A DNA stretch of 64,000 nucleotides from Caecitellus pseudoparvulus (GCA_965644315.1 CBFFRQ010000064.1:248001-312000); one strand, 5' to 3'; counted from the stretch's first letter, positions 1 through 64,000 are shown. A program made the numbers and translations. Notes: generated by a model not told the origin, from the letters alone.

Positions 1-582
1 TACCACTACCTGAGCTTGTTGGATCGCATTGTGGAAGCCCAGAGGGTCCGCTTGGCGGCTGCAGGCCCAGGGCAAGTGGCCGCGGCAGATGCTGACACAC
101 CAGGGGTGGGCCCACTCCTTAGCGAGGCCGTGGAGTTGCACACATTGTACCTGGCCCCCTCCGCCTTGACCATGGTGGAGGAGGAGCGACAGTGGCTTTT
201 GGACCGCAGCGAGTGGCTCATGATGCTAGTGCATGTCACGAACCTGTGCTCTGGGCTGTTGAATTTCCTCATCATGGTCACCGTCGCATACCCGCTGGTA
301 GCCGCCCTTACCTCCCACGTGCTGGCTTCTCGAGCGCTCATGCTGACGCTGCCACCGGAAGTCGTACAGCAGGTCCCTGTGCTGCGCAAGGAGTTGTACT
401 CCATGACCAAGGAAATTCGCGGCGCCAAGCAAACCGAGCGCAACGCCATCAACGTAGCAGCCAAAGGCGGCAGCGGGCAGGGGGGGGACGTCACGTCCCT
501 CATCATGAGAGCGGACATCGTGCTGGGCAATCAAAGTGGCGCTTCGGCGCTGGGTGGCAACCCCGTGCACGCAAGGTCGTGA
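1..582 (+). CDS. 3' end of a membrane protein, possibly TmcB/TmcC-like (5' partial)
   Basis: Frame is open from base 1 to TGA at 580-582. A hydrophobic helix (LMMLVHVTNLCSGLLNFLIMVTVAYPLV) is followed by ASRALMLTLPPEVVQQVPVL, resembling the C-terminus of protist TmcB/PAS membrane proteins (recalled similarity only). Confidence 0.45.
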   Translation, partial: YHYLSLLDRIVEAQRVRLAAAGPGQVAAADADTPGVGPLLSEAVELHTLYLAPSALTMVEEERQWLLDRSEWLMMLVHVTNLCSGLLNFLIMVTVAYPLVAALTSHVLASRALMLTLPPEVVQQVPVLRKELYSMTKEIRGAKQTERNAINVAAKGGSGQGGDVTSLIMRADIVLGNQSGASALGGNPVHARS

Positions 583-608
583 AAATACACCCAATTCCAT
601 CGCTACCG

Positions 609-940
609 TTACGAGGCAGGTGCGGAAGTTGGCGCCTCCACCCCAGCCTTGCCTGCCTCTCCCTTTCCAGGCTGGCTGCCAAACTCGCAGTGGAACCTGT
701 GCATGGAGGTTTGGGGGGCCTACCTTGACAGAGCTGTGCGAAAAGCTGTGTTCTCCGCCAGCAAGTGCCTCACATTCCCGAAAACATGTGGCCTACCTCC
801 TGTAGCTGCTGCACTGTGGCGGCTGAGCTGGACGTCTGGCTCGAAAGACCCGCCATGGCACCACTCAGCTGTTGCAGCCGATTCTGCAAGACTGTGTACA
901 GCTCATCTTTGGACTTATCTTCGAGTCCTGGTGTTGCCAT
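609..940 (-). CDS. Small coiled-coil protein, Hsk3-like (DASH/Dam1 complex); 2 exons (940-774, 696-609), 84 aa
   Basis: ATG at 940, intron GTGAGG...GCACAG at 773-697, TAA at 611-609. Spliced product: MATPGLEDKSKDELYTVLQNRLQQLSGAMAGLSSQTSSSAATVQQLQEVGHMFSGMFHCEF..., matching the Hsk3 pattern K..Y..L...L.QL......G....F. Confidence 0.55.
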
Positions 941-1169
941 GGCTGTGCAGCGAGGAGTAAGGTACTCAGCCTGCAACGGCAGTGAGTCTTAGCCTGCGCG
1001 GACAGCCTGCCGATGGACAGAGGGCTGATCAATGGGACGAGTGCGCACTTTCGCACAAACGGTGTGTTCCCTTCCGTCCATCACGGTTTTGTCGGCGACC
1101 CTGCGTGTGCTACAGAGACGCAGCCCCCCCCCATGTCCACAAGCCCAAGCGCTCAGGCGACAGCTCAGT

Positions 1170-2249
1170 ATGGCCTCCTTTTCCTTCAGCTTCTTCGGAG
1201 ACGAACCAATGGAGAGTGGGGAAGAGCTTAGGAAAACAGCAGGTGCAGAAGATTCTAGCGGAGGGGATTCTTCGGCGACAAAGGCAGTGCAGAGTGGACT
1301 GGAGCAGCCATGCTCCGTGGTGCCGTTCTCGTTTTCCGCAGCCGGGAGCTGGACCGAGAAGCCTCTCTTTCCAAATGGGTTGCCCTGTGCCGCAAAAAGC
1401 GACGGTACTGAGCTTCTTCAAGGCATAAAGCAAGTCTTACCATCTTCAGCTGCAGCCCCTGGGCTCAGCACTGACCTCGCCAGCATTGCCAGCACGCGAG
1501 ACGTGGAGCCTGGCAGCTACGAAGGCGGATTCAAGACGTGGGAGTGCACGAAGGACGTCATCCAGTGCTTGGCCTGCCACCCAGAGCTCATTTCACATGA
1601 CAGCTTGGTGGTTGACCTCGGTTGTGGCACGGGCCTCGCTGGTTGCGCAGCACTACTGATGGGCGCGCGAGTGGTCTTCCAAGACCTGAATGCCGACGTG
1701 CTGTCCGATACCACCACAGCCCACATCGCGAGCAACACGCCTAGTGCATCCACCGAGAATGTTGCTTTGGTGGCAGGGCCGTGGCGCGCGCTGCCTGGCT
1801 TTCTGCCCCGCGCAGGGGATGCTGGAGAGCTTCCGTCGTGGGCCACCCCGCCAGCACATTTGGTCGTCTCATGTGAAACGCTGTACCGGGTGGAGTACTT
1901 GACGCAGTTCACGGACGCGTTACTTGCATGCATGGGGCTAGGCAGTACTGCCATCCTGGGCACCAAGCGGTACTACTTTGGGGTGGGAGGGGGCACAGAT
2001 GCCTGGATTCTGCACCTGCAAGAGCGGTTCGGCGGCGGGGCAGGCCCTGGCACGCTCTTATGTACTGATGAGCTGCCGCACATGCAAGCAAGAATGTGTG
2101 TGCAGAGCATGCAAACGGTGGAGGATGGTGGTAGCAATGTGCGTGACGTGCTGAAGGTGACATTGCAACGCAGCAGCACACAAGAAAAAGGACTGGGTAG
2201 CGAGGAGCCTACTCCCGCTCCGCGTGCTTGCTCAGGCGCTCCGTCATGA
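1170..2249 (+). CDS. METTL18: Histidine protein methyltransferase (METTL18/Hpm1 family)
   Basis: MASFSFSF start, DVEPGSYEGGFKTWEC, SAM motif VVDLGCGTGL, FQDLN, CETLY and KRYYFGVGGG signatures. Confidence 0.9.
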   Translation: MASFSFSFFGDEPMESGEELRKTAGAEDSSGGDSSATKAVQSGLEQPCSVVPFSFSAAGSWTEKPLFPNGLPCAAKSDGTELLQGIKQVLPSSAAAPGLSTDLASIASTRDVEPGSYEGGFKTWECTKDVIQCLACHPELISHDSLVVDLGCGTGLAGCAALLMGARVVFQDLNADVLSDTTTAHIASNTPSASTENVALVAGPWRALPGFLPRAGDAGELPSWATPPAHLVVSCETLYRVEYLTQFTDALLACMGLGSTAILGTKRYYFGVGGGTDAWILHLQERFGGGAGPGTLLCTDELPHMQARMCVQSMQTVEDGGSNVRDVLKVTLQRSSTQEKGLGSEEPTPAPRACSGAPS

Positions 2250-3469
2250 TGCTCTTCTGCACTTCGAAGGCCAGCAAGGAAATGCCGAACAGCGGCGCCA
2301 CCACCATCATGCGCGGGCCCACGCCCTTGAACAGTGCCGCCACGCCCTCCTCCGCCAGGATGGTGCGCAGACACCCCGCGATGCCACCATACTTCATCAT
2401 GCCACCCTTCACCTGCAGGCGTGTCTTGATGACGTCGGCAGGGGTGCAGGCGCCGCTGGCTGCTGCTCCAGAAATGCACCCTGCTGCGAGAGTGGCCGCC
2501 ACGCCAGGGTCCTTGCCCCCGATGAGAGACTGAAGGTTGGCATAGAGGGGGAAGAAGACTGCAGAGAAGGGCACATCCCGAATCAGCGTGGCCAGGGAGC
2601 CTTTGTACAGTCCCCGAATGCCCAGGTGGCGCACGACCTCGACGGGGCTCATGCGCTTCGCAGTGGGGTCCGTCCCCTGCAGCTGGAGACGGATCTTGAC
2701 GATCTCCATGGGGTTGGTGGCCACCACCTGCACGAAACCAGCACCACAGCCAGCCAGCAGCTCCTGCCACAACTGGATGGGCTTGCCCCCGTTCCGCTCC
2801 ACGAAAATCTGCCGTACAGGGTGGAAAGGGGGGGAGGGGTGTGCGTTTCATGCGAACCAGCGTTTCACAAGGGTTGCTGTGAGGCTGCGCACGCGCTTGG
2901 TGACAGCCTTGTCCAAACCGCCGGCACACGCACCTCGCGCAGCTGATCGTTTGCTGCCAACTTGATGGCCTTCTCGGGAGTGACACCGACGAGGTTGGCG
3001 CCCAAGCCTGCGGGTCGGACAGAACATTCACTCCGTGCTGTGGGTGGGCCGGAGGCGCATCACGCAAGAGGCACACCTCACCTCGATACAAGCCGCCAAA
3101 GCCTTCACGCTTGATGATGGAGCGAAAAGCGTGAATGGCACCATTATACCTCAGGCGACCTGCACAGAACATCACGTGGGGTGCACGCCCTGCAAGCTCT
3201 CTGAGTTGCCGTGCCATGGCACCCACCAAGGCGGTCTGGCTTCTGGTTCTGCAATCGGGTCTTCACGACATCGATGGGGAAGATCGCGGCTGTCCCAATG
3301 ATGCCAGCCACTGCTCCCACTGCCATCTTCTGGGACAGCGGGATCTTCACTGGCTGAGCAGTCACCACCTCCAGGTCCTCCACCTGCAAACAAACGGAAA
3401 CGTGTGCGCCATGAAACGCCGTGAAACTCCGTGTTCACTCACGTGCGGTGCATCGCTAGGGGCTGCCAT
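2209..3469 (-). CDS. Mitochondrial carrier, glutamate/aspartate-glutamate type (SLC25A18/22-like); 5 exons
   Basis: Three carrier motifs (PIDVVKTRLQ, PMEIVKIRLQ, PADVIKTRLQ), GLGANLVGVTPEKAIKLAAND and RDVPFSAVFFPLY. Four short GT-AG introns restore the frame; ATG at 3469. Confidence 0.9.
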
Positions 3470-3886
3470 GGTGCTCAAGCAATCTCAGATCTAGCGAACT
3501 TGGCCTGAACGTGGCGGCAGCTACACTGCTACTGCGTCGCTGCGCTGGGTTTCTTGCCTGCGGTGCAGAGCGCTGCCGAGGCAGTGTGCACCATGTGGAA
3601 TGAACCAGAATGTGCTCACAGTCTCAAGCAGGAGAAAAGGTGGGTGTGTCGTGTACACATGGAAAGTGGCACGTGCCGGCCACCTTGGCAGCCACTCTTC
3701 TGGGAGGTTTGGGGAGGTGAACAGGCCCCCACCCACAAGCCGGCCACCTCAGGCGCGATGGCGTGGAGCTTGCAGACGGGGCGAGCAGCCACAATGCGAT
3801 GCACGCACTGCCTGTCAAACAGGCCCTGTCACTTTGTCCATCACTCCACCCCTTCAGGTGCTTGTGGGAGCTGTCCACTCGATGCC

Positions 3887-5881
3887 ATGGCGGACCCGGC
3901 CACACATAGCCTTTCCCCAGTATGCCAGCGAAATGTGACTCTGGACCCGCCCAACCCACATGCCGCCCCGCCAGTCCAAGACCCCCATGGAGCTGCTGTC
4001 CGAAGCCCAAGCGACCCACCTGCGGATAGTTCCACGGAGGGGCCTGGTGGTGAGGATGTCTCTGCGGCCACGCCAACATCCACCACAGAGCCCCGTGCCA
4101 GTGGCTCGGCATCACCTCTGGCCGCTCCAGGTCTGGAAGAATCACCCCCAACGGAGCAGGTGGCAGGTGGGGCAGCTTCAACGCCGCCAGAAACACCCAC
4201 TCCACCTTCACTTATTCCTGCTGACAGCCAAGCCCCTAGACCTGCCTCCCCCATCTCTGCAGCTGCTGACAAACCATGCGCAGTCCATGAAACGGGCGGT
4301 GAAACGCCAGCTCACACTGGCTCCAGCAGCACAGCTCCAGTGGCGCAACTGGCCGCAAAAAGTGAAACAACATCGACCAATGGTGGTGATTTGGCTGGCC
4401 ATCATCCCCTCGCACCTGTCCAAAGTAAAGTACCCCCCAGTGATTCTGCATGCCTTCCTGCTCCGGCTCCAGCTCCAGTCAAGACTTCTGCCTCGTCTTT
4501 CTTTGCGGCAGAGCCGGATAGTGCTGCCAGTCTTCCCTGCGTATCCAGCGATCCATTCTCTCAAAGACCTGCTTCTGCAGCAGCTGCATTCTCCTCGCTT
4601 CCATTGCCTGCAGGCGGGCAGAGAAGCCGACAGGACATTGCAGCCATTACGCACACCAGCGCCCAAGCGCATGCAGCACGCCACGAAGCAGTGGTAGCTG
4701 CCACGCCAGCACCGAGCCTGTTGCATACAAGTCCCTTTCCTGCACATGAAGCACAGCCCACGCCAACGCCAGTTCCGGCGACTAGCAGGTCTTCCAGCTG
4801 GTTCAGCCAAGCACCAACCTTGCACGAGGCGAAACGCAGCGTTGCTTCCACTTCGCATGCGCCGAGCGGCGCCTCGGCTGCTGCTATTTTCGGCGTAACT
4901 CCTAGCGCTCCAGTTTCCCACACACCGGCCCCCGTCCCCCTCGATAGACGGACCTCTGCTCCCCCAGCCCCAGCCGCGACAACGTGGCAAACCTCTGCAC
5001 CCTCTGCCCCAGCTCCTGCAGCCTGGCAAACCTCGCCTCCCCCTGCACCTGCCCCTGCAACGTGGCAATCCTCTGCCCCAGCTTCACTCACCAAAGCCCA
5101 AGAAAACCCCGTAGTGCCAGCCCAGGTGCCTCACGGATCTGGGTCTTCGCTTGTAGGCCCAGACAGCAGCATTGGCTTTGACCCACTCGCCTACCGACAA
5201 CAGCTTGCGAGTGCACCCGCTCCACAGGCAGCAACTGCTTCCACAGTCTCCAGTTCAGGGCCACCATCTAGGCGAAGGACTTCAGCACTAGCGAAGCGAA
5301 AAGCTGCGGCTGCTGCCGCACAGGTTGAGATTTTGAGGCGTGAAGCGGCTGCTGCGAGAGAGCGTGAAGCGGCTGCCGCCAGAGAGCGCGAAGCGGCTGC
5401 CGCCAGAGAGCGCGAAGCGGCTGCTGCGAGAGAGCGCGAAGCGGCTGCTGCGAGAGAGCGCGAAGCGGCTGCCGCCAGAGAGCGCGAAGCGGCTGCTGCG
5501 AGAGAGCGCGAAGCGGCTGCTGCGAGAGAGCGCGAAGCGGCTGCCGCCAGAGAGCGCGAAGCGGCTGCTGCGAGAGAGCGCGAAGCGGCACAGGCATCTT
5601 CTGTCTCGCAGGGCTTCAGCACGTTCAACCCTGCTCCTGCTCCTGCTCCTGCTCCATTGTCTGCAGGGGGTGTGTCGAGTCAGGGCTTCAGCACGTTCAA
5701 CCCTGCACCTGCACCTGCACCTGCTCCTGCTCCATTGTCTGCAGGGGGTGTGTCGAGTCAGGGCTTCAGCACGTTCAACCCTGCACCTGCTCCTGCTCCT
5801 GCTCCATTGTCTGCAGGGGGTGCGTCGAGTCAGGGCTTCAGCACGTTCAACCCTGCACCTGCACCTGCACCTGCACCTGCA

Positions 5882-5913
<32 letters not shown>

Positions 5914-8809
5914 ATTGTCTGCAGGGGGTGCGTCGAGTCAGGGCTTCAGCACGTTCAACCCTGCGTTGGCAGGCAGAACGGCGTGGACTGAGGCTCAGGC
6001 GCCTCAACAGCCTCGAGTGGCTGTGCAACCAGGACAGTACCCCACCCATCCAACGTCGCGTGCAGTGATTGCCTTTGGGTTTGGTGGTCGCGTAGCAACT
6101 ATATTCCCGCCCTCTGCTGCGCCCAAACAGCTGACATATGATGCACCCATGCAGGGAACGGTACTGCGAACTTGGCGCACAGCAGAGTTGATGGGGTCAC
6201 ACCCAGTTGTGCAGGCTGTGAAGGCTTGGCCGGGCCCCGTCGGCAGCCACCCTGGAGCCCCCGCTGCCAACAAAGTTCGAGAACACATTAACAGTGATGT
6301 GACCTTGCACGGGCTAGCCGCTGCTGAGGCACGAGATTTGGGTTTGGACGGATGCTGTGGGGGAAGGCTGGCACCAGCTCGCCTGCTGACAGCACCACAT
6401 GCCCTGAGCGTGGAGATGCGGCGTGTGCGGTGTGAAAGTATCTCCCTATGGAAGGTGTTGGCGCTCATGCTGCAGCGCAAAGGCCCTTTACTAGAGGGGG
6501 CGGACCCTCCGCGCCGGGGCGCTGCTGCAGAGGCCGTGGCTGAGTTCAGCCACAGCACAGGCGAGCTGGATTACTCCGCAGGTGGGGCGGCAGAGGATGC
6601 TGAGCCTGCTGTGGGTCTTGGGGCGGATCCGAGTGCCTTGCCCCAGCTTGGTGCTTCCCTCGCCAGCGCCGGCGTGGAAGCTACGATTGAGACTGCAGCG
6701 GAGACGGGGCAGTGGACACATGCCCTGCTCTTGTCGCAGGGTCTCGGGCCAGCTGCCTTCAAACGCACTCTCTCGCGCTTCCTTGGCACCATGCCTTCTC
6801 ACAGCCCTCTTTCTTCCCTGTACCATGTGCAAGCGGGTCAGGCTGTGAAGTTGATTGGGGGCGACCAGTCCAACCCGGTGTTCAAAGCGGGCTTCCTGTC
6901 CAATTGGCGTCAGCACGCTGCCACGTTGATCCGTACGTTTGGGGCTGAGAAGGGGGTCCCACACCTCCTTGTGGCGCTGGGCGACGTGCTGTGGCGCACC
7001 TGTGGCTCCACACCCGCGGCCCACATGCTGTACCTGCTCGCAGGGGGAACACCCAGCCGTGAGCCACAGCTGAAGCACTGTGGTCCACACAGCACCCCCT
7101 CTTGCATGCCTCGGGGAACACAGTGGGAGGCAGAGTACGGAAGCAGCAGCCGCATGGTGCTAGTAGGCGGCAACCACCGTGGCTTCGGCACTGCGTTCCG
7201 GGGTGACACCATCTCCCTGTGGCGGACGGAGGTGTGGGAGTTTGCGGCAGGGCGAGGCAAGCCAACACCAGCGTCCCCGGCCCTGGCGCCGTATAAGCTG
7301 ATGCACGCGCTGTGGTTGACAGACTTGGGCATGCTGGGCAAGGCGTCTGACTACCTCGCTGCTCTTGAGCACACGGTGAGGTCCTGTGGCGCTAGTCTCC
7401 CCACTGCCTCGCCGCCCACAGCAGGCACGGCAGGGCCCTTTCACCCTGCCTTCTTGACGTCGTTGGCACTGCTTCGGCATCGCTTGACTCAGGCTGGGGG
7501 TGGACAGCGCTTCGGCGTAGGGTTGGGACAGACTGGAGCGGCAGGTGGCGCTGGAGAGGGTGCTGCATCACGGGCAGGCACTTCCTGGTTGGGCGGACTG
7601 CTCGGTGGCTGGTCCAAATCTGCACCAGCGCCTGCTCCGGAGCCAGCCCCAGTGCCGGCGCCCCCGGCGTCGGCGGCGCCCCAGCCAGCACCTGCACCAC
7701 ACACCTCGCAGCCAGGAACTGCGCCTGCACCTGCTCCGGAGGCAGCGCCGAAGCCTAGTGGTGCAGGCAGCAAGTCAGTGTTGTCCGGTTGGCTGCCCAG
7801 CCTGCAGGGTATCTTTGTGCGAAAGGGCGTGACAGTTGCCAAGGGTTTCAATCCCAATGCGGCCCCCAGTGCCGAGCCAGTGTGGGATGAAGCCAAGGGC
7901 AGGCTGGTGTTCCCTGGTGATGACAGCGAGGATGAAGTGGCGGAAGGGCCCCCTCCCATGGCCATGGCCCCTGCGCCAGCTCCTGCTACGGACGGGCAGG
8001 GTACAGGGCCTGGCCCGGGACCTCCTGCTCCCGGCGTGCCTGCAGCGGGGCCTGTCGCGTTTGGCGGCTCCCTCATGCGACGAAAGAAGAAGCAGGCGCC
8101 CGCTGCAGCCGCCACCCCCGCTATGCCCACCGGAGCGCCCTTTGGGGCGCCCAACGCAGCCGCTGGAACCTCCACTCCGCCTGCGGGCGCAGCGGCACAG
8201 CCACCTCGAGCGACCACCACAGCGGCACGACCGCGGGCTGAAGCCAAGCGACCCAAGTGGGGTGCCGCACGGAAACAGGGTGGGGCGCGCAAGGGCCGCA
8301 AAGAGCGCCTGGGGCAGGCAGCAGCCGCCCGCAATGCTGCGGCCCTGGCAGGGCACAGCACCCCCTCCCAGCCTGCGCCTGCTGAGGCCTCTTCCTCTGC
8401 CAAAGTACAGGAGGATGCTGGCGAGCCAGCTGCCCCGCCTCCCGCCCCAGCTGCTGTGCCGACATCCAGCGGAGGCGGACAGTGGTCACAGTGGGCCCCG
8501 CCACCTGGGGCATCCCCAGCACCCGCGTCAGGAGACGTGGATGAGTGGCGGGCGCAGTTTGCTGCTGTGAGCTCTTCCCTCGCGGCACAGACAGCCGAGC
8601 CTGAGCCAGCGGTGGGCGGGGCCGGGCCGTCGACGACAGATGCCCGAAGTGGCGGTGCAAGCGCGGGTGGCGCGGGAATCGCACCCAGCACACAGGCACC
8701 AGTGCACGCTGGCCCCCCCTCCAGCACTCAGCCAGTCTTCGCGAACATGGCGGGGGCAGCACATGCGCTGCACACGCCTGGGCACGGGGAGCCCCACATC
8801 GGCCTGTGA
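3887..8809 (+). CDS. SEC16: COPII scaffold Sec16
   Basis: Central conserved domain: [77 protein letters not shown]-terminal [10 protein letters not shown] motif; low-complexity flanks. Start at 3887 (MADPATH) is inferred. Confidence 0.85.
5341..5580 (+). repeat. Coding tandem repeat, 24 bp x10 (EAAAARER), in Sec16
   Basis: Unit (c/t)gaagcggctgc(t/c)gc(g/c)agagagcg repeated 10 times, in two synonymous variants. Confidence 0.95.
5606..5964 (+). repeat. Coding repeat: [10 protein letters not shown] x5 with variable (PA)n-LSAGG spacers, in Sec16
   Basis: cagggcttcagcacgttcaaccctgc occurs 5 times, separated by (cctgca/cctgct)n tracts of different length. Confidence 0.95.
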
Positions 8810-8813
8810 GAGG

Positions 8814-8823
8814 CAATGCATTG
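8814..8823. terminator. Palindromic CAATGCATTG, candidate bidirectional 3'-end/polyadenylation element
   Basis: Lies in the 38-bp gap between convergent stop codons; the same core recurs at other gene ends. Confidence 0.5.
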
Positions 8824-8847
8824 AGCATCGAGAGGACAGGCCATGGC

Positions 8848-11667
8848 TCACTGTGTGGGCCTGGGTCCAGATGGTGGCGGGGGGCGGGATTCTGCAGCCG
8901 CCTCCGCTGCCGGCTCATCCTGCACTGTTGTCAAGCCAGCAGACGGAGGCTTGGAGCGACGCTTGGCAGCAGACGCTGTCAGCTTGGCCATGGCAAAGGA
9001 GGGGCGCTTGTTGGCTGAGAGAGCGTAGTCAGAGGCAGCGGTGGCCTGAATCTCAGCAGCCGTCATGCGGGGCGTCGTAGCCTGGCGCGCCCACGCCTCC
9101 TTGCGCCCCTCAGTGCGGGGCGACAGCAAGCCCCACCCATCCGAAGAGTCTGAATCGGCCCGTGTCGGGGACGAGGGCAGGCATCCATCCTCATGAGAGT
9201 CGTACCCGCCGTGGGGGCGTGCAGAAGGCAGAGAAGGCGGGCCTGACCCAGACACCGTGTTGGTGTCCACAACTCCGCCGCCGTACATCGTCCGCAGGTC
9301 GGCAGCTGTCAAAGGGCGCCCCATGACGTACAGGGGCGCTGGCGCCGGGGGTGCCCAGGATGACCCTGTGCCGTGGCTGCCGCCGCCCAGGGACTCGCCA
9401 GAGTACACAGACAGCCCGCCTGTGTCCTCGGCGACGGTAATGCTGAGGCCCTTGGGCCTGCGCGAGGCATGCAGGGGGGGGCTGTCAGCAGACTCGCTGC
9501 CCCCTGCGCCTGGTGGTGACGCACCATCGGGTCCGCTGCCCTCCTCCTCCTCTTGGCCGCCTTCTGGAAGGGGCTGCAACACGCCAGTGCCGCCAGGCGG
9601 CGACCCCAGCACGGCTGCTTCCACTCGAGCCATGCGGTGTTGGTGAGGCGTGGGCGAGGGTCTGGCAGGAACAGGCACTTGCTTCGCTTTTGCCCCCGTC
9701 CACTTCACCATGCCCACCTGGGAAGCTGCGTCAGCCGAGACAATGGCCTGCATGTCAGGGACCCCGGCTCCGCCCTGGCCGCCCGGCGTCCCAACTGGGA
9801 CTGGGCGGGGGATGAGGTCCCCTCGCTGTAGCTCTCCGTCAGAGCTCCGGCGGAAGGGTACGGCGCCGATCTCACCCACCTCCGCATCAAACGTCTCCAC
9901 CCACACCACGTTGCCGTCCGACGCCGCATCCACCAGGGCTGCCACATTCACCAGTGTGCCTTGGATGCGACCAGGCGGAAGGGACGCCGTGCGCCAGGGC
10001 GGGAGCTGGCCTCCCGCCTTGGCCCTCGCCACCGACCCCGCCAGGCTGAGGCGCGCGGCGGCCTCCGCTCCGATCCCGTCTGCTCTGAGCTGGGACGCAT
10101 CACCGTCCCAGAGGTACGAAGCGCTCTCGCTCACGGTCATGCCGTCTTCCCACGGGGTGTCGGCAGGGCCGCCTGCTGGCGCGGTCGGTGGGAGGATGGC
10201 TCCAATGATGGGGATGCGAGTGGCTGCCGCAGCGGCATCCACGGCCGGCCTTGGGGCAGGCTGGCGGGCCCAGTGCGGCGTGTCAGACGCCGCATGGCGC
10301 GCCAGCATGCGATCTGTGTGGGAGCCTTGGTGGCCTTGGGGGGCGTCGCCATGAGGCAAGCCCCCCTGTGCGGCCGGCCGCTGCTGCAGCGTGCCTTGGC
10401 GGGACCGCACGAGCCCGCCGTGGAAGAGAATGTCCCCCGCCTCCTCAGCCTCCGCCCGGGTGCCACAGCTGCCCCTACGCCCCAGCGGGACAGGCTCGGG
10501 CGGGGAGGTGGACATGGTTGGAGCCTGCGTTTCCCCAGGCGCACTGCTCATGACACTGGCCACGTCACTCGCCGAGTCCGCATCCCGTGCAGGGGCCTGC
10601 ACAAGCCCTGCACGGCCCTGAGTCAGTGCAGCGTGCACAGCAGCAGCTTCGTCGGCTGTGGAGTGCCCACGTAGCTGCGTCACGGCGGCGAAGGGGTTGA
10701 ATGTCGCCCTGCGCCTGCGCTGGGCGCGTCGCTGCTCCAGCAGACCTTGAGGCGAAGGCGTGCTTGGCTTGGCTCCAGCCACACGGCTGGCGACATGTTC
10801 CGGAACCGGGCCAGATCCCTCACGTGGAACACGCAGGGATGCCCGTGAGAAGGAGGGCATTTCGGCGGAGGGCGCCGTCACCACGGCATCGTCGCCGTAC
10901 GCGGCTTTTGCACCAGCGAGGGGTGGTGTGCGTGGTCGAGAGGCGGGCAGACGGCCCGAGGAATCCCTGCTAGCTCTGGAGGGGGGGGTGGGAGTCCCCT
11001 TTCCCCCGTGAATAGGCTGCTGTGGGCTGGCACTGGGCGGGGTACGCCCGCTGACGGGGCCAGCTGCACCCAGTGCAGCATGACTGCCTTGCTGCAGTGC
11101 AGGTGCACCTTCAAGGCTGCCCTCCTGCGGCACTTCACCGTCACCATGTGCTGCCACTTGTGAGCCACTAGCTTCAAGACTACCCTCCTGTTGCGTGCAG
11201 CTGCTTGCATCGCTCGTTTCGCCCCCCTGCACCCCTGCATACTTCGGGTGCGCGCCTTGGTCTGGTCGCTGCGACGCAGATGCACTAACATCAGCGGCAG
11301 GCGGTCCGCCTGCTTCCTCGGACCGCAGCACTGCCACCATGGCAAGGTCAAGACTGGAGTAGGCTGCTGGTTTTGACCATGAAGCCTTGCCCGTGAGGGA
11401 ATTCACGTACACCTTCCTGCGCTTGCGGTCCCGCTTCTCACTCCACAGCACAGCGGCTTGCGGCGGCAGTGCCCCCTCTTCCTCTGCTACTGAGACAGCT
11501 GGCGTGGCCCCTGGGGTGCCATGGGGCACTATCTGCAGGCTAGGTCTGAACCATGAGCTGCTGCCAGAGGGGCAGTGGTAGAAGAACTTCCTGCCTTTCT
11601 TGTCCCGGGCTTGCACGACATTTGCGACGTGCTTGTGAGCCTGGCTTCGCTCGCCGCCGCTTGCCAT
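8848..11667 (-). CDS. Tandem WW-like domain protein with a long disordered region
   Basis: RDKKGRKFFYHCPSGSSSWFRP and WSEKRDRKRRKVYVNSLTGKASWSKP are WW-like. Single long ORF; start MASGGERS at 11667 is inferred. Confidence 0.65.
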   Translation of the reverse strand: MASGGERSQAHKHVANVVQARDKKGRKFFYHCPSGSSSWFRPSLQIVPHGTPGATPAVSVAEEEGALPPQAAVLWSEKRDRKRRKVYVNSLTGKASWSKPAAYSSLDLAMVAVLRSEEAGGPPAADVSASASQRPDQGAHPKYAGVQGGETSDASSCTQQEGSLEASGSQVAAHGDGEVPQEGSLEGAPALQQGSHAALGAAGPVSGRTPPSASPQQPIHGGKGTPTPPSRASRDSSGRLPASRPRTPPLAGAKAAYGDDAVVTAPSAEMPSFSRASLRVPREGSGPVPEHVASRVAGAKPSTPSPQGLLEQRRAQRRRRATFNPFAAVTQLRGHSTADEAAAVHAALTQGRAGLVQAPARDADSASDVASVMSSAPGETQAPTMSTSPPEPVPLGRRGSCGTRAEAEEAGDILFHGGLVRSRQGTLQQRPAAQGGLPHGDAPQGHQGSHTDRMLARHAASDTPHWARQPAPRPAVDAAAAATRIPIIGAILPPTAPAGGPADTPWEDGMTVSESASYLWDGDASQLRADGIGAEAAARLSLAGSVARAKAGGQLPPWRTASLPPGRIQGTLVNVAALVDAASDGNVVWVETFDAEVGEIGAVPFRRSSDGELQRGDLIPRPVPVGTPGGQGGAGVPDMQAIVSADAASQVGMVKWTGAKAKQVPVPARPSPTPHQHRMARVEAAVLGSPPGGTGVLQPLPEGGQEEEEGSGPDGASPPGAGGSESADSPPLHASRRPKGLSITVAEDTGGLSVYSGESLGGGSHGTGSSWAPPAPAPLYVMGRPLTAADLRTMYGGGVVDTNTVSGSGPPSLPSARPHGGYDSHEDGCLPSSPTRADSDSSDGWGLLSPRTEGRKEAWARQATTPRMTAAEIQATAASDYALSANKRPSFAMAKLTASAAKRRSKPPSAGLTTVQDEPAAEAAAESRPPPPSGPRPTQ

Positions 11668-12125
11668 GCCTGCGCAAGCTGTAGCGCAGCCAGACTCCAA
11701 TGCGGACCCTTGGCCAAGTGGTGCCAGGTAGGGAGTCGTCTTGTCTGGCTCTAGGGCGCCTTTGATTTGCTTTATCCCCCCACACTGTGCCGTGTTGTGC
11801 GAAAACAGAAACGACCCCCTGCTGCACGCTCTGCCCACAGAAAGGATCAGAACACTTGTCCCACATACGCCCATTACATACAATGCATCCACACCACTGT
11901 GGCACCGCCCACGCAAAGTCACACCTTCCAATGGTATGAACTGCTGTGGCCCTTGCCGAGTGCATGTAGACTGCCGCTGTCACGGGGAGCAGCTGCCTTT
12001 AGGCAACTGAGCCACGCAGCAGGGGAGTCAAGTGTGCGCAAGGAACTGCTGCGCTGCACAAGGCTGCATCACCCCGTCCCTGCTGCTTTGTGTGCACTGC
12101 ATGCAACATTCCAAGTCTTGGTCAG

Positions 12126-13561
12126 ATGGCTAGCGCTGTTGAAGAGCTGGTGCGATGCGCATGCAGATGGCGCATGCCGGCGTTTCAGCCTGCGTTTCAG
12201 TCTCAAACCATGTCCTCGCTTTGCCACAGAGTGAGGAAGCCAAGCAAATTGCGATCCAGCGCCTCGAGCAGGCAGCTGAAGAACTGCAAGCCCAGGTGCG
12301 CCACTTGCGCGTGTGGGTAGCACGAAGTGAAGCGTCGCTGTCTTGCTCACAAAGTGCTCTCCTTCCCTGGCTTTCGCAGGGCCGGTACTTTGAGACGATT
12401 GACTGCCTTGAGCAAGGGCTGGTCCTTCGGCAGCTTCTGCATGGAGCCGAGTCAGAAGAGGTGTGGAGGGCGTGCAGCAGGCTGGGGGAGCTGTGCAACC
12501 AAGTAGCAATGACGTGCTTGCACCATGAAGACTTGGGCATGGTGCTAGAGTTGCTGCGCAAGGCCGAGTTGCTGACGGAGCAGGACCCCATCGGGAAGGC
12601 TGTGACGCTGAACAACTTGGGCGTGTACTTTCGTCGCCTGAACAAGCTGCACACAGCCTTGAGGTACATGCGCCAAGCCGTGGACATCGAGGAGAAGCTG
12701 CCCAATGTGCCGCGAGCTGGGGACACCCACATCAACCTGTGTGTGACTCTGTCACAGTGTGGGAAGCACAAGGCTGCTCTGAAGGCAGGCCAGCGAGCCT
12801 TGCAGCTGCTCCAGCAAGAGCTCTTCTCCAAGGTGCACCCTGGCCAGGCAGCATCCCACATGCACCGCGCTGACCGCATCGCCACGATGGCCGTGGCACA
12901 CCACAACGTGGCGGTGGAGTTTGAATTCCTCAACAAGATGACACAGGCACTTGCAGCGTATGCGAAAGGCGTGGAGCTAGCTTCCACGTACCTCGGCGAA
13001 GGGCACGGCGTCACAATCATGCTACGCAAATCGCAGCAGGCGGCGGGTAAGGTGGTGTCCGGGCAAAAAGCCAAGCGGGAGCGAGCGGCCGCAACTGCCC
13101 AGCGGGAGGCAGAGCTGGAGATGCTGCGCATAGCCAAGTCCGCTGCGCAGAGGGGCCGGGGAGGTGGGGGGGCCGCAGAGGCCCCAGCGCCAGACACAGT
13201 TGCCGGCGCCTCGGCGTCGCAAAACGTGTCTGCCTTGGAGCAACTCGTGGAGAGCCACTCTCAAACAGTTCGAGACACAAAGTACGGCCGTGGGGAGCGG
13301 CCCAAGCCAGCCACAGTGGTGAAACTCGAAGAGACACTGGCGCGACTCATGAGCCAGGGCGTCGTCCGGAGCGGGGCATCGAAGAACTCATCCGCTGCGT
13401 TGCTGAGCCATACTGACGGAGGGCGGCCTTCAGCGGGCCCACTGCCCCAGCCCGGGCCTGCGCGAGCGACGGGCGGCATGCTGTTCGCTCGACCAGACTC
13501 GGAGGAAGGCAAGGGGGAGGAGGGCACGACTGATGCAGCCGGAGACGTTGGCGCGACCTGA
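12126..13561 (+). CDS. Tetratricopeptide repeat protein (kinesin-light-chain-like TPRs); about 3 exons
   Basis: MASAVEEL, then intron 12150-12229. TPR helices AVTLNNLGVYFRRLNKLHTALRYMRQA, THINLCVTLSQCGKHKAAL and AVAHHNVAVEFEFL. Confidence 0.75.
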
Positions 13562-13613
13562 CCCCACTTCACAGCCCTCTGCTCCCCGAATGCACGGAGG
13601 TGTCTGGCCTTCC

Positions 13614-15211
13614 TCAAGATGCAGCGTGGCGAAGCGTCCACACAGAGTAGGTCTGGAGCCACGGGGTGCTCGTGGCACTCAGCTGCGGGGAGTCTTCCGC
13701 CTCAGACACGCAGCCTGCAGTGGTCGTCACCACGGCAGTATGCTCCGCTGTGGAAGGCTGCCGCTGACCTGCATAGAGGGTATAACTCTGCAGATCAGGG
13801 GCGCCTGGCACGGTCCAGTCTGCAGCCGCAAACGTCTCTATGGCTCGGTGAGCGCCGTGTCGAGGAGCCTTCCCTTCGCGAGCTCTGCGGGCGGGTGCCA
13901 CGGCCCTGCCACCCTGCACATCCCCCCGCAGCCACTGCTGTAGCAGGAGCCCCATGTCCCTGCGCCGTTTGCTGGTGTGCTGTAGGTCCACATGGCACCC
14001 CCGTAAGCCGAGGCAGAGCAAGGGCTGGCATTCACCTGCGTGCCCCTCACCGCCCTCCTCCTCTACGGGGGGCATCGCGGCGGCTTCTACCAGTAGCAAC
14101 TGCTTGCGCACAGATGTGGCGACGCGCAAGTGGCCGGTGGCACTGCGCCAGGTGAGTGTGGGGGGGGAGCGCAGGAGCAGGGTGTAGGGGGCGTGGCCTG
14201 TGGCTGGTCCGTCCGGGTAAACTGTCCACTGGCCAGCGAAGGAGACGCCCGGGCGCGGAACCCAGCCCAGGCGCCTACACGCAGCATACAAGGCCTCTTG
14301 GCGAGTATCTCCACCAAGGCCCCGCAGTGCCCGAGCCAGCTGAGGCAGAGGGAGGGGGGTTTCGCCACCGGCCCAGCCGGCCCAGCCGTCCCAGACACAC
14401 AGCACTCCCAACTGCAGCGATAGCCACAGCACCTCAGCGGGAGCCAGGACCAGGGGGTCCACTGCGACATGTTCAGGCTGCACCCATGCAGGCAAGGCTA
14501 GGGGGCGGGTCAGCGCCTGCAGGGCGCTGGTCCACTCATTCCCAGTTGAGGCCCCACAGCCTCCCCCCTTCACAGGGCTCTGGGCCGCTGCTGCGCGGGC
14601 TGACGTTGCAGGCGTCCAAGTTGCAGGGGCGCTGTGACCCGAGCGCTTGTCTAGCGTGGCTGTGTAGCGTGGGAGCTGCGTGCGTGATGAGGGGAGCCAA
14701 GGCTTGACGTCCAGCGTGAGGGTGGTGGATGGAGCGTGGGGCGCAGTGGAGGGCAGGGCGGCTGCCCACGCCCGAGGAAAGTTAAGGGACTGAGCCAGAC
14801 GGCGGCGGGCGAGCAGGTGCACAGGTGTGTGGGTGGCTTCCAGCGTCGGCGGCTGTGGAACGGGGGCGGCAGCCCTGGACGTGGGCCGGTCCGTGACGCT
14901 GCCGTGTCTGGCCGCTTTGGCTTTAGGAGAGGCCGGGCCAGAGGCCCTTGGGCGTTTGGTCCGAAGGCCCAGCTCAGACACACCCGTTGGGGCGCTCTGA
15001 GACCAGGCGCCTTTCCCGTAGTTGCCTTCTTGGTAGAGCTGTGAGTGGGGACGGCAGCCGTGGGGAGGTGTCACGCAACAGTCATTCCGCGGTTGTGTAC
15101 CTTTTCGGAATCCTCCTTGAGAGGGACGATGACGCAGCCAGCAGTGCGATTCAGGATGCCGTGGAATCTGCGTGGAGGGGCTTGCGGGGTGCATGTGGTG
15201 GGACATTGCAT
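13614..15211 (-). CDS. TSEN2: tRNA-splicing endonuclease subunit Sen2; 2 exons (intron 15100-15039)
   Basis: Spliced N-terminus ...DSEK/LYQEGNYGKGAWSQSAP is the Sen2 N-terminal motif. Also LAPAEVLWLSLQLGVL and catalytic domain GWVPRPG...YPDGPATGHAPY...RVATSVRKQLLL with Tyr/His/Lys. Confidence 0.8.
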
Positions 15212-15517
15212 CTGCGTTTCGCCTGCGTTGTGGCTCACAGTCGTCCATGCGGAGGCCGGGGCACGTGTTGCAGGCGATGAGATCGACGGCGTTTGGTTGT
15301 GTACAGAGCCTTGATGCGTTCCATGCAGCCCGCCGGAAGCCCGCAGCTCCCGTCTGAAGGGCTGGCACTGCGTGGAGGACACCAACGTGTAAGTGTAGCT
15401 CCAAGCCTGGCAATACGCTGTTGAGGAGCAAAATAAACGAAAAAGGAGTAAACAAGGCAGAAGAATCGGTATCAAATGGAGAGGTCGCTTCAGGAAACTC
15501 AATTTAGTTCAGCAAGC

Positions 15518-16275
15518 ATGCAGCGCTGCCTGGCCTTGGCCGTCCAGAGGCGTGCACAGTTGGCTCGATTTCCGCATCCGGCGGCATGGCGGCGGCTCTG
15601 TTCGACTGTGGCCAAGGAAGGGGGCAGCGGGCAGGCCAGCGGAGGGCAGATTGCGAAACAGACAGAGGCAGGGTCGCTCACCTCGCAAGGCGCCGCGAAG
15701 GAGACAGTTCAAGTGCCCCGTGGTACGCGCAGCAGAGACACGCCACGGCTGGAGGAGGCAGCGGCAGGAGCAACCTCCAGCGACCGCAGTCGGCTGGTGC
15801 GTTCCGGCATGCCCAGGCAGGAGCAATGTCTGCCTCATACAGCCTGTGCATTTCCATGCCCTCGAACAGTATGGCCTGGCGGCGCTGTGCGCCCTGGCAG
15901 TGGCGCTGGTGCCAGGGGCGCTGTTTGACCCCAATGGCCCGCCCACCCTGCGGCACTGGATTCAGGCGCGAGATGGCGGAGCGTGTGCGTAGACGAAGCC
16001 TCCCCCATGCACCGGATGCGAACATCACTCCCCTCCCCCCCCTCCGCTGCATAGGGGCCCTGACAGAGGAGGAGGACGGCGTGTCCATGTGGGGGGCCAG
16101 TCGGCAAGGCTGGGCAGTCTTCCACCAGGCTCTGAGCGCGTCCGCAGAGCAGGCAGGCGTGAAGCCAGGTGATGCAGTGCAGGCAGCTGCACATCAGCGC
16201 AGGATGATGGAGCGAGCGGAGCAGGCACGACATGCAGCGCGGCGAATGGAGGGGGGGGGCGAGGTGCAGCCATGA
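15518..16275 (+). CDS. Hypothetical mitochondrion-targeted membrane protein; about 3 exons
   Basis: Arg-rich presequence-like N-terminus (MQRCLALAVQRRAQLARFP...RRLCST), GT/AG sites, and one hydrophobic segment YGLAALCALAVALVPG. No family recognised. Confidence 0.45.
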
Positions 16276-16308
16276 GGCGCGGCAGGCGCGATGGGGCACT
16301 GTGGTGCA

Positions 16309-16689
16309 TTACGCCCTGGCAGAATCATGGTGAGTGTGTGTGCTGGGGGGCGGCATTGCGTCGGTGGCGCAGGCCTGCACCTGGGAAGCCACGCCTTGCT
16401 CCGCGTCGGCCTCGGCGTCAGGCTCCAACCCCACAGCTCTGAAGGCGACGCCGACTAGCACAAATGCGATGGTGACTCCGATGCCTGCCATGAAGTAGTG
16501 TGCCATCATGGTGCCCACGCCCGGTGGGCCCTGGCCCTCGAAGGCTTTGGCTGCCTTGCGCGCAACTTCGCTGTCCTCAACACGCCTGGCCAGGGCAGAG
16601 AATTCATCGCGTTCCTCTGCGTTGGCAGCCTCCTCCTCATCATGCTGTGCCGCCCTTTTCCTGTTCCGAGCCATCTTGCTGTGCGACAT
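16309..16689 (-). CDS. Small single-pass membrane protein of unknown function
   Basis: Charged N-terminal helix, then TM YFMAGIGVTIAFVLVGVAF; TAA at 16311-16309. Confidence 0.55.
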   Translation of the reverse strand: MSHSKMARNRKRAAQHDEEEAANAEERDEFSALARRVEDSEVARKAAKAFEGQGPPGVGTMMAHYFMAGIGVTIAFVLVGVAFRAVGLEPDAEADAEQGVASQVQACATDAMPPPSTHTHHDSARA

Positions 16690-17043
16690 GCCGGGGCAGG
16701 GAGTGTTTGCAGCGTTAGTCGGTGGCGAAAGGGGTGCGAGGCGGGCCAATTTCCGCAGCCAACGCCAGGCTTGTCGCAGTCAGCGCCTCACCTTGCCACA
16801 CTGCGCTGTGCGAAGCATCGCAGCGGGACCTGGCTGTGCGTCACATGAGTAACGGCACGGCAGGTGCTGCTGGTGATGACCCTTGCAAACATGCCGGCCA
16901 GTAGAGTTGGTGTGTCCAGATCACGGTCTTCGCAGCGTGCATATCGCGAACGGCTGCCCAATGCATGAAAAAATGTATTGATTCTAGCAGTGAATGAATG
17001 TGTGGGGGGCCGAGACCGCCCCGCCTCCCCCCCTCAAGCCCCC

Positions 17044-20000
17044 TCAGGCATCCTCCGAGTCATCACTGGAGTCCCCTGCACCGGCATCGTGGCCACGGTC
17101 ACTGCCGCTGCCTCCGTGGGAGTCACGGCTGCCAGGGGGCCCCTGGTCCTTACCAGACTCCTGGCTCGGTGGGGTATGGCGCTTGACCGCAGCCACGCGC
17201 ATGCGGGCGATGCGAGCTTTGCGTCGCTGCTGCCGGTGCTCGTCATACTCCGTGATGACGCTCTTGTCCAGAATGTTCTCACGACTCACCCAGGAGTTGT
17301 ACTGGGAGTCGTAGCCCTTCCAGCTCACGTAAAACTTGCGCTTGCGCCGCACGGTCTTGTGCCGGATGATGCGGTCAATGACAAAGATGTTGCCGTCCTC
17401 GGAGCCGTCACCTGGACTGCGAGATGAAGATGACTCCGCCTGGCTCTGGGGGGGGTGTGCAGGCAGCTCCGGACTCCCAGACTCGCCCGACGAGTGCTGC
17501 GAGGACGTGTGGTCCTGGCCACCGCTGCCTGCGGGGCTGGCCGCCAGCACTTCCTGCTCCAAGCCGGCACCCCCCTGCTCCACAGCAGCTTGCCCCTTGA
17601 ACCCGAAGGCGGCACAGTCTGCTTCCTGCACGCCCAGCGCCTCGTCCAGCGCCTTGCTCAGCATTTTCCGCACATTGGGGCCAGACACCTGTTCAAGCTG
17701 CCCAGCCAGCGCTTCTCGCAGCACTGCCCCGCGACAGAGCAGGAGCGGCGGCGGTGGCCGAGCTCTTGGAGCAGGGCCACCGTCGCCTCCGTCACTCTCA
17801 ACCACACTGCCTGCATCCTCCGCAGAGCTTTCCTCAGTCACACTGCCTGACGAAGCACTGCCGCTGTGCGCAAAGGATGGGTGTGCCTGACCAGGTGGCA
17901 TCCGCCCGCCAGGTGGCAGACGTGCTGGGCGCTGCATCTGCACTCGGTGTGCAAGGGATGTATCAGACATGGGTGACTCGGCGCCTTCTCGCGTGGGGCT
18001 GACAGGCGCGGTGACGATGCCACGGCGGGGGGCTCCTGCCCAGGCGGTGAGGAAGCGGGCCATGCAGGGCACTGTGGCGGGAGGGATGTCACCGCCCAGA
18101 CTTGTGGGGCCAGCCATGGACATGAGAGGCGTGGGGTCTGGTAGCACCTCCTCGCTGTCCAGGAGACGCAGGAGGTCGGCGGGCGGCGTGCCAGTGAGCT
18201 GCAAGTGAGGGGCAGAGAGTCCCGGCGGGCAGCGACCGCCAGGCTCCGTGGCGGCTTCACACAGGCCTCCTTGCACCGCCTCCATGGCCAGCACCTCGGT
18301 GGCATCAGACGCCAGCGTGCCGCATGAGCTGGCGTCGTCCCCAGCCTCCTCGGGGGCGTCCGGGACTGTGTCCGTGTTCGGCAAGAGCCAGTCGCTGCGC
18401 AGCACGTGCTGGCAGGCAAAGGATTTGAGAGGACCTCGCCAGAGGCGTTGCAGGCGTCGGCGCTTTTGACCCTGCTGGCGCAGCTGCTCTGGCAGGGCGT
18501 CCAGGGTGCTGGCTGCTCGCTCCGCCAAGATTCGGCCTCGTGCAGCGCGACCGTCCCCCGCAGCCTCATCTGCCGCCGTGCTGACCTGGACGAGGGAGGA
18601 GGGAGGGATGATGAGATCGCCTGAAAAGACGGCACCTGTCTGAAAGTCTGGGCGGGGACGCTTGTGTCCTCCCAAAGCGCCAGCGCCTGAGGTCGGTGTC
18701 GCAGCACCAGGAGTGCACGTTGCGCCGAGGAATTGACCGATGGCGCCCCGCTGAAAGGAGCGCTCCTGAGCACTGCAACTCAAGCTGTCAGGTGGTGCTG
18801 ATGTAGCTATGATGGGGATATCTCCCACGTGCAGCTGCGCTGTGCTGGCTCCAAGGCGCTTCAACAAGCGCGCTGCAGCAGAGGCGTTTTTCCCTGCCGC
18901 TGGCACAAACTCCGCATCTGCATGCTTCTTTTGAGGGCCCTGGTCGTCAACTGAGCCCCTCTTCGCACCGCCAGGGTATTCATCACACTTCAAGGCAGTG
19001 CCTTTGGGCAGATTAGCCCTGAGGGCTGGCAGCTGGCGTGTGCAGGTGGACGATTCGGAAGGGTTCGACCCGTTGGACAAGCTCGGCCGAATTGTCAGCG
19101 AGCGGCTTGCCTGAGGTGTGCTTCGTTCTGCCTGCTCACTGGCCGCATCCGGCAGCAAAGGCACATGGGGAGTGGGTGAGTGAAGGCCATCAGCTGCAAT
19201 TGCAGCGCGCCCGGCCGCCTGGAGGAGCGCTTGACGCAGCAACGCCGCCTCGTCAGGGGACTCCCGCAGCACCTGTCCAATGCAGGCTTTGAACACGGCC
19301 AGCTGGCGCAAGAGCGCGCCTGCAGCGCCCACCACAGTCTTCTCGGGCTCACCGAAATGCCCGAGACTCACCATGCTTGCAATGGTGGCAAGGTTTTCCA
19401 ACCCGGGGCCTTGAGCTGGCTCGGCCTCGCGAGCAGCGCCCCACTGCCCGAGCGTGCCAACGCCACCTGGCACCAGGGTCACTGCCACCGTCACGAGGGC
19501 ATTAGAGAGAGCCGCGAGGAAGACAGGGCACAAGACAGCAGGCAGTGCTCCCAGCTGCTTGCCCGAGATGGTGGCACGGCTGCCATGCCGAGAGCCCCGT
19601 GTCGGGTTCAAACGCCGGGCACTCGGCGACGGCGTAGGCTCAGCCGATGGGGCGCTCTTGTCGGCATACACCTCCTCTACCTGCACACGCAACGCTCGCA
19701 TGGGACTCTTGCTGAGAGGCAGCAGGTCCTGTGTGTCCACCCACAGCTGCTGTGCACAGCCAAAGGGCAGGGTGTGTGTCAAGCTGCCCGTTTGTGCGGG
19801 CGATGCCACCACCTGCAAGGGCCACCACGCCAGGAGACCCTTGATGGCGGGGCAGGCAGCCATGAGTGACTCAGCTGCACCTGCACTGGATGCAGCACTG
19901 CTACTAGTGGGAGTGCTGGCTCCATCTTGGTCGTCGGCTCGGGAGCAGGCTCGCGCCGCGTCGGCTTGTACTTGCTCGGGCAGGCGCGACGCAATCCACG

Positions 20001-22023
20001 CCAGCGGCACTCGGCCCCAGACAACGGCGCCGGTGTATGTGAAGCCCTTGCGGTCCCCAGCATCCAGCATGCGTGCTGTGACAGGCGGCAGGTGCCCACT
20101 TGCAATGGCAGACAACAGGGACGTCCGCCACTGCACAGAGGCAGGGGTGGGGTGCAGGAAGGTAGCGGCGCCCTGCGCCCGGCGCACCGTTTCTGCGCTG
20201 GCCCGTGGCTCGTTGCCATTCAGCACACGGAGCATCTGGCCATCCCGTGTAGTGGCGGGAAGCAATGCAGACAGAGTTGTCGCTTGGGAAGAGGAGGGCA
20301 TCTCGTCGCCGGCCAGGTGGGAGGCGGGCGCTCCACTGCCGTCCTGGCCTGCGGCGGGCGATGCACTCGCGCTGTCCGGCAAGGCGTCGATGGCGGAGAC
20401 GTTCACGGAGCTGTCCCCACTTCGCATTCCCACATTGGACATGCGGTACCCCTTGCTGGTCATGCCGTCCATAGCAGCCCTCATGAGGGGGTCGACGCCT
20501 GCCGAGTCCAGGTTGCCACTGTCGGATGGGATGGGCGGAACTAGCATGTTGAAGGTGGCTTCACGGCCGTCCACGAGGCCGTGCATCGCGAAAGCATCCG
20601 TCATGAGGGAGCCCTGCAACATGACAACAATGCTAGGGGTGGGGGGCAAGAAGCCATCCTTGCCCTGAGGAATCCCTCCAGGAGCCAGCGTCCAGTGCCC
20701 CGGGTTGCAGAAGACCTTGTCTGCACCGCTGATGAAAATGGAGGGTGAGGACTGTAGGTGCCCTGGGAGCTCGGCCTCCTGCCCTTCAGCAATGCAAGTC
20801 TCCCCCCCCGCATGCCACAGCAACACCGGGGCCAAGCGCCGCACCATGCGCATGAGCGTTTCCGGTGCCTGAAAGTACGCGGCAAGTGCAAGGAGGCGGC
20901 GGGGGGAGGGGTCCTTCGTGTTCAGCAACGTCGACAGCACGCCGTGCAAGTCACTGCTGGTGTCAACAGCGTCACTAGCAATAGCCCCCACACGCTTCAT
21001 CTCGGCAACGAGCATGCTTTCGTGAGCAAGGCTTTGGGACACGAGCAAGTTCAAGGCGGCCACCTGCAGGACTTCCATCCAGTTCCGCGCCTCCAAACGG
21101 TAGTACCTCTCCACTCCCTGGCCACACAGGCAGCACTGGAAGCAGTATGCCGAGTCCCCCCACAGCGGCTCATGGTCCACAGCTACCGTGCACTCTGTCG
21201 GCAGGGAAGGCGGGGCGTGGCATGTGCAACGTGGTCCCGGCCCAGCATGCCGCGCTTGAGACTCACCGATGTGCACCATCATACCGCAGGTGTCGCAGAC
21301 AAGCATGGGGCGATTTCTGCTTCGGGAATGGCAGCAGTACAAACAGCAGTTTGGCGGTGGGGGGCCGTAGTACGGCACGGAACGCTGCGCGGCAGTCGGC
21401 CCAGCGTACTGCAAGAGTGCATCAGGGCGGAGGAGAGGAGGGGACGTGACGGCGTCGAAAGGCAGGCGCCACAGCGCTGGATCAGGACGGAAGCGCAAGG
21501 GGTGAACACCAACTGGCTTCCACCCCACTTGCGCAGTACTAGAGTGCGCTAGCGCGGCAGAGCGCGCCGTCGAAAGTTGCTCAGCACGCGGGCCAGACTG
21601 CTGGTCAGGATTCGCGCTTTGCACCACAGCAACAGGCAACTTCACACCAGTCACCCGCAGGGCATACTGCTTCCCCCCTGGCATGACATGTGCCCGGTCT
21701 TGGGAGGGCAGCATGCCGCTGGGTTGGCCTGCTTGTGCAGCAGAGCTACCGTGTGCTTCTCCGTGAGCCGGCCGGAAGCTGTGCCGATACACTTCAGGCG
21801 GCGCGGCCGTGTACGGAATGTGGGAGGCAGTAGGGGTAGTAAAGTGGGAAGGTGGTCGGAAAGCGCCCGCTGTTGCTTCGTCATCTGCGCTGGGAAGCGG
21901 CCCTGCACTTGCCCATGGTTGCGGGCCGCTGCCTGCAGCAGCGGGCACGTGCACGCCCGAAGCACCTGGACCACCTGGGCCGCTACCATGCCCCAGGATC
22001 CGCGAAGACTGGATGGAGGCCAT
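17044..22023 (-). CDS. Multi-domain chromatin reader: PHD-winged helix (Polycomb-like/Ash2/CSRP2BP type), PWWP-like domain and C-terminal chromodomain
   Basis: After removing in-frame intron 21266-21195: YCC...MLVCDTCGMMVHIEC...PLWGDSAYCFQCCLCGQGVERYYRLEARNWMEVLQVAALNL. Then GAVVWGRV...WWPLQV...FG...LWV, and chromodomain FVIDRIIRHKTVRRKRKFYVSWKGYDSQYNSWVSRENI. Confidence 0.8.
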   Translation of the reverse strand: MASIQSSRILGHGSGPGGPGASGVHVPAAAGSGPQPWASAGPLPSADDEATAGAFRPPSHFTTPTASHIPYTAAPPEVYRHSFRPAHGEAHGSSAAQAGQPSGMLPSQDRAHVMPGGKQYALRVTGVKLPVAVVQSANPDQQSGPRAEQLSTARSAALAHSSTAQVGWKPVGVHPLRFRPDPALWRLPFDAVTSPPLLRPDALLQYAGPTAAQRSVPYYGPPPPNCCLYCCHSRSRNRPMLVCDTCGMMVHIGESQARHAGPGPRCTCHAPPSLPTECTVAVDHEPLWGDSAYCFQCCLCGQGVERYYRLEARNWMEVLQVAALNLLVSQSLAHESMLVAEMKRVGAIASDAVDTSSDLHGVLSTLLNTKDPSPRRLLALAAYFQAPETLMRMVRRLAPVLLWHAGGETCIAEGQEAELPGHLQSSPSIFISGADKVFCNPGHWTLAPGGIPQGKDGFLPPTPSIVVMLQGSLMTDAFAMHGLVDGREATFNMLVPPIPSDSGNLDSAGVDPLMRAAMDGMTSKGYRMSNVGMRSGDSSVNVSAIDALPDSASASPAAGQDGSGAPASHLAGDEMPSSSQATTLSALLPATTRDGQMLRVLNGNEPRASAETVRRAQGAATFLHPTPASVQWRTSLLSAIASGHLPPVTARMLDAGDRKGFTYTGAVVWGRVPLAWIASRLPEQVQADAARACSRADDQDGASTPTSSSAASSAGAAESLMAACPAIKGLLAWWPLQVVASPAQTGSLTHTLPFGCAQQLWVDTQDLLPLSKSPMRALRVQVEEVYADKSAPSAEPTPSPSARRLNPTRGSRHGSRATISGKQLGALPAVLCPVFLAALSNALVTVAVTLVPGGVGTLGQWGAAREAEPAQGPGLENLATIASMVSLGHFGEPEKTVVGAAGALLRQLAVFKACIGQVLRESPDEAALLRQALLQAAGRAAIAADGLHSPTPHVPLLPDAASEQAERSTPQASRSLTIRPSLSNGSNPSESSTCTRQLPALRANLPKGTALKCDEYPGGAKRGSVDDQGPQKKHADAEFVPAAGKNASAAARLLKRLGASTAQLHVGDIPIIATSAPPDSLSCSAQERSFQRGAIGQFLGATCTPGAATPTSGAGALGGHKRPRPDFQTGAVFSGDLIIPPSSLVQVSTAADEAAGDGRAARGRILAERAASTLDALPEQLRQQGQKRRRLQRLWRGPLKSFACQHVLRSDWLLPNTDTVPDAPEEAGDDASSCGTLASDATEVLAMEAVQGGLCEAATEPGGRCPPGLSAPHLQLTGTPPADLLRLLDSEEVLPDPTPLMSMAGPTSLGGDIPPATVPCMARFLTAWAGAPRRGIVTAPVSPTREGAESPMSDTSLAHRVQMQRPARLPPGGRMPPGQAHPSFAHSGSASSGSVTEESSAEDAGSVVESDGGDGGPAPRARPPPPLLLCRGAVLREALAGQLEQVSGPNVRKMLSKALDEALGVQEADCAAFGFKGQAAVEQGGAGLEQEVLAASPAGSGGQDHTSSQHSSGESGSPELPAHPPQSQAESSSSRSPGDGSEDGNIFVIDRIIRHKTVRRKRKFYVSWKGYDSQYNSWVSRENILDKSVITEYDEHRQQRRKARIARMRVAAVKRHTPPSQESGKDQGPPGSRDSHGGSGSDRGHDAGAGDSSDDSEDA

Positions 22024-22566
22024 CTGTACAGTGTAAAAGGGTCCATGGGTGCACTTTTTCAGAGTGGGGCAGAGCCAGCGCCGCTCCAGGGCTGAGCGTT
22101 GCATCGGCGTTGTCAGCGGGAGCGGGAACGCCGTGTCAATCACTCACCTGAGCGAACTAGCGTACTGTCCAAGACAACGCAGGAGCAGGACCCCCAACCG
22201 GCTGTATGTGAGCCCCTGACGGATTTTGGCCTTCGAGGTCCGCCCACGAGCGCAGATATTGCGCAGGTGCAGTGCTTTCGCGACGTTGCGCCTGTAGCGC
22301 CGCTTGTGCAATGGGAAATCTCAGCAGTGGGGGGCTGGCAGGCAAAAAAAGTAGCGGCAGGGCAATCAAGAGAGTGCACTGAGTGCGGCACCGCGCTGGC
22401 GTGCAGGACGGCAGATTTTTGCCCGTTCCCCCTGTGTGCCCTCTGCACCTGGCGTTTCATGGCCACCAAGAATTGTCGCATTGCGGCGCCCCGTTGCAGC
22501 TGACGTGGGGGCGCCCCACTTGTCTTGATGGCCATGTGTGAGAAGGGACTCACCTCATCATAGGGC

Positions 22567-23324
22567 ATGGATCATGTACGTGTGGGGCCCATGGGTGTGC
22601 AGCGCCGCTGCCCGGGGTTGCGATGGGCCGGCGTCAAGGAACGCACGTGCCACGTGTTGCCCAGCTCTGCCACGCTCTCAGTTGGCGGAAAGAGTCCGGC
22701 ACGAGGAGACGGCAGGGGGGGTAAGGAGGCCTGTGCACCCCCCCTCCACGAGAAGATGGCCAGCCTGGGTTGACTGCTCGACTCTGGGGCGCTTGGAGGC
22801 CGGGAAGGCAGTCTGTAGCAAAACAATACGCGAAATGCACACATGGCGCTGGATTTCGTGGGCTGAAGGCGTCGGCGCAGCGCGGAAGGGAGCGTTGATG
22901 GCCGCCACACACGTGGCGGCCTTGCACACATCAACTTCAACATTTCTCAAGCGACAGCAGCTGTTGGAGGCGGCGGCACACCCGATGAATGGGCATCAGT
23001 GTAGCTGCGCTGCAAATTCATTGCTCTGCGGGCGCATGCATGCCTGCGCATTCGCTTCCTGTCGCCTCTCAGGCCAGCGCTGGGTGAGTGCTGCAGGAGT
23101 GAAAGTTTCACGGAAGTGCTGCTGCGGCGGCAATTTGCTCCCCTCTTCACGCTGAGATGGGCGGTGCAGGGGCGCGGGCTGCGCTTGAACAGCTACACGC
23201 AGGGAAGGGGCCTTTTCTTGAGCGTCAAGCTGCCCTTGTGTCTCGGCTTCCCAACCACTTGGTCAAGGCTGGCCTGTCGCGGAAATCGGTTCTGCGCATC
23301 ATTCCGCCCTTGCCCAGCCAATGA
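22567..23324 (+). CDS. Possible multi-exon hypothetical protein, not shown as one ORF in the track
   Basis: MDH|gtacgt...ctcag|LAERVRHEE..., further GT/AG sites, and last exon GARAALEQLHAGKGPFLERQAALVSRLP...PSQ* (TGA 23322-23324). Exon model is uncertain. Confidence 0.3.
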
Positions 23325-23561
23325 ACCTTGCGGGCCAAAAACAACCACAAGAATAACAGGCATCCCTCATGTTCATGCTGCATGGCTATGCCCCAGGTCC
23401 TGCGTCGACCCTTTCGCTGTGGCGTCGGTTGAAGCGTCGGTCGCTCGGCTAGGCTGCCGCGGTCGGTCGGCTCACCATCCCCTCCGTGCCGCGACACCCC
23501 CGAGCGGCACGCCCCCTTCTTAGTGACTGGGCCAGTTTCGGCCCACTTCAGCCGCGCTGGC

Positions 23562-24491
23562 ATGGGTGCGTTCGCTGCACGTCTGGCGATCCGCGATGCC
23601 GCAGTGGCCTGCACATGACTCCCTCCTCCCTTGCTTGCTCAGAGGACTTGTACAGCGACTTCGCCAAGCCCTCCCAAGCCCTGGCCCCTGGCCAGGCACA
23701 GGGGGTGCCCGATTCCACGCCAGCCACTGCAGACGTGCGTGAGGCTGACTTGCCAGACGCGCATCCCTGTGCCTGCACCCCGTCTCCCGGCTCTTGCAGC
23801 CGAGCCTGCTTGAGCACCAAGTTATGGTTCTGGAACGCAATATTTCCTGCCTCTACACCACGGCAAGGGTGGAAGTGGAGCGCAAGAATGAGTCCCTGCG
23901 GCGCCAGCGTGTGCTGTGCGTGGCCAGCGCGTACAGTCAATTTCCGCTCCACCCCACCCACGCTTGCACCCTCCTCACAGCCTGGAAGAGTCCAACTCCC
24001 AGCTAGAGGCTGCCCAGAAGACAATGCAGCAGCTGCAGCAAGTGGCCCGTTCCGCCAGAGAGGCCATGCAGGCCGTTGTGTCGTCTGGGCATCCCATGGA
24101 TGTGCAGGCTGCCAGGTCACACTTGGCTGCCTTGGAACGAGCGCTGGGACCGGGGGAGGCACAGGGCACCAGTGCACCACCCCCAGCGCACCGCCACAGG
24201 GCGGGCGAAGCCAGCACTCGCCAAGGCCCTTCCCACCACCGGCCGCCCCCCCAGCAGTCCGGCCGCCGATCTGTACTGGGCGCTCCACCGGGCAGCAGCA
24301 GGGGGAGCGGTGAGGGGGCCAGTGGAGCGGGTGGCGGTTGGGGGTCAGCGCCCCCCCCGCCGGGCAGTGGACACAGGGGGCCTCCTCCGCAGCGGCGCGA
24401 TGCCTGGGCTGCGTACGCCCCCTCTGGAGGCCAGTACGGCAGGGGAAGGTACGACGCCCCCCCACCCTCCAGACACCAACACCACCGGTGA
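23562..24491 (+). CDS. FLASH/CASP8AP2 N-terminal-like coiled-coil protein; 4 exons
   Basis: ATGG|gtgcgt at 23562-23565. Spliced product MEDLYSDF...LEHQVMVLERNISCLYTTARVEVERKNESL, compared with recalled FLASH LDLY...[23 protein letters not shown]. Gly/Pro/Arg-rich tail. Confidence 0.65.
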
Positions 24492-24505
24492 GACAGGGCT
24501 GGAGT

Positions 24506-24517
24506 GCAATGCATTGC
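24506..24517. terminator. Palindromic GCAATGCATTGC, candidate bidirectional 3'-end element
   Basis: Lies in the 39-bp gap between convergent stops at 24491 and 24531. Confidence 0.5.
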
Positions 24518-24530
24518 GCCGGCCGCCCAG

Positions 24531-27500
24531 CTACAGCAGGGCCACGGTCCCCTGTGCGGGCGCTGGGGCGGGCGCAGTTCGTTTCTTGCGTGGCTTGCGG
24601 CGGCGCACGACGGGCACGCCGTAGGCAGCAGCGGCCCGCTGCAAAGAGACGGCTGAGGCGGAGGGTGTGTGTGTGTCTGGGTCCCCCTCCGCCTCGAAGC
24701 CACGCGGCACAGGGCGCCGAGTGTGGATGTTCACCCGTGTGCCACTGGGTGCCTGGGTGGGGGAGGTCGAGAAGGCGGGGCGGTGTCCCCCCCCCCCCGC
24801 TCCGCCGGCAAGGGGGGACAGGCCGACACCGCCCACGCCCAAGCCGCCACCCCCCGCCAGGGCGTTGCGCAGTGCTGCACGGGCCTCGGCTCCTGAGCCT
24901 GCAACGGCGGGCGAGGGGGGTCCGGACCCCCCTCGCCCCGCTTCCTCTCGCAGCATGGCGGCAAACATGTCTTTCGGCACAAGGGGTGGCCCACCCCCCC
25001 TCAGGGCTTCCCGCTGTTTCCGCAGGCGATCAGCATGAGCCCGCGCAGCGGCTTCTGCCCGGGCCACGACCTCAGACGCGACTTCTGATCGCGCAGGGGA
25101 GGCGGACTGCTCCCGGCGTCCACCCTCCTGCCGCGCCGACTCACTGCCCTGGGGGTGGGCCCACCCCCAGCCTCCCCCGCTCCTTGCGCCATGCGCACTG
25201 GTGGCAGAGCCCCGCCCAGCTTGGGCAGGGTCCCCCCCTCCCAGCCGGTGCCTGCTGCCTGGGGCAGGGGGTGACGCGCTGCCTCGAAGGTGACTCGATG
25301 AGGTGGGCCCACCCAAGCGCCCCGGTGGCGTGACACTCCCACCCATGGCACTGCCCCCGCCACTGGCTGGCGTGGAGGAGGGGGGGGAGCTGGCCCGCTG
25401 AGGGGGGGGCGGACCCTCCCCCGCCCCACCTCCCAGCCGAGGCAGGCGCAGAGGTGACACCGTGCGCCCAGGCGCCACTGGCACCGGCGCCGCCACCGGC
25501 GCCGCAGCTGGTGCCCCGCTCAGCATGCGTTCAAAGTACGCCGCCCGCGCAGCCCGTGCTGCGCTCGGCGACACGGGCGCTGCGAACGCCTGCACGGCGC
25601 CCCCCCCCCCGAGCCTGTCCCCAGCTGGGGAGAGGAGGGGGGATACGGACACACGTTCCGGGGGAGGGGGGGTGGTTGCCCGGCCTCGGCCCTCTTCCTT
25701 GCTCTCCCGTAATACGGCGTCCCGGCGCGTCGCTGCCTGGCTACTCGCCTGCACATCCGCCCTGGCAGCTGCCCGGATGCTTGCCCCTGAGTGTGGCCGA
25801 GCGGACAGCGCACCCTCGCCCATGGGGGGGGCGGAGGCCGCAGTGGCTGCGGCAGCGGCGGGTGGGGCGGCACCCCCTTGTGCTGACGCAGGGCGGGGGG
25901 GGCGGGGGGGTGCCGCCTCCGCCTCCACCGCCTTCTTCACAGTCTTCTTGCTGGTCTTCTTGGCACCCCCCTTCTTGGAGCCTCCCTTCTTCGTACCAGA
26001 CTTGCTGGCGGGAGCTGCGGCGGCGGGCACGCCACTCTCGCTGCGCTGCCCAGCCTTGGCCCTCGCTGCCAGCCGTTGAAAGACGCTTCCGCCATCTGAG
26101 GTCGTGCGTTGGACGGGCGCTGGAGCTGGGGCAGGTGCCGCACCCCCCCTTGACCTGCCAGCGCTTGTGGGCGTGGACCCTGCCGAGCGAGGAGCTCGAC
26201 TGCGAGCTCGGGCCTTGGACTTGCCACGAGCCTTCTTGGCGGGGGCAGGGGCGTATGCCGACCCCGCCGCAGCAGCGCCTGAGGCCCCACCCCCGCCCAG
26301 GCGAGGGGACGCCGCGGAGGAGGAGGGGGAGGGCGCCCCACTGCCGTCCTTGTGCTGGCCCGCCATGAGGCGCTCCATGATGGCACCCTGCGTCTTGACG
26401 CGGTTTCCACGCCCCCACCGCTTGGACTGCTCACGCTCCAGCACTCGGCGAGCCACCTTGGCGTCCGCCTTGGCCACCCACGTGTTCAGCAGCTCCTTCA
26501 CCTCCTTGTTCCCAGACTTGTTCGCCATGAACAGCACGTCCGTGCCGTACTTTGTCTTCTGCCGCAGCTCGTGCACCTTGGCGTACTTGAGCAGGGCGCG
26601 GATGACGCCCAGCCGCCCCCGCTCCACAGCCACGTACAGCACGCTCTTGCCACGCTTGGTGCAGTGGGTGTGGTCGGCGCCCGCTGCCATGAGCAGCGTG
26701 ACACTGTCCAGCCGCCCAGCCTCCGCAGACACGAACAAGGGCGTGTACCCTGACTCGTCGATGATGTCCACTTCCACTTCCGTGCGACCTGGGATCGCGC
26801 CCCGCCCCGTCGCCACCCGACTCGTCGCAAGCATCGCGTCCACCGCCTGGGCCAGAGCCTGCTGGGTGTGGCGCCAGGGGGGGATGGGCCCACTGTGGCA
26901 GGGGGTGGGCCCACCCTCCCCCGCCTCCTCTTCCTCCGCGCCCTCCTCCTCGCCACCTTCACCTCCCTCCCCCTTGATCATGGCCATGATGCCTTGATAG
27001 CGAGGGCGGGACCGTGCCGCAGCAGCTGCAGCAGCTGCCGCCATGGCAGCTTCCTCCGCTTCACGCGTGGTGGTGGTGGCCGTCGTGACGATGGGCGCTG
27101 GCGCCTCCGTCGCGCCCTGCCCGAAGCACCCCCCAATGCCCTTGTGGCGGGGGTTGGGCGCGCCCCAGATGGACGTCGGCACCGGCGCCAGCGCATCCCG
27201 CACACGCATGGCAGCGGCACCGGCGCCAGCCGCGCCCAAATTCGCCCCACCTGAGCCCCCCCCCGACGCCTTGCTCTCCCCCGCCCCGCCACGCCCACCG
27301 CCCTCGCTCTCGCTCTCGCTGCCCTCACCATCACCCCCCGCCCCACCCCCCCCCTCCCGACGCGCCTTCCACTGTGCCCACAGCTCCATGCGCTTGGCAC
27401 GGATGTCCTCAATGGTGGCGTCCACACGCTCAGCACGTGGGACGGGCAGGGCGGCCCGCAGCAGCAGGCGCACTATGTGCTCCTGCCCACACCGTGCCGC

Positions 27501-30111
27501 CTCCAGCAGCGGCGTGCGCTCCTTGGTGCCCTGCGCATTCACATCCGCCCCAGCGTGCAGCAGCAGCTGCACCATGCGCGTGTCTCCCCGAGCACAGGCG
27601 ACGCAGAGGGGCGTGTCGCCCTCAGGCCCCGTCGCACTGGGCAGGGCCAGTCGGTCCCGCCGCTCAGCAATGAACTCCAGCGACTCGGTGGGGGCGGGCA
27701 CCGCTGAGCCGACCTTGCCGGGTGGACCTGGGAGGCCCACGGGGGCGCCGGGCAGGGGCGCACCCCCCTTCCTGGCATTGTTGGTGCGGGTGATGGCTGC
27801 ATCCAGCCATGCCGAGTACTCACGTGGGTCGCTGGGGGGGGCGCTCTCTGGGACCTCCCCGTTGTACAGCAGCGCCGGGTCGTGGTGTGTCAGCAGCAGG
27901 GCCGCTGCCTCCACCCGCCCTGCCCGCGCCGCAGCGAAGAGAGGGGACACATCCTCCGCGTTCGCGAAGTTCAAGCGGACACGAGCGCCCACGGCGGCGG
28001 CACCCAGCACGCTGTAGTCAGGGGGAGACGGCGCCCTGGGGTGGATGTGGTCGCGGCGAGGGCGCAGGAGGCTGTCTTCGCCGCCGCCGCCCTCCGCCCC
28101 CCCCCCCGCGTCCATGCTCGCTGACAGTGACACGTCCAGAGCACCCTCCGCCCACCCCAGGCCGGAGAGGTTCAGGCCACTGTCTGTCTGAGGCGCGGCC
28201 TGAGATCGCGGCAGGGGCGCCTCGCCGCCGCCCCCTCGGCGCCCCTCACGACTCACCCCCCGCAGCCCCCACGGGACCCGCGTCGGGTCACGCTGGCCCC
28301 TGGCGGAGAGCAGGGAGCTGCGGGTGGCGTCTGCGGCGGCGGCAGCCTCTGCCTGGGCTGCCTGCAGCGCCCCCAGACGGATGCCTTGGCTAGCCAGCGT
28401 TGGCAGCCCCCTCCCCGCCCCGGCCAGTGCGGGCACTTCATCCTCAGCTGCATCTTGTGGGGAGGACGGCGTGCCGGCTGCAGCCCCTGCCTGGACCCCA
28501 CCCACCACCGCCTCGCCACGCACAGAGCCGAGGCCCAGGGCCTCCAGGGGCGCCAGGTGAGCTGCCAAGTCGGCGGGGTCCATGCGGCCCCGCGACAGGT
28601 CTACTGTGGACCAGTAGTCGCCCACCTCCAACCCATCACACCACCGGCGGTAGGAGCCACACCCCCGCGCCTCAGCGATGCGGGCCTGGCGAGATGCGCC
28701 CTGGGCAGAGCCCTCAGAGAGCAGGTGTCCCCCCGGTACCAGGTCTGACAGGTCCGGATGGGGGGGGTGCTCCTTCCCCGCCTCCTCAGCCTCCCGGCAC
28801 GCACTGTGCCACTCCCGCAGGCGGTGGATGGCAGCCAACAGCGGCGGCGGCACCGGCATGGGTGTGGGCACCCCACATGGTGACGTGCCTTCCGCATACA
28901 CCGCAGCAATGTGCTCATCAGGCAGTGGTGCCAGAGCTCCAGCCTCCGCCTTGAGCCGGGCGAGGGCTGTCACGGCCTGCAGCGCAGCCGTCGTCTCCCC
29001 TCCGTCCACGGCAGCTGCCCCCCCACCACTGCCCTGCCACTCCCCCTTGTACCAGCTTCGATGGGTGCCGTGTCCGGGGTGCACGCGTCGGTACAAGCCC
29101 AGACGCTTGGCGGTGGCGTGAGGGTGTGCCGGTGGCACCAGGCGCGTGCGCCCCAGCATGGCCAGCACGCTGGCGACGTTGCCTTGCTGCACAGCCACCA
29201 GCAGTGGCCGGTCCTTGCTCCGCGTGCGGCCGTTCACGTCTTCCCCGAACAGCAGCAGCAAGTGCACGGCTTGCCAGTTGCCAGTCTCAGCGGCACGCGC
29301 CAGCGGCGTGGTGTGCCCCCACTCGTCGTCCACGTGGTACCCCTTGCGGTAGCTGAAGAGCGCATTGACATTCTCTGTCAGGTCTGTTGCGGCAATCGGC
29401 AGGGATGCCGAAAAAAGTCCCCCTGTGCACGAAACAAGGCGCGAGTGAGGTGGCCAGTGAGAAACGCTCCTGCTGCACGCCTCGCACAACGGCAGCCCCT
29501 GACACGCACCAGCCACTCCGAACGCCGTCCGCACGGATTCACGCAGAATGAGCAACTTATGTAGGTATGGGAGGAACTCTGCACAGGCAAGGCGGGTGAC
29601 TCTCCCGGTGGCTGGCTGGCTTGGCGAGCACAACGCCAGGCGGCGCCGCTACCCACCTTCTTTCCCCGCTGCCATGGTCAGCAGCCAAGTGAAGTGGTCC
29701 CGAGCAAGAGGCCTCCGAACCTTTGCCAGGAGGAACAGCTTGTCCAGGCGTGGCAGCATCATGGGCGCTGGCACGCCGGTGGCTGCCCTGAACTCAGTTG
29801 CATACGCCTTGTTCACATACACCAACCAGGACTTGCACACGGCTGAACACTCCGCCATGTCTTTGATGCCTAGGTACGAAAACCATGTCAACTGCGGAGC
29901 AAGCGGTGCGCGGCTCCAGTGGCTCGGTAGGCCTTGCAACGGGCGCATAGTTCCGCATGGCGCCGCGGCGACTGCCGGCACCGCTGTGCCCCTCCCGGCC
30001 CTCACGCTGACGCACCTTGACTTCTGTCGGCATCCAAAACTTCATGGGCTCCACCACGGGTCGGTGCGTCCGCTGCCTCCGGATGTAGGCTGGCACGTAG
30101 CTGTCTGCCAT
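24531..30111 (-). CDS. F-box-like plus ankyrin-repeat protein with large low-complexity insertions; about 4 exons
   Basis: N-terminal WFSYLGIKDMAECSAVCKSW is F-box-like. Ankyrin repeats TPLARAAETG, RPLLVAVQQG, SPLFAAARAG, TPLCVACARG, TPLLEAARCG, TPLFVSAEAG and SVLYVAVERG. Confidence 0.8.
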
Positions 30112-30429
30112 CCTGCCAGCCGTTGTGCGGTGGTTTGTGAGCTTCTCCCACTAGCCCAGCGGGCCACGCCCTGTGCCCGGCAGCAGAGGCTCAGCGGCCA
30201 ACTCCTGCGTCTAGAAGTTCTGTCTTTCGTGTTCCTCCGCGCTGGTGTCTGCCCCTGCCATCCCTGCACACAGCTCGTACAGGGTGTCGGCGGCGGTATT
30301 GCGTGTTGATCGCGGATTATGGCTTGGGCACCGCTTTGCGTCTTTCCTGCTGGCGCGCACTCGCTCTGTGACGAAGCTCGGCATGCATTGTGCAGCACAC
30401 CACATCTACACAAATCCAAAGCGCAAACA

Positions 30430-32688
30430 TCACTGAATGCCAGTGTTCTGCAGCAAGCCGCCCAAGCGGGCAGCCACCAGAGCGCCCAGCCACCGGGCAC
30501 TTTCTGCCGCTGGAGCCTTGATGAGCACATTCAAGTGCTGCGTCGCCCGAACCACGCGCACCTCTGCGCAGTGCAAGTCCCCATCGGCATTGAATCCTCC
30601 ATGTAAGCTCACGAGCAGGGCAGGGCGCACTGTGGTGCCCCCTTCCACTGGTGCGAGGCCCAGCGCCCGCAGCTCTTCCCCAAGCAGCTCGAACCACTCG
30701 GCATCAGGCGAGGCCTCCTGCGGCAACGGACGAGTGGGGCTATCTGCAGCAGCATCCCCAGCACTGGAGTCTCCCTGTTCCCTCGCCCCTCGCAAAATTC
30801 CGTCCTGCAAGTACCCGCCGAAGCTGTCCACGTTGCTGTACTGACTCCACGCTGCGCGGAACTCAGCCAGACTCGCCACACGTCCAGGCTTCAGGCACAC
30901 CGCCCCCAGCTCGCAGCTGCTCGTGTGCAGGGGGCTGGAGTTGGTCCGACGGCGTGTGCGGCCAGGCTGCATGCGCCGGCGCAGGCCAGCCAGCACGCCC
31001 CCTCGCCGACGTGGCTGAGCAGTTTGGCCTTGCACCGGTTCGCTGGGCGCCCCGCACCTGCGCAAGGCAGGCAGCGCCTTCCACACCAAGAACACACTTC
31101 CCGCGGTAATTAGCCCCCCACCAAGCACACCCAGCACCACACCCAGGATTGGGCTCAGCGGCTGTTGGTGCGTTTGCTCCTTTGGCGCGATTGGTGCAGG
31201 GCTCGGCGTTGGATACGGCCCAAATGCCGAAAGGGACACATTCAAAGTGGATGTGCCGACTGCCAACTGGTCGAGGGCATTCACAGGCTTCACCCTCCAC
31301 AGAGCCGTCAAGAAGGCTGAGTTGCTCCCAGCTTTGACTTGGGCCTGGGCAGGAACGGACTCCAGATTCTGCTCTCTCAGGAACAGGAAAAATGTGCCAT
31401 CGAACGGAGCTGTGCCATTGTTCAGCCACACTTCACCAAGCACAAAGTTGACCCCGTCCACCGGGCCGATATTGTACCAAGCATCATTGAAAGGTTCCAT
31501 GCGAAAGATGGCTGACGCCAGTTCAGAGGAGGGCATGACGACCATGGAACTGGTCTCAGCGATGACTCGCACTGACACGAGAGCCCACACACTACGGGGC
31601 GCGGACTGTGTGGGGATCGGGGCATCTGAACCTCTCAGAAACTCAAGAGCCACCTTCGGTAGCGGCTGAATCTCCCACGAAACATTTTGCCAGGGGTTGA
31701 GCTGCAGGTTCTGCGGCAAATCATTGAAGTACTCATCGTCGCGCTGGCCAGCATGCGGGTGATGCCCGCTGAAACAGCCTGATGCACTGAGAAACTTCGC
31801 CATGAGCCCTGAGAAGCCTTCCCACACCCAAAAAGCACTGGCGCGTTCGTCTTCTGTGTCGGATAGGTGCTCGGACTCGCTGTAAGCAAAAAGCATCTGC
31901 AGTGTTGCGCTGTGTTCCCGCAGCCCTCGATTCTGGATGATCAGCCTCGGAGTCACCACCATCTTAGAGTACACACCAGAAGACACGCAGTTTCCAAGGC
32001 TGCGCATCTTCGCAACTCGATCGGATGCAGACCAAGACACTGCCACTTGGCTGGCCGCGCGGCCGAGGCGAAGAGACCACAGAATCTGCCAATCGGCAGG
32101 TTTTTTCTCTGACAGGTTCTGTGGAGCGGGCCACGGAGCAACCGGACCAGCCACGCATGCAGCTCCAAGCGAGGGGTACTGGCTACTGTGGTGCAGCGTG
32201 AAGCGTAGGAGGACGGTGGGGGTGGTAGCCAACACTTCGGCCGTTCTCATCAGTGTGCCGTTCCCTTCGTTGAACACGGACACGTCCAATGCCGGCGCCA
32301 GGACGCTGGATCCTGCCCAGGCAGTGACAGTGAAGTTGGTCATTTCGGGCTGCCAATCCATGAGCTGTAGAAGGGGGACGGGGAGGTGCCCATCCACCAG
32401 CTCGGATGCCACCACAAGCGCCCAGCACTCAGCGACGCCAGGACCGGGTGGAGCGATCGAGCGAAGGTTCAAGACGTCTTGTGGGGGCGAGGTTGCCCGA
32501 AGAACCGTGGGTGAATGCTGCGGAGCACATTCATCTAATGAGTACCCTGAAGCGCCCAGCAGGTGTGTGCAGGTGAGCAGTGCCAGAATGCAGGCCCAAG
32601 GCGCAAACCTGGAGTGCGGAATCTGCGCAGCCCTGGAAGGCAACTGGCGCCACTTCCTGGCCACTGCCGGGGATGGGACGTCGTCCAT
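30430..32688 (-). CDS. Type I membrane protein with a large ectodomain, function unknown
   Basis: Signal-like WACILALLTCTHLLGASG, a beta-rich ectodomain with N-x-S/T sites, TM ILGVVLGVLGGGLITAGSVFLVW followed by KALPALRR. Start at 32688 (MDDVPS) is inferred. Confidence 0.6.
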   Translation of the reverse strand: MDDVPSPAVARKWRQLPSRAAQIPHSRFAPWACILALLTCTHLLGASGYSLDECAPQHSPTVLRATSPPQDVLNLRSIAPPGPGVAECWALVVASELVDGHLPVPLLQLMDWQPEMTNFTVTAWAGSSVLAPALDVSVFNEGNGTLMRTAEVLATTPTVLLRFTLHHSSQYPSLGAACVAGPVAPWPAPQNLSEKKPADWQILWSLRLGRAASQVAVSWSASDRVAKMRSLGNCVSSGVYSKMVVTPRLIIQNRGLREHSATLQMLFAYSESEHLSDTEDERASAFWVWEGFSGLMAKFLSASGCFSGHHPHAGQRDDEYFNDLPQNLQLNPWQNVSWEIQPLPKVALEFLRGSDAPIPTQSAPRSVWALVSVRVIAETSSMVVMPSSELASAIFRMEPFNDAWYNIGPVDGVNFVLGEVWLNNGTAPFDGTFFLFLREQNLESVPAQAQVKAGSNSAFLTALWRVKPVNALDQLAVGTSTLNVSLSAFGPYPTPSPAPIAPKEQTHQQPLSPILGVVLGVLGGGLITAGSVFLVWKALPALRRCGAPSEPVQGQTAQPRRRGGVLAGLRRRMQPGRTRRRTNSSPLHTSSCELGAVCLKPGRVASLAEFRAAWSQYSNVDSFGGYLQDGILRGAREQGDSSAGDAAADSPTRPLPQEASPDAEWFELLGEELRALGLAPVEGGTTVRPALLVSLHGGFNADGDLHCAEVRVVRATQHLNVLIKAPAAESARWLGALVAARLGGLLQNTGIQ

Positions 32689-33117
32689 GGTGCTGGGTGT
32701 TTGTTTGCACCTCAAGGACACTTCCCCCCACGCCCCTGTCAACGACACTTGCGGCCTTGCAGGAGTTGACGCCGGCAGCCATTTGCCTGACCACGCCGAC
32801 AGGGCAGGTAACTTCCCCGCATCGCAAGCGGCCTGGCGCAGGCGGCCAAGGGTGCTCGCAACACCAGCCGCAGCATCCGCAGCAGGAGAAAAACGTGTCA
32901 CTCGCCACAACAACACTGGCACGGCCCGTGGCGCACCACTCCGAGGTCTGTGGCGTCTCTGAACTGCGTAGTTGTTGCCTTCGTGCTGGTGCGGTGTTTG
33001 CCGGGTGAGGGCTTGAGCCGCTCTCCTTGCGTTCCTGGGACCGCAGGCACTGGAGCGCCTCGCCCGTACCAGCAACAGGGTCTTACCATTCATTAGATTC
33101 CACAGCGCTGAACAGAC

Positions 33118-33614
33118 ATGGCAGCGCACATGTGGTTCTGCCCTGGTTGGTGAGGCGCCGCGCCTGGCGCTGGAGCAACTTCCGCACCGTTTTGCGCACA
33201 GCATGGAGCTCCCTTCGCAGCGGGAACCTGCTGTACCCGAAGGAAGACAGGGAAAGCCGCAAACTGAACATGTTCTGCAAGCAGTGCGGCCACGAAGGCG
33301 ACTCGGAGGCCGGCTTCGAAGTCGTGCACCAGCGGCAGGTGGTGCGAACGGCAGAGTGAGTGCTGGTGCTGGCGATCCGCATTGACTTTGTACAGTGCCA
33401 CTGCCCTACTCGCCCACGGCGCAGGAACCACCTGGCCAAGGTGAAGAAGGACGTGGTGAACGACCCAGCCCTCCCCCGCAACAAGTCCATCCCCTGCCCC
33501 TCCTGCATGCACACTGAAGCGGTTTTCCTGCAGGTGCCGCCCAGCCCAGCCGACGACCGCATGCACCTCATCCTCGTTTGCTGCGCCTGCTCCCACAAAT
33601 GGCAGAAGAAGTGA
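33118..33614 (+). CDS. RPB9: RNA polymerase II subunit RPB9; 3 exons
   Basis: Spliced MWFCPGCGNLLYPKED...CKQCGH...DPALPR...CPSCMHTEAVFLQ...MHLILVCCACSHKW, giving two Zn ribbons. Confidence 0.93.
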
Positions 33615-33624
33615 CCATGCATTA

Positions 33625-35416
33625 TCAGAAGCCAGACTTCCCGCCGTAGTACTGCTCGCCTGCGCCGCCTCCGCCCCCCGCAGCCGCGGCTGCTGCCGCT
33701 GTGAGTGCCATGCCGCCGTCATCACGCTGCGTTGCAAGGGGCGTGCGGGTGCGAGCTGGGTTGCACAAGCCTGTCGCAATGCATCGGCGCTGTGCCTCAC
33801 CTCAGCCACGACGATGACAAAGTAGTGGTGGAAGGCAGTCTCAGACTGCCCCTCCAGGGACAGGCCTGATGCGTTGGGTCCCAGCACGACACTGCGCAGG
33901 GCAAGCGGTGTTGGCGTGGTCAGGCGGCGCACCGCGCAGCAACGCCGCGCACGCACAAGTCACCTGCGCCCGTCGTGGTGTCTGAGCAGTACACTACATA
34001 GTAGTCGAACGTCTCATCGGCCATGAGCACGATGCAATTCGGCAGCAGGGAGAAGCCCTTGTGGGCGAGCCACGTGGGAGCTTGCCCTGACTCTGCCATG
34101 CGGTGGTCCACGCAGACATACACGCGGGAGGGCAGGGGCGTGACGAAGGCCAGCGTCCTCTCCATGGATTCCGGGTCGAACATGCCAATGCCGTTGCTCC
34201 TCTGCGGGGCGAGGAGGGGAGGGGAGTGTCTGCGTCCGCAGGTGCGATGCGAAGCCCCGCCCCACGCACTGCTTCATGGCAATTGGGCGTCTTGACCAGC
34301 ATGCCGCCACGCATGCGGTTGGGGTAGGCCTTGATGTTCACGCCGTGAAAGTCCGTGTACACTCTGGGGACACAAGAGAAGGAGAGGAGCGTGCTGTAGG
34401 GGCGGCGCCGTGGCACCGGCACAGCTTGGGCCGCCTCACGCTTGCTTCTCGCGATACGCCAGTGGCTCGCATGTGAAACTGCCCAAGGTGAAGTTCCCAT
34501 TGATGGTGTTCACCTCTGTGGGGCAGGGCCAGGTGCGGTGTGGAAGGCAGGGCGGATGCCTGCCTGGCCGGCTGCCCAAGCTCACCTGTGTGAACAGGAG
34601 GCAAAGCCAGGGAGTCCAGCGGGTCGCCCACGACATTGCCTGGGTCCTTGTCAGGGTCGACTGCCTCTTCATCTTTGGTTGGCGAGGCTGCCCTCTCCAC
34701 CGCAGCAATGTACTGCAGCAGCTCATCCTCCATCGCCTCGTTGGCTGTGTGGCCCTGTCCAGAAAGCCACAAGATGGCCCTGCGCGAGAGCAGGAGCGCA
34801 GCAGAGTGCCAGCCTGCGAATGCCCACAAGCACACAGCCCTCACTCGTCTGTGCGACCGCTCTTGTTCTGAAGAGCCATGATTGCTGCGGGCAGGTCGAA
34901 GCCCATGGATACGATGGTTTCGGCGTCGGCACTCCACTTCTTCACTCGGCCATCGTAGAAGCGGTGCCGAGAATCTCCCGCAGACAAGGACGCCTTGGTC
35001 CGCATTTCTTTCGCGATGTGCTTGAAGCGCTCTGGGGCAACGGCAAGGAGGCGTGCCTGGAGCAGCTGTTTCGCCAGCGCACGCGCTGACTTGGCACCCA
35101 CGTTTGCGAGTCATCCAGGAGGCTCGAAGGGTGGCAGCTCGCTCTAACTTTGCAATGTGCTTCAGGTACTGGCCCGATCGCATCTTGCTTGTCTCTTTCC
35201 ACTGTGATGGGGAGCAGCAGCTCGGCTCCAAGTTGGCGTGGTGCGCCAGCGGGAAACGCCACTGGAGACACGCACAGTATTTGCCCGTTGCAACGCGACG
35301 GGCTCAGGGACGGCCCCAGTGCACGCTAGAGATGAGCCCCGAATGACAGCCGGATCATGGCTCCATGTCACAAGCAGTGGGGCCCCGCTCGCTGGCAGCG
35401 ACAGCGCTTCTGCCAT
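33625..35416 (-). CDS. UBA-domain protein with a C-terminal beta-sandwich domain; many short exons
   Basis: Spliced [30 protein letters not shown] is a UBA domain. C-terminal RVYTD...TPN...VYVCVDHR...PTWL...VVLGPN...YFVIVV; ends YYGGKSGF* (TGA 33627-33625). Confidence 0.6.
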
Positions 35417-35718
35417 GCCGGCACCAAGTGAGGGCTAGCGTCTACCGTACCCCGCACGAACAGCCCCGTCTGTCAGCCAGCAGCAATGGATGCGGACACC
35501 ACCTTCAAGACGATACTCTTGCGTCGGATGGGGGGGAGTGGTTTGTGCCGGTACAGATGGTGTGTGTGCCCGGCGCGCTTGCCTTTCTTTTTGGGGGGGT
35601 CCTACGCCTTGCCTGGCATTCAAGAACGCCGCACAAAACCAACCAACCAAAACTAACTCACACCTTCACACCTCTACACTTGTTCAGTATCTTACAGAAT
35701 CTCTCGTCCAAGGACACC

Positions 35719-37435
35719 ATGCGGGCCCTGGCGTCAGTGCTGGGGTTGGCTGCACTGGCAGCGGCAGCGGCTGCGCCGGCGAAAGACTTCGTCGCCTCCC
35801 TGCCAACCTTTGGGGCACCTGCCCAGGAGACATACTCAGGGTACTTGAATGTCACAGGCACGGCCAAGCGCCTGCACTACATGTTCGTAAAGGCCCAGAG
35901 CGACTCGGCCAATGCGCCAGTGGTGCTGTGGCTGAACGGAGGACCTGGCTGCTCGTCGCTGGACGGATACTTCTACGTACGTAACCACTCAATCGCAAAC
36001 TAGGTGCCATGTCAAACGCATGGTGCCCAGGCACTCCACGGGGGCAGTTCCCAGAACCTGCAAGAATCAACCCCGCAAGGGTCGGCCAAGTGCACTGCAC
36101 CTGACTTCGCCACCCTGCACATTGTTCTTTCTGCTCATGCGCAGGAGCACGGCCCCCAGCACGTGAACAGCAAGGGAGAGCTGTACACCAACCCACACTC
36201 TTGGAACAAGTATGCGAACATGCTGTACGTGTGTGTGGGCAGGGAGCCGCAACGCCGCGAGAATCGCACCATGTCCTCTCCGCTCGTGGTGCAGGTACCT
36301 GGAGGCGCCTGCTGGCGTTGGCTTCTCGTACTCCACAGACCCAGCCGACTACACCACGGATGACTTCCAGGTGGCTGACGACAACTACCATGCCCTGCAG
36401 TTCTTCTTCACCGAGAAGTTCCCCGAGCTGGCCGACAACGACTTCGTGGTGACGGGGGAGAGCTACGGCGGCATCTACGTGCCTTCCCTGACAGTGCGCA
36501 TCCTGACCGGCAACGCCGCGGGGACGGGGCAAAAGATCAACATCAAGGGCTTTGCAGTGGGCAATGGCGTGTCCTCCTACGCCTTCAACACGAACTCCCT
36601 CATCTACTACGTGTACTACCACGGCTTCATCGGCCCCGAGCTGTGGGCTACTCTCTCCGCCAACTGCAACGGGAACTTCGCAAACCCCCCCAACGCCGCC
36701 TGCAACAACGCCGTCAACGCCGCGAATGACATTGTGTACAACTCAGGCCTGAACTTCTACGGCTGGGAGATGGAGTGCGCACCGGGCAGCCCCGAGGGAG
36801 ACCTGCGTCAGGCCTTGGCCATGGAGACGCTGTTCCACGGCTCGTCCCTGACGCCCCCCCCCGTCAAGACTCTGGACGCCACAAGCCTGGGCGAGGACGT
36901 GCCCTGCATCAACTCCACCGCCGGCACCATGTACTTGAACCGCCCTGACGTGCGCGCCGCTCTGCACATCTCCCCGCTCGCGCACGACTGGGCCATCTGC
37001 TTCGGCGGGTTGAACTACAACCGCACCATCCTGGACATCACGCCGTACTGGTCCAAGGCCCTGGCTGCCGGCATGCACGGCTCCATCTACAACGGCGACA
37101 CGGACATGGCGTGCAACGTGCTGGGGGATGAGTGGGCCGTATCTTCCCTGGACCTGCCAACTGACGGGCCTCGCTCAGCATGGCACACTGACGGACAGGT
37201 GGCTGGCTTCTTCCAGGCTTACAAGGGTGGCATGGACTTCTGGACCGTGAAGGGCAGTGGCCACATGGTGCCTCAGTTCAAGCCCCCCCAGGCCGAGTTC
37301 ATGTTCCGCACCATCCTGCAGCGCACCGGCGTCATCCCCTCGTCCTCCTCCTCCACCCAGCTGGACGACTCGGGTGCATTCCAGGACGATAAGGAGGGCT
37401 CCCCTGTCCGCCTGCGTGGCTTGGCTCGGGAGTGA
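35719..37435 (+). CDS. Serine carboxypeptidase, family S10 (cathepsin A-like); 3 exons
   Basis: Signal peptide, [42 protein letters not shown], and catalytic [14 protein letters not shown] and GSGHMVP. Confidence 0.95.
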
Positions 37436-37468
37436 GCCGCTTTGCATGGCGCCTGCAGCGTCCATGTG

Positions 37469-37476
37469 AATGCATT
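37469..37476. terminator. Palindromic AATGCATT, candidate bidirectional 3'-end element
   Basis: Between convergent stops at 37435 and 37517. Confidence 0.45.
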
Positions 37477-37516
37477 TGCCAGCTGAGCACCTCTCACAGA
37501 CAAACACCCACACAAG

Positions 37517-38438
37517 CTACGTCAAGTCGACATCCCCCTCCCCTGGCGCCGCGTCATCCTCCTCCATCCCATCGCCTTCCTCCTCTGCGCTGGCTGCCTC
37601 GCCACTGCCGCCTCCACCCGCTGCTGCTGCTGACGCAGCCTGCTTCCGCGCCAGCTCCGGTGGCAGCTTGCCGGCCTTCAAAAACCGGTGCAAACGGTCC
37701 ACATCCTCTGGTGTGCTCGCTGCGGCGATGGCCTCTTGGATGAGCACGAGCTGAGCCGGTGTGAAAGTGTCTGCTTGGCCGTCCCCAGCACCCTCTGCCA
37801 CTGCGGCGGCTCCGGAGCCCGTGGGGGTGAAGCTGCGCGCCTTGGCCACTGCAGCCTGCAGCTTTCGGCCTTCCGTGCTGGCAAACAGCTGGGCAGCTGC
37901 CTCCCGCTCCTTCATGCGAATTTTCTGGAAGTCCAGCACGCGCAGGCCGGGCAGCTTGTGGATGACATACAGTCGGTAGTGTGCCCGCCTGTTCACGGGG
38001 TTCTGCAGCAGACTCAGGGTGGTCAGGGCGCTCAACTCCGCCAAGCCGTCAATTTCAGCCAGTGTCGCGATGCGGTTGTTGGACAGCACCAGCGTCTCCA
38101 GGTGTGGCAGGGCAGCGCCCAGCCCGTCCGCAACCCTGCTGATGCGGTTGTTGGACAGCAGCAGCATCTTCAGCCGCTTCAACAGCGGAAAGTTCTCCAA
38201 CCGCACGATGTCATTATCGGAGAGGTCGATGCAGTCAAACGAGTCCTGTGCGTGCAAGCGGCGTCAAGTGCGGTCTGGCGCGGCCAGACTTTTGCTGCCC
38301 AGCACCAGCGCTGCTCACCTTGCTGGCGCCGAGGTTCTCAATGGCGGGGATCTTGTACGCGCGCAGGTCTAACTCCCGGTCCTTCAGTGGATTCAAGAAT
38401 TGCCCTGCCCGGGTGACCAGATCTGCTGTGATCTTCAT
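37517..38438 (-). CDS. SNRPA1: U2 snRNP protein A'; 2 exons
   Basis: MKITADLV...NPLKDRELDLRAYKIPAIENLG, FDCIDLSDNDIVRLENFPLLKRLKMLLLSNNRI, and LRR cap YRLYVIHKLPGLRVLDFQKI. Confidence 0.95.
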
Positions 38439-38870
38439 GCTGCCGCCCCCTGTTCGGCTGCCGCTGTGCTGCCCTACTTCCGCAGGTGCCCAACGTGCGG
38501 CCTGCTGGCGGCCGTTGCAAGGATCAGCTAGCCCTTGCGCGACGACACTAAGGAACCACACCCCGGAGTTCGCTCTGGACCGGGTGATTTTGTGTGGCGT
38601 GCTGAACTGGTGCAACTGTAGGTGCCGATGGCTCTGGCCGTCGTTTCGGCTGCCTCCACAAGGCCCCGCAGTCAATGACCTGGTGAGCCTCAAATCCACA
38701 CTCCACCACGATTTTTCTGGGAATCAATCCCTTCCGTTCTAATCTTGACATGTTCCCATGGGCGATCTTCCCAGGTTGTGGCCTGCGAGGCAACGGGATT
38801 GAGTCGTTTCGCTGGAGTTTCACCGAGCCCCCTCTGCTTGTCTTCGCCAGCCTCCAGAAACCGTGCGAGC

Positions 38871-39644
38871 ATGGCTGCTAAAGCACAGGGAAAGGCAGAT
38901 GTATGCACTGCCGAGTCCCATAGGGGTCTGCTTGCGCCACGGAAGTCCAGAAAGTCCACAGTCTCGGTGTCGGCGGCCTGCCCGGTGGTCTACGCAGCGT
39001 GCATGAGGCTGGAGGTGTCACTGCCGTGCATCTTCAGAGCAGTGTGGCTGCTCGCGGAATTGGAAAGCCTGGGCTTTGTCTCTGGCAGTGAGGCTGAAAT
39101 GATTGCGGCTGTGGTGTTCCTTGCCTGCAAGGCGCTCGACGAACCTCGCCGCCCACGGGATGCCTTGAATTGCGTCCACGCGGCCTTGGTCGGAGACCAG
39201 CAGCTTCTCCCCCTTGGCTCGACGTATCAAAGTCTGAAGAAGAACCTCATCGCACGGGAGGCCCTCATGCTGCGCTTCTTGCGATTCGATGTGGGGGACA
39301 GTGTGCAGCTGCCACACGTGTCCGCGCTTCAAATCGCGAAGCGCGTGCACCCTGACTCTGCCCAGCTGGCTGTGGCTTGCTTGAATGACGCCCTTGCAAA
39401 CACACTGGCCATGGATGCAAGGGCTTGCGGGGCTGCTGCAGTGCTGCTGGCATGTGCCCTGTTGGGGGTGAGCAAGGAGCAGCAGCTTCTCGCAGTCGTG
39501 GCTGAGGATGGCGTGTCGCCAGACAGTCTGTGGGACGCCCTTCAAGCGCTGTCAGAATCGTGCAAGCATATCCCTGGCGCACCAGGTGCCGCTGTAAAGG
39601 CGGGTCTTGAGGAAGCGGCCAGTATTCAAGGTGCCGGGCACTGA
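38871..39644 (+). CDS. Transcriptional cyclin-like protein (cyclin K/L/Q group)
   Basis: Cyclin box IAAVVFLACKALDEPRRPRDALNC and REALMLRFLRFDV...LPH; probable intron after MAAKAQGKAD. Confidence 0.7.
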   Translation: MAAKAQGKADVCTAESHRGLLAPRKSRKSTVSVSAACPVVYAACMRLEVSLPCIFRAVWLLAELESLGFVSGSEAEMIAAVVFLACKALDEPRRPRDALNCVHAALVGDQQLLPLGSTYQSLKKNLIAREALMLRFLRFDVGDSVQLPHVSALQIAKRVHPDSAQLAVACLNDALANTLAMDARACGAAAVLLACALLGVSKEQQLLAVVAEDGVSPDSLWDALQALSESCKHIPGAPGAAVKAGLEEAASIQGAGH

Positions 39645-39761
39645 CCGCACGGTGGCAAACTGTTTACTACCTCAATCGCAGCAGTTGCAGTACGCCACAC
39701 TGAGGCAAGGAAATGCTACCAGAAGTGCTCCACCGCACCTCGCTGAAGCTCGTAAAGTGCC

Positions 39762-40826
39762 ATGTACTATGGGCGCAAGGCAGAGCCATTGGCCTCCAAG
39801 GTCACGTATGCGCGAGACAAGGAGCGCTCATTTGCGCGCCACCGCGCTCGTCTCAAGCACATGAAGTCATCCATTGATAACAAGCCCCCACGCCAGTTCA
39901 AGCATTTGAAGCGCAACTTGAAGAAGGAGCAGATGATGGAAGGTGCGCGGAGAAACGCCACGGCCCGCGATGTTGACTCGAGCAACGCAACCCGCCAAAC
40001 CGCCTCTGTCCCTGCGCAGACCGATACGCTGAGATTGAGCACGAAAACCGTGTCTTGCTCAACAAAATGTCTGAAATCATGCAGAAGAAAGGCATGGACA
40101 CGACGACGACGTCGCACAAGTTCGGGCACAGTCTCAACAGGCCTCGCCGGAAAGCTGAGCTTCAGCGCATCACTGCCGACAATCAGGTGAGCCACAGCGC
40201 CGACTGAATGCCCTGGGCTTGTGGTCTTTGCATTACCTTTTTGGCGCCGCTCCAATTGAGCGCAGAAGCTGCTGCAGCGCATCCAGGGGGCCATGCCGGT
40301 GTACAATCACTGGGAGTGGGAAGAAGACCGTGCGAAGCAAGAGGAGTACATTCAGAACATCTGCGAGTACAAGCCGCATACCATCAAGGGCCGGCGGCGT
40401 AGAGGCGGTGCAAGTGGACCGCTTGCCGCCTCTGGGGCAGCCTCCATGGCCCCAGCTCCACCCCGAGCGGGCTTGCTGGAGGGCAGCGCCAGTGTGACAG
40501 GGTACTACCCTGGAGCTTCTGGGCCCCAAGCCCATGGCAGTTTTGGTATGACGGTGGGCGGAGGGGGCGCTCCTGGGACAGGACTGAGCTATCTCAGTGC
40601 TGGAAGCTACGGTGCTGCGGCCTTCCCTCCAATGGCAGGCGCCGACGCCGGCTCAGGCATGCCAGGCACCACGCCTGCCTCTGCAGGTCATCCATGGGGA
40701 GGTGGCACGGCAGGCTCCACGGGGAGCACAGGCTTTGGCCTCCACTTTCCCCAAGGGTCCTTGCCAGGCACGGCAGCAGCAGCCAGAGGCCCTTCTGCCT
40801 CCTCAGCAGGCTTCAGTGGCGTATGA
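39762..40826 (+). CDS. CFAP97-domain (KIAA1430/Hemingway family) ciliary protein; 3 exons
   Basis: Spliced HRARLKHMKSSIDNKPP...KKEQMME/DRYAEIEHENRVLLNKMSEI...SLNRPRRKAELQRITADNQ/KLLQRIQGAMPVYNHWEWEED. Confidence 0.85.
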
Positions 40827-40854
40827 CATGCGCGGCAGCACCAAGCTTGTGAAT

Positions 40855-43800
40855 TCATTCTTCTTGGGAAGGGACCCCACCTGCAGCGGCAGCTGGGCAT
40901 GGCGCCAGGGCACAGGCAAGCAGTGCGACGTGCACAAGCAGCACGTACACGAGCAAGACGGCAGCTGGGCTCTGCATCAGTGCCGCTGGGGCTTTCTTGG
41001 CTCGTACTACAAGCTGCTGCCCTTGTGCAATCAGGCGCCGCCAGTCCAACAGCGGGGAGCGGCGCAGGTCATCGTCTGGGTCTTGGTGGGGCGTGCTAGA
41101 CGCAGCTGCAGAGTCCGTTGCATGCCTGCTGGGCCCTGTTGCTGTGCTGGCCCTCAGCAAGGGGGCTGTCGCACTCGCGTTCAGGTCCGGCTCGCCGCTG
41201 TCAAAGTCCTGGCTGACATCCGCCAACTCAGGTGCCACCTGCCGAGGCGCCAGCAGATCAGTGATGTCAGCCACCACATCTCCGTTTGTGTGCGCCAAGT
41301 GTGACTGCACGCCGAGGAGCGCCTCTCTCAGCGCTGCCGTGAAACGCTTGTCCAGCGTGCGGGCATGGCGCACCAGGCCTGGTAGTAAGCCCTCACTCGC
41401 AGCACTCACAGCGCTGGCCTTTGTCTGAGCCTCAAGCTTTGTCTGCAATTCAGCCATTCGCTCGGCGAGCTCCTCCAGCTCGGCTTGCTTGGCTTGCACT
41501 TGCATCCGCAACCCCTGCTCAGCTGCAGATGGTCCATCGCTTGGTTGCGCTTTGGCCTGCTGTGACTGCAGCTGGGATTGTGCGGCCGCCAACTCGGCTT
41601 GCACACCGGACAGCGCATCATCGACCGCAGCTTTTGCGGCAAGGGCTTCCTCTCGAGCAGATGTCGCCTCTGCAAGCTGACTCTCCAATTCCTGGGCAGC
41701 CTTCTGTGCTGAGGATGCCTGTGCTTTGGCTTGGGCCAGCTCGGCGGCCATGTCTGGGGCGGGTGCGGCATCCACGTCCGCTTCCGAGTCACGCGAGCGC
41801 TGCAGCGCTTCTTGCAGCTCTTCAATCTGCGCTTCAAGCGATGCAGCCTTGCGCTTGGCTTGGGCTTGCACCTTCTTGAACTGCCCCATGCGAACTGCTT
41901 CCTTTTCGCGTGCAGCATCCAGAGCACTCTGAGCAGCCTCCAAAGCAGCTTCAGCCTGTACCGCTCGTTGAGTGTCAGACGAAGCCCCAGACTTGGCTGC
42001 ATCCAAATCCGCTGCAGCCGCAGCTAGCTTCTGCTCGAGGTCGCTGTTGACTTGCTTGAGGCGAGTCAGCTGCGCATTTGCATCCTCTGCAGCAGCCGAC
42101 TTTGCCTGGAGCGCCTCGTTTGCCGTAACAAGCTCCTTGCGCAAGCTGGCAAGGTCTGCTTGCATCTTTTCCTGGGCTGCTTCCTGCTGTGCCTGCAGCG
42201 ATGCGAGTTCAGCCTCCCGGGCCTGCACTCCGTCCAGCCGGCTCATGTGGTGCTCCACCTGCCCTCGTGCCTCTTGCAGATCAGAAGACAGGTCTGCAAT
42301 GGTTCCCTGTGCAGAACGCAGGTCCTCATTTGCTTGCTCCAGCGAGGCTCGGTCTGCAGCGTGATCATGTGTGGCAGCAGCAAGCTCTTGCTCAAGCCGC
42401 TGTACTTCTGACTTGAGGCTTTCCGCTTCACTCTCAAGGTCTTCTTGTCGCTTCAAACTCGCCTCTACCCTCGCATTGGCTTTCTGCAGCCTCAGTGTTG
42501 CCGAATCAAGTTGCTGTCGCAGCGCATGAGCGGTCTGCTGCTCAGAAGAAATTTGGGATTGTGCCGCCTCCAGCTCACCCCGCAGTGCCGCAATGGTGCC
42601 ACGCGCCTCCTCCAGCTCCTGCCCCGCGCTGCCAGCCGCCTCCAGCTCACCCCGCAGTGCCGCAATGGTGCCACGCGCCTCCTCCAGCTCCTGCCCCGCG
42701 CTGCCAGCCGCCTCCAGCTCACCCCGCAGTGCCGCAATGGTGCCACGCGCCTCCTCCAGCTCCTGCCCCGCGCTGCCAGCCGCCTCCAGCTCACCCCGCA
42801 GTGCCGCAATGGTGCCACGCGCCTCCTCCAGCTCCTGCCCCGCGCTGCCAGCCGCCTCCAGCTCACCCCGCAGTGCCGCAATGGTGCCACGCGCCTCCTC
42901 CAGCTCCTGCCCCGCGCTGCCAGCCGCCTCCAGCTCAGGTGCCGATTCAGAGGCATCGCATGATTTTGCTTGTGCCAGTTGAGCTCGCAAGGAAGCTAGT
43001 TCGTCCGCATATGCCTGTTTGGCGCTTTGCAGCGCATCAGCTGCCTTGACTGTTTCTTCTTCTTGCAACATCTCCATGCGCATGAGGGCTTCTTGAGTGC
43101 TCTTGAGCTCAGCCTCCGCATCAGATGCTCGCTTTGCCGACTTCTCCAGCTCTGACCGCAAGTCTGCTAGTTCAGCGGCATGAGTGTGGGATTTCTCTTC
43201 TGCCTCATGCAGAGCAGCAGCGCTGGACACCGCCTCGTCACGGGCTGCAGTCAGGCCGGCCACCTCCTCACGCAAAGCAGCAGCGCTGGACACCGCCTCA
43301 TCACGGGCTGCAGTCAGGCCGGCCACCTCCTCACGCAGAGCAGCAGCGCTGGACACCGCCTCGTCACGGGCTGCAGTCAGGCCGGCCACCTCCTCACGCA
43401 GAGCAGCAGCGCTGGACACCGCCTCGTCACGGGCTGCAGTCAGGCCGGCCACCTCCTCACGCAGGGCGCTCACGTCTTCACCAGGGACAAATTCTGCATC
43501 ATCACGCTTTTCGGCACGTCGCAAAGCCTGGTCTTTCTCGTCTATCTCCCGTCGCAGCACCGAAGCTGCTGAGTGGGCCACAGCAAGCTGCTTCTCAAGA
43601 GATGTGCAGCGAGCCTGGGTGTCTGAGAGAGTTGCTTGGAGTTGCTCGCGATCTTCAGACTGCACAGGCGTGGCAGCGGCAGCTTTGAGCTGCTCCTCCA
43701 GCGCTGCAATGTGTGTGGCGCTCTCCTCTCGCAGTGTGGCGAGCTGCGCGCGCAAAGCATGCACCTCGTGCTGTGCGCTGCGGCCCCCGCCCCCTACGAA

Positions 43801-44205
43801 GGAGGCATCGCCAGCATCTTCTTCATCTTCTTCTTCTCCTGTGAAACTGCTCAGGAGCCCACCCACAGCGTCGGTGATGTTGGCGGAGAACTGCGCCAGG
43901 TCTGCATCATCATCATCGTCTCCTGGAGAGGAGGCGGCCTGAGTCTCTCCGCCCGAAGGCTGCGGCGGGGCTTCCCCACCTGAAGTGGCGGGAGCACTGC
44001 GGGACTCGACATCAGCACTGCCATTTTGGCCGAGTTGCTCATCGTCTTCTTCCCCAGTCTCCATGCCAGGGCCTTCCCCCAAGTCTTCCAGAGCCGTCGT
44101 GGCCAGATCTGCAGCAGACTTGAGCCCGGAATTCCAGGTGTCAGACGCGTCAGCGAGGGTCTTGCCCAGGTCAAACCCAGACCAACCCCATGATTCCTCC
44201 GCCAT
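40855..44205 (-). CDS. Tail-anchored golgin-like coiled-coil protein (golgin-84/CASP-like TM)
   Basis: Trp/Phe-rich N-terminal peptide (MAEESWGWSGFDL), about 800 aa of coiled coil, and C-terminal TM LLVYVLLVHVALL with the Y....H spacing of golgin-84/CASP. Confidence 0.7.
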   Translation of the reverse strand: MAEESWGWSGFDLGKTLADASDTWNSGLKSAADLATTALEDLGEGPGMETGEEDDEQLGQNGSADVESRSAPATSGGEAPPQPSGGETQAASSPGDDDDDADLAQFSANITDAVGGLLSSFTGEEEDEEDAGDASFVGGGGRSAQHEVHALRAQLATLREESATHIAALEEQLKAAAATPVQSEDREQLQATLSDTQARCTSLEKQLAVAHSAASVLRREIDEKDQALRRAEKRDDAEFVPGEDVSALREEVAGLTAARDEAVSSAAALREEVAGLTAARDEAVSSAAALREEVAGLTAARDEAVSSAAALREEVAGLTAARDEAVSSAAALHEAEEKSHTHAAELADLRSELEKSAKRASDAEAELKSTQEALMRMEMLQEEETVKAADALQSAKQAYADELASLRAQLAQAKSCDASESAPELEAAGSAGQELEEARGTIAALRGELEAAGSAGQELEEARGTIAALRGELEAAGSAGQELEEARGTIAALRGELEAAGSAGQELEEARGTIAALRGELEAAGSAGQELEEARGTIAALRGELEAAQSQISSEQQTAHALRQQLDSATLRLQKANARVEASLKRQEDLESEAESLKSEVQRLEQELAAATHDHAADRASLEQANEDLRSAQGTIADLSSDLQEARGQVEHHMSRLDGVQAREAELASLQAQQEAAQEKMQADLASLRKELVTANEALQAKSAAAEDANAQLTRLKQVNSDLEQKLAAAAADLDAAKSGASSDTQRAVQAEAALEAAQSALDAAREKEAVRMGQFKKVQAQAKRKAASLEAQIEELQEALQRSRDSEADVDAAPAPDMAAELAQAKAQASSAQKAAQELESQLAEATSAREEALAAKAAVDDALSGVQAELAAAQSQLQSQQAKAQPSDGPSAAEQGLRMQVQAKQAELEELAERMAELQTKLEAQTKASAVSAASEGLLPGLVRHARTLDKRFTAALREALLGVQSHLAHTNGDVVADITDLLAPRQVAPELADVSQDFDSGEPDLNASATAPLLRASTATGPSRHATDSAAASSTPHQDPDDDLRRSPLLDWRRLIAQGQQLVVRAKKAPAALMQSPAAVLLVYVLLVHVALLACALAPCPAAAAGGVPSQEE
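42562..42936 (-). repeat. Coding tandem repeat, 72 bp x5.2 (ELEAAGSAGQELEEARGTIAALRG)
   Basis: Identical 72-bp units read directly from the sequence. Confidence 0.95.
43210..43464 (-). repeat. Coding tandem repeat, 63 bp x4 (LREEVAGLTAARDEAVSSAAA)
   Basis: Near-identical 63-bp units with a couple of synonymous differences. Confidence 0.95.
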
Positions 44206-44744
44206 GCCTCAAGTTTGCAGCGTGGGAGGCGCGCTGTCCTGCCTCAGCCACGTGGCTTTACCCACTGGTGTGGTGCTGAAACGCGCGCGAAACGCAGCGA
44301 GCCAAGCGTCCGAGCAAGCAAACAGTGTGCAGTGGCTGAAGCGGGGGTGCGCATGAGAAAGCTAGATATGCGATACACCCGAGTTGGAGGTCAGTGATTC
44401 AGTCTTGGCATGATTGTAGACCTGGCGGGCAGATGTCAGCGCGCTGTCGTTTGTCGTTGACAATCTAGAAAGAGGCATGGCACGGGAGAGCAGGCAAGCT
44501 CAGTGCGACCATAAATCAAACCTCGTCTAACTGAACCCAGCGTGACGGCGAATCTGCACGACTCCCTCGCGTGAAGGCTGGCAAGCTCTGCTCGCCCAGC
44601 AAGTACCCGCGCTGCCCGAGCCTTCCCTGATTGCGCACGACGAAGCTCCTCAGCGTCCAGTCGGCACAGGGCAGCCTTTGAGGGACAAGCTTGACCCACC
44701 AAGTCCAAGGCTGAAGGTTTACCCGATAAGTGGCACTGGTCAGC

Positions 44745-46841
44745 ATGGCTTCTCTTTTTTTCGGGTCTGAGCAGCCTCCACAGCTGCCGGGTACGTGTCG
44801 TGGCGTTTCTGCACCACCAACACGCCAGCGCAGCACTGCTGCCATCCAACGCGTGCAGGGGGGCTAACGATGCTCATCCAGGATGCCACTTCAGATGCCT
44901 TGTCCACGCCTGACTGGGGTGCGAACCTGACCATCAGTGACAAAGTCAAGGTGCTGTCGTCAGCCGAGTGAGTGATGAAGCGTCGTGGAAGGCCACCGGC
45001 AATGCGGACACGCACATCCCTGCGAGGGATCGCACACGGCGGGCTTCCCGTGCGCATTTTATGGGCTTCACCATCATGTTGCTACTGGCTTTGCGCAGCA
45101 TGGCTGATGTCGTGAAAGTCCTGCGTTTGCAGCTGACCAAGGGCACCAAGCGCACCAAGCTCCTGGCACTCTTCCTGGTCGAAAGCCTGTCGAAGAACTG
45201 CGGCATGAAGTTCCTCCAAGCAATGGGCACAGCCGAGTTCATGGCTGCCTTCAAGAAGATCGCCAAGGTGCGTTGGTTGCTCTGCGGAAGTCTGTCGTCA
45301 ACTTCCGCACACCACGCCAAGGTTACGTGAGCCTGGATACCTCGAAAAACGCGTTTCTGCAGGACTTCAAGGGCAAGCGCGATGAAGGGAGTAAGATGGT
45401 GTCAGAGAAAGCTTTGGAGCTGGTGCAGACTTGGGGTGAGGAGTTCCTGGCCATCAAGGATCGCTACGGCTTGGGTGCCTTTGTTGCCACGTACCACGAG
45501 CTGCGAGCAGCATCTTACGTGTTCCCACTGAAGCAACTGGACGAGACCCGTCCACCAGTATTCACCCCTCCAGCTGTGCACGCGGAGGCGGCACCCGCAA
45601 GTGCGCCGGCATCTGCACCCACCGCCCCTCCTGCCCCCGAGTACCCACAGCAGCGCCCCGAGAGCAGCTTGCCAGGTGACGCGCGCGTCCTGCGTGCACA
45701 AGCGAACATGGTGGCGGAGATGCTGCAAGCCATCACTTCCAAGAGCGACGCACAGTCCAACGACGTGCTGCCCGAGATGCTGGAGCAGCTCAAGTCCCAT
45801 CTGCCTAAGCTGCAACAAGCGGTGGGTGCGGCCCTGTCTGGGGCGCCGGAGCTCGCCGAGGGTCTCCTGAACCTGAACGACGACATCCTCGTGGCAGACA
45901 AGCTGTGGCAGTACATGAAGCGCCACGGCCCCCCCCAGGCTCCTGCACCGGTGTCTGAGCCAGGACCAACGGGAGCTGCGCCTGAAGACGGGGATCTGCT
46001 GGGCGTCGACTCCGCCCCAGCCCCAGCGCCGGCGCCTGCACCCGCAGCAGAAGGCGGCGCGTATTCTCTGTCTCACCCCTCAGGCCGGCGCTTGGCAGTG
46101 CGCCATGAGCCGGAGCAGAGCGACCCATTTGCCGCACGCGGCAGCGGCTCAGCCCTCGTGGGCGCCTCAGCATCCACCACGACAGACAACCTGGCTTCAG
46201 GCATCTCAAGGCAGGACAGTGGCAAGTCTGCCATGCCAGCGCAAGGCGTGCGACATGGCGTGTCAGGGTCACAAAGCCGCACTTCCGTCGCTGCCGCCGC
46301 ATCCATCGGCTCCCTGGACAAGGGGGACACCATCCGCATTGCCGGTGCCAAGGGCACACGTCGCCGCCGCAACAGGGGGACATCTGGAGGCCTTCGAGCG
46401 CCTAGTGGGGACGGGCGTCTCCGCACCAGCTCCTCTGCATCTGCCACGTCAGCTGGCATCGGCGACGCCACTGGCGTGGATGACTTGCTGGGTGGACTGG
46501 ATGCTCCGGCGCCAGCCCCCGCGCCTGTCCAAGCTGGCGACAGCAGCGACCCCTTTGCAGCTCTGTCTGGCCCAGCACCCACCCAGGCGCCTGCACCGTC
46601 GCCCGCTCCTGCTCCTGCTCCTGCGCCCAGCGGTCACGGGCTGGACCTAGACAGTCTGTTTGCCATGGGGCCTGGACCGGGTGGCCCGCCACCACCCCCC
46701 GTCCCCGCTGCTGGAAGCCACGCGCCTCCTCCTGCTGCAACGGACCCCTTTGCCTCCCTTGGCACATCCCAAGCACAGCCCCGGCAAAGCCCTGCCCCTG
46801 CCCCCGCACCAGCGTCGAACAACCCATTTGACATGTTCTAA
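44745..46841 (+). CDS. TOM1-like VHS-GAT ubiquitin/clathrin adaptor; 4 exons
   Basis: VHS domain IQDATSDALSTPDWGANL...LALFLVESLSKNCG...KALELVQTWG...YHELRAASYVFP; GAT-like LLNLNDDI; tail with DPF x3, DLLG x2 and terminal NPF. Confidence 0.88.
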
Positions 46842-46857
46842 TGCGACACTGACGCTG

Positions 46858-46865
46858 AATGCATT
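46858..46865. terminator. Palindromic AATGCATT, candidate bidirectional 3'-end element
   Basis: Between convergent stops at 46841 and 46874. Confidence 0.45.
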
Positions 46866-46873
46866 GCATGCCC

Positions 46874-48207
46874 TCACACCATGAGGATGCGGTACTTCTC
46901 CTCTGATGGCACGTGCCGGAAGACGACCCTGCCCCGGTAAGACACACTGCCGTGGATCCAGGCGTTGGCGCCAGACCACGCCATGGCTGTCACGGTGTCG
47001 TCATGCAACTGGGCGACGTCCACCGACGTGTCGCTGAGTGCGCGGGCCGTGGAGGGCACGGCACCGCCCTCCCCCCCTTCCTCTTCCTCCAGGTCCTGCT
47101 CGATGAGGGGGGCGGAGGAGGTGGAGGAGATGCGCCAGGTGATGACGGCTCCATCCGCGCCGGCAGTCAAGACGAGCTGGTCGTGGAAGCGATTGAACGC
47201 GGCGGCGGTGACCCAATGGTCGTGCGCGTGCAGTTCCTTGAGTGGCCCCTTGTCCAGGCGCCGCAGGTCCCAGATGCGCACCACGCCGTCCTCGTTCCCC
47301 GTCAACACCTGTCGGGGTTTGTTGGGGTTGTAGCTCAGCGCGCGCACCCGGGTTTCGGCGCCTGCCACAGTCACGGCATGCTTGCCGTCAGGCAAGGCGC
47401 TGGGGACGCCTGCGGTGGTGTGCAGGGAGCGGATGCTGTCACTGGTGCCCTCCCCGGTGAAGGAGCTGCGGACGTCGAACCAGCGCACTTCAGCTCCGTG
47501 GGCGATGCCGATCTCGTGGGCAGAGTGGGGGTCCCACGCCACCGCCCCAGCGGCGCCCCCCACAGGCGTATCCACGCGGCCCACAGGTGCCAGCGCTGAA
47601 GCGCCTCCCGCCCCCAGCGCAGAGGACACGTCCCATAGGCGCACGGATGGGCCCTCCACGCTCAGCAGGCGCGCGTCTGCGGGGCCAGACGCGTGGGGGT
47701 CCCACAGGATCTGCTTCACCCGCGTCTTGTGTCCCCGCAGCACTGCCTGCTCCTCCAGATCTGCGTCTCCGCTTACAGGCGCAGAATCTGCATCGCTACC
47801 GGCATCACTGCCGGCGTCGCCGCCAGGCAGGGCCATGCGCCAGACTGTGGCAGCGTGTGTGCCGGAGTCTGCGTCGCTGTGGCCAGTTGCGAGGGCCGTG
47901 GCGTCCCAGGGACAGGTTGCGATGCTCCACACTTCCGCGTGGTGGGGCAGGATGGCCTTGCAGGTCACACTGGTGGCATCGTCGTCCACTTCCAGCAGGT
48001 GCAGCTGCCAGACAAGGGTGCGGGGGGCCGTGCGTGTGCAAGCCTTGGGCGGCGAGCCACGCGCTGCCTTCTCACCTCGTTGTCGCCCTTGATGGAGGAG
48101 GTGCCGACAAGGAACAAGTGCTCTTCTTCTTCAGCAATCACTGCGTCCATGGCCCTGCATGCGCCGTGCTGCAAGCCATCGTACGTGGCTGGTGAATGTG
48201 CTGCCAT
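46874..48207 (-). CDS. EIPR1: EARP/GARP-interacting WD40 protein EIPR1 (TSSC1); 2 exons
   Basis: FLVGTSSIKGDNE/LHLLE, YNPNKPRQVLTG, HDHWVTAAAFNRFHDQLVLT, and SVSYRGRVVFRHVPSEEKYRIL. Confidence 0.9.
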
Positions 48208-48392
48208 GGCAGCGGTGCGGAAATCGCCTCCACCAGGGCCAGGGCACAGGGCAGCCGACTGCAAGGGAGTGCGAGGCCAGGGAGGGGTCAAACCCCAAAT
48301 GCTGACGAGCTGCCTGAAGTGCCAGGCGCAAGCGGGCAGGCTTTGATTGCTGCCAGGCGTACATTGCGTGCCAGGGGAGGGTCCATGCCAGC

Positions 48393-49551
48393 TTACTCCT
48401 TGGGGGCGTAGGCGCAAGTGTCAGGGAAGACGCAGCCAGACTGCTGGATGACCTGCCCTGCGGCCCAGTGCCCTGCATCCACAGCAGTGGCCAGGGGCGC
48501 GCCCTTGAGGAAGTAGGCCAGGAAGCCGCCCACGAAGGCGTCGCCAGCGCCGTTGGTGTCCACGATGGCAGCGGCGTCAATGGGCGTGACGGGGAACTCC
48601 ATCACCTTGCCGTCCACAGCGACAATGGTGGGGTCAGAGCCCTGTGTGATGATGGCCAGGCGGGCGTGGGTGCCGCTGGCCTTGGGCAGGGCGGCGATCT
48701 TGGTGGCCACCTCCGCCACGCTGGCGCCGGCGAAGCTGTTGGCCTCTGCGAAGGCAGCTGCCTCAGACTCGTTGCCGAAGACGATGTCGGCGTAGGGCAG
48801 GACGGAGTGCATCTGCTCCTTGAAGACGGAGCAGAGGAAGGGCGCGGAGAGGTTGGTGGCGAAGTAGTTGCCTGTCTCAGCGGCGTGCTTGCCGGCGGCG
48901 ATCATGGAGGCAGGGGACACGGTGAGGAAGAAGCCGGCGGAGTACACAAGCTTGGAGCCCTTGATGACGGCCTGCATGGCGTCGGTGCTCAGGTGGTCGA
49001 TCTTGAAGTTGTTGGCGGCGGCGATGTTGGCCACGAGGCTGCGCTCCTTGTCCTTGATCAGCACAGCGCAGGTGCCGGTGGGGGTCGTGTCATCCTCCAT
49101 GTACAGGGCGTTGACGCCGTCCTTGGCGGCGGCGGCCTTGAGCTGCGTGCCGAAGGCGTCCTTGCCGATGGAGCCAGTGTACGCGGTGGCGCCAGCCACG
49201 CCCAGCATCCACTGTGCGACGCGGATGGAGTTCTGGGTGGCGCCGCCTGCGATGTAGTCCACAGAGTACCCGGAGGTCAGCTCCTCGTACAAAGGCACGT
49301 GCTTCTCCTCGGCCAGGATGGCGTTGTTCATCGTCACCTCGTACCTGCGGGGTTGCGGTGAGCGTGTGTGGCGGGGGTGCGGAAAATGACAACCTTGCCT
49401 CCGGCGCTTGTTCCTGGCCACGAGAGCAGGTGTCGGCCGCACACACTCACTTGTCAAGGATGTCCTGCCCCACCTCGGCAGAGATATCCAGCAGGGGGTT
49501 GCCCATGCCCAGCAGGGCGCCCTCCAGGGAAGTGCTGTCAGCGGCGGCCAT
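48393..49551 (-). CDS. ADK: Adenosine kinase; 2 exons
   Basis: LLGMGNPLLDISA, YIAGGATQNSIRVAQW, NLSAPF, FGNESEA and PfkB motif DTNGAGDAFVGGF. Confidence 0.96.
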
Positions 49552-49720
49552 GTTTGGTTCACGTGGGTGGCTGGTGCTCGAAAGTGCAAGTGGCGAGGGT
49601 GGATGAGGCGAGGCTGGCAGGTGTAGAAGCGGGAAAGTATCACCGTGGCATCTGTGCCCGTGACCCTGACATGCACCCCTCTCCCCCCCGCGTGCAGGCA
49701 TCAGGTGCATTGCCCACATT

Positions 49721-51078
49721 CTACGGCAGAGTGTCCATCTGGGACAGATCCCGGGCCATGTTCTTCTGGTGAGCCTCCAGGGTCCCGCCGCCGATCTCCA
49801 GGAGCTTGGCATCGCGCCACAGCTGCTCCACGGCGTACTCCCCGCAGTAGCCATACCCGCCCAGCACCTGGATGGCACGGTCTGCGACATTCTTGCCCAT
49901 GACAGAGCAGTACAGCTTCACGCCATCGCTGTCCACACGGTTGCCTGTGGAAGCCAGGTCCAGGTTCTTGGCAACGTTGTACACATACGCCTTGCCTGCG
50001 GCGTACTCGGCGTAGCTGTCTGCGATGTGGCGCTGCACCTGCCCAAAACTGTGCAGCTTGCTGCCAAACGCCTCCCGCTCCTTCGCGTACTTGCTCATGA
50101 CCTCGATGCTGCGCCGGGCGATGCCGAGGGACATGGCGGCCAGGGCCAGGCGCTCCAGCTCCAGGTTGCGCATCATGGCCAGGACGGCGTCACCCTCGCC
50201 GCCGACAAGGTTGGCGGCCGGCACACGGACGTCCTCAAACACCAGCTCCCCGGTGGCAGAGGCACGCATGCCGCACTTGTCCTTGATGCGCTGGCCCAGC
50301 GAAAAGCCAGGCATGCCTTTCTCCACCAGGAACAGGGAGTGCTTGCCCATGCCGGACCTGCGTGAGGGGGGGTGGCATGTCGGGAGTTGCGGCTGAGCTG
50401 GCGCTTCACAAGTGCAGTGCAGCAGCGTATTCCCACTCACCCTTCGGCCGTGCGCGCGTACACGAGGAAGTTGTCCCCCAACTCCGTGTCGTTGATGCAC
50501 CCGTTGGTGATCCAGAACTTCGTGCCGTTCAGGACCCACTCGTCGCCGTCCTTGGCAGCTCGTGTTCGCATGCCCAGCACATCCGTGCCGCAGCTTGGCT
50601 CTGACATGCCCATGCCGCCAATCGTCGCGCCGGAGCAGGCGTCAGGGAGGTACTTGGTCTTCTGCTCGGCATTGCCGTTGTGGTACAGGTTGTTCACGAA
50701 CAGCATGGAGTGCGCCAGGTACGACAGGCAAAAGGCAGGGTCGGCGGCAGATAGCTCTTCGTGCACGATGCAGGCAGCCGTGGCGTCCATGCCGCTGCCG
50801 CCGTACTCAGCGTCCACGGTGATGCCCAGCAGCCCCAACTCGCCACACTTCTTGTACAGGTCCATGTTGAACTCCTCCTTGCGGTTCCACTCCAGCGCCT
50901 GCGGGGCGACCTCCTTCTCGGCGAAGGAGCGCACCATGCTGCGCAGTGACGCATGCTCGTCCGTGGGCGTGAAGATGTCGCCGACAGAGGTGGAGGTGGC
51001 CATGCAGCGCAGGCCTTGCAGGGCCCGCGGGGCGGCAAGGGCGCCCCGTGCCACTCGTGCTGCCATGCTGAGAGCCAT
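49721..51078 (-). CDS. IVD: Isovaleryl-CoA dehydrogenase, mitochondrial; 2 exons
   Basis: Presequence, LSYLAHSMLFVNNL, GMSEPSCGTD, LNGTKFWITNG, LELERL, IQVLGGYGY and RDAKLLEIGGGT. Confidence 0.9.
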
Positions 51079-51219
51079 GGTTGCAGATCAAGCGGGTGCG
51101 TGCAGGGGGGTCGGGCTGGGCGTGCGCGTGAAGTGGCGTGGTGCGGAAAGTGTCCAACCAGCACAAATGCCGGCAAGCTGCATGCATTCCCCAGGGGCCT
51201 AGCGCGCCCTGGTCACCCC

Positions 51220-52931
51220 TCACCGCATGTTCTTGATGACTGCCTGCCCGAACTCGCTGCACTTCAGCAGCGTCGCGCCCTCCATCAGGCGCTCAAAGTC
51301 GTACGTGACAGTCTTGGCGCCAATGGCGCCGTCCATGCCGGCGATGATGAGGTCAGCAGCCTCGTTCCACCCCAAGTGGCGCAGCATCATCTCCCCAGAC
51401 AGGATGACGGAGCCAGGGTTCACCTTGTCTTGGCTGGCGTACTTGGGCGCCGTGCCGTGGGTGGCCTCGAAAATGGCGTGGCCGGTGTCGTAATTCACGT
51501 TTCCGCCTGGCGCGATGCCAATGCCGCCCACCTGAGCCGCCAGCGCGTCCGACAAGTAGTCCCCGTTCAAGTTCATGGTGGCGATGACGTCGAAGGAGGA
51601 CGCACGCGTGAGCACCTGCTGCAGGGCGATGTCAGCGATGGCGTCCTTCACCATCAACATCTTCTTCCACGCGCCGTTGCCGTGGCTGGCGCCGATGGCC
51701 TCCATCACAGCCTTGACCTCCCCCACCACGTCAGCCTGCTGCCCGGCCGTCATCATGTCGAAGCCTGGCTCCACCATCTTGGCGTTGTCTGACGCAGACA
51801 GGCCGGGGTGCTTGTCGGCATTGTCCAGGATCCAGCTCTCGCGCTCCGTGACGATGGAGCCGCGGAACTGGGACCGAGCGATGTCGTACCCCCACTCCTT
51901 GAAGCCGCCTTCGGTGTACTTCATGATGTTGCCCTTGTGCACCAGCGTCAAGCTCTTGCGCTGGTTGTCCAGGGCGTACTGGATGGCAGCGTGCACCAGA
52001 CGGGCAGTGCCCTCCTGGGACACTGGCTTGATGCCCAGGGCAGCAGTCTTGGGGAAGCGCACCTTCTTGGAGACGCCCTTCTGCTCCAGCCAGGACATGA
52101 GCTCGCCCGCCTCGTCGGAGCCAGCCTGGAACTCGATGCCGGCATAAATGTCCTCAGTGTTCTCACGGAAGATGACCATGTCCACATCCTCAGGCTTCTT
52201 CACGGGGGATGGAACGCCCTTGAAGTACCGCACCGGGCGCAGGCACACGTACAAGTCCAGCTCTGCGCAAGGGATGCGTGGGGGGGGGTGTCGTCATGCC
52301 GGGCCAGCGGCGCCGTGCGGAAAATGAACAATTGGGCTGTCGACGGCTCTGGCGCCCAGTGCACTCATACAAGCACCCTGCAGCCCGCTGGCAAGGCGAC
52401 ACACGCGCTGTCGCGGCGAAAGGCGGCCATCCGTGCACAGGGCTTCCCCGGAACGCCTCTCAGCTGCGCCCGGCACACAGGCTGCAGCAGGGCCAACCAC
52501 GCTGTCCAACTTCCGCGACACTAACCTTGGCGCAGCGCGACGTTGAGGGAGCGAATACCGCCGCCGATGGGGGTGGTCAAGGGACCCTTGATGCCCACCA
52601 AGTGCTTGCGGTAGGCGTCCAGGGTTGCCTCGGGCAGCCACTCGCCAGTGGCACGGAAAGCCTTCTCGCCCGCCAGCACTTCCTCCCAGGCAATACGCTT
52701 GGACCCGCCGTACGCCTTCTCCACGGCTGCATCCAGCACTGCCTGAGCAGACTTCCAGATGTCAGGCCCAGTGCCATCACCCTCAATGAAGGGGATGATG
52801 GGCTCGTCAGGCACCTGCAGGACTCCGTTCGAGTCCATCGTGATGCTGCTGGCTGCACGGGCGTGTGCGGGAATGGCCACAGCAGCCCTGGCGGCGGCTG
52901 CCACACCTCGGGCGGCAGCAGAGGCCAACAT
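51220..52931 (-). CDS. icd: NADP-dependent isocitrate dehydrogenase, bacterial homodimeric (E. coli Icd-like) type with presequence; 2 exons (intron 52525-52263)
   Basis: [91 protein letters not shown] and TVTYDFERL. Confidence 0.95.
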
Positions 52932-53116
52932 GGTGCAAGTTGTACGTGTTTCTGACTCAACAAGAGACAAACATTTCATTCGCCGGGCAGAGGGGGGTGC
53001 GCAGCAGCGTGTGGAATGTGCTCCCGCGGCTGGTCTGCGCCGAAGCTGCGCTTGCTCGACGACCACTTCGTCATCGCACGAGCCCCGCGGGTCACTACAA
53101 GCAGTGGCACGCCGCC

Positions 53117-54424
<1,308 letters not shown>

Positions 54425-54808
54425 CGCGGAAATTGCTTCAGCAGCCTCGTGCGCCAGAGCGGATTGCCAGTGCTTCGCAGGGCACAGAGTCGAGTTGTGG
54501 CGTTCACCACTTATTGTACATGTGTATGCCACGAGGACTTTGATTTTGGCGTATCATTCTTTCCTGCTTGGCCTCCGAACACCCGACAGGCTGTGTTACC
54601 TCGGATTGTCGCCCACCCAAGGCCAGGTAGCCGTAGGCTTTCTTCCAAGTCGCCCCAAAACCAAAACGGTCAGAAAACGTGCGACACGCAGGGCTTTGGT
54701 TCTCCTGCGGTGCACGCTGCCCCAGTCTAGCAGCGTCGCAGCTTCCAGGGGGGCCGACGACGCAGGCTTGCACGTTGTGGTTCATCCTCCGCACACTGCC
54801 TCTGCATC

Positions 54809-57800
54809 ATGGCGCTGTGCTGCCACACGCTGCGCAGCAAGCTGCTGGGCAAGATCGGGGCTTCTCTCCTTGCCGGGGCTGTCATCGCCATCGTGCTGGT
54901 CAGCGTCCTGCTGTCTCAGTCGCTGCCGGAGTGGACTGATTCCACCCGCGACGCAGTGCGTGACCCTGCCATGGAAATGGTGCATGAGCCGCGATGCACC
55001 TGGTCGCACCCGTGGCACGCAGATGATTTCGGCTGAAGAGGCAAACCTTGTGCGCTTGACTGGGGAAAAGTCCTCGTTTAGCGGTGTGTGGGGGCGTTGC
55101 CGGGAGGATGCGTGCAAGTGCACTGCACCTTGCCCTCGCTTCCTTTCGGCGCCCCACAGACATCTTCTTCAGTCGCATCAAGGGCGACTTGGAGCTGCTG
55201 TGCCATGTAACACAAGAAGCTGGTTCGGGAGCCATTCCTGGCACTGTCGCCAACACGTACGGGGTGGTGGAGACGAACCCTCCCTCCTCCGTGCCTGGCT
55301 GGAGCAGCACAGCACGTGCGAGCTTCCAAGAGTCAGGGTGGTGGCAGTGCACAGCTGCCTCTGGCCCACCCGCTGCGGCGTGTGACAACCCAACTGACAC
55401 TCGGCCAGGCGTACGTGAGGCAGAGCTGACCCCTGCTGGCGACGCCAACGTGCGACAAGGGTACCTGCCTGAGCCTCACTTGCGTGGCATGCACGCAGCC
55501 CAGGTTCCCCTGGGCCGGGGAGGTTTTTGGGGTGTCGCCTTTGAAGACAACGGCGTGCTGGTGGAGTACCCTTTCCAGTCCTTCCGGGACTTCGGCACGG
55601 GGGCGTACGACTGCCCCTTCCCGGGGTACTCTGGGCCTCGGGGCGAGAAGCGAGGCTACGACCCGCGCTGCCGCCCTTGGTACCTCGGCGCACGCAGCCA
55701 GCAGGGGGCGTTTTTCACAGCCCCCTACTTGTTCGCAGGCACGACTGACCTGGGCATCACGGCAGCCCTGTCCTTCTTCAACACCACGGAGTACCCCGCC
55801 CCCACCCGCAGCACTCCGCTGGACGGCGTCTGCATGCTGGACTTCGCCTTCACAGAGGTGACGGAGAGCGTGCAGCAGAAGATCCTGAGCAGCGGGTATG
55901 GCTACATCATCAACGCAGAGGGCGACGCGGTGGCCCACCCCTCCCTCAGCTACACCTCCCCCCCCGCGGATCCCTCCATTCTCGCCTTCGAATTCGGCTC
56001 CACATCCTCCCCTGAAGCGCAGGCCTTCGCTGCGGGGCCCCTCGCGTCCATGAGGGCCATGGAGCAGGGCTCCGCAGCGTACAGCAAGGACGGCGCAGAG
56101 TGGATCGTCGCCTGGGGCAACGTCAGCTCTGCCGGGTACAGCATTGCCCTCACCGTGCCCCAGAGCGAGGTGGAGGAGCCGTTCGCCCAGGCCAAGCGCG
56201 AGATCGACGCCTTCATCGGGGGCATGACGGGCATCATTATCGCCACACTGTGCGTCCTCTTCCTCATCCTCGTCTACGCTGGCAGTCGTGTGGTGCAGTC
56301 CATCGTGACGCCAGTCCAGCGACTGAATGACGTCGTGCAGAGCATCCTGGACAAGGACTTCGACGGCGGCTTCCCTCTGGAGCAAGGGGAGATGAAGACC
56401 CAGGAGCTGGCCTTGCTTGCAGAGGTGTTCCGCCAGATGTACACGGTGGTAAAGGTGGGGCACGCCAGCCTGCTGGGTGGCGACTTGGAGGAGGCCCAGC
56501 AGGTGTACGGCGAAGCGCTGGAGCTGTTCACGCGCATGGGCCACGCCAAGGGCATGGGCGTTTGCTACACAAACCTAGGCGCGGCAGCGCTCTTGACGGG
56601 CCAGCACGGGGAGGCCATTGGCTTCTTCACCAACGCCGTGCAGAACGCCGAGCAGCTGCTGCAGGCACACGAGGCAGTGCTGCTAGCACGGCGGCAAGCG
56701 GAAGGCAGTGCTGCGCCCGTCCCCCAGGCCACCAGTGCGGCAACCGGCGCGGAGGCAGTGCCCCCCCCACCGTCACAACACCACGGCGGACAGGGCCAGG
56801 AGTTTGAGGAGGTGTCCTTGGATGGCCCTGGCGCTGCAGCTCCGGCCATCGAGTTGACTGCGATCCGTGTGCCCCCGCTGGCGCCCCTGGCACAGTCCAT
56901 GGCTGCAGCAGCGGGCACAGGCGGCATTACCCCCGCTGGCAAGGGGGATGAGAAGCACGCCAAGCTGCTGCAGCAGCTGGCCTCTCGGCAGCAAAACCTG
57001 GCCAAGGCGTACCTGGCCCGGGCCCATGTCATCACTGACTCGCAGCTGACGATGGAGCTGGGACAGGAGGTGCCTGACAGCTTGTCTGCGGCGCGGGCTG
57101 CCCTGGGCCCCCACGCCACGCACGAGACGGCGGTGGCAGACACACTGTGTGCGCTGGATGTGCTGGATGCAGCGGGGCAGAACTACGCTGCGGCCATGGC
57201 GGCACTGCCACCTGCCCAGGAGGCCATGGTGCATGCAGAGGCCGCACAGGCGTTCAGCCAGGCAGCCCTGGCGTGCGCCACCTTCCCGCAGTGCGCACAG
57301 CGTGCGCGGCAGCTGGCACACAGCGCTCGGGCGGCACAAAGCCTGTTCATGGCCCTGTACCGCTCCCCCGGGTTCCAGTCCACGCCGTCCCTGGACATCC
57401 TGGCTGTGCAGGTGGAGAGTCGGGTCCTGACAGCTGACGCGGCGGCAGCGGCGGCAGAGGGCAATGCTTCCGGGGCCCTGCAGGGCATGTCGGCAGCCCA
57501 GGTCACCGGCAGTGTGGGGGACCCGGCCTTTGATGCGCGTGTCGCGTGGGCCATGGCCCAGCTGCTGCACACACTTGGCCAAGGCGAGGCGGCCAAGGCC
57601 ACCCTGGCCTCTGGCGTGGGTGGCGTCCGCAAGGAGATGGACCTCATGTTTGTGCTGGACTACAGCGGCAGCATGAGCGGCGGCCTCATCCGCGCCGCCG
57701 TCTCCAACATGCTCATGCTGTACGACAACTACACGCAGGCACGGGACCGCGTGGGCCTCATCCTCTTCGGCCGCCACGCAGAGATCCACACAGAGCTGCA

Positions 57801-58227
57801 GGTGCGAGGCACGGGCAGCACCGCCGCAGACCTGCGCGCACGCCTCGCCTCTGTCACGCACCCGCGAGGAACCACGGCGTGCTACGATGCCCTGCACCTC
57901 GCGCTGGACATGTTCAAGCGCACGGAGGGCGCTGGCGCAAGCGCAGGACGCACGCAGACCATTGTCGCACTGACTGACGGGGAAGACAACAGCTCTGACT
58001 TGACGCCACGTGAAGTGCAGCGGGAGCTGGCAGAGCAGTGGGCAGGCCCGACGCAGTTGGTCATGGTGGGCGTTGGGCGCCTGCGCACAGCGGACACACT
58101 CAAGGACCTCTGCGCGGCATCTCAGGGTGGGCTGTATGTGGAGGCGGAAGGGGGAGCCTCCAGTCTGGACGCAGCCTTCACGGCTGTCGCGCAGGCCATC
58201 GCGGATGTGACTGTGGAGAGCTTGTGA
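54809..58227 (+). CDS. Receptor A: TM - dCache_1 (amino-acid-binding motif) - TM - HAMP - TPR - vWA; 3 exons
   Basis: TM1 LLAGAVIAIVLVSVLL; YDPRCRPWY (55657-55683), TAPYLFA, GVCMLD, GYGYIINAEGDAVAHP; TM2 GIIIATLCVLFLILVYA; HAMP IVTPVQRL...ELALLAEVFRQM; TPR GVCYTNLGAA; vWA MFVLDYSGSM, GTTACYDA, IVALTDGED. Confidence 0.85.
56942..57023 (+). repeat. 82-bp perfect inverted repeat, copy 1 (coding GDEKHAKLLQQLASRQQNLAKAYLARA)
   Basis: agggggatgagaag...cctggcccgggc is the exact reverse complement of 61057-61138. Confidence 0.93.
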
Positions 58228-58355
58228 TGCGAGCCCTGTGGCGACTCTGCAGTCTGCCGTATATCGGGTGGCCGCCTTCCCACCTCCCGCACAATTCAAA
58301 ACCCCACCCAACCACGCAGCTGTATGCCGGTGTCCTCACCAGCTGCACGCTTGTC

Positions 58356-59742
58356 ATGGCCATGGCCAGCACTGGAAGCGCCCTGGAGGGGGGCGAGCCA
58401 GAGTTTCACAAGCCCTGCTACACCTGCCAGGTGCGCTTCCCATCCACGGAGGTGTTGACAGCGCACTTCGGGACGCAGTGGCACCAGTACAATGTGAAAC
58501 GTGCCTCTGCGGAGCTCCTACCTGTGACGCTGGAGACGTTTGAGAAGCGCAAAGCCGCTGCCCTGGCGAGGAAGCAGGCTGAGGCAGAGGCAGCGAGACC
58601 ACGCAAGTTTAAGTGCACGCTGACTGGGAAGGTTTTTGGGAGCATGGGCGCCTTGCGCAGCCACTACACCTCCAAGAAAACCAGGACAGCCATCAAGGCC
58701 AAGGTGAAGGCGGGGAAGTTGGCGGAGAACCCCTTGGCAGGCGTTGACGTTTCTGCGTGGACCCAAGACCAACTTCCGCACTTTGTCACGACCATCTTCC
58801 TGGACGAAGAGCCGGCTGGCGGGCAAGCGGCCGAGGAAGAGGCTGTGCCTGACACCAAGTTCACACGCATGGCACAGGAGTCCACCATTCATGACCTCTG
58901 CTTCCTGGACCTGCAGCCAGTGGAGAGTTTGACCAAGTGAGTGGCAACGCGGCTGGTGGCACCTTGTTCTGGCTGTGACGCGGTGTGCCGCGTGGCACGG
59001 CACGAGCTGCACGCGCTGCTGCCCCCCGCTTCCCAGGAACCTGGAGCGCCTCGTGACTGTGCACGGCTTAGTCATCCCTGACATCGCTTACTTGAAGGAC
59101 TTGCCGGGTCTGCTCGCACATTGCCACGACAAGGTGCTGAAGGGGCAGACGTGCATTTACTGCAACACAGGCTTTTCGTCGGTGGCAGCCACCGTGCAGC
59201 ACATGGCAGACAAAGGCCACGCCCGCCTGCCGTTTGACATTGACGGGGGCAAGGCCATGGCCGAGTACGAGGGCTTCTGGGACTACGACAAGGACGTGGA
59301 GCACTTCAACTCCAAGGGCGAGCGCGTCGTGCCCATGACGCACGCGGACCGAGAGTATGACGCCTTCGGCAACCTGCTCCTGCGCGATGGCGGCAGCCTG
59401 GGCCACAGGGAGTACCAGAAGTACTATGTGCAAGACCTGCACGAGAAGCGTGAGTCCTCTGCCCTGGCGGCGGTCAGGGCGGAAGGCACCACCCGCTTGA
59501 TCAAGCACCACTTCGGAAAGGAAGTCGCTGGTGCACTGGTGGTGGCTGGCGGGGCCTCGAAGGCCCTCAGCACTCACGTGGAGGCCACAGCCTTCCGCGC
59601 CAAGACGGAGGCTGAGAAGGCAGCTGAGCGAGGGCGCACACTGGCTCGTCGGCAGCAGGCCCATGACGAGACTGCCGTCAAGACCAACAAGGTCCGCAAC
59701 AAGAACGTGTATTTCGTCCAGCAGTACATGGGCGCAGGGTAA
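58356..59742 (+). CDS. REI1: Pre-60S maturation factor REI1/ZNF622; 2 exons
   Basis: CYTCQVRF...HFGTQWHQYNVKR...LLPVTLETF, HGLVIPDIAYLKDLPGLL, CIYCN...HMADKGH and LGHREYQKYY. Confidence 0.9.
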
Positions 59743-59780
59743 GCCCCCGCCCTCCCCCAATGCAGCCCGATGCCCCTTCC

Positions 59781-62700
59781 TTACACCGCTTCCAGGGTGA
59801 CATCAGCAGCTGCCATGGAGACACAATTAAAGGCCAGGTCCACTTCATCTCGGGGGGACACCCCATGCTGCAGCAGGCGGCCGCCACTGCTGGCGTCCAC
59901 CATGCGTCGCAGGGTGCGCCGCGAACCAGCCAGCTGCCCGACCAGCACAATGTGCAGAGTGATGTCCAACGCCCCACCCGCCAGCTTCATGGGGGGGTCT
60001 GGGTTGCCCTGCAACAACTTCACCACGTCATTGGCACTGTGCTTGGAGGCGGTGTCCCGCCCGTCTGTGAAGGCCACAATGGTGCGGTGCGCCGAGAAAC
60101 CTCCTCGAGTGCCGGGGATGTGTGCTGCTGCCTGTTCGTGCAGCAGCTGGATGGCAGACACCAAGGCATCGTACAACGCCGAACTTCCCTTGGGGGAGCG
60201 GAAGGAGTCGATGATGGCGCGCACCTTGCCAGCGGCACGCCCTTCGCCCTTGACGCACGGCTCGAAACGCAGAACTGGCCGGCGGGCAAAGGTGATGAAG
60301 CCAACCCGGTCAATGGGCAGCACATACCGCTCAAACATCTCCAGCAAGGCATCCATGGCAGTGGGCCCCGTCTCCGCCTTGCCCATGCTGCCACTGTAGT
60401 CGAGGAGGAAGAGGAAGTCTCCTGCTCCGTTGGTGTGCGCGCCAGCCGACGCAGCCACCGCCCGCGCGGCCTCAAGCTGCCCTTCCTGCAGCAACAGCGA
60501 CGCCATCAGCCACTTGACTCGGTAGTCCACGTAGGGCGAGCAGACAGACCCTGTCGTCAGCGCACTGGCCAGCTTCTGCAGCGCCGAATTCGTGTGGCCC
60601 TGCGTGGCAAGGGAGGCACCTTGAGCTGCCAGCACTCGGCGATGCAGGCGCACGCTCAAATGCGCATACTCCTGTGTCATGACGAAGTGTGCTTCTGTCG
60701 TTGCAGCCTCGAAGCACTCAAAGCTGTCTTGCGTTGCTTGGGCGAGAGACGCCACCCGCCTGGAGAATTGCGGGTGCTGCGCCACAGCCAACGCGGCATC
60801 TGAGTACATCTCCGTCACACATGCTTGGGCATCAGCCACGTGCTGAGAAGATGTAAGGGCCGGGATCGCCGCTGTCAAGTGCTTGCCAGCGGACTCCAGC
60901 AGGTTCAGCGCCCGTTTGCAGTCCGAGGCGCTGGCTTCCAGAGGGTCTTGCTCGGACACCAGCGTGCCTGAAGAACTGACACTGAGTGTGCCGCTTGGCC
61001 TGGCTTCCACATACCCGCCCAGTTGCTTGACAAGGGTGGCGTCCAGCACCCGCCGCGCCCGGGCCAGGTACGCCTTGGCCAGGTTTTGCTGCCGAGAGGC
61101 CAGCTGCTGCAGCAGCTTGGCGTGCTTCTCATCCCCCTGCTGGGCTGTGATGGGTGCGATGGCTTGGCGTTCCGTGGCGGAGCTCATGGAGGTGGAGCTC
61201 CGAAGGAACTTGGCAGCAGCGGTGGCAGCGGCGGTGGTGGTGGCCAACTGCCCGCTCGTCAGCTGGCTGCCAGGGGTGTCTTCCGCGGGAGGGTACACCG
61301 TCGGAGCAACGACGCCCGTCTGACCAGGCGGGGGGGGCACCAGTGTGCCTTCGTCTGGATCTGGGGAAGACACCTCACCTAGGTGCACCTCAATCAGGTA
61401 CTCACTATTGCGCACGGCCAGCCTGTAGTTCGTGATGGCGCTGCGGTAGTCCTGTTCGTGCATGAAAGCTGCGCCAAGGTTTGTGTAGCAGACGCCGATG
61501 GCATACTGATGCTGCAAGCGTGTGAACAGCTCCAATGCTTCCCGCAGCATGGCTTTGGCGAACTGCATGTCGCCAGCCAGTAGGTTGGAGTTGCTGACGC
61601 GAATAACCATGAACAGCTGGCGCAGAAGCTGGGCCAGGACAGTCACTTCCCGTGTACTGTGCTGCGAGCCGGATTTGAGCAGGGGAGAGTTGGTGCGCAG
61701 GCGCCCTGCTTCGATGTCAGCGGCGAGTTTGCGCAACTCTTGCACTGGGCCCACTACAGACGCGATGAGGCGTGAAGCCGCAGCCACGACGCAGAGCAGG
61801 ACTAGGAGCAAGGTGAATGTTACCACCAGCACCAGGCTCGAGACAAAGGTGGTGATGAGGGCCTCTGTGGTCTTGAAGCTGGCTTCCACGTCCGCGGCGG
61901 GCACTGTGACTGACACGCTGTACTGCGCCACGCTCACGTTGCCCCACGAGATGAACCAACGCTCGCCCCCTTTGAAGTACTGCGCCCGCCCTCTGGAAAG
62001 GCTCTGCAGTCCAGGCAAGACGTCCCGTGCGAACGCGCGGCGCTCGCCCTCCGAGGCATCTGCCAAGTCCACTTGCAAGATGGACGTGTTCGGGGGAGGG
62101 TCAGCCAAGTCCACTTCCGGGTGGGCCACGATATTCCCCTGCGTGTCAGTGATCCACCCATACCCACCCGTGCCCACACGGCTCTTCACGCTGGCAGACA
62201 CTGTCGTGAAGTCGATGTCCATGAAACACACGCCCTCCCGAGTGGACGCCGTAGTGTGGGGAGGGGGCTCTGCCGTGGTGTTGAAGAAAGACAGGGCTGC
62301 CGTAATCCCTAAGTTTTGACTGCCCGCAAAAATGTATGGTGATGAGAATTCTGGCTCTGTGCTGAGCCTGGCCGTGGTGTACCAGGGGCGGCAGCGCGGG
62401 TCGTAGCCCACCTTCGGCAGGCTGCCCGTGTAGCCCGGGAAGGAGCAGGAGATCTCCAGGGTGCGGTACCTCTCCCGCGGCCGGAAGGGGTACATGCTGA
62501 ACGTGCCATCCCCCTCGAATCCCATCCCCCACAGCCCGCCAGAGCCAATGCGCATGTCCCCACTGGCCAGCGCTTTCATGTGTGGCTGTGCCAGGAAACC
62601 AGCATCCACGTGCAGCCCATTCGGCGTCGACAGTTGCGATGAGCTGACGCCAAGGCCCCCGTTATCACAGCTGGATCCAGGTGGGGCCTGTGCGCCGTTG

Positions 62701-63143
62701 CACAGCCACCAGCCCGAGGTGCCGTATGCGCCACTGGCGTCAGCGTCCCACCCAGGCTGCGACTCTGCGTCGTCGAACGCGCCGTTCGGCTGGTGGGACA
62801 CCCCGCCTGGGAGCTGGTCGGAAGCAGCTCGGGAGCCAATGGAGCACATTTGTTTCACAGCAGCATTCACGCGTTTGAAGAATTGGTCTGTGGCGCGGTA
62901 GCAGCAAGGTGGTGGGCAAGGCTGGCGTCGCAAGCGACGGGTCGCCAACACCTTACCTGCGAACTCTGTCTTCAGGGCCGTCAGGCGGTCTAAGTTCACG
63001 AGCTCAGACTGCACCATGTTTGCCCGGGTGGGGTCCGTCCAGCCACTTTGCAGGAGCAGCGTCGCAACCAGGACGACAGCCAGCACCAGGCCTGGGACGA
63101 TGCCCATTGTTGCCATGAGCAACTTGGTGTGCAGTTTTCCCAT
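59781..63143 (-). CDS. Receptor B: TM - dCache_1 - TM - HAMP - TPR - vWA, paralog of 54809-58227; in-frame intron 62956-62888
   Basis: YDPRCRPWY (62405-62379), SSPYIFA, GVCFMD, GYGWITDTQGNIVAHP, TM2, HAMP VVGPVQEL...EVTVLAQLLRQL, GVCYTNLGAA, FLLDYSGSM and IVAFTDGRD. The intron lies at the same position and phase as intron 2 of receptor A. Confidence 0.85.
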   Translation of the reverse strand: MGKLHTKLLMATMGIVPGLVLAVVLVATLLLQSGWTDPTRANMVQSELVNLDRLTALKTEFAGKVLATRRLRRQPCPPPCCYRATDQFFKRVNAAVKQMCSIGSRAASDQLPGGVSHQPNGAFDDAESQPGWDADASGAYGTSGWWLCNGAQAPPGSSCDNGGLGVSSSQLSTPNGLHVDAGFLAQPHMKALASGDMRIGSGGLWGMGFEGDGTFSMYPFRPRERYRTLEISCSFPGYTGSLPKVGYDPRCRPWYTTARLSTEPEFSSPYIFAGSQNLGITAALSFFNTTAEPPPHTTASTREGVCFMDIDFTTVSASVKSRVGTGGYGWITDTQGNIVAHPEVDLADPPPNTSILQVDLADASEGERRAFARDVLPGLQSLSRGRAQYFKGGERWFISWGNVSVAQYSVSVTVPAADVEASFKTTEALITTFVSSLVLVVTFTLLLVLLCVVAAASRLIASVVGPVQELRKLAADIEAGRLRTNSPLLKSGSQHSTREVTVLAQLLRQLFMVIRVSNSNLLAGDMQFAKAMLREALELFTRLQHQYAIGVCYTNLGAAFMHEQDYRSAITNYRLAVRNSEYLIEVHLGEVSSPDPDEGTLVPPPPGQTGVVAPTVYPPAEDTPGSQLTSGQLATTTAAATAAAKFLRSSTSMSSATERQAIAPITAQQGDEKHAKLLQQLASRQQNLAKAYLARARRVLDATLVKQLGGYVEARPSGTLSVSSSGTLVSEQDPLEASASDCKRALNLLESAGKHLTAAIPALTSSQHVADAQACVTEMYSDAALAVAQHPQFSRRVASLAQATQDSFECFEAATTEAHFVMTQEYAHLSVRLHRRVLAAQGASLATQGHTNSALQKLASALTTGSVCSPYVDYRVKWLMASLLLQEGQLEAARAVAASAGAHTNGAGDFLFLLDYSGSMGKAETGPTAMDALLEMFERYVLPIDRVGFITFARRPVLRFEPCVKGEGRAAGKVRAIIDSFRSPKGSSALYDALVSAIQLLHEQAAAHIPGTRGGFSAHRTIVAFTDGRDTASKHSANDVVKLLQGNPDPPMKLAGGALDITLHIVLVGQLAGSRRTLRRMVDASSGGRLLQHGVSPRDEVDLAFNCVSMAAADVTLEAV
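61057..61138 (-). repeat. 82-bp perfect inverted repeat, copy 2
   Basis: Identical on the minus strand to 56942-57023, in the same reading frame of the paralog. Confidence 0.93.
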
Positions 63144-63517
63144 CGCGCTTCAAGGCAGGCAAGCGAAAGCACTCCGCAGGGGGGGGCTTTCAGCACGTGG
63201 CCACTCGTCCTCGCCACCTGTGCCGCAGCAGGGGTGGGCAAAGGCGCCGGGCAGTCAAGGCTGTGCCTGGGCCAAATGCCGCTCCCGGCTTGGATGGAGA
63301 AGGCAGCCTTGCGCCTGGCTTTGGCCTTGGCAGGTCGGGCAAAAACCTGCACACACACAAAAAAGCACGCACCCCACTGTGGACCAAGTGGACGCATTGT
63401 GGTGCGGCAAGCATTGTGGCTCGGCCAGTACACTGCCGCCAGGCAACCCCTGCTGCCTTGGCCAGGCGCTGCCTTGCGCCAACGTTAACGCCACGCGGCG
63501 CCTTTGCGTCCTTCACC

Positions 63518-64000
63518 ATGGCGCTGCAAGAGCAGGCCGTGCGCGTGATGCTTCGCATCCGGCCAGCCGGGAGCGAAGAGCCCCTGCTTCATTGCGAGCC
63601 GGGGAGCAACTCTGTTGTGCTGCGCCCCCCAGCAGACTGTGGCAGCGTCGAATCGGCCCCTGCCACAACGCCTGCGAGGCTAGGGAAAACTCCAACTCGC
63701 AGTGCACGCAAGCTGTGAGGCAGGAAGCCTGAGGCCCTCACAATCCAGTGCCTTACCTTTCGTTTCTGTTTATCGTTCTGCAGGAGGACCCCTGGAAGCC
63801 GGCGCAGCAAGGCAGCAGCGTCTCCGTTTCGCACACCTGTGAGCGAAACGCGCGCAAGTGACACACAGCGGCCCGGCACGACACACCCCTTCCTCACCCG
63901 CAGCGCCACATGGTTCCCCGTGACTTCACATTTGACAGCGTCTTTGATCCCTCGGCAGACCAAGCGGCAGTCTTCGCCCCCCTGCGCGGCATGGTGCAGT
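63518..64000 (+). CDS. Kinesin motor protein, N-terminal part (3' partial, intron-containing)
   Basis: AVRVMLRIRP and RDFTFDSVFDPSADQAAVF are the first kinesin motor-domain motifs. Confidence 0.8.

Follow-up and report, generated by a model that had tools for sequence, protein, structure and literature searches.

Among inversion systems that swap protein modules, the shufflon of plasmid R64 is a known system comparable to the locus described here. In the spnIII (cod/ivr) hsdS locus of Streptococcus pneumoniae, an in-frame inverted repeat of similar size (85 nt, against 82 nt here) supports about 1-10% inversion without a local recombinase or RecA (PMC6620402). In spnIII and the shufflon, the repeat lies between two variable protein halves, clones contain a mixture of orientations, the one expressed gene draws on silent cassettes, and the locus itself includes a recombinase. 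In Caenorhabditis, surviving conversion tracts between paralogs cluster at 50-200 nt in either orientation, and pairs such as fog-2/ftr-1 and the inverted hsp70 genes carry tracts of tens of nucleotides with unexchanged flanks and population-level variants (PMC3966223). For mammals, the minimal homologies quoted for efficient recombination exceed 200 bp (PMC3966225). The receptor genes A and B described here resemble the Caenorhabditis pairs in being neighbours, in their short tracts, which occur in either orientation there, in the unexchanged flanks and in the population-level variants, but the distance between the partners is unusual here (36% protein identity, silent sites saturated), and one tract lies over a ligand-binding motif. 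They share with spnIII and the shufflon an in-frame inverted repeat between two protein halves; unlike in those systems, both genes are intact, a single orientation was observed and a search for such a recombinase gave no match.

The locus lies in a 64,000-nt stretch of Caecitellus pseudoparvulus DNA, which was analysed as a whole (hereafter the window). The 30.6-Mb genome is that of a compact, intron-bearing eukaryote, and its tandem 18S genes are assembled. A second small-subunit rRNA match at G000:C213:27842-29337 is weaker and not as long, and may be of organellar or bacterial origin. Exact tandem arrays, with 72-nt and 63-nt units and mixed 24/72-nt units, occupy positions 42563-42937, 43209-43464 and 5366-5964 of the window. 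The features discussed below are as follows.

54809..58227, plus strand: gene A, encoding a dCache_1 sensor, a membrane helix, a short HAMP-like part, a TPR-like helical solenoid with a disordered insert, and a vWA domain
54956-55022 and 55084-55159, plus strand: introns of gene A, inferred from GT..AG and the register with B
55654..55683, plus strand: second tract in A, 29/30 nt common with B, covering the YxxxxRxWY motif
55759..55789, plus strand: third tract in A, 30/31 nt common with B, inside a 13-residue identical run
56942..57023, plus strand: 82-nt tract, gene A copy, invariant in every haplotype seen, probable donor
58356..59742, plus strand: REI1-like zinc-finger gene (PF12756) between A and B
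58937-59036, plus strand: intron of the REI1-like gene, spliced in run X11 (joint 58936 to 59037, GT..AG)
59781..63143, minus strand: gene B, architecture as gene A, with an inferred intron at 62956-62888
61057..61138, minus strand: 82-nt tract, gene B copy, probable recipient, polymorphic in the species
62273..62303, minus strand: third tract in B, partner of 55759..55789
62379..62408, minus strand: second tract in B, encoding the A-type motif peptide

The dCache_1 Pfam scores of A and B fell below the curated cut-off. The amino-acid-binding motif of dCache_1AA sensors, as described for PctA, alpha2delta and CACHD1, consists of YxxxxRxWY followed by a Tyr and an Asp 27-34 residues apart (PMC8915833). 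Both A and B contain YxxxxRxWY with the downstream Tyr and Asp, the spacer between the latter being 37-38 residues, slightly above the published range. By this motif A and B are candidate dCache_1AA sensors, and amino-acid binding is predicted for both. Their vWA domain is C-terminal, beyond the membrane helix and after the TPR-like solenoid, whereas in all eukaryotic dCache_1AA members it is reported to be inserted in the dCache domain (PMC8915833). In an AlphaFold model, whose mean pLDDT was 61 and whose sensor part is unreliable, the 82-nt block is predicted to form the first helix (residues 597-632, pLDDT ~88) after a disordered insert (513-588), and to lie within one helix run from 414 to 821, i.e. 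away from a domain border. The insert before the block is ~400 residues long in the B orthologs (L012:5800-6900, L013, L014) and ~80 in A and B of the window, and the disordered linker of A carries a 6-nt in-frame insertion polymorphism at 56823 (runs X1 and X10; L016). A word search found only seven homologs of receptors with the dCache-TM-TPR-vWA order, none of them with a tested function. The nearest named homolog is the transcriptome entry GECG01, which we take to be from Halocafeteria seosinensis and which would suit a marine stramenopile of the bicosoecid type.

The arms at 56942-57023 and 61057-61138 are 100% complementary over 82 nt and 4033 nt apart, and they represent the sole exact inverted repeat of at least 20 nt between two places in the window. 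As the sequence-only reading had claimed, the arms are exact reverse complements standing in the same codon phase of both genes, where they encode an identical 27-residue peptide. A genome-wide search, which that reading had proposed, found two copies of the 82-mer only, and a genome search for further close paralogs of A and B found none, open frames and last exons having been used as queries with the spliced models left unjoined. At degenerate residues shared by A and B, all 26 complete codons inside the block are identical, against 169 of 351 (48%) outside it; identity at 26/26 would arise by chance with a probability of ~1e-9. In 2000 codon resamplings, the longest run shared by A and B was 44 nt, versus the 82 nt observed. 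Silent sites between A and B are saturated, because cross-species paralog pairs also show a silent identity of 42-49%. The block contains a 16-nt perfect palindrome (56963..56978, also 61102-61117), and just two other palindromes of at least 16 nt are present in the window. It could possibly seed breaks as a hairpin trigger, yet it arises from Leu-Leu-Gln-Gln-Leu codons and is also explained by them. Perfect palindromes of 30 nt (24909-24938) and 22 nt (25149-25170) lie in a GC-rich region of the window.

In addition to the 82-nt block, two shorter tracts in the sensor domain are nearly identical between A and B. One covers the ligand motif, whose first position is Phe in B orthologs, where B of the window has the Tyr of the A-type peptide. 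The other falls in a run of 13 residues that is identical in A and B and absent from both ortholog groups. Codon resampling under a constant protein alignment gave 31 as its best run in 0.5% of cases and a second-best run of at least 30 in 0/3000, and in A/B pairs of relatives the best near-identical runs were only 14-18 nt. The earlier statement that the other conserved blocks are diverged at silent sites does not apply to these two, which are near-identical as DNA. A genome-wide four-taxon count outside the block gave species-type sites of 10/7, 14/10 and 7/9, i.e. no excess, suggesting that conversion is limited to a few patches.

Separate trees of the halves on either side of the block, another check proposed from the sequence, placed A-N and A-C with the A orthologs and B-N and B-C with the B orthologs, the B clade having a support of 100/100 in both trees. 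A past fixed swap of halves was ruled out by this concordance, since each half groups with its own orthologs. The block itself groups by species and the flanks by paralog: it is 100% identical between A and B but 74-81% identical to any ortholog. In three relatives, the A and B blocks share 54-58/81 nt, and the longest exact run anywhere is 13 nt. The relatives also differ in gene order. In L012, L013 and L014 (also in L015 and L020), B is forward, REI1 reverse, A forward and KRR1 forward, and L021 has A forward followed by KRR1 forward, whereas the window read likewise has B forward, REI1 reverse, A reverse and KRR1 forward. Gene A here thus faces B and stands head to head with KRR1, while in relatives its head-to-head neighbour is REI1 and it lies in tandem with B, so gene A as a whole is flipped in place between the lineages, the breakpoints lying between genes. 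A JGI metagenome scan yielded L020 alone, which nearly duplicates L014; as that scan gave no sister species at an intermediate distance, the tracts are undatable between species.

Within the species, four other assemblies (L016-L019) are 98.5-99.4% identical to the window at the locus. L016 (GCA_905221625.1) is labelled Symbiodinium sp. KB8 and probably represents a co-sequenced organism, and L017-L019 are three metagenomes, seemingly from one study and so not fully independent. In L016, whose locus is ~99% identical and is probably DNA of a co-cultured flagellate, protein P0010 corresponds to gene B and is named pctA. Copy A is identical in all four, and the positions that separate copy B from it number 1, 2, 2 and 0 (80-82/82). 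In run X1, the 82-mer forms its own contig at a depth of 124, against 73-80 (~76) for single-copy flanks, and two junction contigs at depth 50 link it to the B flanks. A second B allele with three differences has a depth of 42; two of these are at 61071 and 61092, and the third is probably 61115. We read X1 as a heterozygote with one B allele equal to A and one variant. The variants of copy B in the species are silent at 61071, 61086 and 61092 and change Leu to Met at 61115. All four are private to B and derived relative to the orthologs, with none in copy A, and four versus zero is suggestive but not significant alone. The read evidence consists of Logan contigs, built from 31-letter words, in which an identical allele is unphaseable and rare variants are dropped. 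Run X11 is listed as DNA. The REI1 intron appears spliced in it, which indicates cDNA, and one of its contigs joins REI1 and B (window 58352-62039), suggesting that the 3' ends of the facing transcripts overlap.

The shared tracts are best explained by repeated interlocus gene conversion in short tracts, the two ancient paralogs lying 4-7 kb from each other; we assign this a probability of about 0.8. One gene, on suffering a break or a stalled fork, would be repaired off the other at the most similar stretches, 30-82 nt being copied by non-crossover repair that leaves the flanks unexchanged, and at least three such events would have occurred in this lineage. The 82-nt tract could have survived because any A and B have 74-81% identity in this helix to begin with, which would make the swap nearly neutral. 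Consistent with conversion, silent identity in the block stands far above that of the flanks, copying was non-reciprocal, and Rad51-family genes are present in the genome. The option of a recent conversion tract, one of two offered by the sequence-only reading, is thus supported by silent identity, the half-trees and the two further tracts. On the scale of paralog divergence the 82-nt tract is young, as no fixed difference separates the copies, and the B alleles have mutated since; the B allele that equals A may be the original one or the product of renewed conversion. Its direction was probably from A to B, which is favoured because three of the four diagnostic block residues are A-type and because of the motif tract; the fourth is B-type, and no unconverted B allele was found in the assemblies and runs. 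One of the sensor-domain tracts apparently gave B the A-type ligand motif. Several points count against conversion: donor and recipient differ far more than is usual for it, the mammalian minimal homologies exceed 200 bp, the donor is not clean in view of the B-type residue, and the four variants in 82 nt of B are slightly more than the local 1.6% would give (P ~0.04).

The flip of gene A offers another origin for the tracts, as scars of foldback or template-switch events enabled by, or made during, that lineage-specific rearrangement; in its strong form, an inversion at the block was later reversed. The tracts are indeed confined to the lineage that has the facing arrangement, and the 16-nt palindrome sits in the block. 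However, the flip breakpoints lie in the intergenic regions flanking A and not in the tracts, and the halves are not swapped. The tandem relatives may moreover form one clade, in which case flip and tracts represent a single contrast that could be read in either polarity. We consider this origin unlikely.

A live, reversible inversion, with flipping of the 4-kb segment at the 82-nt repeats frequent enough to yield cells of both chimeric pairings (sensor A to output B, sensor B to output A), is given little credence. The same holds for the version in which a minority of cells invert the segment by general recombination and a eukaryote retains the working chimeric receptors as a standing switch. 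The geometry fits, and the prediction from the sequence that a crossover in the repeat yields two in-frame chimeras is correct, as the reading frames of the two products stay open for 1045 and 1012 codons, counted from the last-exon starts. Open chimeric frames are no sign of design, however, because conversion between aligned paralogs always leaves an in-frame tract. The length of 82 nt is not prohibitive in a bacterium, since the spnIII repeat inverts without a local enzyme. Against inversion, the window and the four other assemblies are all collinear in the native orientation, so the comparison of strains proposed earlier yielded one orientation in five assemblies. The three-variant B allele of X1 is a single contig that reaches into both B flanks, B-C and B-N, and no joint changing strand was seen in four runs. 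Of the chimeric transcripts that had been proposed for a search, X11 gave no sign of the B-N/A-C form: one cDNA contig passes the B block natively without a branch, and the A flank that such a chimera requires has no coverage. Frequent crossover should also carry B variants into A, where none was seen, although this is suggestive only. The earlier observation that no recombinase is visible in the window extends to the genome, in which tyrosine and serine recombinases (PF00589, PF00239) had no match. The relatives have the genes in tandem, so that a crossover would delete REI1, and lack a common block, and in the model the junction is predicted to fall inside one helical solenoid and not at a domain border. 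The shufflon-like switch, the other option of the earlier reading, is thus unsupported. Room for rare inversion is kept in the fully identical allele, which is unphaseable in these contigs.

Selection holding the helix (e.g. as an A/B heterodimer interface) or the DNA (as a shared motif) identical, with no copying, is highly improbable. No other segment of the A and B proteins is in fact as well conserved as the block, but protein-level selection cannot fix 26 silent sites, B tolerates silent variants and one replacement in the block, and relatives have different DNA there. As the sole cause, selection was ruled out by the silent-site identity, but it may have helped the converted allele to spread. 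An assembly or polishing artefact, which perfect identity alone might suggest and which had been raised as a caveat, is refuted with near certainty by the depths of the 82-mer contig and its B-flank junctions in X1 and by the four other assemblies.

The 82-nt repeat is, by accident, a substrate for module-swapping inversion. A live inversion would amount to a eukaryotic receptor switch of the shufflon kind and be very surprising, and no evidence here shows one. Read as recurrent gene conversion, the A/B pair provides a clean natural case of conversion over 30-82 nt between saturated paralogs, in which population variants bracket the age of the tract. Moreover, the acquisition of the A-type ligand motif by B could have altered what B senses.
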